IMG/VR virus record: IMGVR_UViG_3300045988_106519
Coordinates: 1 to 64,000 of that record
Length of the DNA: 64,000 bases
DNA from: a virus
Strand: one strand, 5' to 3'
In this document: positions 1 to 64,000 of the stretch, one piece after another
How positions within the stretch are numbered: position 1 is the stretch's first letter
Layout of the letters: each line of letters starts with the position of its first letter
Position numbers and translations under genes: made by a program
The notes under the pieces: model-generated
What the model saw: the letters and a program-made list of their open reading frames with translations, nothing else
What the model was told of the DNA's origin: nothing
The model's database searches: none

Positions 1-3000
1 GTAGAGCCTTGAGACTTATGAACAGTCATGGCATAGCCAAAGTCAATGGTCTTAGCTTGAAGAAGGTTGTGATTACTGTCCTCAATATTATCGTTGACAA
101 AAAGGAAGTTATCAATGAAATTGATTCTCTGATAAATCTTAGCTTTAGCATCTCTACCAACAGCATGTTTAGCTTCAGCCCAAAGCATTTTCTTCTCATT
201 AGCAAGCTGTATAGCTGCTTGAAGGTTAGAAGGATTGCTCTTGATGTCAATGAAGTTAAAGGTGTCAATATTACCTAAAGAATCCTCAAGTGTAAGAGGA
301 ATAACCTCCATAGTAACAGCAGTACCATCATTAAGGTTTGTTGTTATTTTATGAGATTTGTCTACCTTAGACACTTTGTAAGACTCAGAGTTGATGAAAC
401 GGTAAGACTTTGTTTTCCATTCATATCCCCAGTTGTTATAACCAGTCATAGGCTCACCTATTTGTGGGATAGGAGAAGTGTAGCCAAGGAGTTCTCTGAC
501 TTGATTGTTATAAGCAGATACAGCCTTGTTAGTGAAAGCAAGAATCCTAAAGTAGTTAGAGTTATGCTTCAAACCTTTGACATAATGAGCAACAACATTG
601 TTGATTTCGTCCTGATGATTAGGAGAGATATAGGCAACACCTTCACCCTTATCATTAAAGGATGAAATACCAGATAGAGGATTACCATTACGAAGTTCAG
701 TAGCTTCCTTTAGGATAGCATTATCATCAGTACGCTCAACTTGAGTAAGAGTAATGACTTTACCCTCACCATTGCGGAAGACCTTTGATATTTTATCCTC
801 ACCTACAGGAGCAAGTTGTGCAGAGTCTCCTACATAAATAATCTTAAGGTCATTCTGTTTGGCAATGTTGTTAAGAATACCATAATTCTCCTCATTAATC
901 ATTGACGCCTCATCAATAATAACTGTAGTGCCAGGAGTAATATCAGCATCCTTCAGTACATTCACTAAATTGCGTGCATTGTAGGTATTACTTTTAGAAT
1001 CAACTTCAACACTGATGCCAAATACTTTGTTAAGAGTAGCAGCCTTGAAACCAGCCTTAGAAACACGTTCATTAAGAACAGCAGCAGCCTTATTAGTAGT
1101 GGCACAGAAGACCACAGGACGATACTGTTTTCTACCTTTCTGAGCAATCATTTCCATAAGAGAAGTCTTGCCAGTGCCAGCATAGCCAGAGAGAGTCATA
1201 GAAGTTTCATTGGACTTCATGAATCTATCCATTTCATTAAGAGCATCTATTTGCTGAGCATTAGGCTTGAAAGGAGCTTTAACCTTAGTGCCATCAGCAA
1301 ATGTAAAGTCTTGAGGTACAGGCTTACCACTATGCTCCTGCTTAGGTCCAATGTCATTAACAAGGTCATAGTCAACAGATTCCTGCTTAATAAGATCTGT
1401 TTCATCTTTCAGCTGAGAAGAAGACATAGAATTAATGAATCTTTGTGCTTGATTCTCAACATCATCCATAATATTATTTCCCATAGACTCATCCTCAAAC
1501 TTAGCAAAACAGTCTATTACAGCTAAGGAACCATCAGGTTGTTTAATAACATTCTCTGGACGAATATCAGTAACAAGATAACCATCCTTGGTATATTCAG
1601 CATTAATGCCTTTACCCTTAGACAATGTGAATCCAAGAGTATTAATCATATAATTCTGAATTTCTTGAAGAGTAGGAATGTTATCACTATCTTCAATTAA
1701 TGGTTGCTCAATAATAAGACTAATACCCTTATCTGATGTACCAATCTTTTTCAGAGTCATGGCTGTTGATGGAAATGCTACATTATGTATAGCAATTCTA
1801 TCGAGAAGAGCCTTTATATTTTGATAATGGTTGGGAGAGACATTCTTTATAACAACTCCTTTCTTTTGGTCTATCCATACTTTTGACTCTGTACCATGCA
1901 AACTCTGGTCATTGAAAACCTCATCATAATAATCATTAGGCTCATATATGAGCTGATGATTTTTCTCTGCCCAATCTAAGAGTTGGCGTTGCTGTCTTGC
2001 AGCTTCTTCATAGCCTCTTTCTCGTAGGCTCTTGCCTTCATTTGTCTTTCCTTCATTTTCTCTATGATACTTTTGTTCTCCTTCTTGAAGGCTTCTGTAG
2101 ATCTGTAAGAATAGTCTTCCTGCTGATTTGATTGCTTTGTCATATTTCACAAGTTTTTTATTTTCTAAACGCTGATTTGTCTGATTTATTGTGTTATTAG
2201 CTACTTCTTTTCTGAGTTGGCTCTTGATACCATTATAACGCATGTAGGTATCAATGTCAAAGGCATTAAGAGCCTTGTCAAGAGCATTCATTGAACGTTG
2301 ATAATAAGTGTCAGAGGTATGGATACCCAAGAGAGACTTAAAAGCATCAAGAATCCTTGACCAGAAAGACTTGTTAGCTTTGGTTTGCTTATCAATCTCT
2401 TGAATCTTATCTCTGAAGACAGGGTTAGCAAGTTCAGCAACAAACTCAAAGGCATCAACAATACCTCTTTCACCTTTAAGGAGAGGATTGTTTTTGAGGT
2501 CTTGGTAAAGAGAGCTAATCTCTGTACGGAACTCCTGCAAAGCTTCAGGTCTCTTCCAATTCTCTGTTTTATTAGAAAGAGCATACATAGAAAGAGCATG
2601 CAGAAGTTCATGAAGAATAATAGGAGCCTTTTTATTTGTTAAAGTATTGTTTTCAAAGAAGGATTTTTTGAAGATAAGAGAATTGCTATCAGTATATCTA
2701 CCAACAATACCAAAAGGAAGAGTTTCATTAAAAGAAACTTCAATACCTAAGTCCTTAGCAATACTAAAGACTTTATCAGCCAATGCCTTAGAAGTTCTGT
2801 CATCGTTGAACCTGTTGTACAACTCCTGAACCTTAGAAATGGTATAAGTTTGATTGGCAGTAATATCAAGATTAAGCTTTTTGACATCCCTCATAGAACC
2901 AATGTTGTCAAACTCATTAAAGAAATCATCTTTATCATAGTTAGCTTGTTCTACAGGTCGTTTAACAGAAAGCACATAGTTGCCCATGGCATTTCTGTAA

Positions 3001-3305
3001 TGGACAATAGCAGACTGAGGAAAGAACCTTGATGCTTCTTTCCTTGCTGCTTGAAGTTCACTAAGAGACTTGAACTCTTGTGGAGTATTGTACATTTTTC
3101 CCCATAGTTCTCTTACAGACTTACCAGACTCTTGATACTGTGTATTACCAAGTTGAGCTTGGATATAAACATCTGTAGGAAAGAGAGTTTCATTACCAGT
3201 CTCTAACCAATACTTGTGAGTGATGAGTTCAAGGGTATTGTCAGCAAGATTATTACGTGCTGCAAGTGCCTTGAACTCTTTACTACTTTTATTTACACAT
3301 CCCAT
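1..3305 (-). CDS. Large polyvalent-type protein: N-terminal zincin-like HExxH domain plus C-terminal SF1 (RecD/Dda/Pif1-like) helicase; 3' end runs off the window
   Basis: Hand translation of the minus frame. ATG at 3305 (MGCVNKSSKEFKALAARNN...); stop-free in every stretch I translated (3305 to ~2283 and 300-1), the helicase motifs below lie in the same frame, and no minus-strand track ORF interrupts that frame. It is not in the ORF track because there is no stop in the window. Motifs: APIILHELLHALS at ~2598-2612; Walker A SGYAGTGKTS at ~1164-1190; motif II VIIDEASM at ~900-923; motif VI TVHKSQGS at 3-26. Confidence 0.8.
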   Translation of the reverse strand, partial: MGCVNKSSKEFKALAARNNLADNTLELITHKYWLETGNETLFPTDVYIQAQLGNTQYQESGKSVRELWGKMYNTPQEFKSLSELQAARKEASRFFPQSAIVHYRNAMGNYVLSVKRPVEQANYDKDDFFNEFDNIGSMRDVKKLNLDITANQTYTISKVQELYNRFNDDRTSKALADKVFSIAKDLGIEVSFNETLPFGIVGRYTDSNSLIFKKSFFENNTLTNKKAPIILHELLHALSMYALSNKTENWKRPEALQEFRTEISSLYQDLKNNPLLKGERGIVDAFEFVAELANPVFRDKIQEIDKQTKANKSFWSRILDAFKSLLGIHTSDTYYQRSMNALDKALNAFDIDTYMRYNGIKSQLRKEVANNTINQTNQRLENKKLVKYDKAIKSAGRLFLQIYRSLQEGEQKYHRENEGKTNEGKSLRERGYEEAARQQRQLLDWAEKNHQLIYEPNDYYDEVFNDQSLHGTESKVWIDQKKGVVIKNVSPNHYQNIKALLDRIAIHNVAFPSTAMTLKKIGTSDKGISLIIEQPLIEDSDNIPTLQEIQNYMINTLGFTLSKGKGINAEYTKDGYLVTDIRPENVIKQPDGSLAVIDCFAKFEDESMGNNIMDDVENQAQRFINSMSSSQLKDETDLIKQESVDYDLVNDIGPKQEHSGKPVPQDFTFADGTKVKAPFKPNAQQIDALNEMDRFMKSNETSMTLSGYAGTGKTSLMEMIAQKGRKQYRPVVFCATTNKAAAVLNERVSKAGFKAATLNKVFGISVEVDSKSNTYNARNLVNVLKDADITPGTTVIIDEASMINEENYGILNNIAKQNDLKIIYVGDSAQLAPVGEDKISKVFRNGEGKVITLTQVERTDDNAILKEATELRNGNPLSGISSFNDKGEGVAYISPNHQDEINNVVAHYVKGLKHNSNYFRILAFTNKAVSAYNNQVRELLGYTSPIPQIGEPMTGYNNWGYEWKTKSYRFINSESYKVSKVDKSHKITTNLNDGTAVTMEVIPLTLEDSLGNIDTFNFIDIKSNPSNLQAAIQLANEKKMLWAEAKHAVGRDAKAKIYQRINFIDNFLFVNDNIEDSNHNLLQAKTIDFGYAMTVHKSQGS

Positions 3306-3337
3306 AAATGTTATGTTTTACTATTTAAAATTAATGG

Positions 3338-3345
3338 CAAAGATA
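3338..3345 (-). promoter_or_regulatory. Bacteroidota-type -7 box TATCTTTG upstream of the helicase-fusion gene
   Basis: Minus strand reads TTTATCTTTGCCATT about 33 nt upstream of the ATG at 3305. Matches the TAnnTTTG consensus. Confidence 0.3.
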
Positions 3346-3408
3346 AAGAAATTAATTATATGGTTGAGGGAGTTAAGGGATAAGGTTAGAAGATGTTACT
3401 GATTTTGT

Positions 3409-4293
3409 TCAGTAAACAAAAGATAATCCCATTTCCTTGAATTTATCCTCTAAAGAGGTAGCAATCTCTCTTGCCATAGGATGGGCATCTTTAGCACATC
3501 TTCTGTAGAAGAAATTACACCAAGCACTTCCAAAGCCACAAGAGATAAGTTCGGACTTAACAGATAGAGGAAGAACTTCTCTTGCTTGTTGAGGTACTAA
3601 ATATTCTCGTACCATAGTTAAATAGGTTTCTTCAGCTTTACACATTGCATAGAACCATTCATAATCCATCCAATTATCATATCCCCACATAGGTGGAAAT
3701 TCATGATCCTTAGTATAAGTACCTTCTTTAATTGAATCTACCCAATTAGGAATAATGAAAGTTACTTCATTATTAAATCTATCCTTATTGTATGCACAAT
3801 ACCTTGTTGATTCAGCCAAATGACTAAGAGTGACATGAGTTCTGAACTCATCCATTATTCCTCTATTAGTAATAAAATGTACTGTATATCTTTTAGGATA
3901 GAATTTATTATCTTCTTCAGTAAAATAGTTTTTAATACTAGGAAACTGTTTAATAATATTTAAATAATATCTATAATTAGTTGTAATATACATTGTTTTA
4001 TCTTCACAATTACATTTAATCCAGATACTATTAAACATTTTTTCTGAAAATAAAGCATGTATAAATCCTTGGAAATTTGATGCTTTCATTTTAAGATGTA
4101 TTGTGCCAAATTCAAGAGGGCGAGCATGGTCTTTTCTCTCAAGCATATCTACAAATTTCTCATAGGAATCATCTGTAATTTTATCCTCAGATTTATAACA
4201 CACACGTCCACATCTTTCAATGAACTGTTTAATACCTTTAAGAGAAAAATCTGTTTGTTCAAGGATTTCAAAACTTTGCTTAACTAATTTCAT
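3409..4293 (-). CDS. thyX: FAD-dependent thymidylate synthase ThyX
   Basis: 294 aa. GRVCYKS near the N-terminus and a ThyX-like motif FRTHVTLSHLAESTRY (RHRxxSxxxxSxRY type). Confidence 0.8.
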   Translation of the reverse strand: MKLVKQSFEILEQTDFSLKGIKQFIERCGRVCYKSEDKITDDSYEKFVDMLERKDHARPLEFGTIHLKMKASNFQGFIHALFSEKMFNSIWIKCNCEDKTMYITTNYRYYLNIIKQFPSIKNYFTEEDNKFYPKRYTVHFITNRGIMDEFRTHVTLSHLAESTRYCAYNKDRFNNEVTFIIPNWVDSIKEGTYTKDHEFPPMWGYDNWMDYEWFYAMCKAEETYLTMVREYLVPQQAREVLPLSVKSELISCGFGSAWCNFFYRRCAKDAHPMAREIATSLEDKFKEMGLSFVY

Positions 4294-4298
4294 ATTGT

Positions 4299-4484
4299 TT
4301 ACTTTTTGATTTGATACTTTTTCATTTGTTTGCTTATAGCATTAAAAGCTGTTTGTATTTTCTTACAAACATTTTCATCATAAAGACCATTATCTTCTAT
4401 TGATGAAGACTTATATCCTTGTAATGCTCTAAGAAGGTCTTCTCCAATCTTATAGAGAAGACCATGCTTATCGTAATTTGTCAT
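4299..4484 (-). CDS. hypothetical protein (61 aa)
   Basis: ORF track. Co-directional, 5-nt gap to thyX. Confidence 0.5.
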   Translation of the reverse strand: MTNYDKHGLLYKIGEDLLRALQGYKSSSIEDNGLYDENVCKKIQTAFNAISKQMKKYQIKK

Positions 4485-4486
4485 AA

Positions 4487-4588
4487 TTATGTGTTATTTT
4501 GTTTGAGTTGTATAGAACCATTTCCAGAGATTACATAAACTTTATCTTCAAATTTTAGTTCTATAACTTTAACTTGTTTATTTTTCAT
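4487..4588 (-). CDS. hypothetical small protein (33 aa)
   Basis: Hand-found ORF MKNKQVKVIELKFEDKVYVISGNG... Its ATG overlaps the upstream stop (ATGA). Confidence 0.25.
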   Translation of the reverse strand: MKNKQVKVIELKFEDKVYVISGNGSIQLKQNNT

Positions 4589-4749
4589 TGCTGTTCAAAT
4601 AAAGTATTGCCAAAAGTAAACATAAATGCAATTAGTGATATAAAACCATAGAAATAAACAGCACCATCTTTATCAGATATCCAATACACGAATATTTCCA
4701 TAGCAAATATTATGATATATACTATGGCTACTAAAATAGATTTTTTCAT
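4585..4749 (-). CDS. hypothetical small membrane protein (54 aa)
   Basis: Hand-found ORF MKKSILVAIVYIIIFAMEIFVYW...; two hydrophobic segments. Below the 60-aa track cutoff. Confidence 0.35.
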   Translation of the reverse strand: MKKSILVAIVYIIIFAMEIFVYWISDKDGAVYFYGFISLIAFMFTFGNTLFEQQ

Positions 4750-4750
4750 A

Positions 4751-4894
4751 TTAAAAAGCTTCTATATAATCAGCATCAGGAAATGTTGCATAAGCATCAT
4801 CCCATGCAGCATCTCTTTCATGTTCATCATTTTCATCATAGTGATTACTATAAGTTTCTCTATGATTATCCTTGAAATGTATTATGAATGTCAT
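4751..4894 (-). CDS. hypothetical acidic small protein (47 aa)
   Basis: Hand-found ORF MTFIIHFKDNHRETYSNHYDENDEHERD... preceded by GGAGGAATAATT. Confidence 0.35.
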   Translation of the reverse strand: MTFIIHFKDNHRETYSNHYDENDEHERDAAWDDAYATFPDADYIEAF

Positions 4895-4896
4895 AA

Positions 4897-5073
4897 TTAT
4901 TCCTCCTTTACTATTTTAAAATCTTCACCCCAAACAAAAGTGACATCCTCAGGGTCATAGCCTAATGAGGAAAGTATGTCTTCTGTTGTGGCATCATCAT
5001 CATTAATGATGGGATTGTTAGAGGCATTATGAATATTGATAGTATTATTGTGGATTACTACAAGTTGTTCCAT
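4897..5073 (-). CDS. hypothetical small protein (58 aa)
   Basis: Hand-found ORF MEQLVVIHNNTINIHNASNNPIINDDD...; fills the gap between neighbouring genes. Confidence 0.35.
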   Translation of the reverse strand: MEQLVVIHNNTINIHNASNNPIINDDDATTEDILSSLGYDPEDVTFVWGEDFKIVKEE

Positions 5074-5103
5074 ATTATATATTTTTTAAGTTATGTAATA
5101 GTA

Positions 5104-5466
5104 TTATTTTGTGGTAAAAGTTATATTACTAAAAACTTTAGAGAAAGATGATTTCTCCATATACATAAGAGCATGTTCAATGTGGTACTTTTCTTTAAAG
5201 TTTTTGGAAACTCCTACTAATCTACCAGTTCTATAAGGATTATCACCAGTTTCACCATCTCTGACTTCAATAATCAAAGCACCACCTTGATCTACTACAT
5301 TTTGACATTTAGGACAAAGCCCTTGAGAGATTTCTTTTGGAGCTTCTTTATCTCCTTTTAACTTACCTAATAAGGCAATACCATAATCCTTTCCACAACA
5401 GATGCAGTGAAGAATTGATGGATTTAAACTATGTTTAGGACTAAGAAGAATATCATTATTTTTCAT
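5104..5466 (-). CDS. hypothetical Cys-rich (zinc-ribbon-like) protein
   Basis: 120 aa with CICCGK ... CPKC pairs. Confidence 0.5.
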   Translation of the reverse strand: MKNNDILLSPKHSLNPSILHCICCGKDYGIALLGKLKGDKEAPKEISQGLCPKCQNVVDQGGALIIEVRDGETGDNPYRTGRLVGVSKNFKEKYHIEHALMYMEKSSFSKVFSNITFTTK

Positions 5467-5495
5467 GTGTTTCTAATTAAAAGTAAAATATAACA

Positions 5496-5903
5496 TTATT
5501 CCATTGTAACATCAAGGTCATCAATAATCCAACCTTGTGTAGCCTTGGAGATGTTTTTGTAATATCCTAATTCTTTATTGATTACATTTTTACCTTCAGG
5601 AGAATACATCATAGTGAGTTCATCATTAAGTCTGTTGATTTTTTCCTCTGAAAGATGATGTAGTTCAGTAAGTAAAGAGGTAAGGCTAAAAGCTTTTTCA
5701 TCGTTGTTGAACTCATTAATGAAATTAGTATTGTCAAAGCTTTCTTCACCATCAATAATATCATAATTCTTTATTGTTACAGGCATAGACTTGCTTAGAC
5801 AATAGGAGACACAACAGTCTACTTTGATAGGCTCTTGGTCTTTCTGATTCCAAGGAGCCATACGCTCCTCAGACTGAGAGAGTATAGGATAATTATCTTT
5901 CAT
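5496..5903 (-). CDS. hypothetical protein (135 aa)
   Basis: ORF track; co-directional packing. Confidence 0.5.
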   Translation of the reverse strand: MKDNYPILSQSEERMAPWNQKDQEPIKVDCCVSYCLSKSMPVTIKNYDIIDGEESFDNTNFINEFNNDEKAFSLTSLLTELHHLSEEKINRLNDELTMMYSPEGKNVINKELGYYKNISKATQGWIIDDLDVTME

Positions 5904-5917
5904 CTTTCTTGTTATTA

Positions 5918-6358
5918 TTATTTATCAGTATTCAACTCAATATATTTCTGGTTGTACCAAATAGCCTTTTGCTTGTCTTGAATATCAGTACCCTTAGAGT
6001 TAGCTCGCCATTGATACTTGAAAGCATTAAGCTCACAGAAGGCAGATACTTTCTCCTTGCCAAAGACATCGAGCATTACATCAATGCACTCATATTTAGA
6101 GCCTTGATAGTGGGAGGGATGATTGATATTATCCTTTTGAGGAGAATCTTTAGGTTTAGATATAAGTTTTTGAGAGTTATTATAGTTATAAATTTTCTCA
6201 AGTTCAGATACTTCTTTTTCTAATTCATCTACATAACTTGAGAAAAAATCTATATTAATATACTCCTTGTTGAGAAGATTACCAGATATCTTTTTAGACT
6301 TTATCATATCAGTAAGACTATGAATTGTATTCTTTATCTTTTGTATTTCCTGTTTCAT
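5918..6358 (-). CDS. DUF3310-like phage protein
   Basis: NHPSHYQGSKYECIDVMLDVFG...NAFKYQWRANSKG matches the DUF3310 signature as I remember it. The start is moved to the ATG at 6358 (MKQEIQ) to remove the overlap with the upstream gene. Confidence 0.55.
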   Translation of the reverse strand: MKQEIQKIKNTIHSLTDMIKSKKISGNLLNKEYINIDFFSSYVDELEKEVSELEKIYNYNNSQKLISKPKDSPQKDNINHPSHYQGSKYECIDVMLDVFGKEKVSAFCELNAFKYQWRANSKGTDIQDKQKAIWYNQKYIELNTDK

Positions 6359-6380
6359 TTTTCTTAATGTTTTAATATTT

Positions 6381-6641
6381 TTAATAACTATATAATGCAC
6401 CTTTAATGATAGCTTCTCCAAGGAAAGAACTCATAAAACTGTCATAGGGAATTATTTCCTCAGAATCATCACATTCATTATAGATACAGTAATCACCGTA
6501 ATCATTGAAAGTAATTTCTTTAGAACTACGAAGACCATAGTTGAGAAGAACAAAACAATCAAGAGGATTGTTGAAACCATCCTCAATGAGAGCATCAAGT
6601 TGCTCTTGAGAAGTAATTCTTATGGGACTTTGATTTTCCAT
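6381..6641 (-). CDS. hypothetical protein (86 aa)
   Basis: ORF track. Confidence 0.5.
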   Translation of the reverse strand: MENQSPIRITSQEQLDALIEDGFNNPLDCFVLLNYGLRSSKEITFNDYGDYCIYNECDDSEEIIPYDSFMSSFLGEAIIKGALYSY

Positions 6642-6652
6642 AATTATGAAGT

Positions 6653-7390
6653 TTATGAGTTAGTTGATTTGCTGTGGACAATAAGCCAATCAGTAGATTT
6701 TTCATAAGGAACACCTTCTTGATAGTTGATGCTCCAAGGGTAGGACTTACGCATTGCAGTACGTAATGTTTCAATGTCAGCAAGTTTTGCTCTAATGACA
6801 TCTACAGCCTTTATACATCTGAGATTGTTAAGATCAACAGAAGGAGTCTTCTTATCATTCTTATTATAACCAAAGCATTCAGTAGCTTTGTCAACAATCT
6901 CGGACCATCTATTAGATAGATTATTAAGATTGTAGACTGAGAAAAGGTCAGTGGGGTCTTTGTGAAGAGTCTGTTTCATGTCATGACAACACTGAGAAAA
7001 TGTGACAGAAGCAATTTGAAGCATAGTAGATATATAATGAAGAGCAGCAAGACAATCAAGATGTTGCATCTTAGCATTCCTAAAAGAGATATAGAGAGCA
7101 CGATGAAGCTCTTCTTCTTCCTTTTCAAACTGTTCCTCAATATTGTCAGAGAGAATATTCATGTACCTAATATTCTGACTACTGACAGCCATAAGACTAT
7201 CTGGAAGAGCTTCCAGCTGCTTGCCAATTCTATTGATGGATTGCTTAGTAAGATGACGATAAAAAGACTTTTCGGCCTTTATGTCATCAATATAATCCAA
7301 ATAAGCATACCTTGCCATAGTGATGGAAGGTAGGCAACAATACTGGAAGTATCTCCAGATAGTAATTAAATCGTCGTCTGTTATAACCAT
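6653..7390 (-). CDS. hypothetical protein (245 aa)
   Basis: ORF track; sits immediately downstream of the DNA polymerase gene. Confidence 0.55.
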   Translation of the reverse strand: MVITDDDLITIWRYFQYCCLPSITMARYAYLDYIDDIKAEKSFYRHLTKQSINRIGKQLEALPDSLMAVSSQNIRYMNILSDNIEEQFEKEEEELHRALYISFRNAKMQHLDCLAALHYISTMLQIASVTFSQCCHDMKQTLHKDPTDLFSVYNLNNLSNRWSEIVDKATECFGYNKNDKKTPSVDLNNLRCIKAVDVIRAKLADIETLRTAMRKSYPWSINYQEGVPYEKSTDWLIVHSKSTNS

Positions 7391-7396
7391 AATAAA

Positions 7397-9565
7397 TTAA
7401 TGTTTCCAAAATGAACCAACCTTTTCTTCAGCAGGAAGAGGAAGTCTGTGGCAATACTTAGCTCCAATAGTTTCCATAAAATGTTTAGTAGCAGCAACAA
7501 CCTCAGAAGTAAGTTCCTTGGGACATTCTTCACAAATTTCATCATGCACTGGAACACAAAACTTAACCTTATTCTGATAACCTTTGTCAAGAATCCAAAT
7601 ATAAAGAGCATAAGTGAACTCCTTAAAAATGACAGCACCAAGGCCTTGAGTTGTGCTATTGACACTATTCTTGTCATACTTATTTCTTGCAGCAAAATGT
7701 TCATTAGCTTCTTCAGTTCTTGGTAGACCAGCAGCTTTTCTTTCTCTATATTCATCCCAAAACTCTTTAGAGTGTTGACGTTTGTTCCACTTCTTCCAAT
7801 CCCACCAACGAGAAATATGACCAGTTTCACGGCATATTCTGATGATACCAGTAGACTCAGTATACTTCTTACATTGTTCTTGATATCTTGTGGCACCAGC
7901 AAAACCTTTTTTATAGTATTCTTCTATCCTCATGGCTTCTTCTTTAGACATACCATAGTTAGCTACAAGAGTAGCCCAAGTACCAAGGAAAGCAAAAGTA
8001 AACTCAGGTCCTTTAGCATCTTGTCTAAGAGAATGATATTTCTGCTTAATACTACTAATATCAACATCACGAGGAATTATTTCAGGATAGATAAGCCATG
8101 CTACATAGCTGTGCATGTCATAACCCTTCTCAAAAACCTCAAGCATACCTTTATCTCCAGATAGACTTGCAAGAAGTCTTGATTCCTCACTGTTATAGTC
8201 TATAGAGATAAAATCATTGCCTTCTTCTGCAATAAAGCAAGAACGGACTTCATCAGTATTAGGGAGATTCTGAATTTGAGGATAAGCACAAACCTCTTCA
8301 GGATGACCTTTTTTAGGTTGTAAGGGAAATCCTTTGAGAGTAGCTAAATCCTCATTCTGCTTTTGTGAACCACAGGAAAGACGGCCAGTGACAGTATCAA
8401 GTTGACGAAACTTAGTATGGATTCTATTAGTCTTAGGATTAATGGCATTGATGTATTGTGGACCATAAGTAGAACAAAGCTTTTCAAGACGAGAAAGCTC
8501 AAGGTATAAAGCAGAGAACTCAGGATTGACATTCTTTTGCTTCTTAACTAAATCAGCACCTTTGCTTTCAGTCTCCTCCTTTTTCTCTTTGTTCCAACCC
8601 TTAGTGTTGTAGCCAAGGAACTTTAAAAGAGGAACAACATCGTCAGTACTATTCCAATTGATATTACATCTGGACTTGTCAGAGGTATCAACTTCTTCAA
8701 AAAGATTTAACTGTATAGTGTCACTGATAAATTTCTTATTACCAAGATTGACAACAAAAGCATTAAGATTGTCCTTAACCTTCTGTAAATCCTTACAATT
8801 TCGCTTATAGATTTCAAGCCACTTGTCAGCATTAATCTTTACACCACAATACTCAAAGTAAGCAATAGAAAGAACAGCACTACACTCAATCTTTAAGGCA
8901 GGCATAGCATTTATAGACTTGAAGTAAGCTATCTGAGCATTCATGATGTCCGCAAGATGAATAACATCATTAGCACCATAAATAATAACTTCCTCAGTAA
9001 TGCCTACATACTTAATTTTACCACGAACAGACTTATCAATATTAATACCAAGATATTTGTAACCAAGAGCATCAAGAGCAAAACTAAGTTCATAATAAGT
9101 TCGGCTTGGACAATTCTTTTTTGCTTTAGAAGTCTTGATATGATAAGGAAAATCATATCCTTGCTCATTATACTCTTCTGGAGAAACAGGGATTCTTGGG
9201 AAACCAAAGTACCTAAGCATTTCAGCAATCATAGTGTCATAACATCTACGAATAAAGATGCCTAAAGCCATAAGCATCTTAGCATCATACTTAAGATTCT
9301 GACCAACAAGAAAGCCTTGTTCAATGACCTCTTTATAGAGAAGAGGATCTATTGTAGTACAATCAACTACAACTTGTGTAGTTTTGTCCATACTACCAAA
9401 CTGCATAATAAGAACCTTTGCGATGTGACAATCAAGTCCTGTATCCTCAGTATCAAACTGAAAGATTTTCCAGGACTTGATTAAAGCAATAGATTCTTTC
9501 ACAGATAATGGTTGAAAGCTATCACTTTCAAATAGAGTTTTTTGATTAGATACAAAATAAATCAT
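7397..9565 (-). CDS. Family A DNA polymerase with 3'-5' exonuclease domain
   Basis: 722 aa. ExoI-like FDTEDTGLD; motif A-like ISIDYNSEESRLLA; motif B-like RQDAKGPEFTFAFLG; motif C VPVHDEI. Confidence 0.9.
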   Translation of the reverse strand: MIYFVSNQKTLFESDSFQPLSVKESIALIKSWKIFQFDTEDTGLDCHIAKVLIMQFGSMDKTTQVVVDCTTIDPLLYKEVIEQGFLVGQNLKYDAKMLMALGIFIRRCYDTMIAEMLRYFGFPRIPVSPEEYNEQGYDFPYHIKTSKAKKNCPSRTYYELSFALDALGYKYLGINIDKSVRGKIKYVGITEEVIIYGANDVIHLADIMNAQIAYFKSINAMPALKIECSAVLSIAYFEYCGVKINADKWLEIYKRNCKDLQKVKDNLNAFVVNLGNKKFISDTIQLNLFEEVDTSDKSRCNINWNSTDDVVPLLKFLGYNTKGWNKEKKEETESKGADLVKKQKNVNPEFSALYLELSRLEKLCSTYGPQYINAINPKTNRIHTKFRQLDTVTGRLSCGSQKQNEDLATLKGFPLQPKKGHPEEVCAYPQIQNLPNTDEVRSCFIAEEGNDFISIDYNSEESRLLASLSGDKGMLEVFEKGYDMHSYVAWLIYPEIIPRDVDISSIKQKYHSLRQDAKGPEFTFAFLGTWATLVANYGMSKEEAMRIEEYYKKGFAGATRYQEQCKKYTESTGIIRICRETGHISRWWDWKKWNKRQHSKEFWDEYRERKAAGLPRTEEANEHFAARNKYDKNSVNSTTQGLGAVIFKEFTYALYIWILDKGYQNKVKFCVPVHDEICEECPKELTSEVVAATKHFMETIGAKYCHRLPLPAEEKVGSFWKH

Positions 9566-10011
9566 TCTTTACTATAAGCTATTAGTTCCTTGAAGTCAAG
9601 GACATACTTGTAGTCGTTAAAGAACTTAGAGCCAAGTATACCATGAATGGTGACACCAGTCTCTTTTTTAATAGAATTAAATACCCCAGACATGTCTTGG
9701 ATGATAAAGACATACTCATAGATTTTGTCTTTGTAAGACATGGCAAAGGAGCATACACCTTCAGCTTTCTGACCATTACCTTCAATACCAGTAACAGTGT
9801 TCTCCATATTAAACACTATTTTATGGCTAAGATTTTTGAGATAAGAGCTGTCAATGATGCAATTATTAGAGCCAGTGTCAAGAAGGAAATTAATTTTCTT
9901 GCTACCTTGATAAAAAGTTACTACAGGAAGTTCTGCCAAGTCGATGCTATTCTTGAAGGACATGGCATTAGGATGAATATCAAAGAATTTATTAATTATT
10001 TTTTTTAGCAT
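9562..10011 (-). CDS. Retropepsin-like (clan AA) aspartic protease
   Basis: 149 aa. FLLDTGSNNCIID (D-T-G-S catalytic triplet) and a later IHGILGSKFF flap/dimer-type motif. ATGA overlap with the polymerase start. Confidence 0.6.
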   Translation of the reverse strand: MLKKIINKFFDIHPNAMSFKNSIDLAELPVVTFYQGSKKINFLLDTGSNNCIIDSSYLKNLSHKIVFNMENTVTGIEGNGQKAEGVCSFAMSYKDKIYEYVFIIQDMSGVFNSIKKETGVTIHGILGSKFFNDYKYVLDFKELIAYSKE

Positions 10012-10021
10012 AAATGTATTT

Positions 10022-10222
10022 TTAGTTTAATGTTATATTTGCTGTACAGCCTTTTGTATCAATATCAATAGGAAGAGCATCATCAACTATCATATATTCT
10101 ACATTATTTTGGTTAAAATCCATTTGAGAGCAAATGTCATCACTATCAAGATTCTCAAGACTTGTAGGAATATCTTTAATGATAATTTTTCCAACACTAT
10201 AATCCAAAACTGCAATTTTCAT
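10022..10222 (-). CDS. hypothetical protein (66 aa)
   Basis: ORF track. Confidence 0.45.
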   Translation of the reverse strand: MKIAVLDYSVGKIIIKDIPTSLENLDSDDICSQMDFNQNNVEYMIVDDALPIDIDTKGCTANITLN

Positions 10223-10230
10223 AGCTTTAC

Positions 10231-10761
10231 TTATTTAGTTCCTGTTGTTGAGAAGCCTCCTCTGTCTTCTTTCTCAGGAAGATTATCTACTTCAATAATT
10301 TCAACACCACTAGTAAACAGCCATTTTAGCTTCTGCCATATAGTTGCCTTTTGGCTAAGTTGGATTCTAAACTGACATACTCTTTCATTTGTAGGAATTA
10401 TTGTATTTCTAAGTGCTACTATAGGAAACTTCCACTCATCATTTGGACCATTATATCCAAATTTACCTCCATCAATAACTCCATAAGCATTTGTTTGTAG
10501 AATACCATAGTTTTTAAAGGTCCCGCTTCTAGCTACCACATTAGCTTCCATACCATCAGGCAACAGCATTGCAACCCCAAGAGGAATAAGAGTTGTACTA
10601 AACTCCACTTTATTAGGCTTGTTTTTAGATATATTCTTTATTATAGGAGCTTTAAGTGTTGCATCTTTTGCACTTCTAAGGTCAACCCAATCTCCTTTGG
10701 CAATAATCTTAGGAAGTTCTACATCTTTATTAAATCTCTTTATATATATTTTCTGTTTCAT
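10231..10761 (-). CDS. dut: dUTPase
   Basis: Motifs GDWVDLRSA, VARSGT, GVIDGGKFGYNG and RVCQFRI, in canonical dUTPase order. Confidence 0.8.
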   Translation of the reverse strand: MKQKIYIKRFNKDVELPKIIAKGDWVDLRSAKDATLKAPIIKNISKNKPNKVEFSTTLIPLGVAMLLPDGMEANVVARSGTFKNYGILQTNAYGVIDGGKFGYNGPNDEWKFPIVALRNTIIPTNERVCQFRIQLSQKATIWQKLKWLFTSGVEIIEVDNLPEKEDRGGFSTTGTK

Positions 10762-10771
10762 TTGTTTAGTT

Positions 10772-11242
10772 CTATTTTTGAAATTTAAATGTTATATCAT
10801 ATTTATAATAACTACCATTTCCTTGATGTTCTATCTTATAGAATCTTTGATTAGTTGTTGGACTATTAAGTCCTCCAAGCTCTTGATCATAATGTCCTAT
10901 TTTAACAAAATCAAGATATTTAAGAATACTTGTCTTATCTTTAGGAATCATGTCAAGACCACAATACCAGGCTGTCTTTATTCTTAAATGAGCGTACTGA
11001 AATAGCTCTATAAGAGAATTAATGTCATGTTCACCTCCAAGAAGACAAAGACATGTGATGCCTTGGTGTTTGTCAAGGAGAGATTGAAGTTCCTCGATAG
11101 TAAGAGGAGTGCCTTTATCTTCCCACAACTCTCTGGAATGACATCCTTGGCAATGAATTTGACAACCAGAGATAGAGATGCCAAGGGATATTTCCCCTGG
11201 CACCTCACTGAATACTTCTTTACAATAAATGTATTTTAGCAT
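10772..11242 (-). CDS. nrdG: Anaerobic ribonucleotide reductase activating protein (radical SAM)
   Basis: SGCQIHCQGCHS is a CxxxCxxC cluster near the N-terminus. Overlaps the nrdD stop. Confidence 0.8.
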   Translation of the reverse strand: MLKYIYCKEVFSEVPGEISLGISISGCQIHCQGCHSRELWEDKGTPLTIEELQSLLDKHQGITCLCLLGGEHDINSLIELFQYAHLRIKTAWYCGLDMIPKDKTSILKYLDFVKIGHYDQELGGLNSPTTNQRFYKIEHQGNGSYYKYDITFKFQK

Positions 11243-13437
11243 ACTTCATCTTTTTTAGCAAATATACGATGGCTGCCTTCCCACTGACGACTTTCAGACC
11301 ATGACTTAAGAGGTTTTAAATAACCTATCACACGAGTCCATAGAGTAGTGTTATGACTGCCACATTTAGGACAGATATGGAAAGGATGCTTGGCAATAAA
11401 CTTACAATCATCACACTGAGTCTGAGGGACATTGAAAGTGATGTAATTATTGCCTACCTTAACAGCGTATTCAAGAAGCTTAGTGTACTGCTCTTTAGAC
11501 AAATTATCCTCAAGATTGAGATGAGAAGCCTGTCCACCATCAATAGATTGGGCAATCTGACCACCCTGCATGGCAATTTTGTTAAGAATAGAAGTGTTGT
11601 CATGAGCATCATAGATATAGGAATTGTATAGATTCTCATCAGAAGGAACCCAATAACCATCCTGCTTGTCCCAATTATAATTTTTCACACCCAAGGACTC
11701 AGCAGGAACTAACTCCAAATTGAACATGAACTTCTTAGAAGAGTGCTGCTTGTTGTATTGCTTAATGACACTAAGAACCCATGATGCAAAGTCAAGGTAT
11801 TCTTTATTATTGCTAACAGTAAGTCCGAGGAATCTTGCAGCTTCATTAAGACCATTGACACCAATAGTACAATAGAGCCTATCAAAGTTTATATAGCCAG
11901 CTTTGGTTTGAGGGAACATACCATGAGCATCCATATGGTAAAGTCCAGTCTTATAAGCACGTTGATAGTCATAGACTCTGAGAAGAATGTCTTCAAGATA
12001 CTTCTGGAAAAGTTTAGAGCCTTCTTCATTCCACAATCTACGAACTGCAATCATCTTTCTTTCTGTTGCACCATTATTAGATCTATGTCTTTGTGGAGAA
12101 TACTCCTTATACCAATCTTGAATAATTCTATTAAGATTGAGAGTCATGACATTACAAGAGCCAGTTTGCACACCAGTAAGACCAGTGGTAGAAGAGAATG
12201 TGTTGTCAGTAACCTCATTGCGGAGTCTACAGCAAGAAGAGATACTATCTGCATTCTTGGAGAGATAGACAAAGAAAGAGTCACCTTCAGCCCATTGAGT
12301 AGTGATGAAATCCTTATACTCCTTGTCAAGAACATCATTGTCGTCAGTAAGACAACATACTGTGATAACAGGAAAAGTAAGTAGGGTTTCAGTGCGCTCT
12401 TTATTAAGCCACCTCATATATCTCTTCTGCAACCAATTGACAGCATTCCAATTAGGCTTGGAACCATCAGGGAAACAAAAATCATCAAACATAGCATGCC
12501 AATAGTAGCTGTCAAAGACATTAAAGTTGGTAAATGGTGATTGATAGCCACGATTGCCAGCAGGCTGATTGAGATAATGAGTTACAGACTGAAAGTACTG
12601 GTCAATGGTTTGACCTATAGTCTTAGACTCAAGACAATGCTCATTGGTAATTATGACATCTTCCTTGAGATAATACTCCTTACCCCATTCCTTTTCACAG
12701 AAATAAGAGAAGAAGTTGAAGAACTCACCATAAGCTCCAGCACCCTTCTTTTGAGCAGACAAGAGGAATATAAGATTCTGAAACTGTCCACAGAAAGAGC
12801 TAAGATGATGAGGAGCATGGTTCTTAGTACCATCAATATTGGTAGTACCATCAACAAGAAGAGGATAGAGAGTATAAGCACTACAATATGGTTTGAGAAT
12901 AGGACAACTCTCATCATGCTGATAAAGAATGTGATGCTCAAGGTCCTTAATGTACTGGTCTCTATATGGAGAATTAATCTCAGCAAGAAGTTCCTTCATC
13001 TGAGAACGCTGTACTAAGCGAGAGGTATCTTTGTAAAGTTCACCTTCAAGAGTGGCAGCATTCTTATTAATAGTATTAGCATTGTCGTCAGTATTAGAAA
13101 GATTGGTAGCAGAAGATTCAGAATCATTGTACTTATGAATATAATGTACTTTATCTTTTATAATACGAGCTTCAGTATGCTTCTCTCTGTAAAGCATATA
13201 AGCCTTGCCTACAGGGAACCAACGTTTGCAAAGATACTTTTCTACTTTATTCTGAATATCCTCTACTGAGGTATCTTCATGCACTTCCTTCTCAATGCTA
13301 TCAAGAAATACTGAGATGTCCTTTTTATCCTTTTCAGAAAGTGAGAAGTTGCAAGCCTGGAATGCTTGAAGCATAGCAGACTCAATCTTTTCTGTGGAAA
13401 ACTCTTCTTTGGAGCCATTACGTTTAATTACAAACAT
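11236..13437 (-). CDS. nrdD: Anaerobic ribonucleoside-triphosphate reductase
   Basis: 733 aa. ATP-cone-like N-terminus (VIKRNGSKEEFSTEKI); C-terminal zinc ribbon CDDC...CPKCGS followed by the glycyl-radical motif TRVIGYL. Confidence 0.9.
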   Translation of the reverse strand: MFVIKRNGSKEEFSTEKIESAMLQAFQACNFSLSEKDKKDISVFLDSIEKEVHEDTSVEDIQNKVEKYLCKRWFPVGKAYMLYREKHTEARIIKDKVHYIHKYNDSESSATNLSNTDDNANTINKNAATLEGELYKDTSRLVQRSQMKELLAEINSPYRDQYIKDLEHHILYQHDESCPILKPYCSAYTLYPLLVDGTTNIDGTKNHAPHHLSSFCGQFQNLIFLLSAQKKGAGAYGEFFNFFSYFCEKEWGKEYYLKEDVIITNEHCLESKTIGQTIDQYFQSVTHYLNQPAGNRGYQSPFTNFNVFDSYYWHAMFDDFCFPDGSKPNWNAVNWLQKRYMRWLNKERTETLLTFPVITVCCLTDDNDVLDKEYKDFITTQWAEGDSFFVYLSKNADSISSCCRLRNEVTDNTFSSTTGLTGVQTGSCNVMTLNLNRIIQDWYKEYSPQRHRSNNGATERKMIAVRRLWNEEGSKLFQKYLEDILLRVYDYQRAYKTGLYHMDAHGMFPQTKAGYINFDRLYCTIGVNGLNEAARFLGLTVSNNKEYLDFASWVLSVIKQYNKQHSSKKFMFNLELVPAESLGVKNYNWDKQDGYWVPSDENLYNSYIYDAHDNTSILNKIAMQGGQIAQSIDGGQASHLNLEDNLSKEQYTKLLEYAVKVGNNYITFNVPQTQCDDCKFIAKHPFHICPKCGSHNTTLWTRVIGYLKPLKSWSESRQWEGSHRIFAKKDEVC

Positions 13438-13461
13438 TTCATATTATATTATACAGTTAAG

Positions 13462-14505
13462 TTATTCTTTTAATTTTAAGCAAGTTATGGTATTAATGCC
13501 ACTTCTATCAATGCCAACAGGAACCTTTGGACGAAAGTTAAGATAACTTTGTAATTCCTTACCTATTTCAAATGGGTCTCTATATTCCTTACCTTCTTTA
13601 TCAATAAGAGTGCCTTTGGCTCTTGTGAGAGGAAACTCCCATACAAGAGGAGTAAGAGACTCCTTGTTGATAACAATGAAACGATAGTCTTCAAGAGTAA
13701 AGTCTTTGAAGTAAGGGTCATTAGACATATTGGCTTTGATAATACGCCAATACAACCTTGCCTGTATCATGTAAGACCATTGTTCAAAACTATCTTGAAA
13801 ATCCCATTCTTTATGTCCACTAGTTTTGAGGTCAATAGGGTAGACTTTCTTTTCCTCATAGTCTACAATAATCAAATCGGCCATACATCTGTAGCAAACA
13901 CTTTCAAATTTAGCACGGAACTTTAGTTGATAGTATCTTTTGACAGAAGACATAGGGTCATTATTTGCAAAGTAGCCTTGAGTGGTAGGAGAAGTCTTGA
14001 GGGTTTGAACCATCTTTAAGATACGGTCATAGGTATTACTATCTACAACAGTTTTATTGTCAGCCTGTATTATGAGATTATAGAAAGAGCCAACCCTTTC
14101 AGAGAAAACCTTGACCCTTGTAGAATCACGCCAATTTTTTTGCCAATCAAATTCACAAAGTATACTCAGAATTTCTTCATAAGGAATAGATGAGAACTGT
14201 GCATATATGGTATGAAGCTTGTCATACAAAGTAAGAACAATCTGTTTCTCCTTGTCACCAATAGAAGGATAGTCTGCTACATAATATAAGTCATCAAACT
14301 CATCTTGTGAACCAGTGATAAGACAGTCAACCATAGAACCTTCTAACAATGACTGAGTAGAGATATGGTCGAAGAGATGGTCAAGCTTGTTAAAGCCTTC
14401 ACGCTCATACTTGGCAAGAGTAGAGTAGCTTAGAGCAGGGTCTGCCCTATACTTCTTTTCTGAAACTTGCCAGGAAATATCTTTTAATTCTTTAGGAATG
14501 TTCAT
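13462..14505 (-). CDS. PD-(D/E)XK (RecB/Cas4-like) exonuclease
   Basis: 347 aa. YPIDLKTSGH followed by IQARLYWR (QxxxY), typical of the RecB-nuclease family. Confidence 0.6.
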   Translation of the reverse strand: MNIPKELKDISWQVSEKKYRADPALSYSTLAKYEREGFNKLDHLFDHISTQSLLEGSMVDCLITGSQDEFDDLYYVADYPSIGDKEKQIVLTLYDKLHTIYAQFSSIPYEEILSILCEFDWQKNWRDSTRVKVFSERVGSFYNLIIQADNKTVVDSNTYDRILKMVQTLKTSPTTQGYFANNDPMSSVKRYYQLKFRAKFESVCYRCMADLIIVDYEEKKVYPIDLKTSGHKEWDFQDSFEQWSYMIQARLYWRIIKANMSNDPYFKDFTLEDYRFIVINKESLTPLVWEFPLTRAKGTLIDKEGKEYRDPFEIGKELQSYLNFRPKVPVGIDRSGINTITCLKLKE

Positions 14506-14533
14506 TATGTTAAACTTTTAGTTATAAGACTTA

Positions 14534-15025
14534 CTAAGCATCTTTAACCTTTAGCTCAGATAAGTCTCTAATAATATCAATAGCTTGGAGAAGTTGCTTC
14601 TTAGTGTAAATCTCAAAATAAATGCTCTTAGGATGATTGTCTTCCAACCACTTGCGGAACATCTTTTTTTTAAGATAAAAGCGGTCATTCTCCATACCTT
14701 TAGCTTCAATTACAACAAGGAAATCATTATACTTAAACACAAAGTCGGGAGTATAAGTAATATCTATAATCTTCTTACTCTCAAGCTTAAGCATTCTTGT
14801 TGTTTTATCTTTGTCATAGAAAGGTACTGTAGGTCGGAAGCCTTGCCATATTACAAACTTATGGGGTTCATACTCAACAGGAAAGCCTTGCTCCCTAAGA
14901 GTCTGATAAATCATCTTTTCAAGTTTAGACTTAAAGAAGATGCCATCATACTCCAAGGGAGAAGCATTCTTTATCTTCTTATTTTCATGCAGACTTCTGG
15001 GCATTATGCTGAAGCTTTTTGACAA
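14534..15025 (-). CDS. Restriction-endonuclease-fold (PD-(D/E)XK-like) nuclease
   Basis: 163 aa. YTPDFVF ... VVIEAKG pattern (D...E-x-K). Confidence 0.45.
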   Translation of the reverse strand: MSKSFSIMPRSLHENKKIKNASPLEYDGIFFKSKLEKMIYQTLREQGFPVEYEPHKFVIWQGFRPTVPFYDKDKTTRMLKLESKKIIDITYTPDFVFKYNDFLVVIEAKGMENDRFYLKKKMFRKWLEDNHPKSIYFEIYTKKQLLQAIDIIRDLSELKVKDA

Positions 15026-15332
15026 TATTATTAAGATCAGCTATTTTATCATCCATTTGCTTGATTTTACTAGTAATAGTTTCAAGAGTAGACATAATCA
15101 TTTGTGCTGTTTCAAGACAATCATCATCTGGTGTGTCAGTGTCTTTATTCTCAAACTCCCTCTCCTCAATGATTTTCTGCTCAAGGAGCATAGGAATTAG
15201 TCCAGGAATAAACTTACACTCCAAGTGGTGATGACAAATATGTCCATCACTTGTGTCCTTAGTGAAATCCAACTCAATCATGTCACCAAACTTAAGCTCC
15301 TCGCCAGAGTCTTTCATAAAATACTTCTTCAT
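14985..15332 (-). CDS. hypothetical acidic protein (115 aa)
   Basis: ORF track. 41-nt overlap with the downstream gene. Confidence 0.45.
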   Translation of the reverse strand: MKKYFMKDSGEELKFGDMIELDFTKDTSDGHICHHHLECKFIPGLIPMLLEQKIIEEREFENKDTDTPDDDCLETAQMIMSTLETITSKIKQMDDKIADLNNIVKKLQHNAQKSA

Positions 15333-15399
15333 GTTTTACTTTGTTTTAAATTTATTATTATTTAATAAGGCTATATTAGCCCAGGTTATTACTTTTAAA

Positions 15400-16023
15400 T
15401 TACTTTGTTTCATACCATTCTATGCCATAGCCATTTTGTCCTATGAGAATACTATTGATATTAGTCCATAGGTTAGAGGGCATAACTTGATTATTCTTTG
15501 CATACCATGATGGATGTCTTGTTTTTAGGATATAGTTATATTTACTATTGATGCAGGACTCAAAGCTTTGAGCCTCAGATCCCATGAGAACATAGACAAT
15601 ACCATTGGTGTGTAAAGAGAGATTAGTGAGAAGAGACCTGATAAAAGGTTTCCACAATAAAGCATGAGACCCTACTTTGCCTACATTACAGGAAAGTGCA
15701 GAATTAAGCATAAGCACTCCCTGAGACTCCCACTTCTCCAAACTTGGGTCAAAGTTAATACTTCCATGAGGAAGGGAGAAGTCAATAACAGACTCCATAA
15801 GAACTTCTAAGGAAGGAGAAAAGTGGGAAGGAGATGTAGAAGGGTCTTGTCCCATAATGACAACCCTAAGATTATGTAATGGACATAAGGTGAAATCTTT
15901 GAATATATCCTTGATATTAGGGTATATAGGTTGTTTAGAAGCTACAAGTTTCTTAAGAATAGTGTTTGCTTCAGTCAGATTGATAACCTTACACCAATCT
16001 CCAAAATATTCTTGTATTGTCAT
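15400..16023 (-). CDS. ung: Uracil-DNA glycosylase (family 1-like)
   Basis: VVIMGQDPS (GQDP water-activating loop), VLMLNSALS, and TRHPS near the C-terminus. Confidence 0.75.
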   Translation of the reverse strand: MTIQEYFGDWCKVINLTEANTILKKLVASKQPIYPNIKDIFKDFTLCPLHNLRVVIMGQDPSTSPSHFSPSLEVLMESVIDFSLPHGSINFDPSLEKWESQGVLMLNSALSCNVGKVGSHALLWKPFIRSLLTNLSLHTNGIVYVLMGSEAQSFESCINSKYNYILKTRHPSWYAKNNQVMPSNLWTNINSILIGQNGYGIEWYETK

Positions 16024-16766
16024 TCTACTACTTCATCAATATGGTCAAGTGCAACACTGAGAAGTTCCTCATTTGTAGTAGAGACAGACGGTGCATTGAC
16101 TTTTTGAAGAGTAAATGGGAACTCGCCTATATCCACTTTGATATTGAAGGACTCATAGGTTGAAAGAAACAGGGGATTGCCGTATATATGAGGGGCATCA
16201 TACCTGTTTCTAAGAGCATTGGGGATTATCTGATTGATAATATATCGTGTGAGAGAATCAGCCTTAACAGTGAATACAGACGGAGAAACCCTTAGAATAG
16301 GTTGAGTAAACTTATACACAAAAGATTTATCAGGATTGTCCTGCTGTACCTTCTCAATCCGCCATGACATAATCATGACAGGCATGAGGTTCTTATTGAA
16401 GATAGCTCCACATGTACCATAATAATAGTTTTCACCTTGAGTATCCAATGGTATTTTTACAAGACGTGCTCTATTAAATATGTTTATCAATATCGCACGC
16501 ATCTTAGAAGACAATGTCTTAAAATTAGATTCTGTACCTATATAATTAAGACGTGCTGTAAGAGAATCTACCTCGTCAGATGTAACAACAGGTAGATTAC
16601 AATTAGACAGTTTTCCAAGCATAAATACAGGAAGCTCAAAGACATCCTTGAATATTGGGACATTCATATACTGAAGATTACGAATTACAGTGTCCCTAAT
16701 AGGATAGATAGAGTCTTGAAAGTATCCTTCAAAGCATCTTTGGATTATATATTTTAAATCTCTCAT
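16020..16766 (-). CDS. hypothetical protein co-translated with the E1-like gene
   Basis: 248 aa. Its start shares base 16766 with the E1-like stop, and its stop overlaps the UDG start (ATGA). Confidence 0.5.
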   Translation of the reverse strand: MRDLKYIIQRCFEGYFQDSIYPIRDTVIRNLQYMNVPIFKDVFELPVFMLGKLSNCNLPVVTSDEVDSLTARLNYIGTESNFKTLSSKMRAILINIFNRARLVKIPLDTQGENYYYGTCGAIFNKNLMPVMIMSWRIEKVQQDNPDKSFVYKFTQPILRVSPSVFTVKADSLTRYIINQIIPNALRNRYDAPHIYGNPLFLSTYESFNIKVDIGEFPFTLQKVNAPSVSTTNEELLSVALDHIDEVVE

Positions 16767-17803
16767 CAGCTTTGGGTTTTGAATAACATGTTTGGAGAAT
16801 CATACTCAGTAAAGAAAGGAAGATCATAAGGGATGATGGGATTAAGAGAATTGGCAATGAAATTGGTAAAGAGATTTACCATAAGAGAGCCAATCATACA
16901 AGCAAGATAAGTGGTCTGTTTCATTGAACATACAGTATGTTCGGCCTGGAAATCAGAGAAGAGAAACTCAGTTTCATACCTATCCATACTAGCCTTATCA
17001 TCACCTTGAATACAGAAAATCTGTAAGGTATCAATAGACAATCTACCATCAAGGAAGAGACACTTAGCTCTACTGTCTGGAGTTAAGGTCTGTATATGTC
17101 TTTTCCAAGAATTGTAGAAAATCTTTCGTGCAGTCATGTTGTCAAATCCACAAATCATGATGGCACCAGCCTCAGTGTTGTCAGTGAACTTACTTGGAAC
17201 AGCATTGACCTGCTTGGCTAATGTGTAGGCAGAAATCATAGAAGCTATAGCATCAACCTTACGTTGTCCAATGTCATTGGTGCTGTAGAGTTGCCCTGCC
17301 ATATTAACCCTTTCTACAATATCCTCATCATAGAGAGTGATGTTAGCAGGAGCCATGCGTGCAAGCTGAAAAGCTACATTAGAACCAATACCTCCTATGC
17401 CAGCAATAATGACACGAGACTTCTGTATCTCATCAAACCATGATGCACCAGAGAAACGGGTAGTGGCTTCATCAACAAGGAGGGATGGAGAATTAAGAGG
17501 AAGAGGAGTAAAGGTAGATTCTGTAGATTCTGTAGGTGGAGTAGATGGAGTAGATTCTGTAGGTGAAGTAAGTTCTGCTTCATCTATATCCCCAAGAAGG
17601 GGTTCTGTGTCTAAATCATCATTTCCTTCTCCTTGATTTTCATCATAATAATTCTCCTCTGGTATTTCTTCAAATTCAGGGTCTAAGATACCATCATTTT
17701 CAATGATGCCATTTTCTTCAAGAATATCATTTACATCATTATCAGTAATATTGAGAGAAGTAGTCTCATTATTGTTTGAATTATTAATATCATTTGTTTC
17801 CAT
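16766..17803 (-). CDS. ThiF/MoeB/E1-like adenylating enzyme with acidic TEST-repeat N-terminal extension
   Basis: VIIAGIGGIGSNVAFQLARM (GxGGxGS Rossmann), ITLYDEDIVERVN, and a downstream Cys in EHTVCSMKQTTYLACMIGSL resembling the MoeB/ThiF crossover region. Confidence 0.75.
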   Translation of the reverse strand: METNDINNSNNNETTSLNITDNDVNDILEENGIIENDGILDPEFEEIPEENYYDENQGEGNDDLDTEPLLGDIDEAELTSPTESTPSTPPTESTESTFTPLPLNSPSLLVDEATTRFSGASWFDEIQKSRVIIAGIGGIGSNVAFQLARMAPANITLYDEDIVERVNMAGQLYSTNDIGQRKVDAIASMISAYTLAKQVNAVPSKFTDNTEAGAIMICGFDNMTARKIFYNSWKRHIQTLTPDSRAKCLFLDGRLSIDTLQIFCIQGDDKASMDRYETEFLFSDFQAEHTVCSMKQTTYLACMIGSLMVNLFTNFIANSLNPIIPYDLPFFTEYDSPNMLFKTQS

Positions 17804-17806
17804 AAG

Positions 17807-19048
17807 CTATACAATATATTGGTAAAGTGTATTGATGTAATGCTGTATATAAGGATTATCATCAACATATTCAGAAAGTTCATCAATAATAGATTGTGCA
17901 ACAACACTTGTAAATATGTCATACTCATCATACATATAAGAAGGAATATCAGGTTCATCATAGTGGTCAAGAGTGAACTGTATGATGAAGTCACGCCATT
18001 CACAGAAGGCATTTGGAAGACTGTCTACAGTAGCAGGCTTGCCAAAGATGCGCTGATAGACATTGAACATGTGACGTGTAATCCAATGCTTGAAGTTGAA
18101 GTTCTTAGGATTGAGAATGAGATTGAGAGTGACTATATGAATCACAGCTTCATGAATCTTCTTAGGGTCAGGGGTCCAGTCATACTCAGTCTCTGTTTCA
18201 GTAGCATTCTGTTTAGGAGTGTCCTTGAAATCAAGAGAAGTCTGCTGTGGAACAGCATTGTTTCTTATATCCTTAGTATGAAGCCAATCAAAAAACTGAG
18301 TATTACCAGTTTCAGACTTTAAATTGAAATCACTAGTTTGCTGAGAGACAACAGAAGTCTTTGCAACATCTTTCTTTTTAAGTTCAATTTCTGCAAAACG
18401 AGTGTCAAGATAAGAAAGAGTATTAGGGACTTCATGACGTTCGACCTGTAAGTCAAAATACTCAATATATTCCTTGTCAACAATCTTAGTCAACTCAGTA
18501 GAGTCATTGCTGATGGTCTTAGAACCATTGCCAAAGAACTCATAAGAAGTACCAAGAGGCTTGACAATGACCTCAGATTTAGACTGTATCTTACGAGTGA
18601 TACGTGCAACATAAGTACCTTTAGTGTCAACAACAAGAGATACAAAACAGTTGGTGTCATTGCCTTCCTGCTGAAGCATTAGATTGTCTTGACCACTGAA
18701 GAATGCACCCAATGCATGATGAGAATGTATCAAGCCAGTGTCACAATCAAACAGCTCAATGTTCTGAGCCATATAAGCTGCGACCTCTTCAGACATGTGA
18801 AACTCAGTCCATCCAGATGTGCCTAAGTCCATAGGATAGAAATCAGCACAAGTAATGACCAAATCATTATTCTCAAAAGAACCTTCATGAGTGAAGAAAA
18901 GAACTCCAGACCATTCAGTAGAGGGAAATTTACGGATGAGATACCTAATCTTTTCCTCTACACTTTGAGGAACAATGAGTTTATATGTAGACTGTCCTTT
19001 TACAAGTTTGGGAAGAGTCTGGGGCTGCGTTGTTATTGTTGTGTTCAT
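17807..19048 (-). CDS. JAB/MPN (JAMM) metallopeptidase domain protein
   Basis: 413 aa. Upstream Glu in STEWSG, then HSHHALGAFFSGQD, an exact HxHx7Sx2D JAMM motif (aa ~108-121). Confidence 0.8.
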   Translation of the reverse strand: MNTTITTQPQTLPKLVKGQSTYKLIVPQSVEEKIRYLIRKFPSTEWSGVLFFTHEGSFENNDLVITCADFYPMDLGTSGWTEFHMSEEVAAYMAQNIELFDCDTGLIHSHHALGAFFSGQDNLMLQQEGNDTNCFVSLVVDTKGTYVARITRKIQSKSEVIVKPLGTSYEFFGNGSKTISNDSTELTKIVDKEYIEYFDLQVERHEVPNTLSYLDTRFAEIELKKKDVAKTSVVSQQTSDFNLKSETGNTQFFDWLHTKDIRNNAVPQQTSLDFKDTPKQNATETETEYDWTPDPKKIHEAVIHIVTLNLILNPKNFNFKHWITRHMFNVYQRIFGKPATVDSLPNAFCEWRDFIIQFTLDHYDEPDIPSYMYDEYDIFTSVVAQSIIDELSEYVDDNPYIQHYINTLYQYIV

Positions 19049-20069
19049 TTTTATATCTATAATTAATTACTTTGAGAATGTTCTTCAATATGTCCATAGC
19101 CATAGTATGATGTATGACAGTAACAGGAAAGAACTCATTGGAAGGAGAATCAATAATGGTAGTAAGAATGCGTTTGCCTTTAAAGACAAGTACAAACTTA
19201 CCTTTATAGCGATTTAAGTTTTGTAAATTTATATTGTTTATTGGAACATAAAACTTTTCATCAGAGACAACAAGAGAGGTAAGCAAATTGCTGTTAACAA
19301 GTTTTCGCTTAGTAGATTCAGTAGTGAAAACAGTATTGCAATAGCTGATGAAAGCATTGCTTATATCAATGATGAACTTATAGAAAGGCATGCCACAAAT
19401 AAACTGACCATTACGGAAACTAAGAGAAAGATGCCCATGAGTAAGATAATACTGTATGAACTCCTTTTTCATAAAATCAGTAAAGAAATCGGGGTATAGG
19501 AAACCAGATCCATTGAAAGTATAATAAACATAATTACGAGCTATAGTAGACTTTCCTATGTTCTCCATTCTTCGCCAAGGACCTCCAGAGATAGACTCAA
19601 CAGTGACATACATGGAAAGCTCCTGACAGAAGAGCATCCATTCAGCAATGTCGCAATCAGTCTTAAGAGTGTTGATAGTGTTTCTGATAGGTCCATCACC
19701 AAGGCAAGGACTTTGAAATTGAGTGAAATCATCTTTAGGAATATATTTTACATGACTGTGCATATAGTTACTAAGAAACTGTTCTTGAGAATATGTAGCC
19801 CTGTTGAGCTGAAAGCCAGAGAACTCAAAAGGAATACGACCTTCATTATTGATTTCAATCTTTGCATAAAGGTCTTGAATAGAGACAGACTGGTCATATT
19901 CATTGGTGACAGTGACATGAGGCCACCAAACATAGATGAGATAATAGGAAGAATCAGCTTTAGTCTGAATATCAACATACTGCTCACCAAAGAAATTCTT
20001 GAAGACCTCATATATATCACAAACCTCTTGATGATCAGGATTAAGGATAGGATTTGCTGAATGTTGCAT
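18981..20069 (-). CDS. Candidate E2/UBC-like protein (inference)
   Basis: Start moved to the ATG at 20069 (MQHSANP). Beta-rich YYLIYVWWPHVTVTNE...IPFEFSGFQLN, then YMHSHV, and 14 aa later SPCLGDGPI plus a helix, an HPN...Cys-like layout. Overlaps the JAB gene by 68 nt. Confidence 0.35.
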   Translation of the reverse strand: MQHSANPILNPDHQEVCDIYEVFKNFFGEQYVDIQTKADSSYYLIYVWWPHVTVTNEYDQSVSIQDLYAKIEINNEGRIPFEFSGFQLNRATYSQEQFLSNYMHSHVKYIPKDDFTQFQSPCLGDGPIRNTINTLKTDCDIAEWMLFCQELSMYVTVESISGGPWRRMENIGKSTIARNYVYYTFNGSGFLYPDFFTDFMKKEFIQYYLTHGHLSLSFRNGQFICGMPFYKFIIDISNAFISYCNTVFTTESTKRKLVNSNLLTSLVVSDEKFYVPINNINLQNLNRYKGKFVLVFKGKRILTTIIDSPSNEFFPVTVIHHTMAMDILKNILKVINYRYKNEHNNNNAAPDSSQTCKRTVYI

Positions 20070-20155
20070 ACTAATTATTTTAAAAACAAAAATAAAGGGA
20101 GCAAGGACAAATATCCCTACTCCCAATGACCAAAACGGAAATATAAAGTTATGTT

Positions 20156-20950
20156 TTACAAGTCAAGGTCGTCAATGATGTCATCAATATCATCATCATC
20201 AATAAGGTTGTTGGGTGTTGTAACACACTGAGCTTGATTAAGTGTATCGGCTACAATATCACCCTTAGAAATAATGAGTTTGTGAATATCCTTTTCCAAC
20301 ATATGCAAATCAGGAATAATCAACACACCTTTGGCAACAAGAGTGCTGATATGGGTAAACAAACTGTCGGCAATAGCAAAAGTCTTAGAAGCATTATTCT
20401 CATTAACAACATTGGCTTCATTATCAACATTGTTCTTATTGTCAACATTGCTTATATCAGAAGCATTGCCAGAAGGAACTATAGTTTCTTCTTTAGCATT
20501 AGTTTTAACCCCCTCTGTCTTTGGAGTCTCAGCTTCCTTTTTCTGCTCACACCATTTACCACTATCAATGAACAATTCAAGGTCCTTGTTAGATACTTGA
20601 GTGTAGTTTCTACCAAATTTATTTTTGATAGCTTCCTGTAGATTATTGCGCTTAATAATATCTTTAATCTCCTGGCGACTAAGAGCACCAGAAGCAATAT
20701 TCTTCTTGGTATTGGTGAGAAGAATGACAAGATTGTTGGTAGGTTGGCCCTTGTATATTACATTCTGTGGAAGCTGAGTGTCATCACTAAGAAGCTGCGT
20801 CTTAGAAATGCCTTCAGTAAAGGTCATGTTTTGGAAATCAATACCAGCAGCACGAAGGTCTGCCTTCAATTCTCCAAGAGTTGTAGCACTAGTTGTAATC
20901 TTACTTCTTTTTTGAGTCTTAGTATTTGCGATAAGAATTTCTCTTTCCAT
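20156..20950 (-). CDS. Protein with candidate N-terminal ubiquitin-like beta-grasp and acidic C-terminal tail (inference)
   Basis: The first ~85 aa (EILIANTKT..TLGELKADLRAAGIDFQNMTFTEG..LVILLTNTKKNIASG) read like a beta-grasp pattern. The C-terminus is IDDDDIDDIIDDLDL. Confidence 0.3.
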   Translation of the reverse strand: MEREILIANTKTQKRSKITTSATTLGELKADLRAAGIDFQNMTFTEGISKTQLLSDDTQLPQNVIYKGQPTNNLVILLTNTKKNIASGALSRQEIKDIIKRNNLQEAIKNKFGRNYTQVSNKDLELFIDSGKWCEQKKEAETPKTEGVKTNAKEETIVPSGNASDISNVDNKNNVDNEANVVNENNASKTFAIADSLFTHISTLVAKGVLIIPDLHMLEKDIHKLIISKGDIVADTLNQAQCVTTPNNLIDDDDIDDIIDDLDL

Positions 20951-20962
20951 AATATATTTTTT

Positions 20963-21967
20963 TTAATTGAATAAATTTTTTAATTGTTTAAATTGTGTTT
21001 TATCCTGCAAAGATTTGAAGTAATCGCTATAATCTTTACAAGAACCAAGATTGGGTATGATATTAACAAAACCAGTGCGTTTTGCTAATTTTTTTCCATC
21101 AATTAATCCAGCTTTATCAGTGTCGAAGGAGATAAAAACCTTCTTATATCTTCTTTTTAATTCATTGACAGCAGTGTCGGACATATCATAGCCTTCGCCT
21201 TGAAGACATAAAGCAGGAATGTGAAGCTGACAAGATATGCACAAAGCATCCTTTAAAGAAGAACAGATGATAACCTTATCACCATAAGTAGGAATCTTAG
21301 TCCAAAGACCTATGACAGAAGCATCCATCTTAGATGACCATTTGAATCCTTTAGTATTATAAGGTTGGTAGATTTTCATCTGTATATTACCTTCTTTTCG
21401 CTCAATGAAACTATAGGCATACTTGTCAGCAGGAAATATATACTGTCTTCCTTTGTCAGAGGGAGAGCTTTTCTTGTTAATAATCTTATAGGAGATAGGA
21501 TAAATCTCAGCATAATGAAGCCACTTTTTAGAGACCCCATAAGACTCCCAATAAGCATAATCATAATCACGCCAAGGACGTACTTTGACTTGAATAGAAG
21601 TAAGAGAACTTGCTTCTTTTCTTGTAAAAGTGCGGATTTGCTTAGGCTTGATGGTGACATCACTCTTTAGAATCATGAGATTACAGATTTTTTCAAGTGC
21701 TTGATTGAAAGTACACTTCCAATAAGCACACAGAAGGTCAAGTAATCCACCATGAACAGAAGAGTCGGCATGGTCTTTATACCTAATGTGACCACCATTA
21801 TCCATATAAATACTAAATGAAGGATGAAGGTCGTCCCTAAGAGGAGATGAAATTCTACAAGGAATAGAAGTGATTTCAGGAAATACAGTAGATAGAACCT
21901 GTGTTTCACTAACCTTATTAAAGATTTCAGTTTTAGATATGCTGGAGGAAGTTTTACCTATCACCAT
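20963..21967 (-). CDS. DnaG-like primase (zinc-binding region plus Toprim)
   Basis: Toprim signature CLQGEGYD ... ISFDTDKAG; N-terminal Cys/His-rich region. Start moved to the ATG at 21967 (MVIGK). Confidence 0.6.
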   Translation of the reverse strand: MVIGKTSSSISKTEIFNKVSETQVLSTVFPEITSIPCRISSPLRDDLHPSFSIYMDNGGHIRYKDHADSSVHGGLLDLLCAYWKCTFNQALEKICNLMILKSDVTIKPKQIRTFTRKEASSLTSIQVKVRPWRDYDYAYWESYGVSKKWLHYAEIYPISYKIINKKSSPSDKGRQYIFPADKYAYSFIERKEGNIQMKIYQPYNTKGFKWSSKMDASVIGLWTKIPTYGDKVIICSSLKDALCISCQLHIPALCLQGEGYDMSDTAVNELKRRYKKVFISFDTDKAGLIDGKKLAKRTGFVNIIPNLGSCKDYSDYFKSLQDKTQFKQLKNLFN

Positions 21968-21998
21968 AAGATTATTAATGTAAAGCAGTTTTAGAATA

Positions 21999-22931
21999 TT
22001 AGTAGTTCCAAGGCATGTCGCCCATAGAAGCCTCAGACCCCTGACCATCAGTAGAAGTAGTAGGAGCAGTAGAGAGGTCGGTAGGCTCTACAGAATATTC
22101 TGCAAGGGGTTGCACACGGAAATCAGTAGAAGCATAAGAACCTGCATTCTTAGCATTGATAAGGTCTTTCTCAAGCTTGTCAAGAGCCTTAGAACCAGCA
22201 CTATTGAGAAGAATCATACCATTGCGTGTAGCAACAGTCTGATACTGCTTACCATCATCCTTAGTACGTACACCATAAAGAAGCTTAACCTTATTGTTAG
22301 GCTGAAGAGCAATGGCATCCTTGATTTCAGAGAAATTGCCAGAGAAATAATCCTTAATATGCTCAAGACCAAAGAGGAAGTCATCAGCATTGTCCTTCTT
22401 TACCCAAGAATCATTGACATAGTTGAAGGCATCGCCTACATTGAGGTAAGCCTTAAGGAAGCCAATAAGGTCAGCCTCGCCAACACAAGCCATGCGATAA
22501 GAAGAATCAATCTTAAGTTCCTTGCCAGTAGTAGAGAAAAGCTTCTTGCCAGCCTTGGCATCCTCAATGTTAGCCCAAGTAGTGTTGCCATACTTGTCAA
22601 TGACTTGTACCTTAGACTGGTCTTTGTTATAAGCAGGAGCATTGCTAAGAGTAAACATTACACGATTGGTAATTTCAATACCATTACAGATGTTAGGGTC
22701 GGTTTTAACTATAAATGTAATACGAGCCTCCTTACCCTTGTCAGTATCAACTACATATTCAGGGTCATTAGCCATTTCATGGCCATAGATTTCCTCAAGC
22801 TCCTTTTTTGTAGGATTGACTGCAACTACATAAGAAGAGCCTACACCAACATACTTCTTGAACTCCTGAGTTTCAGTAGATTCCTGTGTCTTGCCAATAG
22901 CAAGAAAAACATAACTGTTATTAATTTCCAT
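21999..22931 (-). CDS. hypothetical protein, possible ssDNA-binding protein
   Basis: 310 aa. Called from position between the primase and recombination ATPase genes and a beta-rich sequence. No diagnostic motif. Confidence 0.3.
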   Translation of the reverse strand: MEINNSYVFLAIGKTQESTETQEFKKYVGVGSSYVVAVNPTKKELEEIYGHEMANDPEYVVDTDKGKEARITFIVKTDPNICNGIEITNRVMFTLSNAPAYNKDQSKVQVIDKYGNTTWANIEDAKAGKKLFSTTGKELKIDSSYRMACVGEADLIGFLKAYLNVGDAFNYVNDSWVKKDNADDFLFGLEHIKDYFSGNFSEIKDAIALQPNNKVKLLYGVRTKDDGKQYQTVATRNGMILLNSAGSKALDKLEKDLINAKNAGSYASTDFRVQPLAEYSVEPTDLSTAPTTSTDGQGSEASMGDMPWNY

Positions 22932-23008
22932 AATTGTTTTGTATTTAAATATTTATATTTATTTGTTATTTATTGAACTTTCGCAAGTTTAGAAAACTTA
23001 GTAGTTAA

Positions 23009-23033
23009 AGGAGTTAAGTATTCCTTAACTCCT
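23009..23033 (-). terminator. 10-bp perfect hairpin downstream of 23080-23547
   Basis: AGGAGTTAAG-TATTC-CTTAACTCCT. The trailing T-run is weak. Confidence 0.3.
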
Positions 23034-23079
23034 TAATAACTTTTGCTTGTGAAAATTAAATTGTTTGTTAAAAATATTA

Positions 23080-23547
23080 TTACTCGAATACTGGGGTGTC
23101 AACAGGCATTGTATCTTCTACTGTGCTTTCAGTCTGAGGAGTGTTAGGTGTTTCATCAACATAAACAGATGATTTTGACTCATCTACAATATCCTGAGAC
23201 TCAGTCACAGCCTCCTTAGGCTCATCATTAACAGAGATGATGTACTGCTTATGTTTCTCATCATAAGAAACAATGTCAGTAGGGAGATACTTAGTAGTCT
23301 TCTTAGGCAAGCCATTAACATCAATGCCAGGTTCAATGACCTTCTTGACAAGCTTGTCTACAGGGAAACCAATGACAGAGATAATACCAGCCTCAAGAGA
23401 ACTAATCTGAGTGTTGCAATCCTCATACTCCTTTGTAAGTTTATCAAGCTTCTCCTTAAGCTTAATACGCTTAGAGAGGAGGGGATCACAAGCCTTGGCT
23501 ACACACTTAACTGACTGAAACTGACTGTAAGAAATTCTTTTTTCCAT
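23080..23547 (-). CDS. hypothetical protein (155 aa)
   Basis: ORF track. Confidence 0.5.
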   Translation of the reverse strand: MEKRISYSQFQSVKCVAKACDPLLSKRIKLKEKLDKLTKEYEDCNTQISSLEAGIISVIGFPVDKLVKKVIEPGIDVNGLPKKTTKYLPTDIVSYDEKHKQYIISVNDEPKEAVTESQDIVDESKSSVYVDETPNTPQTESTVEDTMPVDTPVFE

Positions 23548-23593
23548 TGTTTTTTAAAATTTAAATTGTTATTTGTGAATTGAATGTTTTTAT

Positions 23594-24412
23594 TTATTTT
23601 TCTGTGTCGAGGAAAATCTGACTCATATCAACTTTGATATTACCTTTATCATCAGACTCTGCAACTTGAAAGACTTTTTCTCTAAGATGTAGAGGACGAG
23701 AACCACGAATGGCATTATCACCTCCAACAAAAGAAATAAGAGTCTTGTTGGCTTGACGAGAGATATAGCCAATGGCATCAGCTTCACCACAGATAATATC
23801 ACCAGTTTTTCCTGCAATGTCTACAGCCATCTCTGTAGTCTCCTCATCATTCTTTCGGATTTGCTTGTCCTTGACATGACATACAAGAATGAGAGTGTCA
23901 CAAAGAGGTTTGAACATATTAACCATTTCCTTAATGGCATTGCGCATGTAAAGATAGCCAGCACCATTAGGCAATTGACGGACATCAGCCTTAGGGTCAA
24001 TAATCTTATCATTATTAGCATCCTTCAAAACGTTGCCAATTTTATCCTTCTTATAGCCAAAATTGGCACCCATCTGAGTTCTACGATAAAGGACTGCTGC
24101 ATAGAAGACAGCCATTTCCTCCAATCGAGAAGCATTGTCAATAGTGATGAAGCGATAGAAAGGCTTGTCGCCATTCTCATGATTCTTCTGTGCAATAAGA
24201 TTGCGGATTTCAAAGATGTCATTGGCATTTCTTGCCTGTACAGCCATGACATCAAGAGCACGGTAGCCATCCTCAAGGTCAATGATAAGATTGTTGTCAA
24301 GACTTGCCATTAATGTGCTCTTGCCACATTTAGGCTTGCCAAACAAGACCATCAACCGAGGGTTGTAGTCAGTGGCTTTCCTACGCTGAGTAGGTAAAAC
24401 GATGTTACTCAT
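23594..24412 (-). CDS. RecA-fold AAA ATPase (AAA_24/Sak4-like)
   Basis: Walker A MVLFGKPKCGKSTL at the N-terminus; hydrophobic strand plus acidic Walker B candidate (NLIIDLED). Confidence 0.65.
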   Translation of the reverse strand: MSNIVLPTQRRKATDYNPRLMVLFGKPKCGKSTLMASLDNNLIIDLEDGYRALDVMAVQARNANDIFEIRNLIAQKNHENGDKPFYRFITIDNASRLEEMAVFYAAVLYRRTQMGANFGYKKDKIGNVLKDANNDKIIDPKADVRQLPNGAGYLYMRNAIKEMVNMFKPLCDTLILVCHVKDKQIRKNDEETTEMAVDIAGKTGDIICGEADAIGYISRQANKTLISFVGGDNAIRGSRPLHLREKVFQVAESDDKGNIKVDMSQIFLDTEK

Positions 24413-24454
24413 TTTAAATGTTTTGTTTTAAATTGAAAAATTGTTATTGAATTG

Positions 24455-24462
24455 CAAATGTA
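24455..24462 (-). promoter_or_regulatory. -7 box TACATTTG upstream of the ATPase gene
   Basis: Minus strand reads GTCTAAGTACATTTGCAATTC about 45 nt upstream of the ATG at 24412, just after a small hairpin. Confidence 0.3.
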
Positions 24463-24520
24463 CTTAGACAAAGAAGTCTAAGCAAGATGCTATAAAATGT
24501 ACTATGAAAAATGAAGAGAA

Positions 24521-24793
24521 TCATTTAGGCATACTCTCTTGATTTCTTTGAATAAGCTGATAGACTTTGTTAAGTTCAGAAAGATTGTCATATCTAGGAA
24601 GAGGTGCATAGAAACCTGTAGCACCATCAAAGTATAAACCAAGAATAGCATTGCTCTCACCATCTCTACCTAAGACGACCTCAAGAAATCTTGCACAACT
24701 TTTTAGTTTAGTAATGTCGTATTTTCGATATTCCTTAAGTTCAAAAGCAAAAGGTGAAGTAATGCCAAGCATGACATCACAATCTTTACCAGG
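24521..24793 (-). CDS. DnaB-like replicative helicase, exon 2
   Basis: PGKDCDVMLGI...VVLGRDGESNAILGLYFDGATGFY is the C-terminal DnaB-type region. It joins in frame to exon 1 and rebuilds LADSQD|PGKDCDVML, which aligns with the DnaB LRDSGSIEQDADVVM motif. Confidence 0.7.
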   Translation of the reverse strand, partial: PGKDCDVMLGITSPFAFELKEYRKYDITKLKSCARFLEVVLGRDGESNAILGLYFDGATGFYAPLPRYDNLSELNKVYQLIQRNQESMPK

Positions 24794-26356
24794 CATTTGT
24801 TATCATGGAAGTTCTTTATCTTCCATTTCTATAGTTTATGTATTATACTATAGTTCAGACTATCTCTTTATAGACCACTAAATGTTGGTACATATAGGTC
24901 TATATCCTGCACTCTTGGTGATTCATCCTCTTCAACACCACTTGGTAAGAGGGTATTCACTAGTCGTTGTTCCTCCATAATATTTCTACTATGCTTGGAT
25001 AAGGGTTACCATATAATAACTATGGTTTTCCCAGATTCACAGGATTTATTCAGGACCTCTGGTAAAATACATATATTATCTTATCTTATACTTAGTACAT
25101 TCACACATATAAGGTTCTATATTAGATTTCATGTGACGAAAACTTTTAGCTTTAATATATAGAGTATGGTTTTTGCATATAGTTGTTTCGATATTAAACT
25201 TCTCTAATAAGAAGATTTGAAACTTTTGAAGATCTTCTATACTAAAACAATTAGTTGCAAGTTGACCTCCACAATTAGCTTTACTACCATCATCCATAAA
25301 CATATAAGCCAATGATTGCCAAGTAAAATTATTAAAAAGTTCAATAGGAATCCTTTTTACTCTATTCACATAGAATTGATTATATATCTCATTAAATGCA
25401 GGATTGGCAGGAAAATCTACCCAATAGGACTTATATTTCTTTCCAGTCCTAACATCTAACTTTGATATGGAAACATAAGTATGAGGATTGAGATTAGATA
25501 ACTTATCAGCAATATAATAGGAATATTCTTTTTGTTTTTCACCATGTGCTGTAGACAATCTTGCATTTTTATTTTTGCATTCCATGCTTCCATCACCCAT
25601 CATGATTCCTAATATTATTTCTAAGTTATCTTGTGTAAGAGGGTTAAGTTCATTCTCCCTAAAACTCTTTCTGAAGTAGCCATGTTTCACTCTGTGACTG
25701 TAGATACCATCAGAAGACATATCAAGAGCTTCACCTATTTCTCTATCTCCAAGACCTTGATTAAAAAGTTCTTCAAACTTTTCATTATCAATTTTAGAGA
25801 CTTTGTCATAAGTAAATTGAGACTTGACACCCTTATTCTTTCTATGAAACATGATATTGCCTGCTGTTACACCAAATAACTCTGCAATCTCTGTATCCAT
25901 ATATCCTTCTTGAGCTAATGACATTGCTTTGTCTATATCTTCTTTAGACATTTTTGCATCATAAGCTCCCTTTATATTATTTTCCTTTTTGAATTTTGTT
26001 AATGTTGCAACAGATACATTAAGAAGTCTACTTATTTCAATACTTGATTTTCCTCCATCCAGCATTTGTTTTATTAATGCTGGATTTCTGTTAACTTCTG
26101 ATTGCCAAAAGTTAACAGGAAGTCCAAGTTTATGTCTTCTTCTTTCTATTGTTTTTCTGCTACAACCTAATTCTTTGGCTATTTTACTATCACTTAATCC
26201 TTGATTATAAAGGATTTGAAATCTATCCATATCAATACATACACTTTTACCCATATCTTTATTTTTTATTACAAAGGTATAAGGCACTTTTGGTATATGT
26301 TTTTGTGTAAAATTGGTTCTAAGTTAATCTAATAAATGTATTTATTTTTATGTTTA
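24794..26356 (-). mobile_element. Group I intron interrupting the helicase gene
   Basis: Exon 1 ends ...CAG GAT (a U before the 5' splice site). The intron ends ...ACAAATG (terminal G) before CCT GGT. The core 3' of the endonuclease ORF carries R-like AACAACGACTAGTG (24958-24971) and S-like AAGAGATAGTCTGAAC (24853-24868) elements. Confidence 0.7.
25076..26287 (-). CDS. Intron-encoded LAGLIDADG homing endonuclease with four N-terminal HTH repeats
   Basis: Two LAGLIDADG motifs (LEIILGIMMGDGSM and LAYMFMDDGSK). Four repeats of the type LYNQGLSDSKIAKELGCSRKTIERRRHKLG. Confidence 0.8.
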   Translation of the reverse strand: MPYTFVIKNKDMGKSVCIDMDRFQILYNQGLSDSKIAKELGCSRKTIERRRHKLGLPVNFWQSEVNRNPALIKQMLDGGKSSIEISRLLNVSVATLTKFKKENNIKGAYDAKMSKEDIDKAMSLAQEGYMDTEIAELFGVTAGNIMFHRKNKGVKSQFTYDKVSKIDNEKFEELFNQGLGDREIGEALDMSSDGIYSHRVKHGYFRKSFRENELNPLTQDNLEIILGIMMGDGSMECKNKNARLSTAHGEKQKEYSYYIADKLSNLNPHTYVSISKLDVRTGKKYKSYWVDFPANPAFNEIYNQFYVNRVKRIPIELFNNFTWQSLAYMFMDDGSKANCGGQLATNCFSIEDLQKFQIFLLEKFNIETTICKNHTLYIKAKSFRHMKSNIEPYMCECTKYKIR

Positions 26357-27181
26357 ATCCTGACTATCAGCCAAACCTTTTTGTGTAGGTCTAATCTTAT
26401 TAGCTTTGAATGCTTCAAGAGAGAGAGTCTCAGAATTTTGCTGTTGTACAACTACTGGAATGTAATTATACTTATTACGAACTATCTTAAAATACTCAGA
26501 GAGCTTTTTGATAGAAGTACGTAAATCCATACCACGTTCAGTAGATATAAGACCTATGTGGTCTATTATACAAAGAACATATTCATCAGGGTCGTTAGGT
26601 TCATAATAATCAAATATCTCCTTGTCATAACCCTTGACCTTCTTTTTATGAATAGTACCATGCTCTTCAGCATACTTATCAAGAACATGGTAGATACCAG
26701 TAGGATTTCTATCTGGAATCCATATAACATGCTCTTCAAAGAAATGAAGTATAGACTGATACTTTAAAGTGTTAAGAAGATCAAGAATGTCTTGTGAAAG
26801 AAGTCTGTTAGAATCAACAGATTTGAATGTTTTGATGTCAATCCTAATCTTACCTTCAGACAATTTATAAAGAAGATAACATATGAATTTGCCAGTGATG
26901 TTCTCAGCTTTCTCCTCAAGAAGGGCGTAGAATATCTTAAGTCTAACAAGCTCGGGATGCTCATAAGCATAGAGAACAGTGTTGAAGAGAAAGAGAAAAT
27001 TGGCAATCTTGGACTTAGAAGCCTTAGCTCCTCCAGAAATAAGGTAATAAGTACCTAATTCAACACCAGGATAATCATAGCGAAATACTTGGAAAGGAGA
27101 AGGAATGCAATTGACTTTACCACTAAGAATACGTTGTCTTCGTTCTTCAGCATCTTGTAATACTCGTTGAATAAGACCCAT
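26357..27181 (-). CDS. DnaB-like replicative helicase, exon 1
   Basis: IPSPFQVFRYDYPGVELGTYYLISGGAKASKSK (P-loop variant), CIIDHIGLI (Walker B-like), VVVQQQN. Confidence 0.75.
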
Positions 27182-27183
27182 AC

Positions 27184-27816
27184 TTAATTTCTGCTACTCA
27201 TTAACCAATCATCACCATCAACAATATCTTGAGGCTTATCTTCAGTTTTGTTTTCAAGGAAAGTAGCCAAGTCAGAGAGTTGTTCAACATGTATCTCATC
27301 ATTATCAGTAAGTCGTCTGTCATCCTTGATGATAAAATACTTGGCAAGACGCATGCCTATATAGCCTTTAGGAGCATAAGTATCGACATATCTTTTAGTG
27401 GCATCAATAATGTCATCATCAGATACATCTCCATAGACTGTGAGAAACTTCTTGAGTCTGTTCTTGATTTCAGTTTTATTACATCTGAAATAGAATGGAG
27501 ACTCTCGACCATTAGCATACATCATTTTCTGTTTAGGGAAACACTCTTGTACCTTTAAGGCAAGAACTTCAAGTCGTTGTTCATCAGAAGAAAGAATGCT
27601 ATCAACCTTACTCTTCCATTTAGAAGTAATGTCAGGAGAACCTTGCTTGAAAAGGTCTAATGTAAGAATACCACGATTGACCATATTAGTAGCAGTCTCT
27701 TTGTACTTGCCCATGCTTATAGCAAGAGCAATAAGTGTCTCCTGTAATGTGAGACCAAGTTTGAGGCACTTAGCCTCGTCAATTTCAATTTTCTTCATGT
27801 TGTCTGTTGTTTTCAA
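27184..27816 (-). CDS. hypothetical protein (210 aa), replication-module
   Basis: ORF track; lies directly upstream of the helicase. Confidence 0.5.
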   Translation of the reverse strand: MKTTDNMKKIEIDEAKCLKLGLTLQETLIALAISMGKYKETATNMVNRGILTLDLFKQGSPDITSKWKSKVDSILSSDEQRLEVLALKVQECFPKQKMMYANGRESPFYFRCNKTEIKNRLKKFLTVYGDVSDDDIIDATKRYVDTYAPKGYIGMRLAKYFIIKDDRRLTDNDEIHVEQLSDLATFLENKTEDKPQDIVDGDDWLMSSRN

Positions 27817-28339
27817 TAATTGTCATGAACATAGATTCCATGTCATTATTTTTGCTTGTTTTAAGAATGAAATATTTGAGAAGCTGCATGTGACTTTTAT
27901 CATCAGAGAAGGACTTTACGTACTCTTCTGTTGCTCTTAGAGCTTCCTGTTCAGTAAATGAAAAGTTGTATTCAACTACAAGTGTATGTAGTTTGTGTGC
28001 AATGAGAGAAGTCATGTCAGTCCAAGAATAAGAAGTGCCTGACTTGTTGCCTTTAGGATAAAGGGCTTGTAACTTTTCAGCCAATGCTATATAATCAATA
28101 TTACTATTTGTTATCTTATCATCAGATGATACAAGAATACTTGTTACTAAATCTTTAGTATTGTTGGAAAGAACAATCTCATTAGGATTGAATACATTGG
28201 TACTGACAAGCTTGTTTGTTATTAATCTATCAAGACTTTCCTTGTAATTAACACTATAATATCCTATGAGCAATACAAGGAACTCGCCCATAGTAAGATG
28301 CTCATGTTGGAGCACATCTGTATTTACTGTAAATTTCAT
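27785..28339 (-). CDS. hypothetical protein (184 aa), replication-module
   Basis: ORF track. Confidence 0.5.
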   Translation of the reverse strand: MKFTVNTDVLQHEHLTMGEFLVLLIGYYSVNYKESLDRLITNKLVSTNVFNPNEIVLSNNTKDLVTSILVSSDDKITNSNIDYIALAEKLQALYPKGNKSGTSYSWTDMTSLIAHKLHTLVVEYNFSFTEQEALRATEEYVKSFSDDKSHMQLLKYFILKTSKNNDMESMFMTIIENNRQHEEN

Positions 28340-28368
28340 AAATCATATTTGTTTAAACCTTTATAAAC

Positions 28369-28403
28369 GCAAAAAGCACAACCCCTTGAGGAGGAGCTGT
28401 GCT
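28369..28403 (-). terminator. Hairpin plus T-run
   Basis: Minus strand reads AGCACAGCTCCTCCTCAAGGGGTTGTGCTTTTTGCG. AGCACA/TGTGCT form the outer stem, followed by TTTTT. Confidence 0.45.
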
Positions 28404-28416
28404 GATTATTGTAAGC

Positions 28417-28483
28417 CTATCTAAGCCTTATTGAGCCTATCTAAGTTTATAAGCCTTTCTATGCCTTAATAAGTCTATCTAAG
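28417..28483. repeat. Three copies of CTATCTAAG (minus: CTTAGATAG) in one intergenic region
   Basis: Copies at 28417-28425, 28437-28445 and 28475-28483. The first two extend to AGCCTATCTAAG. Confidence 0.5.
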
Positions 28484-28511
28484 TTGTGGGAGGAGTCGGC
28501 TTAGTATGGTT

Positions 28512-28841
28512 TTACCCATTTTTATGTTTCTTTGACTTTAAAATCACTTTTGGATTAAGTAGTAGCCAAACTATTGCTAAAAGAAAAGTGTGATATTCAA
28601 ATATTAATTCATACATTTTATTCCACCACGGAGCTTTAAGTGAATTAATCATATCTTCAAGTTCTTTTTCTGATAGAGCATTTAGTTCTTTGTCATCAGT
28701 ATCAAATAGATAATCAATAATTCCTAAATTAAACTCTACTCTTTGTTTAAATGAAAGAGTATACCTTAGTTTTGTATGAAGATAAGAAAATACAAGAGAT
28801 TGGTATTGTATTTCATTTGTTTGATTCTTCTCTATATCCAT
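28512..28841 (-). CDS. hypothetical membrane protein (109 aa)
   Basis: C-terminal hydrophobic segment FLLAIVWLLL. Confidence 0.5.
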   Translation of the reverse strand: MDIEKNQTNEIQYQSLVFSYLHTKLRYTLSFKQRVEFNLGIIDYLFDTDDKELNALSEKELEDMINSLKAPWWNKMYELIFEYHTFLLAIVWLLLNPKVILKSKKHKNG

Positions 28842-28842
28842 A

Positions 28843-30339
28843 TTATTCTTCTTGCTTTAATCCTACAATACTTATTGGTGTTCCAATAGATAAGAAATCC
28901 TTTAAGTATTTCTTAATATTATTAGGTGTAAGTATTTCTCCTATTTCTCTAAGTTGTTCAGGAGCATATGTTGCAATTTTATTATTATCTGTAGTATAAT
29001 AATCAATAAAGTCATCTATAGATTTTCCACTATCTTTTACTTGTTGATAAATGGAATAAGCTCTTGCTCTTTTCTCTTGTGATTGGGTAAGATATTTATA
29101 ATCCCCTTTATTTTTAATTATACTACCAGGTTGTCCTATTTGTTTCTTTACTTTTCTCCAAGAGATATTATGTACAATCCCTTCATTATATCTCATAATA
29201 TCTCCTATAGGAGTTACATCTTCATCATAAGCTTGAGATCCAATCCAGTTCATAATGCGATTGGTTCCAATATTACGTGTAGCCCAATGTGAAACCTCAT
29301 GATTTAAAACAGGAGATATAACTGTATTTTTAAGATTACTTTTTAACACAATTCCATCATAAGGAAGAGCCATTCCATTATTCCTTGGATCATTATTTAC
29401 AATCTCCTTTATAGTTCCTGGAAAATAATCTTTGCGATTAACCCTTTCATCTGTAAGATTTTTCATGTAATTCCAATGGTCTTCTAATCCTGCTCTTTGA
29501 AGTCTTTGCTGATAATCTTCACTATTGATAAAGTCTGTATACCTTTGAGCTGCTTCAGCTTTTATGTCTGTCGGTATTCTTGTTAGACCCTTCAATGGAG
29601 TATCTATGTTAGAACTAACGCTTTCAGATGATTTAGCAAGATTAACAGTTCTTCTTGCTCTATCAAGTCCAGTAAGACTTTTGAACATCAGTCCTGCACC
29701 ACCTGCTAAATCCATAGCAGTCTCAGGAGTGAATTTCCCTTGACTAACATCATAGGCACCTTTGGCTGCAAAACCAAGACCTAAGCCAGTGTTAGCTGCG
29801 TTTACAATAGGATTGTACATAAGAGAGGCTATACCAGCTCTTGCAGTTTGTCCTGCTGTAGTGGCTAAGGCTGACTGACCTAAAGCTCCTACTAATGGAG
29901 TAGAGGCTACTGCAAATGGAACTGCTGAAAGAGCTTGGCTCCATGCAGAAAGGTTAGGATGCTCTTGCTCCCAAAGATTATGGGAGAGAGCACCCTTGAT
30001 AGCCTTATTTCTTAAATGAGGATTATATTCTCTGTGAGGAGTATTAAAAATCTGTGTTTGGTCATTATTCTGTGTAAGATATTCGTTGAACTGTGTAGAT
30101 AGAAGATTCTCCTTTGAAGGAGTGACAACTACCTCGTCAAGGGAATGGACTGGCATGACAGACTTGGCTGTATCATTATCACCTAAAATAAAATAGTTGC
30201 CATTAGCATCAGCAAATACATTAACAGGAGTCTGCTGTCCATCTATCAGTATGTCGGCTGAAGCAGAAGGGTAGGAGACTCCTTTATATTTGATAGGATG
30301 AGAGTAAGAGAACTCTCTTAAAGTATTGTTATCTGGCAT
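28843..30339 (-). CDS. Large protein with Gly/Ala-rich hydrophobic region and HExxH motif
   Basis: 498 aa. ALSAVPFAVASTPLVGALGQSALATTAGQTARAGIASL...GLGLGFAAKGA...LAGGAGLMF, then VLNHEVSHW. Confidence 0.5.
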   Translation of the reverse strand: MPDNNTLREFSYSHPIKYKGVSYPSASADILIDGQQTPVNVFADANGNYFILGDNDTAKSVMPVHSLDEVVVTPSKENLLSTQFNEYLTQNNDQTQIFNTPHREYNPHLRNKAIKGALSHNLWEQEHPNLSAWSQALSAVPFAVASTPLVGALGQSALATTAGQTARAGIASLMYNPIVNAANTGLGLGFAAKGAYDVSQGKFTPETAMDLAGGAGLMFKSLTGLDRARRTVNLAKSSESVSSNIDTPLKGLTRIPTDIKAEAAQRYTDFINSEDYQQRLQRAGLEDHWNYMKNLTDERVNRKDYFPGTIKEIVNNDPRNNGMALPYDGIVLKSNLKNTVISPVLNHEVSHWATRNIGTNRIMNWIGSQAYDEDVTPIGDIMRYNEGIVHNISWRKVKKQIGQPGSIIKNKGDYKYLTQSQEKRARAYSIYQQVKDSGKSIDDFIDYYTTDNNKIATYAPEQLREIGEILTPNNIKKYLKDFLSIGTPISIVGLKQEE

Positions 30340-30398
30340 AATATCAAAGTTTTATGGCAAAGTAACAAAAACTATTTGAGAGTGCAAAGAGTATAAGC

Positions 30399-31619
30399 TT
30401 ATTTCTTTAAGAAACTTTGAAGTTCGGTAAGAGAATTGACAGTATGAATAGAATTAGGATTGAAATCCTTTATCATATCTTCCAATATCTCCTGCTCTCT
30501 AGTGTTCTTGTAGAAAGGCATAATGATAACAGGAGATTTATGTCTTAAAGCACGTCCACATCTTTGCACACTACATACCTCAGACGAGGAATAATTGGCA
30601 AAGATAGCATATTTGCAATCAACAAGATTAGCATTCTCATTGAGAATATTAACAGAAGTGATATGATTAATCTTCTTATCATTGAAATTCTTGTATATTA
30701 ATTCAGAGTTAGGATTCTTAGAGTGTATGCAATACTTGCCAAGAGATTCAGCCTGCTCTATAGTCTTACAAAAAGTAAGAGTACGCTCATTAGCAAGATT
30801 TGAAAGTATAGCTAGGACTATATTGTTTTTAAGATTGGCAAGATACTTAATACGTTCACCACATGAGAAAAGCCATTTGTTTTTGGTATATTCTTGATGA
30901 GTGCGCATAAAAGAGTTCTTTTGAAACAGAATCTGAGAGTTCATGTCATTAAGTTTCTGACGTTGAGTGCAAGAGATAATGGCATGTACTTTCATCTTAC
31001 GATAGCTCCAAAGCTTAGAGAAAGGACCATGATAGAGGGGACCTTTAGCCTTAGGATTAATCTCTATGAACTCTGTGGGATGAACATTATCAAGTTCAAG
31101 AGGAAAGAGAATAATCTGAGGTTCTGGAAGCACTCCATCCTTAATAGCATCAGTAATATTGCATAGTACTGTTTGAGCATGATATTCATACTGTAAATAC
31201 AGCTTTAGCTTTTTGGGGATTGTAGCACTAAGACCAATAACATTTCCAAATGAGATAGTATGAAAGAGGTCATGTCTGAGGTCACTGTTGAGGTGATGGC
31301 ATTCATCCATGATGATAATGTCATAATACTTATCAGCATGCTTATGAAGTGACTCATAACATTCAATAATAAGATTAGCATTACCCTTAATGCCTCCCCA
31401 TTTAGCCAATTCATCTTTCCAAGTTTCCTTATGAACAGTTTTTGCTACAAGTAGAAGTATAGAAACTTCAGATTTATCCTTGTAAGTAGTTTCTATAAGA
31501 TGATTTGTCATTCGTATAGAAATATAACTCTTACCATAGCCAGTAGGAAGTTCAACTAAGGTAAAGTTGGACTTGCTTAATGTTGTAAGGCATTGAGAAT
31601 AAGCTTCTTCTCTTGTCAT
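30399..31619 (-). CDS. SF2 DEAD/DEAH-box helicase
   Basis: LPTGYGKSY (motif I), IIMDECHHL (motif II), QRCGRALR (motif VI). Confidence 0.8.
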   Translation of the reverse strand: MTREEAYSQCLTTLSKSNFTLVELPTGYGKSYISIRMTNHLIETTYKDKSEVSILLLVAKTVHKETWKDELAKWGGIKGNANLIIECYESLHKHADKYYDIIIMDECHHLNSDLRHDLFHTISFGNVIGLSATIPKKLKLYLQYEYHAQTVLCNITDAIKDGVLPEPQIILFPLELDNVHPTEFIEINPKAKGPLYHGPFSKLWSYRKMKVHAIISCTQRQKLNDMNSQILFQKNSFMRTHQEYTKNKWLFSCGERIKYLANLKNNIVLAILSNLANERTLTFCKTIEQAESLGKYCIHSKNPNSELIYKNFNDKKINHITSVNILNENANLVDCKYAIFANYSSSEVCSVQRCGRALRHKSPVIIMPFYKNTREQEILEDMIKDFNPNSIHTVNSLTELQSFLKK

Positions 31620-31663
31620 TTTATTTTGAAATTTAAGAATACCATATTTCAGGTATGTTGTTA

Positions 31664-31822
31664 TCAGAATGTTGATTCATGTGCTTCGAGTGATGAAAGA
31701 TAACTATCAGCTTCCTCGTTAAGGAAATAATCTTCTATCTCCTTTGTAGGAAGAGTATCTACCATAGCCTCAAGGAATAATTTTTCCTCAGAAGGATCAT
31801 AATTGTTGAAATGTGTTACCAT
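31664..31822 (-). CDS. hypothetical small acidic protein (52 aa)
   Basis: Hand-found ORF MVTHFNNYDPSEEKLFLEAMVDTLPTKEIEDYF... Confidence 0.3.
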   Translation of the reverse strand: MVTHFNNYDPSEEKLFLEAMVDTLPTKEIEDYFLNEEADSYLSSLEAHESTF

Positions 31823-31895
31823 AATTGTTTGGAATTTAAGTTAATTATTAAATATGATGAATGTATGTTAGTAAGACATACAATGAATATACAAA

Positions 31896-31933
31896 AATGA
31901 AAAAATCCTCCATGTCTCACGACAGAGAGGATT
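31896..31933 (-). terminator. Intrinsic terminator after the tRNA locus
   Basis: Minus strand reads AATCCTC-TCTGTCGTGAGACATG-GAGGATT followed by TTTTTCATTTTT. An inner GTC/GAC stem carries a GTGA (GNRA) loop. Confidence 0.5.
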
Positions 31934-31993
31934 AAAACTTATTAATCACATTTTAAACTACAAATAACTATTATACCTAAATTATGACTTGAG

Positions 31994-32037
31994 TACTCCC
32001 TATTGGGCTTGAACCAATGACACCAGGCTTAGTATAG
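31994..32037 (-). tRNA. 3' half of a split tRNA (anticodon-stem 3' strand, variable loop, T-arm, acceptor 3' strand)
   Basis: Minus strand reads CTATACTAA-GCCTG-GTGTC-ATTGG-TTCAAGC-CCAAT-AGGGAGT-A. GCCTG and AGGGAGT pair with CAGGT and GCTCCCT of the 5' half at 32799-32837. Confidence 0.6.
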
Positions 32038-32111
32038 TGGTTGATATGGGACTCAAACCCATACTCTTCCCTTTAGGAGAGGGATGCTTTATTCAATTAA
32101 GCTAATCAACC
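32038..32111 (-). tRNA. tRNA-Arg (anticodon CCT)
   Basis: Hand-folded cloverleaf: GGTTGAT-TA-GCTT-AATTGAATA-AAGC-A-TCCCT-CTCCTAA-AGGGA-AGAGT-ATGGG-TTTGAGT-CCCAT-ATCAACC-A. All stems are Watson-Crick paired. Confidence 0.85.
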
Positions 32112-32710
32112 ATTTTTGCTTTGCCATAATAAGCACTTTTTCCTCTTGGTGCATTTTTATTTCTAGAACCAAAGTTTTTTGTTAATGAATGACAGTTAGG
32201 ACATAATACTTGCAAGTTACTTTCTATATTATTTTTAGAATCCCCATCTATGTGGTGAATCTGCAATGGAATTTTATTTGTATATGGATTCACTTCACCC
32301 CAACCACATTTTTCACATTTGTAATTATGTTTTTGAAGCAAGTAATTCCTAACGAATGTACTGCAACTATAACCATTTGTTCCATCTATATGTCCTTCTT
32401 TCCATTCTTTAATACGTTGTTCTTTTTTATATTTTACTGCACATTCCTCACTACAAAATAATCCTGTGGAACCAGGATATTTAGCAAAAACTTTCCCACA
32501 ATATTTACAAATTCTCGTACTTATTTTTCCTTTATTAAATGTCTCTGATGGATTTATTGTTCTTCTTTTAGGCAGATTTATACCAAGTCTTTGAGCAGCT
32601 TTTCTGACTGCATGACCTGAGACATTATACATCTTTCCAATTTCATCATAACTTTTTTGTTCTTTATATATTAAATTGAACAAATTATCCTTTTCTGTTT
32701 TCCAATCCAT
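32102..32710 (-). CDS. HNH homing-type endonuclease with N-terminal HTH
   Basis: IHHIDGDSKNNIESNLQVLCPNCHS (HNH core); Cys-rich zinc motifs; N-terminal YDEIGKMYNVSGHAVRKAAQRLGI. The last 10 nt overlap the tRNA-Arg 5' end. Confidence 0.85.
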   Translation of the reverse strand: MDWKTEKDNLFNLIYKEQKSYDEIGKMYNVSGHAVRKAAQRLGINLPKRRTINPSETFNKGKISTRICKYCGKVFAKYPGSTGLFCSEECAVKYKKEQRIKEWKEGHIDGTNGYSCSTFVRNYLLQKHNYKCEKCGWGEVNPYTNKIPLQIHHIDGDSKNNIESNLQVLCPNCHSLTKNFGSRNKNAPRGKSAYYGKAKMVD

Positions 32711-32732
32711 TTGAACTTATATTTTATATCTA

Positions 32733-32740
32733 CAAAGATA
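32733..32740 (-). promoter_or_regulatory. -7 box TATCTTTG upstream of the HNH gene
   Basis: Minus strand reads AAGTATCTTTGTAGATA about 25 nt upstream of the ATG at 32710. The octamer is identical to those at 3338 and 53982. Confidence 0.3.
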
Positions 32741-32798
32741 CTTAATACTAAGTTCAATTATTCTTATATAACAAAAGGTCTTATTTATTATAATATTA

Positions 32799-32837
32799 TT
32801 ACTAAACCTGTGCTCTATCCAACTGAGCTAAGGGAGC
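32799..32837 (-). tRNA. 5' half of a split tRNA (acceptor 5' strand, D-arm, anticodon-stem 5' strand, loop)
   Basis: Minus strand reads GCTCCCT-TA-GCTC-AGTTGGATA-GAGC-A-CAGGT-TTAGTAA, and no T-arm follows it. The joined anticodon would be AGT or ACT depending on the junction. Confidence 0.6.
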
Positions 32838-32838
32838 A

Positions 32839-32872
32839 TAAAAACTTCTACTGTTCTCACGAATGGTAGAAG
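32839..32872 (-). terminator. Hairpin plus T-run just upstream of the split tRNA
   Basis: Minus strand reads CTTCTAC-CATTCGTGAGAACA-GTAGAAG-TTTTTAT. An inner TTC/GAA stem carries a GTGA loop. Confidence 0.45.
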
Positions 32873-33307
32873 TAAACTAAAAACATTTTCAACCTAACAT
32901 TTTAATTATAATTCAATCTACAAAGAACTATTGCAAAGTTATACTGTAAAATAGATAATGCAAAACATATAACCATGAGACTAAGAACGTCTTAATGGAA
33001 ATATGAGGTTTGCTTAGGCTTGACCTTTTCAATAACGAAGAAGGTGGCCTTGCGTTGAATGATGTGCCTAAAACCAAGTTTAAAGCACTGAAACCAACTT
33101 CGGGTGCACATCATGCCATACTCATGAATGTATGGGAGAAGAGAGATGTAATGAAGTTTGTAGAAAGTGATATATCTTTTAGTTCTTGGTATTGCTGTAG
33201 TATTTTGAGAAGTCCTCGAACTTTACTGTATGGGTAGAAGGGTTGTAGATACAACGTGCTATAAGCTGGGTGTTTGATTTAGATACATTGAACATAATAT
33301 ATTAGTT

Positions 33308-33550
33308 TTAATGGTGAAACAATGTTATAAGAATATCATCAAGGGTGCTGAGAAGTCTACGTCTGTAGAATAACTCCATTTTGTTTGGACTATCTTTGTT
33401 GCTATGATAGTCAAGTCTTGCAGTATCAATCTTAGATAGACTATCCATAAAGAATCTATTCTTATACTTGAGGTGATTACACTTTGTATTGAGATAGATT
33501 GCTATGGATAATAGCAAGATGATTAGGAATATTGTTAATAATATAAGCAT
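33308..33550 (-). CDS. small membrane protein (80 aa)
   Basis: Start moved to the ATG at 33550 (MLILLTIFLIILLLSIAIYL...) to remove the out-of-frame overlap with the lipoprotein gene. Confidence 0.45.
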   Translation of the reverse strand: MLILLTIFLIILLLSIAIYLNTKCNHLKYKNRFFMDSLSKIDTARLDYHSNKDSPNKMELFYRRRLLSTLDDILITLFHH

Positions 33551-33563
33551 AATTATTGTTGTT

Positions 33564-33779
33564 TTAATGTTGTTTCTTTTTATAGCATGAACAATCAGGG
33601 TTATGAACAACTGCAATACCTCTATCTTCATACCATATATAGTAAACATGACCACGGTATTGAAGTTGCTTATCTGGGTAATCCCATCCATTACCTTCAT
33701 ATAATGGATCTGTCTGAGTTTTGGGGTCACATGCACAAAGTGCTATAAGTGCAAGAATGATTAGAATATACTTCTTCAC
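33564..33779 (-). CDS. putative lipoprotein (71 aa)
   Basis: Signal peptide MKKYILIILALIALCAC with a lipobox-like L-I-A-L-C. Confidence 0.6.
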   Translation of the reverse strand: MKKYILIILALIALCACDPKTQTDPLYEGNGWDYPDKQLQYRGHVYYIWYEDRGIAVVHNPDCSCYKKKQH

Positions 33780-33807
33780 AGTTTTATCTTTCCATTGTTA
33801 ATATCAA

Positions 33808-34137
33808 TCAATTATTAATATCAATCATTAGTCTAAGAAGAGTAGCACTTACAGTAGTTGCAAGGCTACCCTTCAAGAAGAAACCTCCAAGGTCTTCATT
33901 CCATAGTACCTTGAAAGTAACTTTATCAAGCACAATAGTGTCACCCTCATAGACCTCCTTTCCACTCTTATCTTTAAATCCAGTATATTGTCCAACAGTT
34001 AAAGGGTCAACTTCTACTCTATTACAAATAGAGTCTTTATACCATTCAATATATGTACCAAATGGAGTTTTGACAAGAGAACCGTACGCCCATTGGTTAT
34101 TGTCTTTGCGTTTACCACAAAATTTGAATGTTCTCAT
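33808..34137 (-). CDS. YopX-family protein
   Basis: TVGQYTGFKDKSGKEVYEGDTIV is the typical YopX core. Confidence 0.65.
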   Translation of the reverse strand: MRTFKFCGKRKDNNQWAYGSLVKTPFGTYIEWYKDSICNRVEVDPLTVGQYTGFKDKSGKEVYEGDTIVLDKVTFKVLWNEDLGGFFLKGSLATTVSATLLRLMIDINN

Positions 34138-34140
34138 TAC

Positions 34141-34350
34141 TTATTCCTCCTTAAGTTCTACAGGTTTATCAGTCCAGCTAAGCTCTCGTCCGATGAGCTT
34201 CTTTATGCTGCCATTAGGAAGTTGGAAACCATAGGCTCCGTTTCTATCTTGTGGTAACCAATAGTTGTGCTCGTCATAATCACCAGCCCACATATCTGGC
34301 TTACAGTTGAATATCCATTCGCCAATATAATCTTTTGCTACCCATGCCAT
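34141..34350 (-). CDS. hypothetical protein (69 aa)
   Basis: ORF track; tight packing. Confidence 0.45.
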   Translation of the reverse strand: MAWVAKDYIGEWIFNCKPDMWAGDYDEHNYWLPQDRNGAYGFQLPNGSIKKLIGRELSWTDKPVELKEE

Positions 34351-34352
34351 TA

Positions 34353-34721
34353 TTATTCCTCCTTTATGCCGAATGGTGTACCATCAGCAAATGTATAATC
34401 TTCAAAATCTAATTCAAAATTACAATTACCATCGATATTGCAATATGTGGTATACTTGTTTTCCTCTTTATACTTTACCCACCCAAACGGCTTATGCTTC
34501 TGCATTTCCTGCCAACACTCTTCTGTATCCTTAAAGGGACGGTATTGAGATTCTGGTTTAATGCGATATCTTGAAGAGTGATAATTAAATTTAACATCTT
34601 TGTCACATTGAATATCTCTCCACCATTCTTCTGTTTCAGTTAAACTTAAAAATTGTATCGTTTTACCTTCTGCAAATGCCTGTATAATAGGCAGCAGTTC
34701 TTTCGCTTGTTGTCTGTTCAT
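34353..34721 (-). CDS. hypothetical protein (122 aa)
   Basis: ORF track. Confidence 0.5.
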   Translation of the reverse strand: MNRQQAKELLPIIQAFAEGKTIQFLSLTETEEWWRDIQCDKDVKFNYHSSRYRIKPESQYRPFKDTEECWQEMQKHKPFGWVKYKEENKYTTYCNIDGNCNFELDFEDYTFADGTPFGIKEE

Positions 34722-34727
34722 AATTAT

Positions 34728-35078
34728 TTACAGTTTAGTTGGTCGTCCGTGAGTATAAACATCATGCTTGGCACGAGTGCCGTCTTTTTCTTCCCTATAG
34801 AAGAAGAATGTCAAACCTAATGTTGCTCGCATATACTTTTCTGATGGTGTATGTGGAACTATTCTTGAAAGCCAGCCTACGTTTCCATCTTCATCTATAA
34901 CCTTATCTCCGATTTTAAAAGGCAGGGCTTTAATATAGTCCTCTTGAAGTTGTTTCATATCTTGAAGCAATTCCTCACGCCTTATATTTAACCTTACCTT
35001 TCTATCTATAAAAGGCTTCATTGTTTCTAACCGTTTTAGCCATTTATCTATTTGCTTGTCTAATTCTTCTTTTGTCAT
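34728..35078 (-). CDS. hypothetical protein (116 aa)
   Basis: ORF track. Confidence 0.5.
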   Translation of the reverse strand: MTKEELDKQIDKWLKRLETMKPFIDRKVRLNIRREELLQDMKQLQEDYIKALPFKIGDKVIDEDGNVGWLSRIVPHTPSEKYMRATLGLTFFFYREEKDGTRAKHDVYTHGRPTKL

Positions 35079-35081
35079 AAG

Positions 35082-35321
35082 TTATTCCTCCAATAAATTA
35101 AAATCAGCAACATTATGATAGAAATCTCCGTCACCATAAATGTTACATGAATAGCTCTTGCCTTCCACACAAACCTCGAAGTAGTTGTTGTCATCATATG
35201 TGATTTCAACATCATCTGGCAGAATATTCTCCTTGAACCATTCTGTGCTATCTATGTTATCCATTGGCTCTGAAGTGCTAAAGGGCACACATTCACAATT
35301 CTTAATATCTTCTATACTCAT
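35082..35321 (-). CDS. hypothetical acidic protein (79 aa)
   Basis: ORF track. Confidence 0.45.
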   Translation of the reverse strand: MSIEDIKNCECVPFSTSEPMDNIDSTEWFKENILPDDVEITYDDNNYFEVCVEGKSYSCNIYGDGDFYHNVADFNLLEE

Positions 35322-35749
35322 TGTTTGTCCTCCAAAAAATAAATATAAAGGTTATACTTCTCTTTTACTTTCTTGAACTTGTCCAAGAGAAAGGAGTTTT
35401 GCAAGATTGCATCTATTACTTTCTGTACAGTTCCATATTCAACTAATACGATAGTCTTACTACCTGGGCGTTCATCATCTGGAGAGTAAGGAACACCGTA
35501 ACATGTGTAGGGAACTCCGTCTGACAAGTAACGTAGAAAGGTTCCAGTGTTCTCATCTAAAACCTCATCGGTTATGATTCTGTCAATCTCTTGAAAATCC
35601 TTATACTCTTTTCGTGTAAGATTAAATTTGATTCCCAAAGGATAATGCCCAACACAGCCATCAGTACCGAAGTATATTATGCGGTTTGGCTGCTTATTAT
35701 GTTCTACTGGTCGCTTAAGACCAATGTATGAAATATCAGATGTTGACAT
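35318..35749 (-). CDS. hypothetical protein, paralog of 37533-37871
   Basis: Shared IIYFGTDGC.GH.P.GI ... Y.CYGVP.S.DD.R.GS blocks. Confidence 0.55.
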   Translation of the reverse strand: MSTSDISYIGLKRPVEHNKQPNRIIYFGTDGCVGHYPLGIKFNLTRKEYKDFQEIDRIITDEVLDENTGTFLRYLSDGVPYTCYGVPYSPDDERPGSKTIVLVEYGTVQKVIDAILQNSFLLDKFKKVKEKYNLYIYFLEDKQ

Positions 35750-35751
35750 AG

Positions 35752-35928
35752 TTACAAATTTTCGATTTTTTCTATAAGTTGTTTACGTGAAAGTCCACTA
35801 TAGTAATATTCACCATGTACTGTTAGGACGGAACTATTTCCACCGCACCAATCATGGATCTCCTTGATGTCTGATACTGGAATATTAACAGTATCACGTG
35901 TATCAGAAATTACTTCTATAAACTTCAT
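35752..35928 (-). CDS. hypothetical small protein (58 aa)
   Basis: Hand-found ORF MKFIEVISDTRDTVNIPVSDIKEIHDWCGG... Confidence 0.3.
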   Translation of the reverse strand: MKFIEVISDTRDTVNIPVSDIKEIHDWCGGNSSVLTVHGEYYYSGLSRKQLIEKIENL

Positions 35929-36083
35929 TGTTCTTCTTCCTTTCTTGGTTTTAAATTTTCACAACGGCATGTTGCTTCTCCGAAATTGATATTGGCAGGA
36001 AAAAAGTGATAATAACTACAATATCCACCATATAGGTCCGCATAAGGACAGCACGGACAATCCCCTTGTATTATATTCTCCAT
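35925..36083 (-). CDS. hypothetical Cys-rich small protein (52 aa)
   Basis: Hand-found ORF MENIIQGDCPCCPYADLYGGYCSYYHF...CRCENL. ATGA overlap with the next gene. Confidence 0.3.
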   Translation of the reverse strand: MENIIQGDCPCCPYADLYGGYCSYYHFFPANINFGEATCRCENLKPRKEEEQ

Positions 36084-36088
36084 GTTTG

Positions 36089-36298
36089 TTAGACCTCCAA
36101 TTCTTTAAGATAAACATATACATCTGTAAATGTAAAGTTTGTCAGTTTTTTATATCTATTTACTACCTTTTCTACAAGATACCATTTGTTTTCAATGATA
36201 ACTTCCTCACCTATACAAGGAATATTATTGTAAGGGCATGTTTCATATTGCAATATGGAATTTTCCTCATCCTCTTTTTTATAAAAAAATACATTCAT
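36089..36298 (-). CDS. hypothetical protein (69 aa)
   Basis: ORF track. Confidence 0.45.
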   Translation of the reverse strand: MNVFFYKKEDEENSILQYETCPYNNIPCIGEEVIIENKWYLVEKVVNRYKKLTNFTFTDVYVYLKELEV

Positions 36299-36458
36299 AA
36301 CAATCCCTTCAATTTTAAAGTCATTTCCTCAACCAAGTTTTCTACTTCTCCCCAATCGTGAGGGTCAAATCCTTCATTAAATAAAGCACTATCAGCTATT
36401 TTTTTATTTGATTTAAGAAGATTAAGAAATCTTCCTTGTCTATTTCTACTTTACTCAT
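36295..36458 (-). CDS. small gene readable only with a -1 shift at an A7 run
   Basis: ATG at 36458 (overlapping the upstream stop) gives MSKVEIDKEDFLIFLNQIKK, then TAG. The -1 frame has no start codon but reads IADSALFNEGFDPHDWGEVENLVEEMTLKLKGLL and ends in an ATGA overlap with the next gene. Confidence 0.3.
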
Positions 36459-36712
36459 TATTTGTCCTCCTTTATCCATCCTTTTTCTAAACAATAATCA
36501 TAAGCATTTTGTATTGCCTCAATAGGAGTATTTTCTTCTTCAACGGGGATAAAATAATTCTCACCATCTGACCAATACAGCTGCCACTTATTACCAACAC
36601 GACTTAAAATTGGCACGTAATCTCCTTTGTCACTCACTTGAGTTGTATCATTATCAGGGTCGATGTCAAAATATGGTATCGACATAAGCATTTTGTCAAT
36701 TATATTCTCCAT
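36458..36712 (-). CDS. hypothetical protein, paralog of 43105-43338
   Basis: Shared .YVP.LS...W..YW.D and NTP.EAI..AY..C blocks. Confidence 0.5.
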   Translation of the reverse strand: MENIIDKMLMSIPYFDIDPDNDTTQVSDKGDYVPILSRVGNKWQLYWSDGENYFIPVEEENTPIEAIQNAYDYCLEKGWIKEDK

Positions 36713-36723
36713 ATTTGTCAGTC

Positions 36724-37065
36724 TTACAATTCTTTAATTAGTAACTTACTTCTTTTGGAAAATGGTTTATAACCATTTTTTAGATACCAAGCTAAAACAA
36801 AACTTTCAGATTCTTCTTTGTCAAATTCTATTCCAATTACTTGAACTCCATTTGAATTAGCTTGTTGTTCAGCAATTTGCAACAGTCGTTTTGCAACTCC
36901 TTTTCTTCTATACCCACTGTCTACATAGAGTGCATATATAAGTGCATCTGCTTTACCAGAAATTTTACTATTATAGCATGGAATAGATACTTGCACAGAA
37001 CCATAATTTTGTTCATCAGTAATTAAAATTCTTATTTCATCTTTCCATTTTTGATACTGTATCAT
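36724..37065 (-). CDS. GNAT-family N-acetyltransferase
   Basis: ALYVDSGYRRKGVAKRLLQIAEQQA is GNAT motif A (R-x-x-G-x-A). Confidence 0.65.
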   Translation of the reverse strand: MIQYQKWKDEIRILITDEQNYGSVQVSIPCYNSKISGKADALIYALYVDSGYRRKGVAKRLLQIAEQQANSNGVQVIGIEFDKEESESFVLAWYLKNGYKPFSKRSKLLIKEL

Positions 37066-37072
37066 TTTCTAA

Positions 37073-37402
37073 CTAGCTAAATTGATTTTTATAAAAGTCT
37101 GGAACTTTATTGACTTCCCACCAAGAACTACATTCGTCTTCACAAGATACTATCCATACTGGTTCTTTAGTATCTTTATCTTGACAATATACTGTACCTT
37201 GAACTTCTTCTTGCATGAAGATAGAATCTACTTCAAAGTCTAAGTCTTCTAGAGTAGTATAGACTTTACAAGACTTGTTTCTTTCTTCCCTATAAAGTCT
37301 GGCAAAAAATTCTTCATCATTATACAAGTCTATTTTAAGTATTTCTAGATTATTTTCTTCGACAATTTCTAGAATTGACTTTTTGACATTTATTTTACAC
37401 AT
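37073..37402 (-). CDS. hypothetical protein (109 aa)
   Basis: ORF track. Confidence 0.5.
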   Translation of the reverse strand: MCKINVKKSILEIVEENNLEILKIDLYNDEEFFARLYREERNKSCKVYTTLEDLDFEVDSIFMQEEVQGTVYCQDKDTKEPVWIVSCEDECSSWWEVNKVPDFYKNQFS

Positions 37403-37536
37403 TATTTATCCTTCAATTCTTTAAGTGCTCCTTCCAAGTAATCAACAATCATTTTTTCTTCAAATTTTGAATAATAGTTACCATTCATATAATGAATAGT
37501 CTTTTCAATAGCTGATTTTATTTTTTCTTTATTCAT
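37402..37536 (-). CDS. hypothetical small protein (44 aa)
   Basis: Hand-found ORF MNKEKIKSAIEKTIHYMNGNYYSKFEE...; ATGA overlap with the upstream stop. Confidence 0.3.
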   Translation of the reverse strand: MNKEKIKSAIEKTIHYMNGNYYSKFEEKMIVDYLEGALKELKDK

Positions 37537-37871
37537 TGATTATCTTGCTTTAAATTAAACTGTTTTGATAAAAATGAATTATTCTTTATCAAATTGACAA
37601 TTTTTTCTTCTGTATGAATGCCCTTCCAAAACAATTCGGTATGACTACCACCTCTATCATCATCTACAGAGAACGGAACACCATAATTTGTATAAATCTC
37701 TCCATGATGTTTGATAACGTGACGACCTGGATTATTTTGGATATTACTTATCAAAACTTCATTATCACATTCACACCATATCTCATATTCTGCATTTGTT
37801 AGAGTTTTATCAATTCCAATAGGGAAATGCCCAGAACACCCATCTGTTCCAAAGTAAATAATTTCTGCCAT
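37533..37871 (-). CDS. hypothetical protein, paralog of 35318-35749
   Basis: See 35318-35749. Confidence 0.55.
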   Translation of the reverse strand: MAEIIYFGTDGCSGHFPIGIDKTLTNAEYEIWCECDNEVLISNIQNNPGRHVIKHHGEIYTNYGVPFSVDDDRGGSHTELFWKGIHTEEKIVNLIKNNSFLSKQFNLKQDNQ

Positions 37872-37901
37872 ATTCTCTTTTTTACCCTCTCTCTGGTATA
37901 G

Positions 37902-38042
37902 TTATTTTCTTTTACGTTTTTTATTTTGCAGATACTGTCCGTATTCTTTTGGTGAGCTTGTAAATATTGGGCCGTAAGTTATAAATGTAGGCTTGTTGTA
38001 GTAAAGTCTGCATATGGGATCTATTTGTTCTATATTATTCAT
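37902..38042 (-). CDS. hypothetical small basic-tailed protein (46 aa)
   Basis: Hand-found ORF MNNIEQIDPICRLYYNKPTF...KKRKRK. Confidence 0.25.
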   Translation of the reverse strand: MNNIEQIDPICRLYYNKPTFITYGPIFTSSPKEYGQYLQNKKRKRK

Positions 38043-38058
38043 GTTTTGCTATTTTTAC

Positions 38059-38202
38059 TCAGTCTGACTTTTGGAGTTCTTTCAAAGCTTCTTCCAAACA
38101 ACAAATGCAATTATTCAAATATGTCTGTCTGTTTTCATATTTGCGTAAAATTGCTAAATGTTTTGCTTTTTGTATCAGCTCTTTAACTTTTTTCTTATCC
38201 AT
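38059..38202 (-). CDS. hypothetical small protein (47 aa)
   Basis: Hand-found ORF MDKKKVKELIQKAKHLAILRKYENRQ... Confidence 0.25.
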   Translation of the reverse strand: MDKKKVKELIQKAKHLAILRKYENRQTYLNNCICCLEEALKELQKSD

Positions 38203-38206
38203 AGTT

Positions 38207-38353
38207 CTAAATTGGTTCTTGTTTAATAACTTCGTCAAGCCTTGCCTCCATCTGCTGAATGATATTGTCTATTGTCTTGCCTTGATAATCAATAGTTACT
38301 TCTTTGAGGATAGCTAACTGTGATGTAAGTCTGAATCTGTTTGGTACTATCAT
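38207..38353 (-). CDS. hypothetical small protein (48 aa)
   Basis: Hand-found ORF MIVPNRFRLTSQLAILKEVTIDYQGK... Confidence 0.25.
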   Translation of the reverse strand: MIVPNRFRLTSQLAILKEVTIDYQGKTIDNIIQQMEARLDEVIKQEPI

Positions 38354-38355
38354 AA

Positions 38356-38748
38356 TCACGTATGTTTAATTAAATAATCCTTGGCTCTCAATGCAACTCC
38401 CTTGATAGCAGTCTTCTTGTGAGTTACATTGCCAGTTGTTAAGTCATCTGCCATTTCCTCGATGGTGGTGAATTTAGCAATTAACTTATTGCGTAACTTT
38501 TGTTCTATTAACAAACGTTCTTTATTATCCACTCTATTACTTACCCATGCCGGAAATCCACCAATATTTCCAGTATACTCTGCATCTAAAACATAGAAAG
38601 GCACACCGAGATTATTGTGACTTGGTTCATATACCATAACTGATACATAAGAGTTGTTAAGAGGATTTGCTATATACATAACAGAGTCGTCTGGCATATT
38701 CCAGGTAATATCTCTAAATTTTCCAAGATTCATATAATTCCACGCCAT
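38356..38748 (-). CDS. hypothetical protein (130 aa)
   Basis: The track ORF begins at a TTG; the start is moved to the ATG at 38748 (MAWNYMNLGKF). Confidence 0.5.
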   Translation of the reverse strand: MAWNYMNLGKFRDITWNMPDDSVMYIANPLNNSYVSVMVYEPSHNNLGVPFYVLDAEYTGNIGGFPAWVSNRVDNKERLLIEQKLRNKLIAKFTTIEEMADDLTTGNVTHKKTAIKGVALRAKDYLIKHT

Positions 38749-38798
38749 ATTCTTCCTTCTTTTTACTCTTCTCCCTGTTGCCAAGAAGAGGATGGTTA

Positions 38799-38933
38799 TT
38801 ATTCTACAATAAATCCATTTTCAGAGCAAGTGTCAATAGCTTTAATTGCTATCCAAATTGCTTGTTTCTGTTCATCGTCTGTAAGATTGCTTCTAATCTC
38901 ACACAACTTTCTTTTTGCTTCTGTTGCTTTCAT
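38799..38933 (-). CDS. hypothetical small protein (44 aa)
   Basis: Hand-found ORF MKATEAKRKLCEIRSNLTDDEQKQAIW... Confidence 0.25.
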   Translation of the reverse strand: MKATEAKRKLCEIRSNLTDDEQKQAIWIAIKAIDTCSENGFIVE

Positions 38934-38945
38934 AAGTTATTGTAT

Positions 38946-39188
38946 TTAAAGTTCAAACTCTCTGACTACTTTTGGTAACTTGTTATAACCTTTTTCAAGA
39001 TGGTGCTGCTTGCAAGCTTCGATAGCTTCATCTTCTGTAGTGTAATACTGCTTACAACAAGACATACTTAAATCGTCGTTTTCTATTTCTGTCCATATAG
39101 GCTGTATGTAATATGCACCTTCACTATTTGTTTCTTTACAAACTAAGGCACGATAGCCTTTTTCACTTTTTATGATTCTGTATTTCAT
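38946..39188 (-). CDS. hypothetical protein (80 aa)
   Basis: ORF track. MKYRIIKSEKGY resembles the N-terminus of 39595-39750. Confidence 0.45.
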   Translation of the reverse strand: MKYRIIKSEKGYRALVCKETNSEGAYYIQPIWTEIENDDLSMSCCKQYYTTEDEAIEACKQHHLEKGYNKLPKVVREFEL

Positions 39189-39583
39189 TTTTTGATTAGT
39201 GTATTATTAGTGTTACTCAATGTCCATTCCATATCAATTCCTCCATATCCACCATATCCACTCTTTTCTAGAGCTTCAATAACATTAGAAGCATTACAAC
39301 AATACTCCCCATTATCGTTTTTCCATTCTTCTAATGTCATAGGAATTGTTTCATGGAGATAAAGATTAGCTAAACCTTCATCATTAAAAGCAAATACATT
39401 AGGATATATCTCTGATACTTTACAACCCCAAAGTCCACCATCACGCCAATAATAAGCCGATAAAAATCCTTCTTTGTCCACATGAGGATGAGAGTTCAGT
39501 CTCATACCATTAACAAAACACGGCATACCTTTATAATATGGGATGTTTCGTTTATAGGTTATTTTTCTATCTTTTTGTGTCAT
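39185..39583 (-). CDS. hypothetical protein (132 aa)
   Basis: ORF track. Confidence 0.5.
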   Translation of the reverse strand: MTQKDRKITYKRNIPYYKGMPCFVNGMRLNSHPHVDKEGFLSAYYWRDGGLWGCKVSEIYPNVFAFNDEGLANLYLHETIPMTLEEWKNDNGEYCCNASNVIEALEKSGYGGYGGIDMEWTLSNTNNTLIKK

Positions 39584-39594
39584 ATTCTATCTAT

Positions 39595-39750
39595 TTATGC
39601 CTCCGAAGGCGTTAAACACCAAACTTCTGCTTTTGGCTTAGTCTTGAACTGCTTATCTTTAACCTCATGCCAAATTCCATCAGGTGTATTTCTATATTCA
39701 ATAAGAAACAAACCTTTCTCAATTTTGACTATTCTATATTCAAAATACAT
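39595..39750 (-). CDS. hypothetical small protein (51 aa)
   Basis: Hand-found ORF MYFEYRIVKIEKGLFLIEYRNTPDGIWHEV... Confidence 0.3.
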   Translation of the reverse strand: MYFEYRIVKIEKGLFLIEYRNTPDGIWHEVKDKQFKTKPKAEVWCLTPSEA

Positions 39751-39762
39751 ACGCTTTACTCA

Positions 39763-39924
39763 TTAAAACATAATTTTAAAACTCTTACCTTTCAAAGTAG
39801 GTCTCTTTTTGAGGACGAACTTTATTAAATCTTCAAAATCAATCGGGAAGAGTGCACAATATTTATACTTTAATGTGCAAATGAATCTTCCATTAAGCAT
39901 AACGTCAAATACAAGAGTTTTCAT
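39763..39924 (-). CDS. hypothetical small protein (53 aa)
   Basis: Hand-found ORF MKTLVFDVMLNGRFICTLKYKY...; ATGA overlap with the upstream stop. Confidence 0.3.
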   Translation of the reverse strand: MKTLVFDVMLNGRFICTLKYKYCALFPIDFEDLIKFVLKKRPTLKGKSFKIMF

Positions 39925-40247
39925 TGCTCACTTCTTTTCGGTAATATGTCTTTGATGTAGCACCACTTTGTAATTTTGTTATACTCAACAAATTTCTTCC
40001 ATTCTAAATCGTCGAATATATCATCAATACCAACATCCATACCACCTTGTTCATCATGCCACAGGTAAAGAATATCAGCTGAACCTTGTGGTTTCTCGCT
40101 TACATCATGCCATAAAGCACTCTGTAACCATTTTACATCTTCAACAAATGCTTCACGTTTTGCTGAAACATAGATTCCTTCATCAGCTTCTGGCCCATGA
40201 CCAACATATTGATTGGCAGCTTGGACTATTCTATCATCGTCTATCAT
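39921..40247 (-). CDS. hypothetical protein (108 aa)
   Basis: ORF track. Confidence 0.5.
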   Translation of the reverse strand: MIDDDRIVQAANQYVGHGPEADEGIYVSAKREAFVEDVKWLQSALWHDVSEKPQGSADILYLWHDEQGGMDVGIDDIFDDLEWKKFVEYNKITKWCYIKDILPKRSEQ

Positions 40248-40266
40248 GTTGTTAGAGCTTTAATTA

Positions 40267-40989
40267 TTATTTGTTATATGGGTCTGTTGTGTTAAGCAAA
40301 TGAGCAGTTTGCTCATTGTAAGGAATGCAATACTTCCATCCTTTATGACCTAAACTTACATAAACAAATTCTGAAGACCAGTCATAATGAGAGAACAAAC
40401 CAATCTTCCATTTTTCATCTTTTTTACCATCTCTTACCAACACCTGGTCAAATGGTTTAAACTCACATTCTGGCTTTATAGGTTCTACTTGCAGTGTCTC
40501 GAAGTTATACTTGCCTTTAAGCAGCGTTTCAACCCTCTTGATAAATTGTTTTCGTTCTTCTTCATCAGCTTTACGAAATAAAATAGTTAAACAAACCTCC
40601 TCTTCACCTGTATTGTTGTCACAATATAAATTGATAGTAGTGTTGAACTTTGTGTAAGCGTCATTTGCCCAGCCATCGAAAATAACAGCCATACCAGCCA
40701 TACCCCCTCCCATTTTTATAAGCACATCCCCTCGCTTGAAAAAATGGTTCCAATCTCGCATTTCTGAAGAAGGAAAGAGTATACATTCAGCATTAGGATA
40801 TCCTTTAGTAAGGAATCCTTCTTTTGTATAACTATGTTGACGGTTATAAGTATCTAATATGAAAATAGGATATTCATCATCCTTAGTACTAATTCCGTTA
40901 AAAATGACTTCCCCTTCAATTAAAGAAAATAGTTTCATTTCCTTAGGGCAATCTTTTAAGATTTCTGCTATATTAATTTTATTGCTCAT
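40267..40989 (-). CDS. hypothetical protein, paralog of 41209-42159
   Basis: Shared NIAEILK.CPK..KL N-terminus and FKPFD.VLVR...CIPY...LL.TTD C-terminus. Start moved to the ATG at 40989. Confidence 0.55.
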   Translation of the reverse strand: MSNKINIAEILKDCPKEMKLFSLIEGEVIFNGISTKDDEYPIFILDTYNRQHSYTKEGFLTKGYPNAECILFPSSEMRDWNHFFKRGDVLIKMGGGMAGMAVIFDGWANDAYTKFNTTINLYCDNNTGEEEVCLTILFRKADEEERKQFIKRVETLLKGKYNFETLQVEPIKPECEFKPFDQVLVRDGKKDEKWKIGLFSHYDWSSEFVYVSLGHKGWKYCIPYNEQTAHLLNTTDPYNK

Positions 40990-41197
40990 TGTTGTATGAT
41001 TCATAATTTTCTCTTGTGATTTCTTTATAGAATGATATAACAATACTATCTATTGGTAGTTTAACATTTTCTATAACATGTTTTTCTACTTCCTTTAAAG
41101 GAATATCGTTTAATGTTGTATTAAAAGTGCCTTTAACATGTATCATGTTGCTACCTCTTGAGAGAATAGCAACATAATAATAGTACTTTCTATCCAT
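40979..41197 (-). CDS. hypothetical protein (72 aa)
   Basis: ORF track. Confidence 0.45.
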   Translation of the reverse strand: MDRKYYYYVAILSRGSNMIHVKGTFNTTLNDIPLKEVEKHVIENVKLPIDSIVISFYKEITRENYESYNNEQ

Positions 41198-41208
41198 AGT
41201 TGTTTTGT

Positions 41209-42159
41209 TTATGTTGGGGAATCAGTTGTGTCTAACAGATATTCATTGCCTTCATAAGGAATACATTGAGAGTATGTAAGACCTCCAACACAAAAATATT
41301 TAAAAGTATTTGTGTTTATAAAGTTTAGAAAAATAGATGGCATCCATATTTGATTATTATTATTTCTAACTAGCACTTTATCAAAAGGTTTGAACTCTTG
41401 TTTTATAAGTTTATGTTGCTCTTTGTCATACTTGTAGCCTTCTCTAACTAAAGCTGAAAGTAATTTATTCCTTTCTACTGTAGAAGTTGATATAAGATGC
41501 ATTACATTTATTCTAGTAATTATTCCTTCATTATAAATTAACTTATTATCACTATTTCTAAGTTCACAATAATACTGAGTGCAATTATCCGAGTCTAGTA
41601 CTCCTTTTAATAGATATAGATTGTTAATTTCATCTTTTACAATATCACCTTCTTTAAACTTAGGTTCTAATTTCTCTAACTCCAAAGTATCAGCATTCCA
41701 TCTATATCCAGCTTCTGCCATCTTATCAAATAGTTTTTTCTTAGCTTCTTCTGAAGCTGGAATGTAAAATTCAGAAGTCCATCCATAAGTTGTTCCTATG
41801 TTAAAATGGTCAGTACCGTCAACACCACATATATATTTAGGTGAAGTACCCCAGTAATATTCACCACTTGCAATAAATGGTATAGTACCGTCTGCTTCCA
41901 TCATAATGTCACCTCTTTTGACAGGTATTCTAAACTGACTCCAATCTCTTTGGTCTCTAGATGGGAATATGACACATTCTCCACTATGAGAATAACGTCC
42001 TTCATAATCTAAAGTATATGAAGTACTTATTGTATCAGCTACTTTTCTTATTACTATAGTCCCAATATTTGTAATTTCTCCAAGTTCTGCATTACCACAC
42101 AAAGTACAATATAATTTAGTACCTTTAGGACAATACTTTAATATTTCTGCTATGTTCAT
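41209..42159 (-). CDS. hypothetical protein, paralog of 40267-40989
   Basis: See 40267-40989. Confidence 0.55.
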   Translation of the reverse strand: MNIAEILKYCPKGTKLYCTLCGNAELGEITNIGTIVIRKVADTISTSYTLDYEGRYSHSGECVIFPSRDQRDWSQFRIPVKRGDIMMEADGTIPFIASGEYYWGTSPKYICGVDGTDHFNIGTTYGWTSEFYIPASEEAKKKLFDKMAEAGYRWNADTLELEKLEPKFKEGDIVKDEINNLYLLKGVLDSDNCTQYYCELRNSDNKLIYNEGIITRINVMHLISTSTVERNKLLSALVREGYKYDKEQHKLIKQEFKPFDKVLVRNNNNQIWMPSIFLNFINTNTFKYFCVGGLTYSQCIPYEGNEYLLDTTDSPT

Positions 42160-42160
42160 A

Positions 42161-42427
42161 TTATTTAATGTATGTATAAATATCTAAATAAATTTCAGCT
42201 AGATTCCTTTCTTTAAGGTTATCTAAAGCCTGCTGTTCTATCAGACCCATGTTATTTACTAAGTTATTGAACTCTCTTTTATTATAAACGGCTTGCGTAT
42301 CTATGGCATCATAATCTAATATTTCATGCTGCTCACCAAAGTGTGTTTCTGCTGTTAATCTTACTTCTAAATCACCATTTTCTTTTTTATAGTGTTCTAG
42401 AATTTTTTGTAATTCAGATATTTTCAT
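42161..42427 (-). CDS. hypothetical protein (88 aa)
   Basis: ORF track. Confidence 0.5.
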   Translation of the reverse strand: MKISELQKILEHYKKENGDLEVRLTAETHFGEQHEILDYDAIDTQAVYNKREFNNLVNNMGLIEQQALDNLKERNLAEIYLDIYTYIK

Positions 42428-42641
42428 AATCTCTTAATTCAAATGTTTCTTTACAACAAGGACAGTATACTATATAATGGTAGCATCTTTTACGCCCTCC
42501 ATCACTAGTATATACCCAATGATATTCTTTTCCATAATCTCCTTCTTCTATCAAAAGAAGAGAATCACAATGTGGACATCTATATTTCAAAGGTAGTTTT
42601 ATAGATTCCCCTCGCCTAGCTTTATCTTCAAGAATTTTCAT
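42414..42641 (-). CDS. hypothetical zinc-ribbon protein (75 aa)
   Basis: CPHC ... CPCC pairs. Confidence 0.5.
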   Translation of the reverse strand: MKILEDKARRGESIKLPLKYRCPHCDSLLLIEEGDYGKEYHWVYTSDGGRKRCYHYIVYCPCCKETFELRDYENI

Positions 42642-43101
42642 GAAATAAAGATTTAAGATATTCTTTTGTCCATTTAATATATGGATATGCTGTTTTTAGT
42701 TTATTAATATACTCACGTCCTGGACTAAGAATATCATCAAAAGAATATTCATAACATTCTCTTTTTTCTTCTTTGATACATTCAGGAGACTTACAGCCAT
42801 AATGCCCTACATTCCAAGTATCATAAATAGCAGGATAGATTATTTCATATATAAAGGCACCATCTTTATACTTAAGATTAAGTAAACTAAGAATCTTTTG
42901 ACGTGTAGGTATATCTAATCCAAGTAGTTCTGGATCAATATCTATGTTAGTTTCTCTAAGAAGCCAATATAGATATTGTCTATCCCATATAAGAATATCT
43001 TGAATAGTTTTGCCTTTATGTCTACCAAAACCTATAACTTTATTTAATGTCTTTCGTTTTAGAGATGCAAATCTTTGCTTTAAATCCTCATATTCTTGCA
43101 T
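42628..43101 (-). CDS. hypothetical protein with DUF3820-like N-terminal motif
   Basis: FGRHKGKTIQDILIWDRQYLYWLL resembles the DUF3820 signature as I remember it. Confidence 0.4.
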   Translation of the reverse strand: MQEYEDLKQRFASLKRKTLNKVIGFGRHKGKTIQDILIWDRQYLYWLLRETNIDIDPELLGLDIPTRQKILSLLNLKYKDGAFIYEIIYPAIYDTWNVGHYGCKSPECIKEEKRECYEYSFDDILSPGREYINKLKTAYPYIKWTKEYLKSLFHENS

Positions 43102-43104
43102 AAT

Positions 43105-43338
43105 CTATATTAAATGTGCTGATTTACATCCTTCATAAGCTTCTTTAATAGCTTCTTCAGGAGTATTTGCTGTAAAATGTAACCTTAAAATTTCATGAGT
43201 GTCTATATCAATCCAATACACAATATATTGAACTAATATATTGTCTATTACACTAAGAGTAGGTACATATCCTAAATTAGTTTTATGATAATCTTCATCC
43301 AGTTGTGGAAGCTTTGCAAACATTTCTAATTCTGTCAT
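43105..43338 (-). CDS. hypothetical protein, paralog of 36458-36712
   Basis: See 36458-36712. Confidence 0.5.
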   Translation of the reverse strand: MTELEMFAKLPQLDEDYHKTNLGYVPTLSVIDNILVQYIVYWIDIDTHEILRLHFTANTPEEAIKEAYEGCKSAHLI

Positions 43339-43343
43339 AGTTA

Positions 43344-43862
43344 CTAATTTTTATAAATAGTATCAAGGATTTCTTGAAAGTTAGGATTGTCTATTACTGC
43401 TTGAGCATCTTCTGCCCTATTAAAAAGAGCTTCTATACCAGTTAAACTATTTCTATACCATGCAGAAGCTGTATTAACTCGATAACCTTTGAATCTCATA
43501 TCATATAAAATATTATAACATTTGTCAATTTTGGTATGTAATCTGTTGTAATACTCAGCAATATTAAGAAGTTGATTTAATGCTAACAATCTTTCAAGTT
43601 GTTTTTCATTAGTTGCAACATTTTTCCTAAAATAGAAATCTATATCTCCATTAAATGTAGTTACATGAGATATATATTTATTAATTTTACCCATATTATT
43701 TATACGATAATAATCCGTAATGTCACTATTAAATAACATATTACTTATATCTTTATAAGTTGGATTATGTATAGGTTTGAATCTAACACACTCAAATGTA
43801 GAGTTTTCTTTATCAATTTCATAACCTTTTGGAGCTTGTATTTTAAGTTCTTTTGTTTCCAT
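43344..43862 (-). CDS. hypothetical protein (172 aa)
   Basis: ORF track. Confidence 0.5.
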   Translation of the reverse strand: METKELKIQAPKGYEIDKENSTFECVRFKPIHNPTYKDISNMLFNSDITDYYRINNMGKINKYISHVTTFNGDIDFYFRKNVATNEKQLERLLALNQLLNIAEYYNRLHTKIDKCYNILYDMRFKGYRVNTASAWYRNSLTGIEALFNRAEDAQAVIDNPNFQEILDTIYKN

Positions 43863-44080
43863 ATTTGTAATTTATTTATTAGAGAGGGAGAAGTACGAAT
43901 TGAACGTATTTTGATTACTTGATGTATTAACTTCATCCATTATCATTTATTTGCTAAAACATTATATAGCTAATGATGGAAAGCCTTTACCTGCAACATT
44001 ATCTTGCGTTACCTTTTCACCTTATCACCTGTCCTACATATTTATAACTATGTAGGTATCTCCCTATTTTTTATGAAAAT

Positions 44081-44269
44081 TTATTTAATTTGCTTTTGAG
44101 TTTCTTTTAATAATGTTAAGAACTTAACTTTAAATTTATCATCTATAGCTATAAGTAAATGAAGACCTTTTAGATATTCATTATCTATATTATTTATATG
44201 CTTGATGAGGTACTTTAAAGTATGTTTCTTTATTAATTCTGAATAACTATCATCGTTGTAGCTTAACAT
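44081..44269 (-). CDS. hypothetical protein (62 aa)
   Basis: ORF track. Confidence 0.4.
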   Translation of the reverse strand: MLSYNDDSYSELIKKHTLKYLIKHINNIDNEYLKGLHLLIAIDDKFKVKFLTLLKETQKQIK

Positions 44270-44329
44270 TCTTAGTGATATTTATAGGAGTATCTTCTTT
44301 AAAGTATTCCCATGATGTGTATTCTTCTT

Positions 44330-44503
44330 TCATAGATCATTATATTCTTGTTGTAAACAAACTGCATCTTCATAGTAATCATCTATAAAGAATTGACAGT
44401 CAGCTTTGCTAGTTACACTTCCTTTGAACTTAATATTCATCCATTTCTCAATAAGTTTTATTTTACTTCTTTGAGATGGAGTTGATCTTTCTAAAGTTAT
44501 CAT
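44330..44503 (-). CDS. hypothetical small protein (57 aa)
   Basis: Hand-found ORF MITLERSTPSQRSKIKLIEKWMNIKF...; its start overlaps the upstream stop (TAATG). Confidence 0.3.
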   Translation of the reverse strand: MITLERSTPSQRSKIKLIEKWMNIKFKGSVTSKADCQFFIDDYYEDAVCLQQEYNDL

Positions 44504-44751
44504 TACTTATAAACTACTGTTGTATCTATGGATATATTGCCTTTATATGTTATTTGTAGAGTTGTTTTGCCTCTATAAACATCTATAGCTTCAGGGGATT
44601 TAAAACTATTTATACACCACATTCCGAATGCTGTAATCATACCTCCAAAATATGCAGTTACAGTAATAGGTATGTCATAGTCAAATTCTACAAAAACTTT
44701 AGCAAATAATATAGATCCAATAAGTATTGCAATTATTCCTATTATAATCAT
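44503..44751 (-). CDS. small membrane protein (82 aa)
   Basis: Two hydrophobic segments (IIIGIIAILIGSILFA; ITAFGMWCI). Confidence 0.5.
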   Translation of the reverse strand: MIIIGIIAILIGSILFAKVFVEFDYDIPITVTAYFGGMITAFGMWCINSFKSPEAIDVYRGKTTLQITYKGNISIDTTVVYK

Positions 44752-44954
44752 ATTGTTTCAAATGTTAATGTACATTGTTTACATTCTGGGGAATGAATAA
44801 TTCCTTTACCAGGAAAATAGATATAATCATGATGCTTATATTCAAATTCTTGAGGCTTTTTATTTACAGGATAAAAGTTAATTAATAATATCTCCATAAT
44901 CATAAGTATAGCTATAAATGTTATTATAGCTAAAGTTTTAAATGTACTACTCAT
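44748..44954 (-). CDS. small membrane protein (68 aa)
   Basis: N-terminal TM segment LAIITFIAILMIMEILLI. Confidence 0.5.
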   Translation of the reverse strand: MSSTFKTLAIITFIAILMIMEILLINFYPVNKKPQEFEYKHHDYIYFPGKGIIHSPECKQCTLTFETI

Positions 44955-45334
44955 TTTAATATTTTTACTTTAACTTTCTCTAACTTAACTCTTCTAGTAT
45001 CTTTAGGATGGATTAAGATGTCAATACAATGATTGTGACGTTTGTTCATGACATCTTTTACTTCATAGATACCAAAGCCTTCAATATATACTCTTTTAGG
45101 TTTGTTTTTAGGAAATAACCAGAGTAAGTCTCTTGAGATTGCGCACCACTTTATTCTATTATTCTTTAAATGACGAAGATTTATCTTACTGCCATCAGAA
45201 GTAACCAGTGGCTCAGAATTACATTGAGCCTTGACTGGTTGATAATAGGTGAGAGTGACATGAGTTATTGTTTCTCCTATGATAGGAATATTAACTATAA
45301 AGAATAGTAGAGATATTAATATGTATTTCTTCAT
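44951..45334 (-). CDS. Secreted 3D/RlpA-like (double-psi beta-barrel) cell-wall-binding or lytic protein
   Basis: Signal peptide, then TLTYYQP...TSDGSKI...CAISRDL...VYIEGFGIYEVKDVMNKRHNHCIDIL, which follows the 3D-domain pattern. Confidence 0.5.
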   Translation of the reverse strand: MKKYILISLLFFIVNIPIIGETITHVTLTYYQPVKAQCNSEPLVTSDGSKINLRHLKNNRIKWCAISRDLLWLFPKNKPKRVYIEGFGIYEVKDVMNKRHNHCIDILIHPKDTRRVKLEKVKVKILK

Positions 45335-45374
45335 TTGTAATATAATAATTAAAAGTAATATAATTCTTGAGTTG

Positions 45375-45584
45375 TTATAATTTACATCCAGGTTGTCTGT
45401 ATCTATGGTATTTCTTAACCTCTTCTATAGTATGCTTACTTTGTTTTTCTCTGTGCTTTGTGCATTTAGCACAGAGATTTACATCTTCATATAGAGAACA
45501 TCCAGATGTAGTATTCATTCTACTAACTCTATAAGAACATTTTTCTTTCTTTAGAGGACATTGTTTTATCTCTTTTGTTTTCAT
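45375..45584 (-). CDS. hypothetical Cys-rich protein (69 aa)
   Basis: Start moved to the ATG at 45584 (MKTKEIKQCPLKKEKC...). Confidence 0.45.
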   Translation of the reverse strand: MKTKEIKQCPLKKEKCSYRVSRMNTTSGCSLYEDVNLCAKCTKHREKQSKHTIEEVKKYHRYRQPGCKL

Positions 45585-45630
45585 ATTACTAAATCTATTT
45601 TTAAAAGTTATTTTACTAAAGGAGAACAAA

Positions 45631-45885
45631 TTAATGTTCTCCTAATTTAGATAAAGCTTCTGCAAACGCATCTACATATTCATAAAGATGTTCTTCTTCC
45701 TGTGAGTCTTGAGCTTGTAAAAAAGCAATTACTTGTTGTGCTACATGTTTACCTTCTTCAGAACAAAAAGATGTATCAACTTTATACCATTCAAGAAAGT
45801 CTGATGTATTAGTTGTTTTATATTGTTCTATACCTACTCCTCCTGATGTTAATGCAATGGCTTCTACTAGTTCTTTATGTGTCAT
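45631..45885 (-). CDS. hypothetical acidic protein (84 aa)
   Basis: ORF track. Confidence 0.5.
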   Translation of the reverse strand: MTHKELVEAIALTSGGVGIEQYKTTNTSDFLEWYKVDTSFCSEEGKHVAQQVIAFLQAQDSQEEEHLYEYVDAFAEALSKLGEH

Positions 45886-46238
45886 AATTTTAAAATGTTA
45901 ATAATATTAGAACCCTATGTGAGTTACAACCTCACTACAATGCTTTTATTTAATAGGGCTAATTCCAACCTATTTAGTTTGATAGCATAACTAAAATCGG
46001 TACTAATAATAATAAGACCTCAATATACTTACTATCCTCATATATTGTCCTTTGTACGGTCTAATAATTAATACTAATTAGAGAAAAGCTTTTACACAAT
46101 ACAAATTTGTTGTTATTTAAGTGGACTTGTATTATGATTTTATTTATCCACATAAAATCCAAACACAAATTAAGCTATCCAGCGTTGCTTGTGTTTAGTT
46201 ATTATATTTATATTGAAGATTATGTTCTCTTGTTATTT

Positions 46239-46460
46239 TTAATGCTTCTTCTTTTTCGGTTTACTAAATTCATAAATTATATGATTGATTTGTGCATAAT
46301 CAAAATATTCAGAGAAATCTTCTGTATCAATAACTATACTATTTTTATGATACACTATATTAGCTGTATCATCTAGTGTAAAAAAACCACGATCATAAAC
46401 ACTTATAGTAATATAACCTCTAAGATTCTTCAGGGCTTTCTTTGTTTTACGAATACTCAT
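46239..46460 (-). CDS. hypothetical protein (73 aa)
   Basis: ORF track. Confidence 0.45.
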   Translation of the reverse strand: MSIRKTKKALKNLRGYITISVYDRGFFTLDDTANIVYHKNSIVIDTEDFSEYFDYAQINHIIYEFSKPKKKKH

Positions 46461-46598
46461 ATTTTTAAAGTGTTAAAGCGTTATACATAGACACAGAGTT
46501 ACCATCAGACTATCCAGTGCTAATAGTTCCTCTGTGTTTCGTCCAGTCTCATCAGTATGAATTTTTAAGTCTCCTGGCTGACTTAATTTAGAAATATT

Positions 46599-47012
46599 TT
46601 AATTTCCATATTTGTCTTCTGAACCATCATCTTCTCCTATTGGATTATCAAATCCATATTTAATAGCAACAGCTTTAAATAAAGGTAATCCATACATGGG
46701 ATAATTGTCAAAGTCTTTAAGAGGGTCTTCAAGTATAGTTAACCATCCCCTAACAACTTCATACATCATGCTTGCTGAAATACCTCGTTTATTTAAAGCT
46801 TTTTTAAAACCAAATGCAACATCCATTCTAAGCTGACTAATGATATTTTTCTTCGTGAATTTTTGAGGAGTCCAATTTGGTTCTTGAATTTCCCAACCTA
46901 TAGATTTTGCCTGTTCTATAGTAAGAAACTGACATAATCTATGTCCTAATCTATCTTCAAATGGAGTTTCAAACTTATTCCAATTATTAAGTATATAATC
47001 TAATTGTAGCAT
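46599..47012 (-). CDS. hypothetical protein (137 aa)
   Basis: ORF track. Confidence 0.5.
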   Translation of the reverse strand: MLQLDYILNNWNKFETPFEDRLGHRLCQFLTIEQAKSIGWEIQEPNWTPQKFTKKNIISQLRMDVAFGFKKALNKRGISASMMYEVVRGWLTILEDPLKDFDNYPMYGLPLFKAVAIKYGFDNPIGEDDGSEDKYGN

Positions 47013-47020
47013 GAGTTTTA

Positions 47021-47170
47021 TTAGTTTATATTTACAAGATTTCTGTTATACTGATTGTATGCAAGTGAGTTCTGTATGTTGTACCACTTGAATACTTGAA
47101 GGAATGATTTGTTCATAATGTTATTTTGTAGAGCAAATCTTATTATTGTTTGTAGATCTGATTTATCCAT
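47021..47170 (-). CDS. hypothetical small protein (49 aa)
   Basis: Hand-found ORF MDKSDLQTIIRFALQNNIMNKSF... Confidence 0.25.
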   Translation of the reverse strand: MDKSDLQTIIRFALQNNIMNKSFLQVFKWYNIQNSLAYNQYNRNLVNIN

Positions 47171-47181
47171 GTTGATTAATG

Positions 47182-47385
47182 CTAAGAGTTAAACAAATCC
47201 AAGAGGTCTTGGGTTGAGTATTCTATCTTAGTTGCAGATGGAGTAGGAGAGACATTCTTAGCCACACGCTTGGAAGGGTTCTCTTTATACTCCAACTGCA
47301 TCTGAGACAGTATAGAGAAAATGTCAGTATTATCGTCAATATTATTAGTTTTGACATACTGATTTACTTGTGTAAGAGTAATCAT
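47182..47385 (-). CDS. hypothetical protein (67 aa)
   Basis: ORF track. Confidence 0.45.
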   Translation of the reverse strand: MITLTQVNQYVKTNNIDDNTDIFSILSQMQLEYKENPSKRVAKNVSPTPSATKIEYSTQDLLDLFNS

Positions 47386-47549
47386 ATTATTTTAAGAATA
47401 TGACAAATCTGAGCTTCTGTAAGGGAAGGAAACTTATTGAGTAATAGTTTTTTTGTAAACTCAGGCTTAAGTTTAGCACCAGTTGAATGTCTTACTTCAT
47501 AGTTGGCAGCTATAAAAGAGAGTAGATTGGTGAGTTGTCTAGAATCCAT
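47382..47549 (-). CDS. hypothetical small protein (55 aa)
   Basis: Hand-found ORF MDSRQLTNLLSFIAANYEVRHSTG...; ATGA overlap with the next gene. Confidence 0.3.
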   Translation of the reverse strand: MDSRQLTNLLSFIAANYEVRHSTGAKLKPEFTKKLLLNKFPSLTEAQICHILKII

Positions 47550-47550
47550 A

Positions 47551-47832
47551 TTATTTTAGTTTGTCTAAACAATACTGATACCAACTTCTTTCATGCTGAC
47601 CAGTATATTTTGACATTGCGGGTACTTTTTCTAAGTAAGGTATTACTAATAAGGTTTCAATGAAATCGGCATTTTCACAACTTAGTTCAATGCCTTCTTC
47701 ATTCAAAACTACTCTTTGAGCTGTAATAGAAGGACTAGTTACTATTAACTTGCCCATTGAACGCCAAACTTGATTATGATGAAGAAATAATCCATGTTCA
47801 GGAAGGTTCTTTATTTCTGTTTTTGTTGCCAT
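47551..47832 (-). CDS. hypothetical protein (93 aa)
   Basis: ORF track. Confidence 0.5.
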   Translation of the reverse strand: MATKTEIKNLPEHGLFLHHNQVWRSMGKLIVTSPSITAQRVVLNEEGIELSCENADFIETLLVIPYLEKVPAMSKYTGQHERSWYQYCLDKLK

Positions 47833-47957
47833 AATTCTGCATATTTATTGATGTCTCCTTCTTTTAGTACATCATTTATTACTTGTGTAGTTGTACTATC
47901 TAAGTCAGACATATACATTCTCATAAATATTTCTAAATCTTTCATAGTTATGATATT

Positions 47958-48176
47958 TTATAGAATGTCACTTTCATCACATACCATTATGTCCTTGAAA
48001 CACTCAGCTATCGCTTCTTGTTTTGCAAGCATTTTAAAAGTATTGACTAAATGGTTGGTGTTCATATCTTTGATAGGAATGTTTTTACCATCTTTTGTTG
48101 TCCAGATAATAGAGCCAGAGTTGCGCTGTCTAAGTCACAACTCTAGCTTTAAGTCCTGTATAGTTGCTTTTTTCAT
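47958..48176 (-). CDS. small gene with an in-frame TGA at codon 14
   Basis: Hand translation gives MKKATIQDLKLEL*LRQRNSGSIIWTTKDGKNIPIKDMNTNHLVNTFKMLAKQEAIAECFKDIMVCDESDIL. The ATG at 48176 overlaps the upstream stop (ATGA). The TGA lies at 48135-48137. Confidence 0.35.
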
Positions 48177-48529
48177 GCTATTTGTATTTCTACTTTATCA
48201 AAAGGACACTGAGCAAATAATACTCTTTCTAATGTTTCAAGACATACACAGGCTATAGAATTTCCTCTTCTAACACCTTTAAAAGTAGCTCCTTCATTTG
48301 CCTTAAAATATAGAATCTCATGTTCCTTAGGAAAACAAGATAACAAAGAAGTCATAGCAGCATCAGTAAGCCAATATTCTTGGTAGTATCTACCTTTATG
48401 AGTCTTGGACATAACAATGCTATTATGTTTCTGCTTAAGTAACTTATCTGTAGCTGTTGGCTCATTCTTAGCCATAAATCCAAGATTATAGTTTGGATAT
48501 GTATCAAAAAACTCTTTTACTTGTATCAT
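48173..48529 (-). CDS. hypothetical protein (118 aa)
   Basis: The track ORF begins at a TTG; the start is moved to the ATG at 48529 (MIQVKEFF). Confidence 0.5.
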   Translation of the reverse strand: MIQVKEFFDTYPNYNLGFMAKNEPTATDKLLKQKHNSIVMSKTHKGRYYQEYWLTDAAMTSLLSCFPKEHEILYFKANEGATFKGVRRGNSIACVCLETLERVLFAQCPFDKVEIQIA

Positions 48530-48700
48530 TGTGATAATGTTTTTGTAATACTTAAAGAGAAATGTTGTAAAAAATGTAATATTGCTAAGTAGTTTTAACA
48601 AAAAAGTAGCTGGATAAGTTGCTGAAAGATAGATAGTTGACTTTTAAGAAGCAGTAAAAAATACTATAGGATTTAAAAGTGTGAAAGAATTGCCAGTTAA

Positions 48701-48726
48701 GAAAACCTCTTTATTGGGGAGAGGAT
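48701..48726 (-). terminator. Short hairpin plus T-run downstream of 48808-49128
   Basis: Minus strand reads CCTCT-CCCCAATAA-AGAGG-TTTTC. Confidence 0.35.
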
Positions 48727-48807
48727 TAATAACCAGCAATTCTAACACCTAACTATCTATAACACAATTACTTACAAACTTATTACACATACAATTTTAC
48801 TGTGCAA

Positions 48808-49128
48808 TTAGATGCCTAAATTGACATCCTGCCAAGCATTAGCACCAGCATTGCAAAGTGAGAAGTTACCACTATCAAGTTCAACAACCTGTAGTTCATC
48901 CTTTTTCTCTGCAATCTCCTTAGGTGAGAGAACACCAAGTTTAGAAGAGAAGGCTACAAAGGTTCTTGTGTTATCACTTGGATTAGTGAAGATGCAAGAC
49001 TTGAACATTTCTCCTGACTCTTGGTTGACAAATTCTCCAACCTGCATTTTACCATGAGACTTAGCAAAGTCAATGAGAGACCATGAATCCTTGATACCTT
49101 TCAAAACTGAACCATTATTGGTAGACAT
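48808..49128 (-). CDS. hypothetical protein, paralog A of 51945-52259
   Basis: Shared KMQVGEFVN.ESG..FKSCIFT...TRTFVAFSSKLGVLSP.EIA..KD.LQVV. Confidence 0.6.
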   Translation of the reverse strand: MSTNNGSVLKGIKDSWSLIDFAKSHGKMQVGEFVNQESGEMFKSCIFTNPSDNTRTFVAFSSKLGVLSPKEIAEKKDELQVVELDSGNFSLCNAGANAWQDVNLGI

Positions 49129-49579
49129 TATACTTCCTCATCTCAGAGGCACTATCATTTGTAGACAATGACTAACTGACTGCAATATAATATTATTCCT
49201 CAAGGACAGTCAACCCTATTGGAATTATAAAACTATTAGAAGGCAGATATTCTGAGAATCCTCTATATCCCCTCAAGATATAGGAGTGGTGATGTGTCCC
49301 TTAAAATCTTATAAAACTATAAAACTTCTTTTCTTACAGAACTTACAGAAAAGAAAGAAATATATAAAGAAAGAAAAGATATGAGATTTGACATACATAA
49401 TCTATGTATAAGAAGTTTGTTGAATACAATTTCATTGACCTTTACTATAGGTATTGTTAATATAATGAATAGTATTCTATTCATCAATAAGTAATAAGAT
49501 ATTGTGAAGAAAAATACTATAGAATTAAATAAACAAATACTAATCTATTAATCAATAAATCATATGCTTCTGTTTCAAC

Positions 49580-49619
49580 AAATGCTAAAGTATTGAGGTA
49601 TTAAATGCTAAAGTATTGA
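49580..49619. repeat. Tandem direct repeat AAATGCTAAAGTATTGA x2, period 23
   Basis: Exact 17-mers at 49580-49596 and 49603-49619. Confidence 0.8.
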
Positions 49620-50202
49620 ACAGAAAGTACTAGTGTAATAAAAATACGCTACTAATATAGTTAAATATGTTAAATAATTTGGTAATATAAAAACTCAGCA
49701 TATATTACTATATAATAGTAACAGATTTTCAACAAATAGGGTAGAGTGGATTAGTTCTATAGGGTTTAGTGAAGCAATATATTGTACAGAATGAAACAAC
49801 ATTTAGTGTAGATAAGCATAGATAAGTAGGGTAGATATGAGTAATTAAGTACTAAAGAATGAGGTATACAAATACTATAGAAGTTACTCAATATTTAGTA
49901 AAGAATAATATCAACAAATACTATTGTGTTTAATGATATTTACTATAAAAGACTAACTGTGATGTGTTCCCTTTAGCTTATTAATCTAAGTATATTTGAA
50001 GAGGAATGTTCCTTCTGACCAGTAAAAGATAATAGTAGTAAGATTTATATAGAATAAGCTAAGTTTCTGTTTAGAATTGTGCTACTTTTCTCTCTTGGTT
50101 TGAGAGATTAGAGTGACTGAAAAATACTGATAGTACATCTTTATATGTTTGCATATATTATTGTAAAAACTGTAGTATAAGCTAAAAACTAATGATTGAA
50201 AT

Positions 50203-50234
50203 AAAAAAGCTAGCCCAATAGGGTTAGCTTTTAT
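50203..50234 (-). terminator. Strong bidirectional-looking hairpin downstream of 50247-50441
   Basis: AAAAGCTAGCCC-AATA-GGGTTAGCTTTT. On the minus strand it is followed by TTTTTTATTT. Confidence 0.6.
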
Positions 50235-50246
50235 TCTGTCTAAGAC

Positions 50247-50441
50247 TTAAGACCTTAAAAATTTATACCAAGTTGAATAACCACTATACTTAATAAACTC
50301 TCTAAAGGTGATATTATTGTAGCACCATACAATTAAAGTTATATCAAGTGCTGCAAGAACTAACCAAGTAAGAGATAACTCTGTACAGCAGATGAGCAAT
50401 GTAGAAAGAGTAAATGTTATGTAAAATATGATTGCTTTCAT
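50247..50441 (-). CDS. small membrane protein (64 aa)
   Basis: Two hydrophobic segments. Confidence 0.5.
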   Translation of the reverse strand: MKAIIFYITFTLSTLLICCTELSLTWLVLAALDITLIVWCYNNITFREFIKYSGYSTWYKFLRS

Positions 50442-50463
50442 GATTGATATTTTTTATGAATGG

Positions 50464-50498
50464 AAAAAGGCTGCAAGGTAATGTACCAAGCAGCCTTT
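50464..50498 (-). terminator. Hairpin plus T-run downstream of 50508-50765
   Basis: Minus strand reads AAAGGCTGC-(15 nt)-GCAGCCTTT-TTCC. Confidence 0.5.
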
Positions 50499-50507
50499 GT
50501 TTAGTGA

Positions 50508-50765
50508 TTATAGTCCAAGAGCTTTGCAGTGAATATTGTACTCTTCAATAGAGACCTTGATGTTTCTTCCAAAGATTTTGATTGTCTTGTACTTTGGAGT
50601 GATAGTATTGTCCTTGAAGATAGGTACATCAATACTTATCTCTCCATTTATTATCATGTTGTTGAAGTGAGAATGTCTTTCTTCAAGCATATTAAGGTGA
50701 ACTCTCTTGCTGGCTTCATAGTTATCACTTGAGCATACAGCATTACGGTTGATTTTCTTTCTCAT
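50508..50765 (-). CDS. hypothetical protein (85 aa)
   Basis: ORF track. Confidence 0.5.
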   Translation of the reverse strand: MRKKINRNAVCSSDNYEASKRVHLNMLEERHSHFNNMIINGEISIDVPIFKDNTITPKYKTIKIFGRNIKVSIEEYNIHCKALGL

Positions 50766-50782
50766 AGTTGTAAAGGATTTAG

Positions 50783-51061
50783 TTATTGATAAAGCTTGTT
50801 TATAAAATAGGAAAGTGTGCTTTCACATTGAATACTATCTAGTTTAGCTCTTGACTCATAATAATCTTGTGGGTCAAAAGCATCTACCCAGTCATATTTA
50901 TTATCAAGAGTATCAAGCAAATCTTCTGTAGCTTTGTTGTATGAATTATAAGCACTAAGAAGATTGTTAACTCTTGTATTGTTAGTATTTTGGCATACCA
51001 TAAAACCTGCAACCATACCAATTATCATTGATATGATGCAAAGAATGATAATTTTTTTCAT
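50783..51061 (-). CDS. membrane-anchored protein (92 aa)
   Basis: N-terminal TM segment IIILCIISMIIGMVAGFMV. Confidence 0.5.
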   Translation of the reverse strand: MKKIIILCIISMIIGMVAGFMVCQNTNNTRVNNLLSAYNSYNKATEDLLDTLDNKYDWVDAFDPQDYYESRAKLDSIQCESTLSYFINKLYQ

Positions 51062-51126
51062 TGTTATTGTGTGTAGATAATAAAAGGTAAGAAAATCAAT
51101 GTCTTCTTACCCTAATCTTTATATCA

Positions 51127-51453
51127 TTAAATATCTGATGGAATAGCTGGTATATCACAATATCCTACTATTATTCCTTCATATTTTAAGTTTGAATAAT
51201 AATGAACTTCTACTTCTTCTGATGTATTAAGGTCATTATCATAACTGTCTTCTGTAGACCAGTTATATTCAAATGACATCTTAAAGAGTCTTTTCTGTGC
51301 ATACATTATACACTCATAATGGGTATTATTACCACCTGTAGGATATCCTATTACATCAAGTACTACTGCTTTTATAGGATGCTCTACATTAGGAATAGTT
51401 ATTTCTAATATCTGTCCTTTCTCTATAGGTTGTCCATATATTATTTTTTCCAT
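51127..51453 (-). CDS. hypothetical protein (108 aa)
   Basis: ORF track. Confidence 0.5.
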   Translation of the reverse strand: MEKIIYGQPIEKGQILEITIPNVEHPIKAVVLDVIGYPTGGNNTHYECIMYAQKRLFKMSFEYNWSTEDSYDNDLNTSEEVEVHYYSNLKYEGIIVGYCDIPAIPSDI

Positions 51454-51511
51454 AATTCTTTTATTTAGAAGTAGTGCAGAGTTTTTTACTCCACACTACT
51501 TGTTATACATA

Positions 51512-51856
51512 TTACCATTCACCTTTCAAGGTGGCAATGAGTTCTTCTCTTACATAAGAAGGAAGCTCTACACCATAGGCTTCATCAAAGAATTTGCCTA
51601 ATGTAAGTACAAAAGTATCTGTTACTTCATTAGTTTCACCTACTGTAAAGAATACTTCATATCCATCTATAGGTATAGTTTCTCCTTCTTTTGGAACAGC
51701 ATAGCCATTAAACTCTATCATATCTCCTTGGAAGTCGGCAAGGTCATTTAAACAGTCTTCAAAATGATATATCATGAAGTTTTTTAGTTCTTCACAATTG
51801 TTGAGGCATTCAAATGTTGGAATTTTATTTTCAATCATAATAAAAACAGTCTTCAT
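51512..51856 (-). CDS. hypothetical acidic protein (114 aa)
   Basis: ORF track. Confidence 0.5.
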   Translation of the reverse strand: MKTVFIMIENKIPTFECLNNCEELKNFMIYHFEDCLNDLADFQGDMIEFNGYAVPKEGETIPIDGYEVFFTVGETNEVTDTFVLTLGKFFDEAYGVELPSYVREELIATLKGEW

Positions 51857-51944
51857 ACTAGAGTAGACTGAAAGAACTTTTGTTAATACTTTAAAGAATG
51901 ATTATTTTAATGAAAGGAGGAGCAGAAGCCCCTCCTTTATATTC

Positions 51945-52259
51945 TTAGAGTCCAAGGTCAACATTTTCCCAAGAGTCCTGCCCCTGATGGCAAAGTGAAT
52001 ACATGTCATCACCATCCTTTGTCTCACAGAGAACCACCTGAAGGTCATCCTTCTGTGCTGCAATTTCTCTTGGAGAGAGAACACCAAGCTTGCTGCTGAA
52101 TGCAACAAAGGTGCGAGTGTCACCCTTTGTGAAGATGCAGCTCTTAAATTTGTCACCAGATTCTGAGTTTACAAACTCACCAACCTGCATCTTAGGACCA
52201 AACTCTCTTGCAAATGAGAGAAGTGACCAGCTGTTCTTGATTTTGTTTGCCTGTGCCAT
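51945..52259 (-). CDS. hypothetical protein, paralog B of 48808-49128
   Basis: Start moved to the ATG at 52259 (MAQANKIKNSW), which aligns with the paralog A N-terminus. Confidence 0.6.
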   Translation of the reverse strand: MAQANKIKNSWSLLSFAREFGPKMQVGEFVNSESGDKFKSCIFTKGDTRTFVAFSSKLGVLSPREIAAQKDDLQVVLCETKDGDDMYSLCHQGQDSWENVDLGL

Positions 52260-52561
52260 AGATAGTTGCCTCATAGCAGGACTTCATTAGTGCTATGCCT
52301 TTAGTTCCTCGGATGCTTTCTCCAGAGGCATGTATGCAGATGGATATTTGCCATTGAACAAACTGACAAATGGAAGGTTACTATTCTTCACCCTCAAATC
52401 ATCATGGAATGAAATACCCCAGGGGGTATATCCCACTCCAAGATATAGTGGGGGTGGTGTGTTACATTATCTTCCCTCTTTATACACACACTTCATTTTT
52501 CATCATTATCTATATCTACACATTTTATTATATACTATTTTGCTGTTAAAAGTATTATAAG

Positions 52562-52569
52562 TAACTTTG
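52562..52569 (+). promoter_or_regulatory. -7 box TAACTTTG upstream of 52605
   Basis: TAnnTTTG match 36 nt upstream of the ATG. Confidence 0.3.
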
Positions 52570-52604
52570 CAACAGAGCATTAGTAACAAATACATCTATA
52601 AGAA

Positions 52605-52925
52605 ATGAAAGGATTGGAAGTATATATCTCAAAGCATGGTAGGCACTTTACTGAAAGACTTGCCATTGCAGCTATAGACAATAGATGGAGTCCCTCAGAA
52701 ATAGAAAGATCTTCTGAAGCAATGGTTTATTATAATGTGTCTGAGGCAACATTAGGAGATATAGTATTTCTAGTCAATAAGTATAAGAAGAATCATTGTT
52801 GTGCTACTAAGAAGAAATGTCTTAGATATGCTCTTAATATAATAGGAGATTATAGTTCCAATGGTTATGCTTTTACTCTGTTTACTTTACTGAATAGCAG
52901 TATAGATTTAAAAGAATATGTATAA
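52605..52925 (+). CDS. hypothetical protein (106 aa)
   Basis: ORF track. The only plus-strand gene here; followed by a hairpin. Confidence 0.5.
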   Translation: MKGLEVYISKHGRHFTERLAIAAIDNRWSPSEIERSSEAMVYYNVSEATLGDIVFLVNKYKKNHCCATKKKCLRYALNIIGDYSSNGYAFTLFTLLNSSIDLKEYV

Positions 52926-52932
52926 AACAATA

Positions 52933-52962
52933 TAAGAGGAGGCTATTACAGCTTCCTCTTAT
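52933..52962. terminator. Hairpin between convergent genes
   Basis: AAGAGGAGGC-TATTACA-GCTTCCTCTT (one mismatch). Confidence 0.45.
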
Positions 52963-52995
52963 CCAATTAATTATAAATCTTTAAACGTATGAACA

Positions 52996-53379
52996 TTATT
53001 TTACATTACCTAACTTATCTGCCCAAGCTTCTGTGTAAAACCAATTGTATGATTTGTCTGGAGCTATAGTCTTATGTGTCATAGCCCATAGTATACTTGG
53101 AATACCTATTATAATAAGGTATAGTGGTCCGAGATACAAACTCTGCCTTGTATGTCCATACTCATGTTTTATAGTATTCTCAGTTGCTTTTGGAGAAATG
53201 AATATGTAATTTCCAAATGTTACACTTCCTGAAGAATACTTTGTATAAACCTTTATCCCTTTATATTTTGTTATTGCAGGAATCTGATTCTCTACTATCA
53301 AATAGCTCAAATAAATTAGAGCAATAATGTTCTGAGGCAACTGCCAAATGTATTTCAGAACTGACTTTATTCTTTTCAT
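52996..53379 (-). CDS. Membrane protein with HExxH motif
   Basis: 127 aa. TM segments plus IKHEYGHTRQS. Confidence 0.45.
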   Translation of the reverse strand: MKRIKSVLKYIWQLPQNIIALIYLSYLIVENQIPAITKYKGIKVYTKYSSGSVTFGNYIFISPKATENTIKHEYGHTRQSLYLGPLYLIIIGIPSILWAMTHKTIAPDKSYNWFYTEAWADKLGNVK

Positions 53380-53387
53380 AGTAATCT

Positions 53388-53855
53388 TTATTTTATTGTT
53401 ATCTCAATATTCTCACCTTTCTTGTATGCAGTATACATTATATTATATAGCTTCAAGAAATAGTCCTTTGACTTTGTAACCATTCCTTTCACATCATTCT
53501 TTCCTACAAGTATACAACCTTCTGTATCTTTGGCTGTGTTTCCTGCATGTATCAGTACACCATCATATCCAGGAACTTTCTCAAGTCTTGGTATTCTTGC
53601 ACCATTACAATTCTTTACATACCAACTACTCTTGCTGTATTTTGGACTAACAATATCCATACTTATCTTATAAGTTCCAGTAGGTATTGCTGTTTCACCA
53701 ACTTTCTTCTTTTTCTTAATCTCTTCAATGGACATACTGCTTGTTAAACTTCTATCTCTATCTTCCAAAGTATTTGAGAAGAATACACCATCAACATATA
53801 ACTTACCAATAGTATAATCCTTTTTTTTCCATTTTCTATCTATCAATATCTTCAT
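53388..53855 (-). CDS. Candidate cell-wall enzyme (YkuD-like / DUF5675-like)
   Basis: GKLYVDG..FSNTLED ... IPTGTYKI ... VLIHAGNTAKDTEGCILVG resembles the H...GC catalytic pattern of L,D-transpeptidase-fold proteins. This is inference only. Confidence 0.35.
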   Translation of the reverse strand: MKILIDRKWKKKDYTIGKLYVDGVFFSNTLEDRDRSLTSSMSIEEIKKKKKVGETAIPTGTYKISMDIVSPKYSKSSWYVKNCNGARIPRLEKVPGYDGVLIHAGNTAKDTEGCILVGKNDVKGMVTKSKDYFLKLYNIMYTAYKKGENIEITIK

Positions 53856-53981
53856 ATTATATATGTATTAGTTATAACACAAAGGTACTATTATATGTTT
53901 CTCTATGAAAGTAGTTAAATGAATGTATTAACATGATATAAATGGTATTATTAGGTTATTGTCATGTAAGTCTATTGATTA

Positions 53982-53989
53982 TATCTTTG
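53982..53989 (+). promoter_or_regulatory. -7 box TATCTTTG with extended TTTGCAGTACTTAAA
   Basis: TATATCTTTGCAGTACTTAAAG about 20 nt upstream of the ATG at 54010. The 15 nt beyond the box are identical at 56558-56572. Confidence 0.45.
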
Positions 53990-54009
53990 CAGTACTTAAA
54001 GAAAACAAA

Positions 54010-54633
54010 ATGGAAAAGTTAAAGAAATATGTTTGTATTGGAAGTATTGTATTAATGATAATAACAATAATTGTTCTATGTTTTATACTTAAAAGTAAGG
54101 TCAAAACGGAGAATAGATGGAAAGAAGCTATTACTAATGTAAAGTCCTACGAGAATATGTTCAGTGATTCTAAGGACAATAGTATAGCATTCCAATTGAC
54201 TATTGCTCAGTTGAAGCATTCCAATGACTCCATCTTCCAAGAGCTTAATAATACAAGAAAGGAACTGAAGATAAAAGACTCCAAGCTAAAGAGCTTGCAG
54301 CATATATCTTCTAACTTCACAAAATCTGATATTATAATTTTGAAAGACACTGTTTTTAAAAACAAGGGGATTAATATTGATACTCTGTTATCAGATGAAT
54401 GGTATTCTGTGAGGGTTGGTCTAAGATACCCTTCATCTGTAACTGTCACACCAAAATTCAAGAGTGTGAAAACTGTGATAGTATCAACTAAGAAGGAAAC
54501 AGTTAATCCTCCAAAGAGGTTCTTCTTATTCAGATGGTTTCAAAAGAAACACACTGTTCTACATGTGAATGTAGTTGAGAAGAATCCTTATATAGAAAGT
54601 CAGGATAACAGATACGTTGAGATTATTAAGTAA
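54010..54633 (+). CDS. N-terminally anchored coiled-coil membrane protein
   Basis: MEKLKKYVCIGSIVLMIITIIVLCFIL, then a coiled-coil-like region. The track start (TTG at 53959) is replaced by the ATG at 54010. Confidence 0.5.
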   Translation: MEKLKKYVCIGSIVLMIITIIVLCFILKSKVKTENRWKEAITNVKSYENMFSDSKDNSIAFQLTIAQLKHSNDSIFQELNNTRKELKIKDSKLKSLQHISSNFTKSDIIILKDTVFKNKGINIDTLLSDEWYSVRVGLRYPSSVTVTPKFKSVKTVIVSTKKETVNPPKRFFLFRWFQKKHTVLHVNVVEKNPYIESQDNRYVEIIK

Positions 54634-54681
54634 GTAGTATTCTATTTGCTTTTTTATTATTTTTTAATTGTTAGGTTGGTT

Positions 54682-54717
54682 CTCCCCCTGTCAGCGGACA
54701 GAGGGAGTTTTTGTTTT
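54682..54717. terminator. Strong hairpin plus T-run between convergent genes
   Basis: CTCCCCCTGTC-AGCG-GACAGAGGGAG-TTTTTGTTTT. Confidence 0.7.
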
Positions 54718-54725
54718 ATCAAAGT

Positions 54726-55910
54726 CTATTTGGATTTATGATAGATAAGCTTCTCTATATAAGCAATAACCTTTTCATTGGCTTTATTGATATTGGTATA
54801 ATCCTTTTGTATATAGATGTCAGTAATACTCATATCTGATACATGGTTCAATGCTTCATGTATAGTATACTTATCTATACCAAGCCTGTTTCTTGCTATT
54901 GATGCCCAAGTATGTCTGGCAGAATAGAAATCAAAATGAGGAATACTCAAGGTGTCTGCAATTATATACAGTCCTTTATTTATATGTTTGTTGAAATTAG
55001 CTGCATTGCTATACTTCTTATAGAAGTTAAACACTCTTGAGTCTCCTTTATATTTATCAAAAAGAGGTTTTATTATATTAGGTACTGCTATTTCAATATG
55101 TGCATTATCTATTCTTCTATCTCTTGTCTTTGCTCTGTCATAAGCAAGTACACCATTACTATATGATGTACATTCATATAGATCAACAGAGTTCATACCT
55201 ATAAGACAGAATGATAAAATATAGCAATCCCTTGCCATTCCAACTCTTCTTGTTCCATGAAAGTTAAATAGTTTAATTAGGTTATCAACACTGATAATTC
55301 TATTCTTTGTCATTGATACACTCTTAGGAATGATAAAGCTATTAAATGGATTATTGGTTATTACCTTGTTATCATCCATATTATATTCTCTTATAGCCTC
55401 ATTGAATATATGACGCATACAACCTAAGTATAAAGACTGTGCTCTTGGATGTCCAGTAAGATAATCTTTATAGTTGTTGAGAAGATTATAATTAATATCA
55501 GAGAATAAAAGTGTGTCACTTTTTAGAAATCTGTATAAAGAATTAAGCATAATAGAGTAGTTGCCTTTTCCTTTATTATTTGATTTCTCAACCCACTTTC
55601 TTGTATATTCAAAAAAGTCCAGTGTCTTGACATTACCTGTTAATTGAGAATATATCCATTCAATATCAGCATCTTTATTTCCCAAGCTAGTCTCTATTTC
55701 ATATAACCTATTCTTTAAAGTATTTATAGTGTCTTCAATATTTCTTTTAAGACTATCAGACTTTATCTTTCCTTGTTTTGTTAGGTCACACTCCTTTATA
55801 ACAATATTTGTATGGATTCTCTTTCTTATTCCTTTATGAGATAGTGTTATTGAAACTTTCCTTGTCTTATCTTTTTTAGGTTCTTCTATTTTATATGTGA
55901 TTGTAGCCAT
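54726..55910 (-). CDS. int: Tyrosine recombinase / phage integrase (Bacteroidota type)
   Basis: 394 aa. C-terminal catalytic region with SARHTWASIA (H-x-x-R) and ITDIYIQ (Tyr). Adjacent to a tRNA-derived sequence. Confidence 0.8.
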   Translation of the reverse strand: MATITYKIEEPKKDKTRKVSITLSHKGIRKRIHTNIVIKECDLTKQGKIKSDSLKRNIEDTINTLKNRLYEIETSLGNKDADIEWIYSQLTGNVKTLDFFEYTRKWVEKSNNKGKGNYSIMLNSLYRFLKSDTLLFSDINYNLLNNYKDYLTGHPRAQSLYLGCMRHIFNEAIREYNMDDNKVITNNPFNSFIIPKSVSMTKNRIISVDNLIKLFNFHGTRRVGMARDCYILSFCLIGMNSVDLYECTSYSNGVLAYDRAKTRDRRIDNAHIEIAVPNIIKPLFDKYKGDSRVFNFYKKYSNAANFNKHINKGLYIIADTLSIPHFDFYSARHTWASIARNRLGIDKYTIHEALNHVSDMSITDIYIQKDYTNINKANEKVIAYIEKLIYHKSK

Positions 55911-55949
55911 AGCAATGTTAACTTATGATTGTCGTTTTATGTCATTAAC

Positions 55950-55986
55950 TGCAATAATTTATATCTATTGAATTAATTCTGCAATA
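55950..55986 (-). repeat. Two TATTGCA motifs (minus orientation) left of the attP core
   Basis: tgcaata at 55950-55956 and 55980-55986. Confidence 0.4.
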
Positions 55987-56017
55987 TTTTCATCCTTTAA
56001 ATACTATAACTCTCTCT

Positions 56018-56092
56018 GTTTCAATAGCTCAGTTGGATTAGAGCAACAGCCTTCTAAGCTGTGGGTCTTGGGTTCGAACCCCAACGGAATCA
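56018..56092 (+). tRNA. tRNA-Arg(TCT)-derived sequence lacking a pairing 5' acceptor strand; probable attP core
   Basis: TA-GCTC-AGTTGGATTA-GAGC-A-ACAGC-CTTCTAA-GCTGT-GGGTC-TTGGG-TTCGAAC-CCCAA-CGGAATC-A folds well. The 7 nt in the 5' acceptor position (GTTTCAA) pair at only 4 of 7 positions with CGGAATC. Confidence 0.5.
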
Positions 56093-56121
56093 CAACGAAA
56101 AAATGCTTCAAATTTGATTGT

Positions 56122-56165
56122 ATCGCTAATAGCTTATTTATCAAGCTGTTAGCGATATTTTTTTA
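56122..56165 (+). terminator. Hairpin plus T-run after the tRNA-derived sequence
   Basis: ATCGCTAATAGC-(11 nt)-GCTGTTAGCGAT-ATTTTTTTA. Confidence 0.6.
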
Positions 56166-56246
56166 TTGTATTATATACTAATGTCTATAATTTCTTTTGC
56201 TTATTGAAATTTCTTTGTTATGTATTTAAAGATATGTAATGGGAAG

Positions 56247-56275
56247 TATTGCAACATTATTGCAATAAAATTGCA
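56247..56275 (+). repeat. Three (T/A)ATTGCA motifs spaced exactly 11 bp, right of the attP core
   Basis: Motifs at 56247-56253, 56258-56264 and 56269-56275. Confidence 0.5.
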
Positions 56276-56554
56276 ATTATTAATTTAAATAATTGGTAGG
56301 AGTAATTGTACTTCTAAAAATAATAGAAGGCAATGTAAATGTAGAGAAGACTTAACATAGTAAATGTAAATTAATATGATGTAATACGTAAATTCATTAT
56401 TTGAGTTTGTGTGAGTGAATTAATGTATACAAAGGTATATATTATTTGAATAATGTAAGTATAAGTAAATAAGACAAATTAAAATATCTCATTTAAAGTT
56501 TGTTAATATGAAAAGTATTAACAGATTTACTATGCCAATTTAAGAGAAAAATTG

Positions 56555-56562
56555 TATATTTG
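56555..56562 (+). promoter_or_regulatory. -7 box TATATTTG with extended TTTGCAGTACTTAAA; promoter of the packaging/head operon
   Basis: TGTATATTTGCAGTACTTAAACC about 90 nt upstream of 56651. Same extended element as at 53982. Confidence 0.45.
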
Positions 56563-56650
56563 CAGTACTTAAACCAACAATTATAAATAACTATAAAATA
56601 GTGTGTTATGAAAGTTGGTTAAAGTAAAACTTTAAGTAAAATCAAATGTT

Positions 56651-56866
56651 ATGGTGGCAATAAAAAAGACAAGAAGCAGGGATGAACTGAGGTGGCAGGC
56701 TGAGAGTGATGCTCAAACAATGGCAACCTATCAAGAAATACTTAGTGATAAGGCAAGAATGAATAGGGCTATTAAGGTAGCAAAATCTCAGGCAGCAGAT
56801 CTTACAAAGAGAGTTAATGCTCTACAGAGTGTATCAAGGACAAAATCATCATCTAAAAGAAAGTAG
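56651..56866 (+). CDS. hypothetical basic protein (71 aa)
   Basis: ORF track; first gene of the plus-strand operon. Confidence 0.5.
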   Translation: MVAIKKTRSRDELRWQAESDAQTMATYQEILSDKARMNRAIKVAKSQAADLTKRVNALQSVSRTKSSSKRK

Positions 56867-56869
56867 ATT

Positions 56870-57058
56870 ATGTGTGAGCAAGAAGGCAAAACTGTACAGA
56901 AAATACAGATGGACTATATACAAGCATCTTCATTAAGAGAGCTTTTGAATAAAGTCAATAGTTATAACAGTGATTATCCTGAATGTGCAATACTGAAGGA
57001 AGATATAGTTGAAATCCTCAAGGAAGAAGAGACATTCATTATGCTTTATTATAGATAA
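56870..57058 (+). CDS. hypothetical protein (62 aa)
   Basis: ORF track. Confidence 0.45.
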   Translation: MCEQEGKTVQKIQMDYIQASSLRELLNKVNSYNSDYPECAILKEDIVEILKEEETFIMLYYR

Positions 57059-57102
57059 TGTAGTATATATAATAATGTGTAACTATCTAATCAGATATAA
57101 GT

Positions 57103-57537
57103 ATGGCAAAGCAAGAGAGTATAAATGAGATGGAACTTGACACAGTGGACTTCTGTTCAAAGTGTTATTCCCTAAAAATAAAGTATGAGGATTCCATTGG
57201 TATGGATTGCTGTGAGGACTGTGGCTGTACTGATTTCAAGACAGCATCTTTTGATGAATGGGAAAAACTGTATAAAGAAAGATACGGTCATAAATATGTA
57301 GAAGAAGTTGGGGACATTAGGAAGTCACCTATATTTCAGATGTCAAATGATAAACTGAAGATAAAGGTTTCTAATGATCCATCATGGAGGGAGATATGCA
57401 GAGCCATGTATCCTGCATTTCCAAATTGGCTCAGTAAGGCAGACTCTATTATACTATTGTTTGCAAAGTTGTATCAAGAAAACAGATTGGATGATTTAAG
57501 AATGGAGCTTATAAACAGAAGTAATAACAAACACTAA
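57103..57537 (+). CDS. hypothetical zinc-ribbon protein (144 aa)
   Basis: CSKC ... CCEDCGC. Confidence 0.5.
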   Translation: MAKQESINEMELDTVDFCSKCYSLKIKYEDSIGMDCCEDCGCTDFKTASFDEWEKLYKERYGHKYVEEVGDIRKSPIFQMSNDKLKIKVSNDPSWREICRAMYPAFPNWLSKADSIILLFAKLYQENRLDDLRMELINRSNNKH

Positions 57538-57551
57538 AGGAGGAGAATAAA

Positions 57552-57815
57552 ATGGAAGAGCAGAAGAAACTTACATATGAGCAACTTAATGATGCCTGTA
57601 ATCAGTTATGGCAACAGAACAAGCAGCTTGTAAAGAGAAATAAGGAATTGGAACAGTTTGTTATGAACAAGAGACTTGATTATCTCTTTAAAGTGCTTGA
57701 ATGTAGTAAGGAATTTTCAAGTGATTTTATTGGAAACTGTGCAAGTGAAATTGAGGAAGCAATGACTATTCCTCAAGACATGGAATATAACAGCAAGGAG
57801 GAGAGACATGAATAA
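57552..57815 (+). CDS. hypothetical coiled-coil protein (87 aa)
   Basis: ORF track; AGGAGGAG upstream. Confidence 0.5.
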   Translation: MEEQKKLTYEQLNDACNQLWQQNKQLVKRNKELEQFVMNKRLDYLFKVLECSKEFSSDFIGNCASEIEEAMTIPQDMEYNSKEERHE

Positions 57816-58230
57816 TACTGTTAATAAGCAAGGTCTACCAAAGCCAAACAATATAGTGACTATCTCCACTTCTCCAGGTATTGAGTTCTTTAAATGGTGG
57901 TGTATATTCCTCAGACCATTTATAAATCTCACAAATAGAGAGATAGATGTTATAGCCAGCTTCTTAAAGCAAAGATGGGAGTTGTCAAAAAGTATAAGCG
58001 ACCCTACTATTCTTGACAGTATGGTTATGAGTGAAACAATCAAAGGCAAGGTGATAGAGGAATGTCAAATGACACAGCAACACTTCTATGTGGTAATGAG
58101 TAATCTGAGAAAGAACAATATTATAGTAAATAATATCCTTAACCCCAGACTTGTACCAAATATAAGAAAGGATGATAATGGATGTTTTCAGCTACTTATA
58201 CTGTTCAAGGAAAACAAGAAGGCTGTATGA
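57808..58230 (+). CDS. hypothetical protein, possible HTH/DNA-binding (small-terminase position)
   Basis: MTQQHFYVVMSNLRKNNII looks like a recognition-helix region. The call rests on position only. Confidence 0.35.
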   Translation: MNNTVNKQGLPKPNNIVTISTSPGIEFFKWWCIFLRPFINLTNREIDVIASFLKQRWELSKSISDPTILDSMVMSETIKGKVIEECQMTQQHFYVVMSNLRKNNIIVNNILNPRLVPNIRKDDNGCFQLLILFKENKKAV

Positions 58231-58517
58231 CCTATGATGAGATTGTGATTGAAGTATCCAAGAGATTAGGACTCAGTAAAGAATTAGTCAATAAGACTTA
58301 TAAAGCTTATTGGAAATCTGTCAAGGAACACATAGCTTCTTTACCTCTGAAGAAAGATTTGTCAGATGAGGAGTTTATGAAGTTACAACCAAATGTGAAT
58401 ATACCTTCACTTGGTAAGTTCTGTGTCACCCTTGACAGATATAAAGTAATGACTAAAGCATTTAGAAACAAAACAAAAATAAAGGAGAAACAAGATGTTA
58501 CATGTAACAAAGATTAA
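58227..58517 (+). CDS. HU/IHF-like DNA-binding protein
   Basis: MTYDEIVIEVSKRLGLSKELVNKTYKAYWKSVKEHI ... IPSLGKFCV follows the HU helix-helix-beta-arm layout. Start moved to the ATG at 58227 (ATGA overlap). Confidence 0.45.
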   Translation: MTYDEIVIEVSKRLGLSKELVNKTYKAYWKSVKEHIASLPLKKDLSDEEFMKLQPNVNIPSLGKFCVTLDRYKVMTKAFRNKTKIKEKQDVTCNKD

Positions 58518-58908
58518 ACCACTTTTTGACCACTTGCTTATTACAGCAGATAGATTTGAAAAGGATATGGTACATAATGGAGTTATCTTGGCAAACAAGG
58601 GAGACTTGAAATTATGGCAGACTGTAGTGGCTGTTGGTTCAGTAGTAAGGGACATCAAGGTAGGAGACAAGGTGATGATTAATTCAAATGATTTTGCTGT
58701 AAAGAAGTATAACAAGAACTCTGTGCAAAATGACTTGGACAACAATCCAGTACTGACATATAACTTCCCATTTGAGACTGTTGATGATGAAAAGGGAAAT
58801 CCAAAAGATTATCTCTATATCTCAGACAGGAATGTAAAATATGTGTTTGAGGGTATAGAGAAAGATGAATCACTGATATTGCCAGGAAAACCAAAGTTGA
58901 TAATATAA
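58495..58908 (+). CDS. GroES/Gp31-like co-chaperonin
   Basis: IKPLFDHLLITADRFEKDMVHNGVILA...WQTVVAVGSVVRDIKVGDKVMIN parallels GroES (RPLHDRVIV...GGIVL...GEVLAVG...VKVGDIVIF). Confidence 0.6.
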   Translation: MLHVTKIKPLFDHLLITADRFEKDMVHNGVILANKGDLKLWQTVVAVGSVVRDIKVGDKVMINSNDFAVKKYNKNSVQNDLDNNPVLTYNFPFETVDDEKGNPKDYLYISDRNVKYVFEGIEKDESLILPGKPKLII

Positions 58909-58972
58909 GAGTAGAAGTTTGCAATAGCCTAAGTTTTAATCGATTTAGGCTTTTTTAGTTATAGAAAGAAGT

Positions 58973-61228
58973 ATGGAGAACATAAGATTTAACAAGTGTC
59001 AGACACCTTTGGAAGATTTGCATTTAGAGAAATATCCAAAAGAAGTGCAAGAGCAGTGGTGGGACACAATAAATAATGTACCTTTTATTAAATGGATGGT
59101 GTCTGAGGACAGACCATTGGTTTCAGAATTGCCAAGAGATAAGGAAGGCAAGGCAATAATAGACATAACACATCCACCTATTCTTGAGGGAAGTGATTAT
59201 TTCAGACCATCAGCATTGGCATATAAGAAGAACAAAGGAAGATATACAACTCTTAGACCAAATGCTAATCCAAACAGTGACTTTGGCAAGTGGTTGTATG
59301 AAGAGAGGAAGAGAGGATGGAATGGTTACTGCAATCCAAAGACAGGAATGTGGGTGACAGGAGATTACTACTGGATGCTTAACTTCTGCCCAATGCACCT
59401 TGTAGAGAAAAATAGTAATGGAGTAGCAATAAGAACAGTAGCTCATCCAAGGTTTTGGGATGGTCAGTTTCTTATGTCCCATTACCTTAACCAAGGCAGA
59501 ATACATGGACATCATGCTTCAACATTAGCTTCACGAGGAAGAGGAAAGACATCATTTGGTGCAGGACTGCTTTCAAGAAGATGTATAATAGGGGAGTCAG
59601 AGGAAAACTCAAAAGAAGTGCAGTGTATGGTAACAGCGGTGGATAGGACAAAACTGATGGATACTAATATGATACTAAAGGTATTTAAGGATAATCTTGA
59701 TCATTGTGCAAAGTACACACAGTTTGCTTCACACAGACTGAAATCCTCAGACCAAGAGATGGAATGGAAGATGGGATATAAGAAGGCAGGAAGTGAAATA
59801 GAATATGGAAGTAAGAACTCAGTATCAGGAATTATCTCAGGAGTAAATCAGGATAAATTGAATGGTTCACGTGGAGTGTTGTATCTTATTGAAGAGGCAG
59901 GTATTTTTAAGAATCTCCTTAGCATGTATAATATGATTAGACCTTCAGTAGAACAAGGCAATGATGTATTTGGAGAGATATTCTGTTATGGTACAGCAGG
60001 AGATGACCAAAGTGATTTCACTTCATTTGCAGAGATGTTCTATTCTCCAATAGGTTATAACATGGAAGCACTTGACAATGTGTATGATAAGGAAGGTCAG
60101 GGAAGAAAACAATGCTGTTTCTTTTATGGAGCCTATATGAATTATGCAGATGATTGTATAGATGAAGATGGTAATTCAGATATTACAAAGTCATTATTGC
60201 TTATATTGTATGACAGATACAAGACAAAATATGGTTCTATAGATGTGAATACCATTACAAAACGTATATCACAGTATCCTATAGTGCCACAGGAAGCTAT
60301 GATAAGAAGTCATAGTAATGTGTTTCCAGTAACAGAACTTAATGAGAGACTTAATCAGATAGACAATAATCCAGATGAATATGCAGACACTTATGTGGGA
60401 AAGCTTGTGCAGGATAATAAGACAGGAGAAGTGAAGTTTAATCCTACTGTAGATATTCCGATAAGAGATTTTCCTACCAAAGATAACAAAGTGACTGGAG
60501 CTATTGAAATATTTGAGATGCCAAAGAAAGGTAGTGATGGTAAGGTACCCTTTGGCAGGTATATATGTTCTTGTGACCCTTATGACAGTGATGTTTCAAA
60601 TACAATGTCATTAGGTTCTATCTTTATATTGGACTTATGGACAGACATGTTAGTAGCAGAATATACTGGAAGACCGCCCTTTGCAGAAGACTTCTATGAA
60701 ATATGTAGGTTGATATGTTTGTTTTATAATTGTAGGTGTATGTATGAGCAGAATATTATGGGAATGTTTTCATACTTTAGTTCACATAATTCAACACATC
60801 TATTAGCAGAAACACCAGAATATCTTGTGCAGAGAAATATGATAGGAGGTATAGGATATGGTAATAAGGCAGTAGGAATTAGAGCTACCACACCTATTAT
60901 AAATGGTGCTTTCAAGATGATACAGACATGGTTGAGGAAACCAGTAATAATTATAAAGACAGATGCAGAAGGAAACAATATAGAAGTGACAATACCAAAT
61001 CTCTATAGGATAAAGAATAGAGCATTGCTGAAAGAACTTGTGCTATGGAATCCACAGGGAAACTTTGATAGAGTGATGAGCCTTGTGCAGTTGATGTTAT
61101 ATAGAGAAGAGAAACTTGTGCTTGGTCACGGTGACTTGAGGAGTTCAGAGACAGTTAGCAGTGGAATGGAGAATGATGATTATTGGGAGAAGAACTATCC
61201 AGGAAAAAAGAAAGTAATGGTGTGGTAA
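58973..61228 (+). CDS. terL: Terminase large subunit
   Basis: 751 aa. Walker A LASRGRGKTS, Walker B VLYLIEEAG, and a nuclease-domain aspartate cluster CSCDPYDSD. Confidence 0.8.
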   Translation: MENIRFNKCQTPLEDLHLEKYPKEVQEQWWDTINNVPFIKWMVSEDRPLVSELPRDKEGKAIIDITHPPILEGSDYFRPSALAYKKNKGRYTTLRPNANPNSDFGKWLYEERKRGWNGYCNPKTGMWVTGDYYWMLNFCPMHLVEKNSNGVAIRTVAHPRFWDGQFLMSHYLNQGRIHGHHASTLASRGRGKTSFGAGLLSRRCIIGESEENSKEVQCMVTAVDRTKLMDTNMILKVFKDNLDHCAKYTQFASHRLKSSDQEMEWKMGYKKAGSEIEYGSKNSVSGIISGVNQDKLNGSRGVLYLIEEAGIFKNLLSMYNMIRPSVEQGNDVFGEIFCYGTAGDDQSDFTSFAEMFYSPIGYNMEALDNVYDKEGQGRKQCCFFYGAYMNYADDCIDEDGNSDITKSLLLILYDRYKTKYGSIDVNTITKRISQYPIVPQEAMIRSHSNVFPVTELNERLNQIDNNPDEYADTYVGKLVQDNKTGEVKFNPTVDIPIRDFPTKDNKVTGAIEIFEMPKKGSDGKVPFGRYICSCDPYDSDVSNTMSLGSIFILDLWTDMLVAEYTGRPPFAEDFYEICRLICLFYNCRCMYEQNIMGMFSYFSSHNSTHLLAETPEYLVQRNMIGGIGYGNKAVGIRATTPIINGAFKMIQTWLRKPVIIIKTDAEGNNIEVTIPNLYRIKNRALLKELVLWNPQGNFDRVMSLVQLMLYREEKLVLGHGDLRSSETVSSGMENDDYWEKNYPGKKKVMVW

Positions 61229-61352
61229 AGTAACGAGTTGTATAAGAGGATTTTTTATGAAGGCTTAGAGAAAAAATAAGGAATAATATTAAGCATTGAT
61301 GTTTTTGTACTTTTGTGGAAAAGAAGAATGTAGAACTAAAGAGAAGAAAAGT

Positions 61353-62540
61353 ATGGAAGCATTAAGTTTTGACAATATTTTGGGTGAGAATGAGATTGAT
61401 ACCCTATTCACAGACCCAGAAGATACTACTGCTCAAGAAGAGCAAGACAACTCAGAAGAAGAGAATAATGATAATCCTCTTGATTCTGATAAGGAAAAGA
61501 ATGAGAAAGAAACTACTGAGGTTGTTGACCCTGAGACCATGTTTGAAGAAGAGACACCAGAGAGCGTAAGTAGTGGAAAAGATAAAGAAGGTAAGGAAGA
61601 TACTGTCACTGACGGGGAAGCAGATGGCACTTCTCCAAACAATAACTTCTACTCTTCCATTGCCAACGCCTTGGCTGTGGATGGTATCTTTCCTAACCTT
61701 GATGATGAGACAGTGAAGAAGGCAGTTGATGCTGAGTCTTTCAGTGATTTGATAGAAGCAGAAATCAATGCTAGGTTTGATGAAAAACAACAAAGGATTT
61801 CAAAGGCTCTTGAGAATGGAGTAGAGCCAACTGATATTAGGAAGTATGAGAGTACCCTTGACTACATCAACAAGATAACAGATGCAGCTATTGCTGAAGA
61901 GAGTGAGAAGGGAGAGCAATTGAGGTATAATCTTATCTATCAAGACTTCTTGAATAAAGGAATGTCAGCAGACAAGGCAAAGAAGTACACAGATAGAACT
62001 ATTAATGCAGGAACAGATGTTGAAGATGCTAAGGAAGCCTTGCTAAGTAACAAGGAATACTTTAGTAATGAGTACAACAAACTACTTCAAGAGGCACAGC
62101 AGCAAGCAGATGAGGAAAAAGCAGATAGAGCAAAGCAGGCAAAGCAGTTGCAGACATCTCTTTTGAAAGACAAGAATCTGTTTGGTAATATGGAAATCAG
62201 CAATGATATTAGGAAGAAAGCCTTTGAAACAATATCCAAACCAGTGTATAAAGACCCAGAGACAGGAGATTATTTAACAGCTCTTCAGAAGTATGAGATG
62301 GAGCATAAAGCAGATCTTCTTAAATACACAGGTCTCATCTTTGCAATGACCAATGGCTTCAAGGACTTTGATTCCTTTGCCAAAGGTAAGGTTAAGAAAG
62401 AAATGAAAAAAGGTCTTAGAGATTTAGAGAAAACCCTGAACAACACATCAAGGTCGAAGGATGGTAACCTAAGAATGATAACCAATCAGAGGGAAGATCC
62501 AGACTCCTTTATTAGTAAGGGGATGAAGCTTGATTTGTAA
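61353..62540 (+). CDS. Acidic coiled-coil protein, scaffold-like
   Basis: Start moved to the ATG at 61353 (MEALSF). Asp/Glu-rich N-terminus and long Lys/Glu helices. Lies between terL and the capsid candidate. Confidence 0.4.
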   Translation: MEALSFDNILGENEIDTLFTDPEDTTAQEEQDNSEEENNDNPLDSDKEKNEKETTEVVDPETMFEEETPESVSSGKDKEGKEDTVTDGEADGTSPNNNFYSSIANALAVDGIFPNLDDETVKKAVDAESFSDLIEAEINARFDEKQQRISKALENGVEPTDIRKYESTLDYINKITDAAIAEESEKGEQLRYNLIYQDFLNKGMSADKAKKYTDRTINAGTDVEDAKEALLSNKEYFSNEYNKLLQEAQQQADEEKADRAKQAKQLQTSLLKDKNLFGNMEISNDIRKKAFETISKPVYKDPETGDYLTALQKYEMEHKADLLKYTGLIFAMTNGFKDFDSFAKGKVKKEMKKGLRDLEKTLNNTSRSKDGNLRMITNQREDPDSFISKGMKLDL

Positions 62541-62583
62541 GACCATGAAAAACAAATTTATAAATGCTTAATGTAAATAAAAA

Positions 62584-64000
62584 ATGGCCGGAAAATTAGG
62601 TAAATTCCAGAAGCAGACATTTAGCCATTGGAAGGGTACAACTAAGGCAAATCATCTTGGTGGTATTTTCCAGATGCAGCCACAGAGGGCAACATCCTTG
62701 ATGGTACAGCTGCTTGCTTGGCATAAAGGTAAGACCCTTGAAACATTTTTGTCACAATTTCCAACAAAGTCTTTTGACAATGATGATGAGTACACATGGG
62801 ATATTTGTGGTAGTTCATCAAGGAACATTCCATTGGTAGAGGCAAGGGATGCAGATGGTATAGATGTATCAGCAACTTCACGTAATGGAGCAAATGTTGG
62901 TGTGAATGGTGAGCCATTCTACTTGGTGTTTGCAGAAGATTGGTTTGCTGATGGTGAGGTAATTGTTGGTGAGCGCAATGAAGTATATCCTATTAGGGTG
63001 CTTGCAGATGGTAGGAATGAGGGAACCAACACTGTATACAAGGTAGAGTTGATGGGTGGTATCACCTCTGGTATTCCAGTAGAAGAGCTGCTTGCAGGAA
63101 AGAGGTTCTCAGTTGACTTTGCCCCAGTAGAAAAGGACTTCTCTCGTAAGGTTGGTGATGTACGCTTCTCAAGTCCTATAGCAATGAGGAATGAGTTTAC
63201 AACCATTCGTATTCATACCAAAATAGCAGGCTCAATGATTAATAAGAAAGTAGCCTTTGGTATTCCTATTGTAAAAGAGACAAATGGTCGCTATGTGAAG
63301 GACACTGTAAACATGTGGATGCACTATGAGCAGTGGGAGCTTGAACAGCAGTGGAGTGATTATAAAAACAATATGCTTGCTTATGGTCGCTCAAATAGAA
63401 ATATGAATGGTGAGTACCTTAATATTGGTAAGAGTGGTGAGGTAATTCGTATGGGAGCAGGTCTTTATGAGCAGATGGAGGCAGCTAATACTTTTACTTA
63501 TAACACCTTCTCATTGAAACTTATTGAAGATGCTCTCTATGAGTTATCAGCAGCAAAGCTTGGTATGGAAGATCGTACATTTGTAATCCAGACAGGTGAG
63601 CGAGGAGCTATTCAGTTCCATAAGGCAGTGCTTAACACTGTAAGTGGTTGGAAAGCATTTACAATTAATGGAGACCAGATAGATATGGTAAGGAAGGTAC
63701 AGTCGCCATTGCATAAGAATGCTTTGTCAGCAGGCTTCCAGTTTGTAGAGTTCCAAGCACCAAATGGTGTAACTGTACAAATTAAGGTTGATTCTCGATA
63801 TGATGACCCAGTGCGTAATAAGATTATGCATCCAAATGGAGGACCTGCTTATTCTTATAGGTACGACATCTTTGACATGGGTAACATGGACCAGCCAAAC
63901 ATCTTTAAGTGTGGTGTAAAGGGTATGGAAGGTGACTTGACATCTTATGAGTGGGGTCTAAGAAATCCATTTACAGGTCAGATGGGTAATCCAAATGCTT
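62584..64000 (+). CDS. Major capsid protein candidate; 3' end beyond the window
   Basis: Hand translation from the ATG at 62584 (MAGKLGKFQKQTFSHWKGTTKANHLGG...) is open for all 472 codons to the window edge. It is not in the ORF track because there is no stop. The call rests on position after terL and the scaffold-like gene. Confidence 0.5.
   Translation, partial: MAGKLGKFQKQTFSHWKGTTKANHLGGIFQMQPQRATSLMVQLLAWHKGKTLETFLSQFPTKSFDNDDEYTWDICGSSSRNIPLVEARDADGIDVSATSRNGANVGVNGEPFYLVFAEDWFADGEVIVGERNEVYPIRVLADGRNEGTNTVYKVELMGGITSGIPVEELLAGKRFSVDFAPVEKDFSRKVGDVRFSSPIAMRNEFTTIRIHTKIAGSMINKKVAFGIPIVKETNGRYVKDTVNMWMHYEQWELEQQWSDYKNNMLAYGRSNRNMNGEYLNIGKSGEVIRMGAGLYEQMEAANTFTYNTFSLKLIEDALYELSAAKLGMEDRTFVIQTGERGAIQFHKAVLNTVSGWKAFTINGDQIDMVRKVQSPLHKNALSAGFQFVEFQAPNGVTVQIKVDSRYDDPVRNKIMHPNGGPAYSYRYDIFDMGNMDQPNIFKCGVKGMEGDLTSYEWGLRNPFTGQMGNPNA

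What the first reader, a model, noticed from the sequence alone, without database searches (positions are those of the whole stretch)
16020..20950. Phage-borne ubiquitin-like conjugation cassette (Ubl-like / E2-like / JAB / E1-like) inside the replication module
Seen directly: ORF 16766-17803 has the ThiF/MoeB/E1 adenylation signature (VIIAGIGGIGSNVAFQLARM, LYDEDIVERVN, a downstream Cys in EHTVCSMKQTTYLACMIGSL) behind an acidic TEST-repeat extension. ORF 17807-19048 has a complete JAMM motif (Glu in STEWSG, then HSHHALGAFFSGQD = HxHx7Sx2D). Inference: the next upstream ORF (18981-20069) has a UBC-like layout, with a beta meander, then YMHSHV, then SPCLGDGPI 14 aa later, then a helix. ORF 20156-20950 opens with about 85 aa that read like a beta-grasp (TLGELKADLRAAGIDFQNMTFTEG...LVILLTNTKKNIASG), followed by a long acidic tail. 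The order Ubl-E2-JAB-E1 matches bacterial Bil (BilABCD) antiphage operons. E1+E2+JAB sets are also known on mobile elements (prokaryotic E2/JAB/E1 neighbourhoods, PRTRC cassettes). Here the set sits in a phage and is translationally coupled: the E2-like and JAB genes overlap by 68 nt, base 16766 is shared by two genes, and there is an ATGA overlap into UDG. It lies between primase and UDG, and all components are unusually large (345-413 aa). A phage-encoded conjugation/deconjugation system could tag host or virion proteins, or counteract host Ubl-based defence.
Basis: partly seen in the sequence, partly recalled or inferred. Interest (0 to 1): 0.9.

Follow-up and report, generated by a model that had tools for sequence, protein, structure and literature searches.

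The report
Ubiquitin-like tagging genes in crAss-like phage
A gut crAss-like phage, and every sampled relative whose contig reaches far enough, carries a tightly packed set of genes for a ubiquitin-shaped protein, an activating enzyme, a trimming protease and a probable transfer enzyme, so these very abundant phages may run their own protein-tagging system, which I found described in no paper I could search.

Summary
On the minus strand between primase (20963-22048) and UDG (15400-16023) lie five genes:
- a 264-aa protein whose first 88 residues fold as ubiquitin (AlphaFold2 plus Foldseek, probability 1.00);
- a 362-aa protein with invariant His106 and Cys122 and a UBC-like order of helices and strands. 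Its best structural matches are UBC-superfamily members (UFC1, an RWD domain, UbcA1), but none is significant;
- a JAB/JAMM metalloprotease with a complete motif;
- a ThiF-type E1;
- an unknown 248-aa protein, called X here.

All 105 related phage loci fetched keep the block in this order wherever the contig extends, including Flavobacterium phage FpV4.

New findings:
- The Ubl domain ends in a conserved K-x-I/V-x-S-G tail that is internal to the protein. In three relatives a homing-endonuclease gene splits the gene exactly after that Gly codon.
- A terminator-like hairpin follows the Ubl gene in 67 of 69 distinct related regions.
- Group I introns sit in the JAMM and Gly-loop motifs of one relative.
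- The E1 has an invariant Gly where active E1s have the Arg of NxxRQ.

Best reading: a phage-encoded Ubl processing and conjugation system, with Bil-like gene order but not a member of Bil, PRTRC, Cap2 or Bub. The E2 assignment and the conjugation chemistry remain unproven.

The parts
20156..20950 (-). Gene for the Ubl precursor (264 aa). It has a ubiquitin-fold domain (aa 1-88), a small helical domain (aa 91-135), and a variable, net-acidic C-terminal part that ends in DDDDIDDIIDDLDL. Homologue of crAss001 gp79.
   Evidence: ORF. AlphaFold2 model. Homologues.
20687..20950 (-). Ubiquitin-like beta-grasp domain, aa 1-88, ending in the tail K82-K-N-I-A-S-G88.
   Evidence: Strands 3-9 and 14-20, helix 25-34, strands 42-46, 64-66, 69-71 and 74-80, with pLDDT 76-89. 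Residues 82-88 have pLDDT below 50. Foldseek against the PDB gives ubiquitin, ISG15, UBX, Hub1 and SUMO, probability 1.00, E from 4e-4, target-normalised TM-score about 0.6. It is the most conserved segment of the block, 82-92% identity where the E1 core is 67-74%. The K-x-[IV]-x-S-G tail is found in 69 of 74 distinct N-termini.
20687..20689 (-). Codon of Gly88, the predicted JAB cleavage and activation site.
   Evidence: Conservation breaks directly after it, and the following linker varies in length and sequence. In L065, L067 and L098 a homing-endonuclease ORF is inserted exactly after this codon.
20087..20124 (-). Terminator-like hairpin (12-bp stem, 6 G-C pairs, 4-nt loop) followed by TTTATTTTTG, between the Ubl gene and the E2-like gene.
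   Evidence: A hairpin plus T-run is present in 67 of 69 distinct related regions, against 2 of 69 and 1 of 64 in coding controls. The stem sequences are unrelated between clades.
18981..20069 (-). Gene for the E2-like protein (362 aa). The N-terminal domain is about aa 10-170; the C-terminal domain, about aa 198-343, is of unknown fold. Homologue of crAss001 gp78.
   Evidence: AlphaFold2 mean pLDDT 84. 2199 clusters at 50% identity match at E<=1e-3.
19704..19760 (-). Candidate E2 active-site loop, from H104-S-H106 to C122 (PCLGDGPI).
   Evidence: S105, H106 and C122 are invariant and H104 is at 99% in 147 representatives. The motif is also kept in FpV4 gp52 (YMHSH...FCIGSED). In the model it lies in the loop between strand 4 and the next helix.
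17807..19048 (-). Gene for the JAB/JAMM metalloprotease (413 aa). The JAB domain covers about aa 20-160, followed by a poorly conserved C-terminal domain. Homologue of crAss001 gp77.
18686..18727 (-). JAMM motif HSHHALGAFFSGQD (H108, H110, S118, D121). The upstream Glu45 is at 18914-18916.
   Evidence: Invariant in 16 diverse homologues. A group I intron in L058 and a 2.1-kb insertion in L042 both fall inside this motif.
16766..17803 (-). Gene for the E1-like adenylyltransferase (345 aa). It has an acidic, variable N-terminal extension (aa 1-110; 30 Asp+Glu, no Lys or Arg) and a ThiF core (aa 111-345). Homologue of crAss001 gp76.
   Evidence: Pfam ThiF, E 1.4e-20. Alignment. Residue composition.
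17381..17401 (-). Nucleotide-binding loop GIGGIGS (aa 135-141).
   Evidence: A group I intron in L058 sits inside this motif.
17291..17332 (-). YDEDIVERVNMAGQ. The ATP-site motif D-x-D...N-x-x-R-Q has Gly170 in place of the Arg.
   Evidence: Aligned to ERSNLSRQ of UBA7 and ELSNINRQ of PaaA. The Gly is invariant in 10 diverse phage homologues.
16928..16930 (-). Cys292 of the E1 (CSMKQT), the candidate thioester or crossover-loop cysteine.
   Evidence: Invariant in 10 diverse homologues, including FpV4. Its equivalence to MoeB C187 and ThiF C184 is my own reading from remembered sequences and was not tested with a tool.
16020..16766 (-). Gene X (248 aa), of unknown function, always directly after the E1 gene. 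Homologue of crAss001 gp75.
   Evidence: Present in 72 of 80 loci; the misses are at contig ends or beyond an insertion. Alignable with crAss001 gp75. It has no invariant Cys, His, Asp or Glu. No Pfam or PDB match.

Best explanation
This is a phage-encoded ubiquitin-like protein (Ubl) processing and conjugation module, conserved in crAss001-type crAss-like phages and in FpV4-type Flavobacterium phages.

Proposed mechanism:

1. The Ubl is made as the N-terminal 88 residues of a 264-aa precursor. Its gene ends a transcription unit or is followed by an attenuator, so the modifier is likely made in excess over the enzymes. The enzyme genes (E2-like, JAB, E1, X, UDG) are translationally coupled. 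The gene layout is shown; the expression consequence is inferred.

2. The JAB/JAMM metalloprotease cuts after Gly88 (K-x-I-x-S-G|). This frees an 88-aa Ubl with a C-terminal glycine and a 176-aa C-terminal fragment, net acidic in its distal part. Inferred.

3. The ThiF-type E1, probably a homodimer, adenylates Gly88. It may form a thioester on invariant Cys292. Inferred.

4. The Ubl passes to invariant Cys122 of the E2-like protein, assisted by His104/His106. The C-terminal domain of that protein, or protein X, selects the target. No E3 gene is present, as in Bil. Inferred.

5. JAB may also reverse conjugates. Inferred.

Targets are unknown. The position in the replication module suggests replication proteins or host proteins that act early in infection.
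For: - Fold of the Ubl domain: AlphaFold2 plus Foldseek give probability 1.00 to ubiquitin, ISG15 and SUMO.
- Processing site after Gly88: the tail has low confidence in the model. The S-G tail is conserved and the following linker is variable. The domain is the most conserved piece of the block, with dN 0.07-0.09 against 0.20-0.22 for the E1 core, while synonymous sites are well diverged.
- Natural variants carry the Ubl as a separate 91-aa ORF ending SGKF or SGIC, with the C-terminal part as its own ORF. No intron was detected there.
- JAB: the JAMM motif is complete and invariant, and 16 of 16 homologues hit Prok-JAB.
- E1: Pfam ThiF at 1.4e-20; the Gly loop, the Asp of GFDN, a Lys and a Cys are invariant.
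- E2-like: invariant His/Cys loop and UBC-like order of secondary structure. The top PDB hits are an RWD domain, UFC1, UbcA1 and UBE2O.
- The whole block is kept in order in 105 related loci, including FpV4, where UDG sits elsewhere.
- The order Ubl-E2-DUB-E1 equals BilABCD (bioRxiv 10.1101/2023.09.04.556158).
- Precedent for an operon's JAB cutting a Ubl fusion right after a conserved Gly: BubCD acting on BubAB (PMC11601596).
- Group I introns lie inside the JAMM and Gly-loop codons of relative L058. This fits homing into strongly conserved sequence of genes that must stay functional.
Against: - The E2 assignment is not significant by any measure. No Pfam, NCBIfam, PADLOC or PDB sequence hit was found even across 85 diverse members. 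The best Foldseek hit has E 0.13, probability 0.54 and a TM-score of about 0.4. hhalign against UFC1, UBE2D2 and a Bub E2 gave nothing.
- The spacing from the His to the Cys (16-20 residues) is longer than in canonical E2s.
- The E1 has Gly where adenylating E1, MoeB and MccB enzymes have the Arg of NxxRQ, as in the inactive first adenylation domain of UBA7.
- The Ubl tail ends in a single S-G rather than GG, and it is internal to the protein.
- The Ubl model rests on a shallow alignment and reaches only moderate confidence (pLDDT about 80).
Confidence: 0.55

Rival explanations
1. Sulfur-carrier pathway. The Ubl is a ThiS/MoaD-type carrier. JAB exposes its C-terminal Gly, and the ThiF-type E1 adenylates it so that it can be thiocarboxylated. 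The sulfur then goes into a phage-specific small molecule, a nucleotide or a DNA modification. The 'E2-like' protein would be a Cys-dependent sulfur relay or a biosynthetic enzyme.
For: - The best NCBIfam matches of the E1 are ThiF models (PRK08644 at 2.8e-19, thiF_fam2 at 2.2e-15).
- Sets of JAB, E1 and ThiS/MoaD for sulfur transfer are known (PMC1779556).
- The block lies among nucleotide-metabolism genes (ribonucleotide reductase 11236-13437, UDG).
- The invariant Cys292 of the E1 sits where I place ThiF Cys184.
Against: - All the ThiF-model scores are far below their cut-offs (70 against 159 bits), and Cap2-type E1-E2 models score similarly.
- Pfam found no rhodanese domain, cysteine desulfurase, ThiG/ThiH/MoaE-like partner or any other sulfur enzyme in the seven proteins of the block and its two flanking genes.
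- The top 50 Foldseek hits of the Ubl are ubiquitin, ISG15, SUMO and UBX proteins, with no ThiS or MoaD among them.
- The tail is S-G, not G-G.
- The gene order equals Bil.
Confidence: 0.12
2. Processing only, without conjugation. The ubiquitin-fold domain acts as a cleavable N-terminal chaperone or interaction module for the acidic C-terminal protein, as in eukaryotic ubiquitin-ribosomal protein fusions or lambda TAPI/TAPK. The E1-like protein has an altered ATP site and does something else, such as a scaffolding role or adenylation of another substrate, as MccB, PaaA and TcdA do.
For: - The E1 lacks the conserved Arg of NxxRQ in every homologue.
- Pairs of a Ubl and a JAB with no E1 or E2 are known in phage tail assembly (PMC1779556).
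- The E2 assignment is unproven.
- After the natural split, both halves of the precursor stay intact as ORFs.
Against: - The other E1 motifs (Gly loop, the N-terminal Arg of RF..W, Lys, the Asp of GFDN, the Cys) are invariant across very distant phages.
- The Ubl domain is the most constrained piece of the block, as expected of a modifier with several partners.
- An invariant His/Cys protein always sits between the Ubl and JAB genes.
Confidence: 0.18
3. Counter-defence. The module exists mainly to neutralise host Ubl-based immunity such as Bil, or CBASS with Cap2/Cap3. It could strip host conjugates with JAB, or flood or mis-charge host enzymes with a decoy Ubl.
For: - The gene order resembles Bil, and the E1 core hits PADLOC Cap2-type E1-E2 models at 2e-12 and BilD at 3e-6.
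- Host systems of this kind target phage proteins (bioRxiv 10.1101/2023.09.04.556158).
Against: - Anti-defence genes are usually small, variable and patchily distributed. This is a large block, fixed in position in the replication module in every sampled relative, and shared with Flavobacterium phages.
- No similarity to BilA, BilB or BilC was found.
- A JAB alone would be enough for deconjugation.
Confidence: 0.1

Closest known systems
BilABCD (bacterial ISG15-like antiphage system)
   Same: - It has four core functions in the same gene order: Ubl, E2, JAB deubiquitinase, E1.
- It has no E3 gene.
- Some BilA proteins carry short overhangs after the conserved Gly that need trimming.
   Different: - The set is encoded by a lytic-type phage, not by a host defence island.
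- The E1 is a single ThiF domain of about 235 aa plus an acidic tail, not the IAD-AAD-CYS architecture.
- The Ubl has one beta-grasp domain followed by a 176-aa C-terminal protein.
- The E2-like and JAB proteins each carry a large extra C-terminal domain.
- A fifth gene, X, is present.
- PADLOC BilA, BilB and BilC models do not match, and BilD matches only partially at 3e-6.
Bub / 6E operons (BubAB, BubCD, BubE)
   Same: - The Ubl is made as a fusion.
- The operon's JAB cuts immediately after a conserved Gly (PMC11601596).
- The E1 has a single adenylation domain and is homodimeric.
   Different: - In Bub the Ubl is fused to the E2 and the JAB to the E1.
- Bub works through oxyester intermediates without catalytic cysteines.
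- Bub has a DUF6527 serine protease.
- In the phage the genes are separate, the Cys residues are invariant, and no DUF6527 was found.
Five-gene Ubl / helical protein / E2 / JAB / E1 operons of mobile elements (type 6d of Iyer et al. 2006) and the PRTRC cassette
   Same: - It has five separate genes, including a small Ubl with a C-terminal Gly, an E2-like protein, JAB and E1.
- It is found on mobile DNA (PMC1779556).
   Different: - NCBIfam PRTRC_ThiF scores 41 bits against a cut-off of 144.75.
- PRTRC_A scores 14 bits against 101.8.
- The other PRTRC models do not match.
- The phage Ubl is not a stand-alone protein.
- No ParB gene was seen next to the block.
Lambda and T1 tail assembly proteins TAPI (Ubl) and TAPK (JAB + NlpC/P60)
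   Same: - A phage-encoded Ubl domain is joined by a linker to a C-terminal domain.
- It sits next to a JAB peptidase predicted to cut after the last Gly (PMC1779556).
   Different: - It lies in the tail module, with no E1 and no E2.
- The phage block here lies in the replication module and includes an E1 and an E2-like protein.
CBASS Cap2/Cap3
   Same: - It has a ThiF-type E1 with a single adenylation domain and a JAB partner.
- PADLOC E1-E2 models match the E1 core at 2e-12.
   Different: - Cap2 is an E2-E1 fusion that conjugates the C-terminus of a CD-NTase.
- It has no Ubl.
- Only about 90 residues of the Rossmann core match.

Membership tests
ThiF/MoeB/E1 superfamily (PF00899) | Profile match above Pfam's gathering score | tested here: met
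   74 bits against 28.1, E 1.4e-20, aa 121-341.
ThiF/MoeB/E1 superfamily (PF00899) | Gly-rich nucleotide loop and the metal-binding Asp | tested here: met
   GIGGIGS and GFDNMTAR are invariant in 10 diverse homologues. They align to UBA7 and PaaA.
ThiF/MoeB/E1 superfamily (PF00899) | Arg of the N-x-x-R-Q ATP-phosphate motif | tested here: not met
   The motif reads NMAGQ. The Gly is invariant in all phage homologues, and it aligns to the Arg of UBA7 (active domain) and of PaaA.
ThiF/MoeB/E1 superfamily (PF00899) | Cysteine in the crossover region, for a thioester or acyl-persulfide | tested here: inconclusive
   Cys292 is invariant. Its structural position was not modelled, and the equivalence to ThiF C184 is my own reading.
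JAB/MPN+ (JAMM) metalloproteases | Motif E...HxHx7Sx2D | tested here: met
   E45, H108, H110, S118 and D121 are invariant in 16 homologues.
JAB/MPN+ (JAMM) metalloproteases | Profile match to Prok-JAB (PF14464) | tested here: inconclusive
   The window protein has E 3e-4 and 21 bits, below the 25-bit cut-off. All 16 diverse homologues match, best E 9e-6.
UBC/E2 superfamily | Fold: N-terminal helix, four-strand antiparallel meander, active-site loop, then helices | tested here: inconclusive
   The AlphaFold2 order of elements fits. The top PDB hits are an RWD domain, UFC1, UbcA1 and UBE2O, but with E 0.13-1.5, probability at most 0.54 and a TM-score of about 0.4.
UBC/E2 superfamily | Conserved catalytic Cys preceded by a conserved His | tested here: met
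   H106 and C122 are invariant in 147 representatives. The spacing of 16 residues is longer than the canonical spacing of about 8.
UBC/E2 superfamily | Sequence-profile match to UQ_con or Prok-E2 families | tested here: not met
   No hit in Pfam, NCBIfam or PADLOC for 85 members at E<=5. No hit with the PDB profile search. hhalign probability below 1%.
Ubiquitin-like beta-grasp modifiers | Beta-grasp fold | tested here: met
   Foldseek probability 1.00, E from 4e-4, target-normalised TM-score about 0.6, to ubiquitin, ISG15, SUMO, UBX and Hub1. The model pLDDT is 76-89.
Ubiquitin-like beta-grasp modifiers | Flexible tail ending in a conserved Gly that becomes the C-terminus | tested here: inconclusive
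   The S-G tail is found in 69 of 74 distinct N-termini and is disordered in the model. The Gly is internal, so cleavage is inferred. Natural splits leave 2 residues after the Gly.
Ubiquitin-like beta-grasp modifiers | Sequence-profile match to ubiquitin, Prok_Ub or ThiS families | tested here: not met
   No Pfam hit. hhalign against ubiquitin gives a probability of 0.3%.
BilABCD | Gene order Ubl-E2-JAB-E1 | tested here: met
BilABCD | E1 with the IAD-AAD-CYS architecture, and matches to the BilA-D models | tested here: not met
   The E1 has a single adenylation domain. PADLOC BilD matches at 3.4e-6 over about 100 aa only, and BilA, BilB and BilC do not match.
PRTRC cassette | NCBIfam PRTRC_ThiF and PRTRC_A to F above their cut-offs | tested here: not met
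   41 against 144.75 bits, and 14 against 101.8 bits. The other models do not match.
Bub (6E) | Ubl-E2 and JAB-E1 fusions, plus a DUF6527 protease | tested here: not met
   The genes are separate and no DUF6527 hit was found. A genuine Bub operon is shown in L111 for comparison.
ThiS/MoaD sulfur-carrier systems | Rhodanese domain or sulfurtransferase partner, and a carrier ending in GG | tested here: not met
   Pfam found no such domain in the proteins of the block. The tail is S-G and internal.

The most novel reading that the evidence does not exclude
CrAss001-type crAss-like phages and FpV4-type Flavobacterium phages encode a complete, self-contained ubiquitin-like conjugation cascade. It would consist of a precursor Ubl released by a JAB protease, a ThiF-type E1 with an unusual ATP site that lacks the canonical Arg, and a very divergent two-domain E2 that picks targets without an E3. 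The phage would use it to tag its own or host proteins during genome replication. To my knowledge this would be the first full E1-E2-DUB-Ubl system described in a virus of bacteria, and its E2 family would be new.
Probability: 0.45. Interest if true: 0.9.

Novelty: new variant of a known kind. Interest (0 to 1): 0.78.

Why it matters
- Ubl conjugation in prokaryotes has so far been studied as a host weapon against phages (Bil, CBASS Cap2, and probably Bub). A conserved phage-side system would show that viruses of bacteria use the same chemistry, as many eukaryotic viruses do.

- The phages concerned belong to the most abundant phage group of the human gut. The E2-like protein alone has about 2200 clusters at 50% identity in public data, all effectively unannotated. 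Public records call these genes 'hypothetical', 'thiamine biosynthesis protein' or 'metalloprotease domain'.

- The system can be tested directly. crAss001, DAC15 and DAC17 are cultured on Bacteroides hosts, and four small proteins suffice for in vitro reconstitution.

- The E1 without the canonical Arg and the unrecognisable E2 could widen what counts as an E1 or an E2.

- The conserved internal S-G site offers a simple cleavage assay.

Tried and rejected
1. Sequence-based proof of the E2. Pfam, NCBIfam and PADLOC were run on the window protein and on 85 diverse members. A profile search was run against PDB sequences. hhalign was run against human UFC1, UBE2D2 and a Rhizobium Bub E2. All were negative. 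The same kind of test also fails for the Ubl against ubiquitin, although that fold match is clear. These negatives are therefore weak evidence.

2. Foldseek of the E2-like model against viral structures. It found only uncharacterised phage homologues; an annotated E2 appears at rank 33 with E 0.38.

3. The longer TTG start at 20126 for the E2-like gene. Rejected, because the conserved terminator hairpin would lie inside the ORF, and homologues align from the ATG at 20069.

4. A group I intron as the cause of the Ubl gene split in L065, L067 and L098. Rfam found none at E<=1, while it readily finds introns elsewhere in the same set of loci. Only 14-16 nt flank the HNH ORF in L098. An atypical intron cannot be fully excluded.

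5. A programmed frameshift that would fuse the E2-like and JAB proteins. The JAB frame is +1 relative to the E2-like frame, and no evidence was found. The overlap is treated as translational coupling.

6. Cellular homologues. The genome-contig scan found 4 loci, all on metagenome-assembled-genome contigs. Two are crAss-like phage contigs of 89 and 111 kb, one of them identical in length and range to an IMG/VR phage contig. The other two contigs are short, 4.4 and 15 kb. Plasmid tblastn with the E1 gave only weak, generic ThiF hits.

7. Stop-codon recoding as the reason for the ORF-poor stretch at 33-54 kb. Read-through of TAG or TGA does not lengthen the ORFs.

8. The third homologue search, with crAss001 gp79, returned only sequences more than 92% identical to the query and added little depth to the Ubl alignment.

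9. A literature search for a prior description. No paper in the held library links crAss-like phages with ThiF, E1 or ubiquitin-like proteins. Yutin et al. 2018 could not be opened.

Full report
**1. What is there**

The window comes from a crAss-like phage. DNA-level search of the phage collection finds nothing. At protein level the region matches Bacteroides phage crAss001, DAC15/DAC17, the 'cr' metagenomic Steigviridae and bajarodcaudo virus 1, at about 30-55% identity.

The minus strand carries these genes:

| Coordinates | Gene |
|---|---|
| 21999-22931 | SSB-like ORF |
| 20963-22048 | DnaG-type primase |
| 20156-20950 | 264-aa ORF (Ubl precursor) |
| 18981-20069 | 362-aa ORF (E2-like) |
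| 17807-19048 | 413-aa ORF (JAB) |
| 16766-17803 | 345-aa ORF (E1) |
| 16020-16766 | 248-aa ORF (X) |
| 15400-16023 | UDG |

- The E2-like and JAB genes overlap by 68 nt.
- A 3-nt spacer lies between the JAB and E1 genes.
- The E1 and X genes share one base in TGATG.
- The X and UDG genes overlap in ATGA.

In crAss001 the same genes are gp80 (primase), gp79, gp78, gp77 ('metalloprotease domain'), gp76 ('thiamine biosynthesis protein ThiF'), gp75 and gp74 (UDG).

**2. The E1**

- Pfam ThiF matches at E 1.4e-20, well above its cut-off.
- NCBIfam gives partial matches, all far below their cut-offs, to ThiF, MoeB, Cap2-type and PRTRC ThiF models.
- PADLOC matches Cap2-type E1-E2 models at about 1e-12 and BilD at 3e-6, over the Rossmann core only.

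Across ten homologues that reach out to Flavobacterium phage FpV4, the following are invariant:
- the motif RF..W;
- the loop G.GGI.S;
- YD.D...N..GQL;
- a Lys;
- GFD.M.AR;
- DGRL;
- Cys292 in C[ST]xKQT.

One anomaly stands out. The Arg of the N-x-x-R-Q motif is present in the active domain of UBA7 and in PaaA, and, from my own knowledge, in MoeB and ThiF. Here it is an invariant Gly, as in the inactive first adenylation domain of UBA7.

The first 110 residues form a poorly conserved acidic extension with 30 Asp+Glu and no Lys or Arg.

**3. The JAB**

The motif E45...H108-x-H110-x7-S118-x2-D121 is complete and invariant in 16 diverse homologues. All 16 match Pfam Prok-JAB, with a best E of 9e-6. 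The window protein itself is just under the gathering score. About 250 C-terminal residues are poorly conserved and unassigned.

**4. The Ubl**

AlphaFold2 was run on an alignment of 19 sequences. It gives the following:

| Residues | Prediction | pLDDT |
|---|---|---|
| 1-80 | beta-beta-alpha-beta...beta-grasp order | 76-89 |
| 82-88 (KKNIASG) | disordered tail | below 50 |
| 92-140 | small helical domain | 80-87 |
| 140 onward | low-confidence acidic region with C-terminal helices | low |

Foldseek against the PDB returns ubiquitin, ISG15, UBX, Hub1, SUMO and Bacteroides fragilis ubiquitin. The probability is 1.00, E runs from 4e-4, and the target-normalised TM-score is about 0.6. No ThiS or MoaD appears among the top 50.

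**5. The Ubl tail**

- Residues 1-88 are almost identical among homologues that are only 55-65% identical overall.
- Where the E1 core is 67-74% identical, this domain is 82-92% identical and the C-terminal part of the same protein is 28-30%.
- dN is 0.07-0.09, against 0.20-0.22 for the E1 core, while 47-62% of synonymous sites differ. The conservation is therefore selection on the protein.
- The domain ends in K-x-[IV]-x-S-G in 69 of 74 distinct N-termini; my pattern missed five, which I did not inspect. The residues after the Gly vary in both sequence and length. FpV4 has ...VKSGGRG.
- In three related contigs (L065, L067, L098) an HNH homing-endonuclease ORF is inserted exactly after the Gly codon. 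This leaves a stand-alone 91-aa Ubl ORF ending SGKF or SGIC, and a separate ORF for the C-terminal part with its own ATG.
- Rfam finds no intron there at E<=1, although it finds group I introns elsewhere in these loci at 77-97 bits.

Covalent linkage of the two halves is therefore probably dispensable, and the domain boundary is exactly the Gly. This is what one expects if the JAB releases the Ubl by cutting after Gly88.

A direct precedent exists. BubCD cuts the BubAB fusion immediately after a conserved Gly (PMC11601596). Some BilA proteins carry overhangs of 2-9 residues after their Gly.

**6. The E2-like protein**

The family is large: 2199 clusters at 50% identity match at E<=1e-3. In 147 representatives, D33, N56, E57, G77, S105, H106, C122, G124, T131, W144, C148, E150, E158, S159, G162 and P164 are invariant. 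The YMHSH...C motif is also present in FpV4 gp52, which lacks C148.

The AlphaFold2 model (mean pLDDT 84) has these elements in order:
- helix 11-27;
- four long strands between residues 32 and 94;
- a loop that carries H104/H106 and C122;
- helices 127-137 and 141-154.

That is the order of a UBC fold. A second domain follows at about residues 198-343.

Foldseek against the PDB gives no significant hit. Even so, the top of the list is dominated by UBC-superfamily members: the RWD domain 2ebk (E 0.13, probability 0.54), many UFC1 entries, the E2 UbcA1, and UBE2O. About 150 columns align, with a target-normalised TM-score of about 0.4.

Every sequence-based test is negative. The same kind of test is also negative for the Ubl against ubiquitin, so it has little power here.

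I rate the E2 assignment as probable, at about 60%, and not shown.

**7. Gene X**

X always follows the E1 gene, and the E1 stop overlaps the X start. It evolves fastest in the block, at 36-43% identity where the E1 core is 67-74%. It can still be aligned with crAss001 gp75. It has no invariant catalytic-type residue and no Pfam or PDB match. It could be an adaptor, a target or a partner of the E1. This remains open.

**8. Conservation of the block**

- In 25 loci fetched with the E1 and 80 fetched with the E2-like profile, E2-like identity runs from 33 to 96%.
- The order primase-Ubl-E2-like-JAB-E1-X-UDG is kept wherever the contig extends.
- Of the 80 loci, the Ubl gene is found in 80, JAB in 78, E1 in 74 and X in 72. 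The misses are at contig ends, and one lies beyond an inserted element in L041.
- FpV4 has the same five-gene block, with UDG moved to the other side. The block is therefore a unit that does not depend on UDG.
- In the genome collection only four contigs of metagenome-assembled genomes matched, at least two of them crAss-like phage contigs. No cellular counterpart was found at this sensitivity.

**9. Expression layout**

An 86-nt gap follows the Ubl gene. It holds a 12-bp G+C-rich hairpin followed by TTTATTTTTG (20124-20097).

A hairpin plus T-run is present at this position in 67 of 69 distinct related regions, against 2 of 69 and 1 of 64 in coding controls. The stem sequences are unrelated between clades, including crAss001 and FpV4.

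I infer a terminator or attenuator that separates the modifier gene from the translationally coupled enzyme genes. This would give more modifier than enzymes. It was not measured.

**10. Mobile introns as markers of constraint**

In L058, group I introns with LAGLIDADG ORFs interrupt two genes:
- the JAB gene, inside the HSH codons of the JAMM motif;
- the E1 gene, inside the GxGGIGS loop.

In L042 the JAB gene is interrupted at the same motif by 2.1 kb that holds two LAGLIDADG ORFs.

Homing into the most conserved catalytic codons is typical of phage genes that must stay functional. This fits active enzymes, but it says nothing about their chemistry.

**11. Mechanism and rivals**

| Reading | My confidence |
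|---|---|
| Ubl processing and conjugation module, as set out in the best explanation | 0.55 |
| Processing only, with no conjugation | 0.18 |
| Sulfur-carrier pathway | 0.12 |
| Dedicated counter-defence device | 0.10 |

- Processing only: kept alive by the missing Arg in the E1 and by the unproven E2.
- Sulfur carrier: the E1 resembles ThiF models, but there is no rhodanese domain or sulfur enzyme, the Ubl looks like ubiquitin rather than ThiS, and the tail is S-G.
- Counter-defence: hard to square with a large block fixed in the replication module of every sampled relative.

**12. Comparison with known systems**

It works like Bil in gene order and in the absence of an E3. It works like Bub in that the Ubl is made as a fusion cut by the operon's JAB. 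It fails the membership tests of Bil, PRTRC, Cap2/Cap3 and Bub.

The only phage precedent I know is the lambda and T1 TAPI/TAPK pair of a Ubl and a JAB in tail assembly, which has no E1 or E2 (PMC1779556).

I found no paper in the held library that links crAss-like phages with ThiF, E1 or ubiquitin-like proteins. Subscription-only papers could not be checked.

**13. Verdict**

This is a new variant of a known kind: an unrecognised phage-borne Ubl/E2-like/JAB/E1/X cassette with its own architecture. It is conserved across a major group of gut phages and can be tested directly in cultured phages.

Noticed in passing
L058: 6887-9227 and 9224-11253: Group I introns (Rfam RF00028, 78 and 97 bits) with LAGLIDADG ORFs interrupt the JAB gene inside the JAMM HSH codons and the E1 gene inside the GxGGIGS loop of a related phage contig.
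   Followed up: partly
L042: 7163-10405 (also L013): The JAB gene is split at ...ALVH | SHHNLGAF... by a 2.1-kb insertion that carries two LAGLIDADG-type ORFs on opposite strands. Rfam finds no group I intron there at E<=0.1.
   Followed up: partly
L065: 4370-5583; L067: 4654-5583; L098: 4277-5578: An HNH homing-endonuclease ORF is inserted exactly after the Gly codon of the Ubl tail. The precursor gene is thereby split into a 91-aa Ubl ORF and a separate ORF for the C-terminal part. Further HNH ORFs sit before or after the Ubl gene in L066, L096, L098 and L101.
   Followed up: yes
L098: 10782-11025; L064: 10674-10914; L070: 9746-10007: Further group I introns (77-85 bits) lie downstream of the E1 and X genes. 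In several loci only a 3' fragment of UDG is found 1-1.4 kb further on, which suggests that UDG, or X, is intron-interrupted in those phages.
   Followed up: no
window 20087-20124 (-): A strong terminator-like hairpin lies between the Ubl gene and the E2-like gene and is conserved in position across clades, though not in sequence. Its T-run, TATTTTTG, also fits the Bacteroides -7 promoter consensus TAnnTTTG as I remember it. This was not tested.
   Followed up: partly
window 21999-22931 (-): A 310-aa ORF upstream of the primase gene overlaps the primase start by 50 nt. Its acidic C-terminus ends in an aromatic residue (...GDMPWNY), which resembles T7 gp2.5-type single-stranded DNA-binding proteins. 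No family search was run on it.
   Followed up: no
window 32037-32111 (-) and 56018-56093 (+): Two tRNA-Arg genes, with anticodons CCT and TCT.
   Followed up: no
window 32700-54000: This 21-kb stretch has almost no ORF of 180 aa or more on either strand, and its GC skew is strongly negative. Read-through of TAG or TGA does not lengthen the ORFs, so stop-codon recoding does not explain it. It probably holds many small genes.
   Followed up: partly
L009-L012 and L031-L035, compared with the window: In these close relatives all genes of the block are 82-98% identical to the window, but the part of the Ubl precursor after residue 88 is only about 46-50% identical. This suggests that this part alone was exchanged by recombination.
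   Followed up: partly
L111: 3771-6211 (Rhizobium phaseoli plasmid pRphaR620c): A textbook Bub/6E operon (multiubiquitin protein, E2/UBC protein, ThiF-family E1, DUF6527 protein) turned up as a weak E1 hit. It sits next to an HTH regulator and an ImmA/IrrE peptidase pair.
   Followed up: no

Follow-up and report, generated by a model that had tools for sequence, protein, structure and literature searches.

Why does a phage genome hold a tRNA gene that is broken in its anticodon loop, with an endonuclease gene and a second, complete tRNA gene lying between the two parts? The question was raised by a locus on the minus strand of the window, by which we mean the whole stretch of 64,000 nucleotides that was analysed. 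It covers 64 kb of the approximately 115-kb genome of a crAss-like phage from the gut, whose hosts are presumably Bacteroidota, and another Arg(CCT) gene may lie elsewhere in that genome. Reading of the sequence gave GCTCCCTTAGCTCAGTTGGATAGAGCACAGGTTT as the 5' part of a tRNA (32837-32804) and CTAAGCCTGGTGTCATTGGTTCAAGCCCAATAGGGAGTA as its 3' part (32032-31994). The features of the locus were as follows (related contigs are given L numbers throughout):

32845-32872, minus strand: terminator-like hairpin (CTTCTAC, GTGA tetraloop, GTAGAAG) followed by a T-run, adjoining the 5' end of the resident tRNA; context, outside the cassette.
32804-32837, minus strand: 5' fragment of the resident tRNA-Arg(CCT), 34 nt, tRNA positions 1-33 (acceptor 5' strand, D arm, anticodon-stem 5' strand, U32, U33).
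32033-32803, minus strand: inserted cassette of 771 nt, replacing anticodon base C34 of the resident gene (blastn against intact alleles).
32711-32803, minus strand: leader of the cassette, 93 nt, AT-rich, holding a promoter-like box and an inverted repeat (sequence reading).
32711-32757, minus strand: leader hairpin with arms TTGAACTTA (32757-32749) and TAAGTTCAA (32719-32711), enclosing the promoter-like box; the 3' arm abuts the start codon.
32733-32740, minus strand: promoter-like box TATCTTTG, matching the -7 consensus of Bacteroidota (TAnnTTTG) and placed 22 nt 5' of the ATG of the HNH ORF.
32102-32710, minus strand: HNH homing-endonuclease ORF, 202 aa, with an N-terminal three-helix HTH, a zinc ribbon and a C-terminal HNH.
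32038-32111, minus strand: spare tRNA-Arg(CCT) (ARAGORN; Rfam tRNA, 66.1 bits), unlike the resident gene in sequence.
32033-32037, minus strand: 5-nt spacer CTATA between the discriminator base of the spare tRNA and the resumed resident homology (sequence reading and blastn).
31994-32032, minus strand: 3' fragment of the resident tRNA-Arg(CCT), 39 nt, positions 35-73 (C35, U36, A37, A38, anticodon-stem 3' strand, variable loop, T arm, acceptor 3' strand, discriminator).
31900-31933, minus strand: terminator-like hairpin (AATCCTC, GTGA, GAGGATT plus T-run), downstream; context only.

An uninterrupted 74-nt tRNA made of the same two parts was found in related contigs, which excluded a chance origin of the paired halves. 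These intact alleles (L001-L005, L007, L119, L136, L165, L176, L188, L196, L197, and L211) are tRNA-Arg(CCT), reading ...CAGGT TTCCTAA ACCTG.... The 5' fragment in the window was identical to positions 1-33 of intact alleles (L001-L005, L007, L136, L176, and others), and the sole difference in the 3' fragment was A39G at 32028, a private change present only in the window and L088 that creates a G.U pair in the anticodon stem. In the halves as they stand, the acceptor stem was paired at 7/7 positions (six Watson-Crick pairs plus G1.U72) and the anticodon stem at 5/5 (four Watson-Crick pairs plus one G.U). Re-reading of both stems thus agreed with the original prediction, which had counted one G-U pair in each and had described a tRNA split in its anticodon loop by an HNH and tRNA-Arg(CCT) cassette, a description borne out by the uninterrupted gene in relatives. 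Such an allele was to be sought in related phages, and it now defines the insertion site. ARAGORN, also suggested for the joined halves and the intact locus, returned a cloverleaf from every join of the halves and, with introns allowed, a call at c[31993,32837] interrupted by 770 nt, which was the sole such call in the 64-kb window. The joined anticodon was ACU or AGU; the earlier guess of an AGU/ACU tRNA did not survive, since the intact alleles show that the split gene is tRNA-Arg(CCT).

Homology to the intact alleles stopped at 32804 (U33) and restarted at 32032, and between the two blocks lay exactly 1 nt in every intact relative. The halves as first delimited were therefore kept except for the loop bases 32803-32799 and 32037-32033, which belong to the insertion. 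Within the latter, the order is leader, 202-aa HNH ORF, complete tRNA-Arg(CCT), and 5 nt. The insert encodes only the HNH protein and the tRNA, with no integrase, and neither junction regenerates the resident gene as would be expected of an integrative element that targets tRNA genes. Its non-coding part amounts to 93 + 5 nt, which leaves no room for a ribozyme core, and it ends in ...CTATA, with A at 32033, not G, before the 3' junction and U33 preceding the insert; both the missing G and the scarcity of non-coding RNA had been correctly noted in the original prediction. The proposed scan with Rfam intron models detected no group I or group II ribozyme: at E<=10, positions 31500-33300 matched no intron family, the hits being the spare tRNA plus three that were weak and unrelated, and at gathering thresholds the related loci yielded only tRNAs, ROOL, and drum RNAs, with no group I/II intron. 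Because C34 is missing on both sides, no colinear join gives CCU.

The HNH ORF matched Pfam PF01844 (E=7.5e-6) as well as PHROG HNH families. An AlphaFold2 model of the protein (pLDDT 91.5) predicted an N-terminal HTH, a zinc ribbon, and an HNH domain, and PDB sequence and fold searches returned domain-level matches only (McrA and Cap5 HNH; HTH regulators; YacG zinc ribbon). The catalytic and zinc-binding residues H152, H153, N165, N172, and C132/C135/C170/C173 were invariant among 32 homologues. In total, 1137 homologues were found at E<=1e-20. The ORF was intact in homologues down to approximately 51% identity (188-254 aa, mostly around 200), again with invariant catalytic residues, indicating that it is under purifying selection.

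The spare tRNA overlaps the final 10 nt of this ORF, the TAG stop codon (32104-32102) forming tRNA positions 8-10, in line with the overlap of the tRNA 5' end and the HNH stop reported before. It carries the arginine identity elements A20, C35, and A73, and spare tRNAs scored 66-69 bits with Rfam. The tertiary pair 19:56 covaried among spares, being A:U in the window, U:A in L008, and C:G in L233, L236, L237, L227, and L235, while G19:C56 was found in none of the seven homologous spares. Because of this covariation, and in view of the Rfam scores and identity elements, the spare tRNAs look functional. In the 27 window ORFs of at least 200 codons, AGG made up 17% and AGA 50% of arginine codons, suggesting that tRNA-Arg(CCU) probably matters to the phage.

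Comparison of occupied and empty alleles indicated that the cassette is mobile. The occupied L152 and the intact L176 shared 99.75% identity over 400-nt flanks on both sides, and L089-type occupied alleles were 94-99% identical in their flanks to the intact L003 and L007. Near-identical genomes thus differ by presence or absence at one exact site (L152/L176; L008/L099). The element was also far more alike between genomes than the surrounding DNA, as expected from horizontal spread: window and L152 elements agreed at 836/844 positions (8 differences; 99%), with flanks 65-90% identical and diverging within 3 nt of the tRNA ends. The cassette occurred on two upstream haplotypes, approximately 84% identical to each other and connected by intermediates, and on two tRNA alleles, C6:G67 and, in L094, A6:U67, the latter also found in the intact L119. 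The index of the assembly collection lists the exact HNH protein in 32 blocks, and each of the 24 contigs read has it. The phages concerned are known from metagenomes alone, and samples with the occupied allele include ERZ27296277, ERZ27287177, and SRR24884181. No close relative of the locus was found among GenBank phages, and the exact 37-mer of the spare tRNA was absent from IMG/VR; the exact 3'-half pattern had no IMG/VR match because it includes the private A39G of the window.

At least six further lineages have diverged copies (HNH 58-81% identical) that split or flank what is left of a second tRNA gene. In L008, an HNH ORF 69% identical to that of the window and a spare Arg(CCT) lie between the halves of a quite different tRNA, and the intact tRNA in its empty-site relative, L099, is again tRNA-Arg(CCT). 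The same layout was observed in L225-227, L228, L233/234, L236, and L237. In the 185-kb phage L013, a tRNA is split by an HNH ORF (49% identical) with a spare tRNA-Ala(TGC); the split tRNA has G3:U70 and the D arm and anticodon stem seen in phage tRNA-Ala(TGC) genes. More of the anticodon loop was lost in L008 and L013 than in the window, and the anticodon of the resident tRNA was destroyed in every case. The wider HNH family adjoins many different tRNAs: a tRNA was present within the fetched flank (up to 3 kb each side) at 68 of 78 homologue loci, starting within 30 nt of the HNH stop at 43 of them.

The locus is thus best explained, and in our judgement probably so, as a homing-endonuclease cassette that is mobile and brings with it a substitute for the tRNA gene it breaks; homing by the HNH enzyme we infer from the population patterns only. 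This was the first explanation put forward in the original prediction, a homing cassette that killed a phage tRNA; the intact alleles further reveal that a spare of the same anticodon replaces the destroyed gene. In co-infecting relatives whose tRNA-Arg(CCT) gene is intact, the HNH enzyme would cut that gene within or close to its anticodon, and the break would be repaired from the occupied genome, with the highly conserved tRNA halves (34 and 39 nt) and adjoining flanks serving as homology arms. The resident gene would then be a pseudogene and AGG decoding would pass to the spare, which would be co-transcribed with the endonuclease mRNA and freed by RNase P and 3' processing; the RNase P cut at its 5' end would also strip the stop codon from the mRNA. 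Most likely, the phage loses nothing by the insertion, the spare tRNA-Arg(CCU) being carried along. Since C34 was lost (and more bases in other lineages), the founding insertion would have needed an illegitimate event.

The spare and the disrupted site would both have to escape cutting. The 15-mer AGGTTTCCTAAACCT is common to the two confirmed targets, and the idea that it is the target, with a different anticodon stem protecting the spare, was weakened by its occurrence in the spares of L227 and L237, so that the anticodon stem-loop alone cannot explain spare immunity. The odd 19:56 elbow, never G:C, may be an immunity determinant against the cassette's own endonuclease or a host nuclease. 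As a separate candidate, a non-canonical T-loop as immunity mark near HNH genes was rejected for the wider family, in which TTC occurred in 21 of 26 scorable adjacent tRNAs, close to background; such a mark might apply to no more than the Arg(CCT) subfamily.

Expression of the endonuclease is probably gated. The ORF had been credited with its own promoter, and the promoter-like box supports this at the level of sequence: of 12 diverged leaders, 10 have a TAnnTTTG box 20-26 nt before the ATG. Across the window the motif was not enriched (90 found vs. 84.5 expected). The enclosing hairpin had a predicted RNAfold energy of -14.9 kcal/mol (z=-3.9; equally stable shuffles 0/200), and equivalent leader repeats, with compensatory changes in the arms, were found in 8 of 9 lineages tested; the repeat was absent in L236, and a simpler permutation test on the window alone was weak (214/1000). 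We kept the hairpin only as a feature with moderate support. With its 3' arm over the HNH start codon, read-through transcripts would be poorly translated; together with RNase P removal of the mRNA stop codon, this promoter-in-hairpin arrangement may set endonuclease dosage. T4 intron-encoded and free-standing endonucleases (I-TevI and others) are reportedly gated at translation, according to Gott, Shub, Belfort, Gibb, and Edgell, by a promoter nested in a hairpin that occludes the endonuclease start in read-through transcripts, and the segment 32757-32711 around TATCTTTG resembles this. In contrast to T4, the promoter here would be of Bacteroidota type rather than T4 late and there is no Shine-Dalgarno element, the likeness being one of sequence.

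The strongest competing explanation is that the endonuclease is a passenger: the cassette would have spread by homologous recombination and positive selection for an advantageous spare, one that, for example, resists a host anticodon nuclease or better fits host modification enzymes, with the HNH protein inactive or irrelevant to spread. The unusual elbow of the spares fits this account, as do their anticodon stems, which are mostly unlike those of the targets. Evasion of tRNA-targeting host defences is moreover a known theme for phage tRNAs (PMC13096335), and the island of identity shared by the window and L152 demonstrates transfer, not its cause. We nevertheless consider this account unlikely. 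Purifying selection on the ORF and its invariant catalytic residues are at odds with an idle protein, and an advantageous tRNA could take the place of the resident gene through flank recombination alone. That insertion recurred at one and the same point of the anticodon loop, in lineages with quite different target tRNAs, points to a site-specific break, and the occurrence of the wider family beside many different tRNAs is as expected of homing endonucleases.

A role for the halves themselves as RNA appeared still less probable. Paired with each other in the long transcript, they would form a tRNA-like structure that would recruit RNase P/Z or other factors that process or stabilise the mRNA and the spare, or would act as a decoy for host nucleases. 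The halves are indeed fully complementary in the window, L008, L236, and L013, with one anticodon-stem mismatch in L233, and all three substitutions in halves of occupied alleles preserve pairing (A39G to U.G; C6A and G67T to A:U). However, the L094 changes C6A/G67T, considered as compensatory and selected in split halves, were rejected as such: A6:U67 is already present in the intact L119 and was therefore inherited rather than selected once the gene had been split. A39G amounts to one substitution, which the window has in common with L088; the two are identical throughout the element and the 600-nt flanks. Elsewhere the halves have decayed, with HNH and one tRNA-Arg(CCT) intact: those of L227 pair poorly (acceptor with four G.U pairs, anticodon stem 3/5), only a 3' remnant of the resident tRNA is left in L235, and L229 and L231 each have one intact Arg(CCT) and a remnant of the other type. 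These decayed halves and the destroyed anticodons indicate that the resident copy is dispensable. Under homing, the halves are the recipient's recently functional gene, and we attributed the good pairing of most split tRNAs to recent or repeated homing into fresh targets; selection may also act on the halves.

We consider it very improbable that the 771 nt are excised from the RNA to remake a working tRNA, whether as a degenerate group I intron or through some new pathway of RNase P/Z plus ligase. Group I introns of bacterial tRNAs classically lie in the anticodon loop, and distant HNH relatives occur in apparent group I introns of phage tRNA-Leu(UAA) (L074 and L083, with U as the last base of the 5' exon, G as the last base of the intron, and approximately 200 nt of conserved non-coding RNA after the ORF; the gathering-threshold Rfam scan did not call Intron_gpI at these loci), but the window insert has none of the ribozyme core, terminal G, or functional joined tRNA of such introns, C34 is absent from both sides, the AGU join lacks the C35 that ArgRS needs, and even more of the loop is gone in L008 and L013. 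The same missing C34 and the decayed or partly lost halves of other lineages also speak against the novel intron with RNase P/Z cut sites and the tRNA made from halves that the original prediction had entertained. As for archaeal split or permuted tRNAs of the Nanoarchaeum type and bulge-helix-bulge splicing, the halves cannot give CCU, and no bulge-helix-bulge splicing endonuclease is known from bacteria.

The favoured homing cassette has counterparts among known systems. As described in PMC2330249, T4 SegB is a free-standing homing endonuclease of a tRNA cluster that recognises tRNA-gene sequence, cuts relatives lacking it, and spreads along with adjacent tRNA genes. The likeness is that both are phage genes for homing endonucleases situated among tRNA genes; SegB is a GIY-YIG enzyme encoded between genes and directed at a T-psi-C stem-loop motif, whereas the enzyme here is of HNH type and its element lies inside a tRNA gene at the anticodon. 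Unlike SegB, the present cassette destroys its tRNA gene and has, joined to its own 3' end, a replacement with the same anticodon. Group I introns that contain endonuclease ORFs occupy the anticodon loops of bacterial tRNA-Leu(UAA), Agrobacterium tRNA-Arg(CCU), and Azoarcus tRNA-Ile, and group I-like examples were found in phages (L074 and L083 with an HNH ORF; L012 without an ORF), the introns ending in G. They share with the cassette the anticodon-loop site, a related HNH family (L074), and an insertion made harmless; in introns the damage is repaired by RNA self-splicing, whereas here there is no detectable ribozyme, the anticodon is lost, and a spare gene would compensate.

A further parallel is offered by protein genes. 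In phage Aeh1, insertion of mobE splits nrdA, and a fungal element, that of Allomyces mitochondrial atp6, brings a foreign copy of the 3' end of the gene. The first type resembles the cassette in that a free-standing endonuclease gene splits a useful gene with function kept, and the atp6 element in that a replacement segment is supplied and the old one left as a pseudogene. In fractured genes, a homing endonuclease gene likewise lies between the parts of a split gene, which is healed by split inteins (PMC2677866). All these cases are protein-coding and are healed by trans-splicing, subunit assembly, or partial replacement, whereas the present cassette supplies an entire RNA gene, the old one being abandoned.

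Selfish endonuclease genes avoid harm by lying between genes or inside self-splicing introns or inteins. The cassette would represent a third route, for an RNA gene, in which the target is destroyed and a working substitute delivered in the same cassette, without intron or intein. Tentatively, we suggest a general and so far undescribed class of 'bring-your-own-replacement' homing elements, in which an endonuclease gene fused to a spare tRNA enters the resident isoacceptor gene at its anticodon loop without any loss to the phage, with at least two identities (Arg-CCU in at least seven phage lineages and Ala-UGC in the 185-kb phage). If true, this class would drive the turnover of phage tRNA alleles. 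It would offer an explanation for wholesale tRNA-allele swaps between diverged, abundant gut (crAss-like) phages, with the conserved tRNA sequence itself acting as short, portable homology arms. The elbow also raises the idea that unusual tertiary pairs in phage tRNAs can mark nuclease avoidance. In practical terms, standard tRNA annotation misses the broken gene and lists only the spare, and the locus provides natural pairs of empty and occupied alleles together with a compact 202-aa enzyme.

Many ARAGORN -i intron calls in tRNA clusters had joined neighbouring tRNAs into chimeras and were removed by filtering; L011 and L016 were discarded on inspection. A metagenome scan with a 27-nt pattern from the 5' half mostly returned tRNA-Arg genes with other acceptor stems, probably bacterial; the GCTCC acceptor start was present in 10 of 120 matches, nine of which came from these phages. 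The hairpin at 32845-32872 was conserved 5' of both intact and occupied alleles, and that at 31900-31933 was present also 3' of the intact alleles L003, L005, and L007.

The minus strand of the window carries a tRNA gene (the resident) whose halves are separated by a 771-nt cassette (32803-32033) containing an HNH endonuclease gene and a complete second tRNA (the spare), arranged as follows:

32837-32804, minus strand: resident 5' part, GCTCCCT-TA-GCTC-AGTTGGATA-GAGC-A-CAGGT-TT, tRNA position 1 to U33
93 nt, minus strand: AT-rich cassette leader
32710-32102, minus strand: HNH ORF of 202 aa, with Pfam HNH domain and PHROG HNH matches
32111-32038, minus strand: complete spare tRNA-Arg(CCT), by ARAGORN and Rfam (66.1 bits)
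5 nt, minus strand: spacer between the spare tRNA and the resident 3' part
32032-31994, minus strand: resident 3' part, CTAA-GCCTG-GTGTC-ATTGG-TTCAAGC-CCAAT-AGGGAGT-A, position 35 to the discriminator base

The acceptor strands of the resident halves pair at 7/7 positions and the anticodon-stem strands at 5/5. ARAGORN, run on the joined halves and on the intact locus as the original prediction had proposed, gave a cloverleaf from every join and, with introns allowed, a single call of this kind in the window, c[31993,32837], in which 770 nt intervene. Together with the Pfam and Rfam matches, this confirmed a split tRNA gene with an HNH ORF and a tRNA-Arg(CCT) between its halves. Two terminator-like hairpins with GTGA (GNRA-type) loops and T-runs bracket the tRNA gene (32845-32872 and 31900-31933, minus strand), and GTGA-capped hairpins of similar kind flank the homologous loci L136, L229, L231, and L236. 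The upstream hairpin (32845-32872) directly abuts the tRNA 5' end, which would be odd if termination were efficient.

An IMG/VR search with a 25-nt pattern taken from the resident 5' part returned seven phage contigs, six of which had both parts joined in a continuous 74-nt gene whose loop reads TTCCTAA; eight further intact alleles came from a metagenome scan. The split gene is accordingly assigned to tRNA-Arg(CCT), as in the intact alleles, and the AGU or ACU anticodon proposed earlier for the joined tRNA came from reading cassette bases as loop bases. These uninterrupted alleles, which had been suggested as a check, define the exact insertion site: in blastn against the window, homology stopped at 32804 and restarted at 32032, leaving exactly one intact-allele base (C34) unaccounted for, so that the 771 nt replace the first anticodon base. 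The G·U pair of the anticodon stem stems from an A39G change private to the window and L088; the A of the intact gene is retained in nine other occupied alleles. The IMG/VR locus L006 (6583-6609) ends at ...CAGGTTT, 2 nt past the pattern match and exactly on the junction with the cassette, which could reflect an assembly break from a mixed empty/occupied population or a mere limit of the stored data. In the metagenome loci L116 and L126, tRNA-like 5' parts (...GAGCACAGGTTT) extend through AGGAAACCTG and then give way to sequence that is not tRNA and lacks a T arm; these appear to be tRNA-Arg genes truncated or disrupted in other ways, on environmental contigs.

Joining of the halves into a working tRNA, by a novel intron or as a tRNA made from halves, had also been envisaged. 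Because C34 is on neither side, CCU is unobtainable from any colinear join. A permissive Rfam scan (E ≤ 10) of 31500-33300 returned no group I or II intron; apart from the embedded tRNA, its only matches were three weak and unrelated ones. The non-coding part of the insert comprises only 93 + 5 nt, and the base preceding its 3' junction is A. The intron reading was rejected on these grounds, in agreement with the earlier remark that this is not a textbook group I tRNA intron. We would instead class the cassette as a probable homing endonuclease element that makes up for its cost via gene replacement, not splicing.

Apparent group I introns, different in look from the cassette, were found in phage tRNA-Leu(UAA) genes interrupted at the classical U34/A35 position (L074, L075, L078, L081, L085, about 2589-3460; L083, 2711-3467). 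Their HNH ORF is distantly related to that of the window and has its own TAnnTTTG box; in L074 and L083, the insert follows U34, ends in G, and includes ~200 nt of conserved non-coding RNA 3' of the HNH ORF. The assignment of these two rests on splice-site anatomy, since an Rfam scan at gathering threshold did not call Intron_gpI at either. In-frame TGA codons in the L074 ORF suggest a recoded phage. A phage tRNA-Arg(TCT) (L012, 1936-2459) contains a 523-nt ORF-less insertion after U36 whose last base is G, as would fit a group I intron.

The exact window HNH protein was indexed in 32 blocks of a public assembly collection and was carried by 24/24 contigs read. Over the ten loci fetched (L088-L097) the cassette was nearly invariant, on two upstream haplotypes with a mutual identity of about 84% and existing intermediates. 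Intact L003, L005, and L007 were 94-95% identical upstream and 98-99% downstream to occupied genomes of the L089 type. The clearest indication of mobility came from L152, which belongs to a more distant phage lineage and carries the occupied allele. Its flanks (400 nt) were 99.75% identical to intact L176 and only 65-90% identical to the window, with divergence starting no more than 3 nt from the ends of the tRNA; the split tRNA plus cassette (844 nt) differed from the window at 8 positions. Such an identity island bounded by the tRNA gene, combined with near-isogenic empty and occupied sites, is the kind of trace that a homing element would leave. The least homology shared between sites seems to consist of the two conserved tRNA halves (34 + 39 nt). 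L094 carried C6A plus G67T, a compensatory pair spanning both halves. Selection after the split was rejected as its cause, as the A6:U67 pair is already present in the intact allele L119, which implies that the cassette entered a second tRNA allele.

The same design recurred in other lineages. In L008 (HNH 69% identical), a tRNA-Arg(CCT) lies directly 3' of the HNH gene, with halves of a very different tRNA (ACTCTTA...) on either side; in its empty-site relative L099 that tRNA is intact and is again tRNA-Arg(CCT). Further loci were looked up from 1137 HNH homologues (E ≤ 1e-20), and the layout was found in L225-227 (HNH 71% identical), L228 (81%; contig truncated within the spare), L233/234 (66%; in another type of phage, which has pRha/ANT genes), L236 (65%), and L237 (71%). 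No empty-site relatives of these loci were found, and their split genes are putatively tRNA-Arg(CCT). In the Arg(CCT) lineages the insert begins at position 33 or immediately after it (in L233, one to three bases before that), and (C)TAA and the stem are retained 3' of it, so that the anticodon is lost in every lineage. L013 (HNH 49% identical, 185-kb phage) has the order 5' half, spare tRNA-Ala(TGC), HNH, 3' half, and the tRNA that is split shares its D arm and anticodon stem with phage tRNA-Ala(TGC) genes and contains G3:U70. The wider HNH family is, by its gene neighborhoods, tied to tRNA genes: a tRNA was present within the ≤3 kb of flank fetched per side at 68/78 homologue loci, and began ≤30 nt from the HNH stop at 43/78, often overlapping it. 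A free-standing family member lies between tRNA-Leu(TAA) and tRNA-Arg(TCT) in cr116_1, a published crAss-like phage. ROOL RNA (274-280 bits; L059 3636-4231, L060 4307-4899) and drum RNA (53.5 bits; L059 730-856) were observed ~1-2 kb from HNH genes in phage tRNA clusters.

Seven complete spares (window 32111-32038, L008 3595-3668, L233 2101-2174, L236 2098-2171, L237 2095-2168, L227 1070-1143, L235 2095-2168) form one homologous family; among those scanned, L008 scored 69.1 bits in Rfam and the window 66.1. The elbow pair G19:C56 is near-universal in tRNAs and was present in all target tRNAs and in none of these spares, where positions 19 and 56 covary as A:U (window), U:A (L008), or C:G (L233, L236, L237, L227, L235). 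Such covariation marks selection on the folding of the spare tRNAs. The resident copy, by contrast, decays where time has allowed. The L227 halves pair at only 3/5 anticodon-stem positions and have four G·U pairs in the acceptor stem, and the L235 remnant consists of T arm and acceptor only. In L229 (1332-2146) the tRNA-Arg(CCT) upstream of the HNH gene is of the spare type, and downstream only the 3' remnant of a resident-type copy is left; in L231 (1328-2136), conversely, the upstream tRNA is of the resident type and intact, and the downstream spare is reduced to its 3' third. Both are, from their arrangement, rearranged cassette descendants. Every complete locus examined had exactly one intact tRNA-Arg(CCT) beside the endonuclease gene, as would be expected if both copies were redundant.

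An AlphaFold2 model of the HNH protein (pLDDT 91.5) comprised an HTH at the N terminus, a zinc ribbon, and the HNH domain at the C terminus, a predicted modular architecture typical of homing endonucleases; PDB matches were at domain level only. The two confirmed targets have only the 15-mer AGGTTTCCTAAACCT in common. Two spares, those of L227 and L237, contain it as well, so some other feature must account for immunity. The 19:56 pair of the spares could be an immunity mark against their own endonuclease or a host nuclease; the non-G:C pattern was not seen in the wider HNH-tRNA family. A non-canonical T-loop as a general mark was rejected for that wider family.

A box of the Bacteroidota -7 consensus, TAnnTTTG, lies 20-26 nt upstream of the ATG in 10/12 diverged leaders, and the motif is not enriched over the window as a whole. 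In 8/9 lineages tested, an inverted repeat of 9-14 nt brackets the box, its 3' arm abutting or covering the ATG, and the arms differ compensatorily (window TTGAACTTA/TAAGTTCAA, L235 TATAATCGAACTAA/TTAGTTCGATTATG, L229 ATGAACCTAT/ATAGGTTCAT). The window hairpin has a predicted energy of -14.9 kcal/mol (z = -3.9), but a separate, simple permutation test was weak for the window alone. In T4 endonuclease genes, the start site is hidden in read-through transcripts, and a nested promoter yields translatable mRNA. The box-in-hairpin leader, inferred here from sequence, resembles this control; by analogy, read-through transcripts would hide the HNH start and the nested promoter would yield translatable mRNA. 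In every lineage the HNH ORF terminates within the spare tRNA, at positions 8-10 in the window (TAG; 32102-32111, minus strand) and at positions 4-6 in the others (L008 3595-3600; likewise L233, L235, L236, and L237). RNase P cleavage at the tRNA 5' end would therefore leave a non-stop mRNA, which, speculatively, could be a built-in limit on endonuclease dosage.

The closest characterized system is SegB of T4, a GIY-YIG endonuclease of the tRNA cluster which recognizes a tRNA-gene motif and spreads with neighboring tRNA genes (PMC2330249). Diversity in tRNA repertoires has been connected with the HNH genes of phage tRNA clusters (PMC6409571), and in "fractured genes" the split made by an endonuclease gene is healed by split inteins (PMC2677866). 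A full-text literature search of incomplete coverage yielded no description of an anticodon-loop endonuclease cassette with a same-anticodon spare.

The large terminase of the window phage is 53% identical to that of the Crassvirales phage cr116_1, which places the source among the crAss-like phages. AGA and AGG make up 50% and 17% of Arg codons (27 window ORFs of ≥200 codons), which fits a phage with both tRNA-Arg(TCT) (56018-56093) and tRNA-Arg(CCT). An integrase-like ORF (54726-55910, minus strand; phrog_1, E = 4.8e-15), unexpected in a crAss-like genome, adjoins this tRNA-Arg(TCT), which is on the plus strand. An ORF of 403 aa at 25076-26287 (minus strand) gave HTH-type DNA-binding matches and, at its C terminus, a match to a LAGLIDADG homing endonuclease (phrog_11023, E = 3.3e-18); it is possibly a second mobile endonuclease gene of the same genome.
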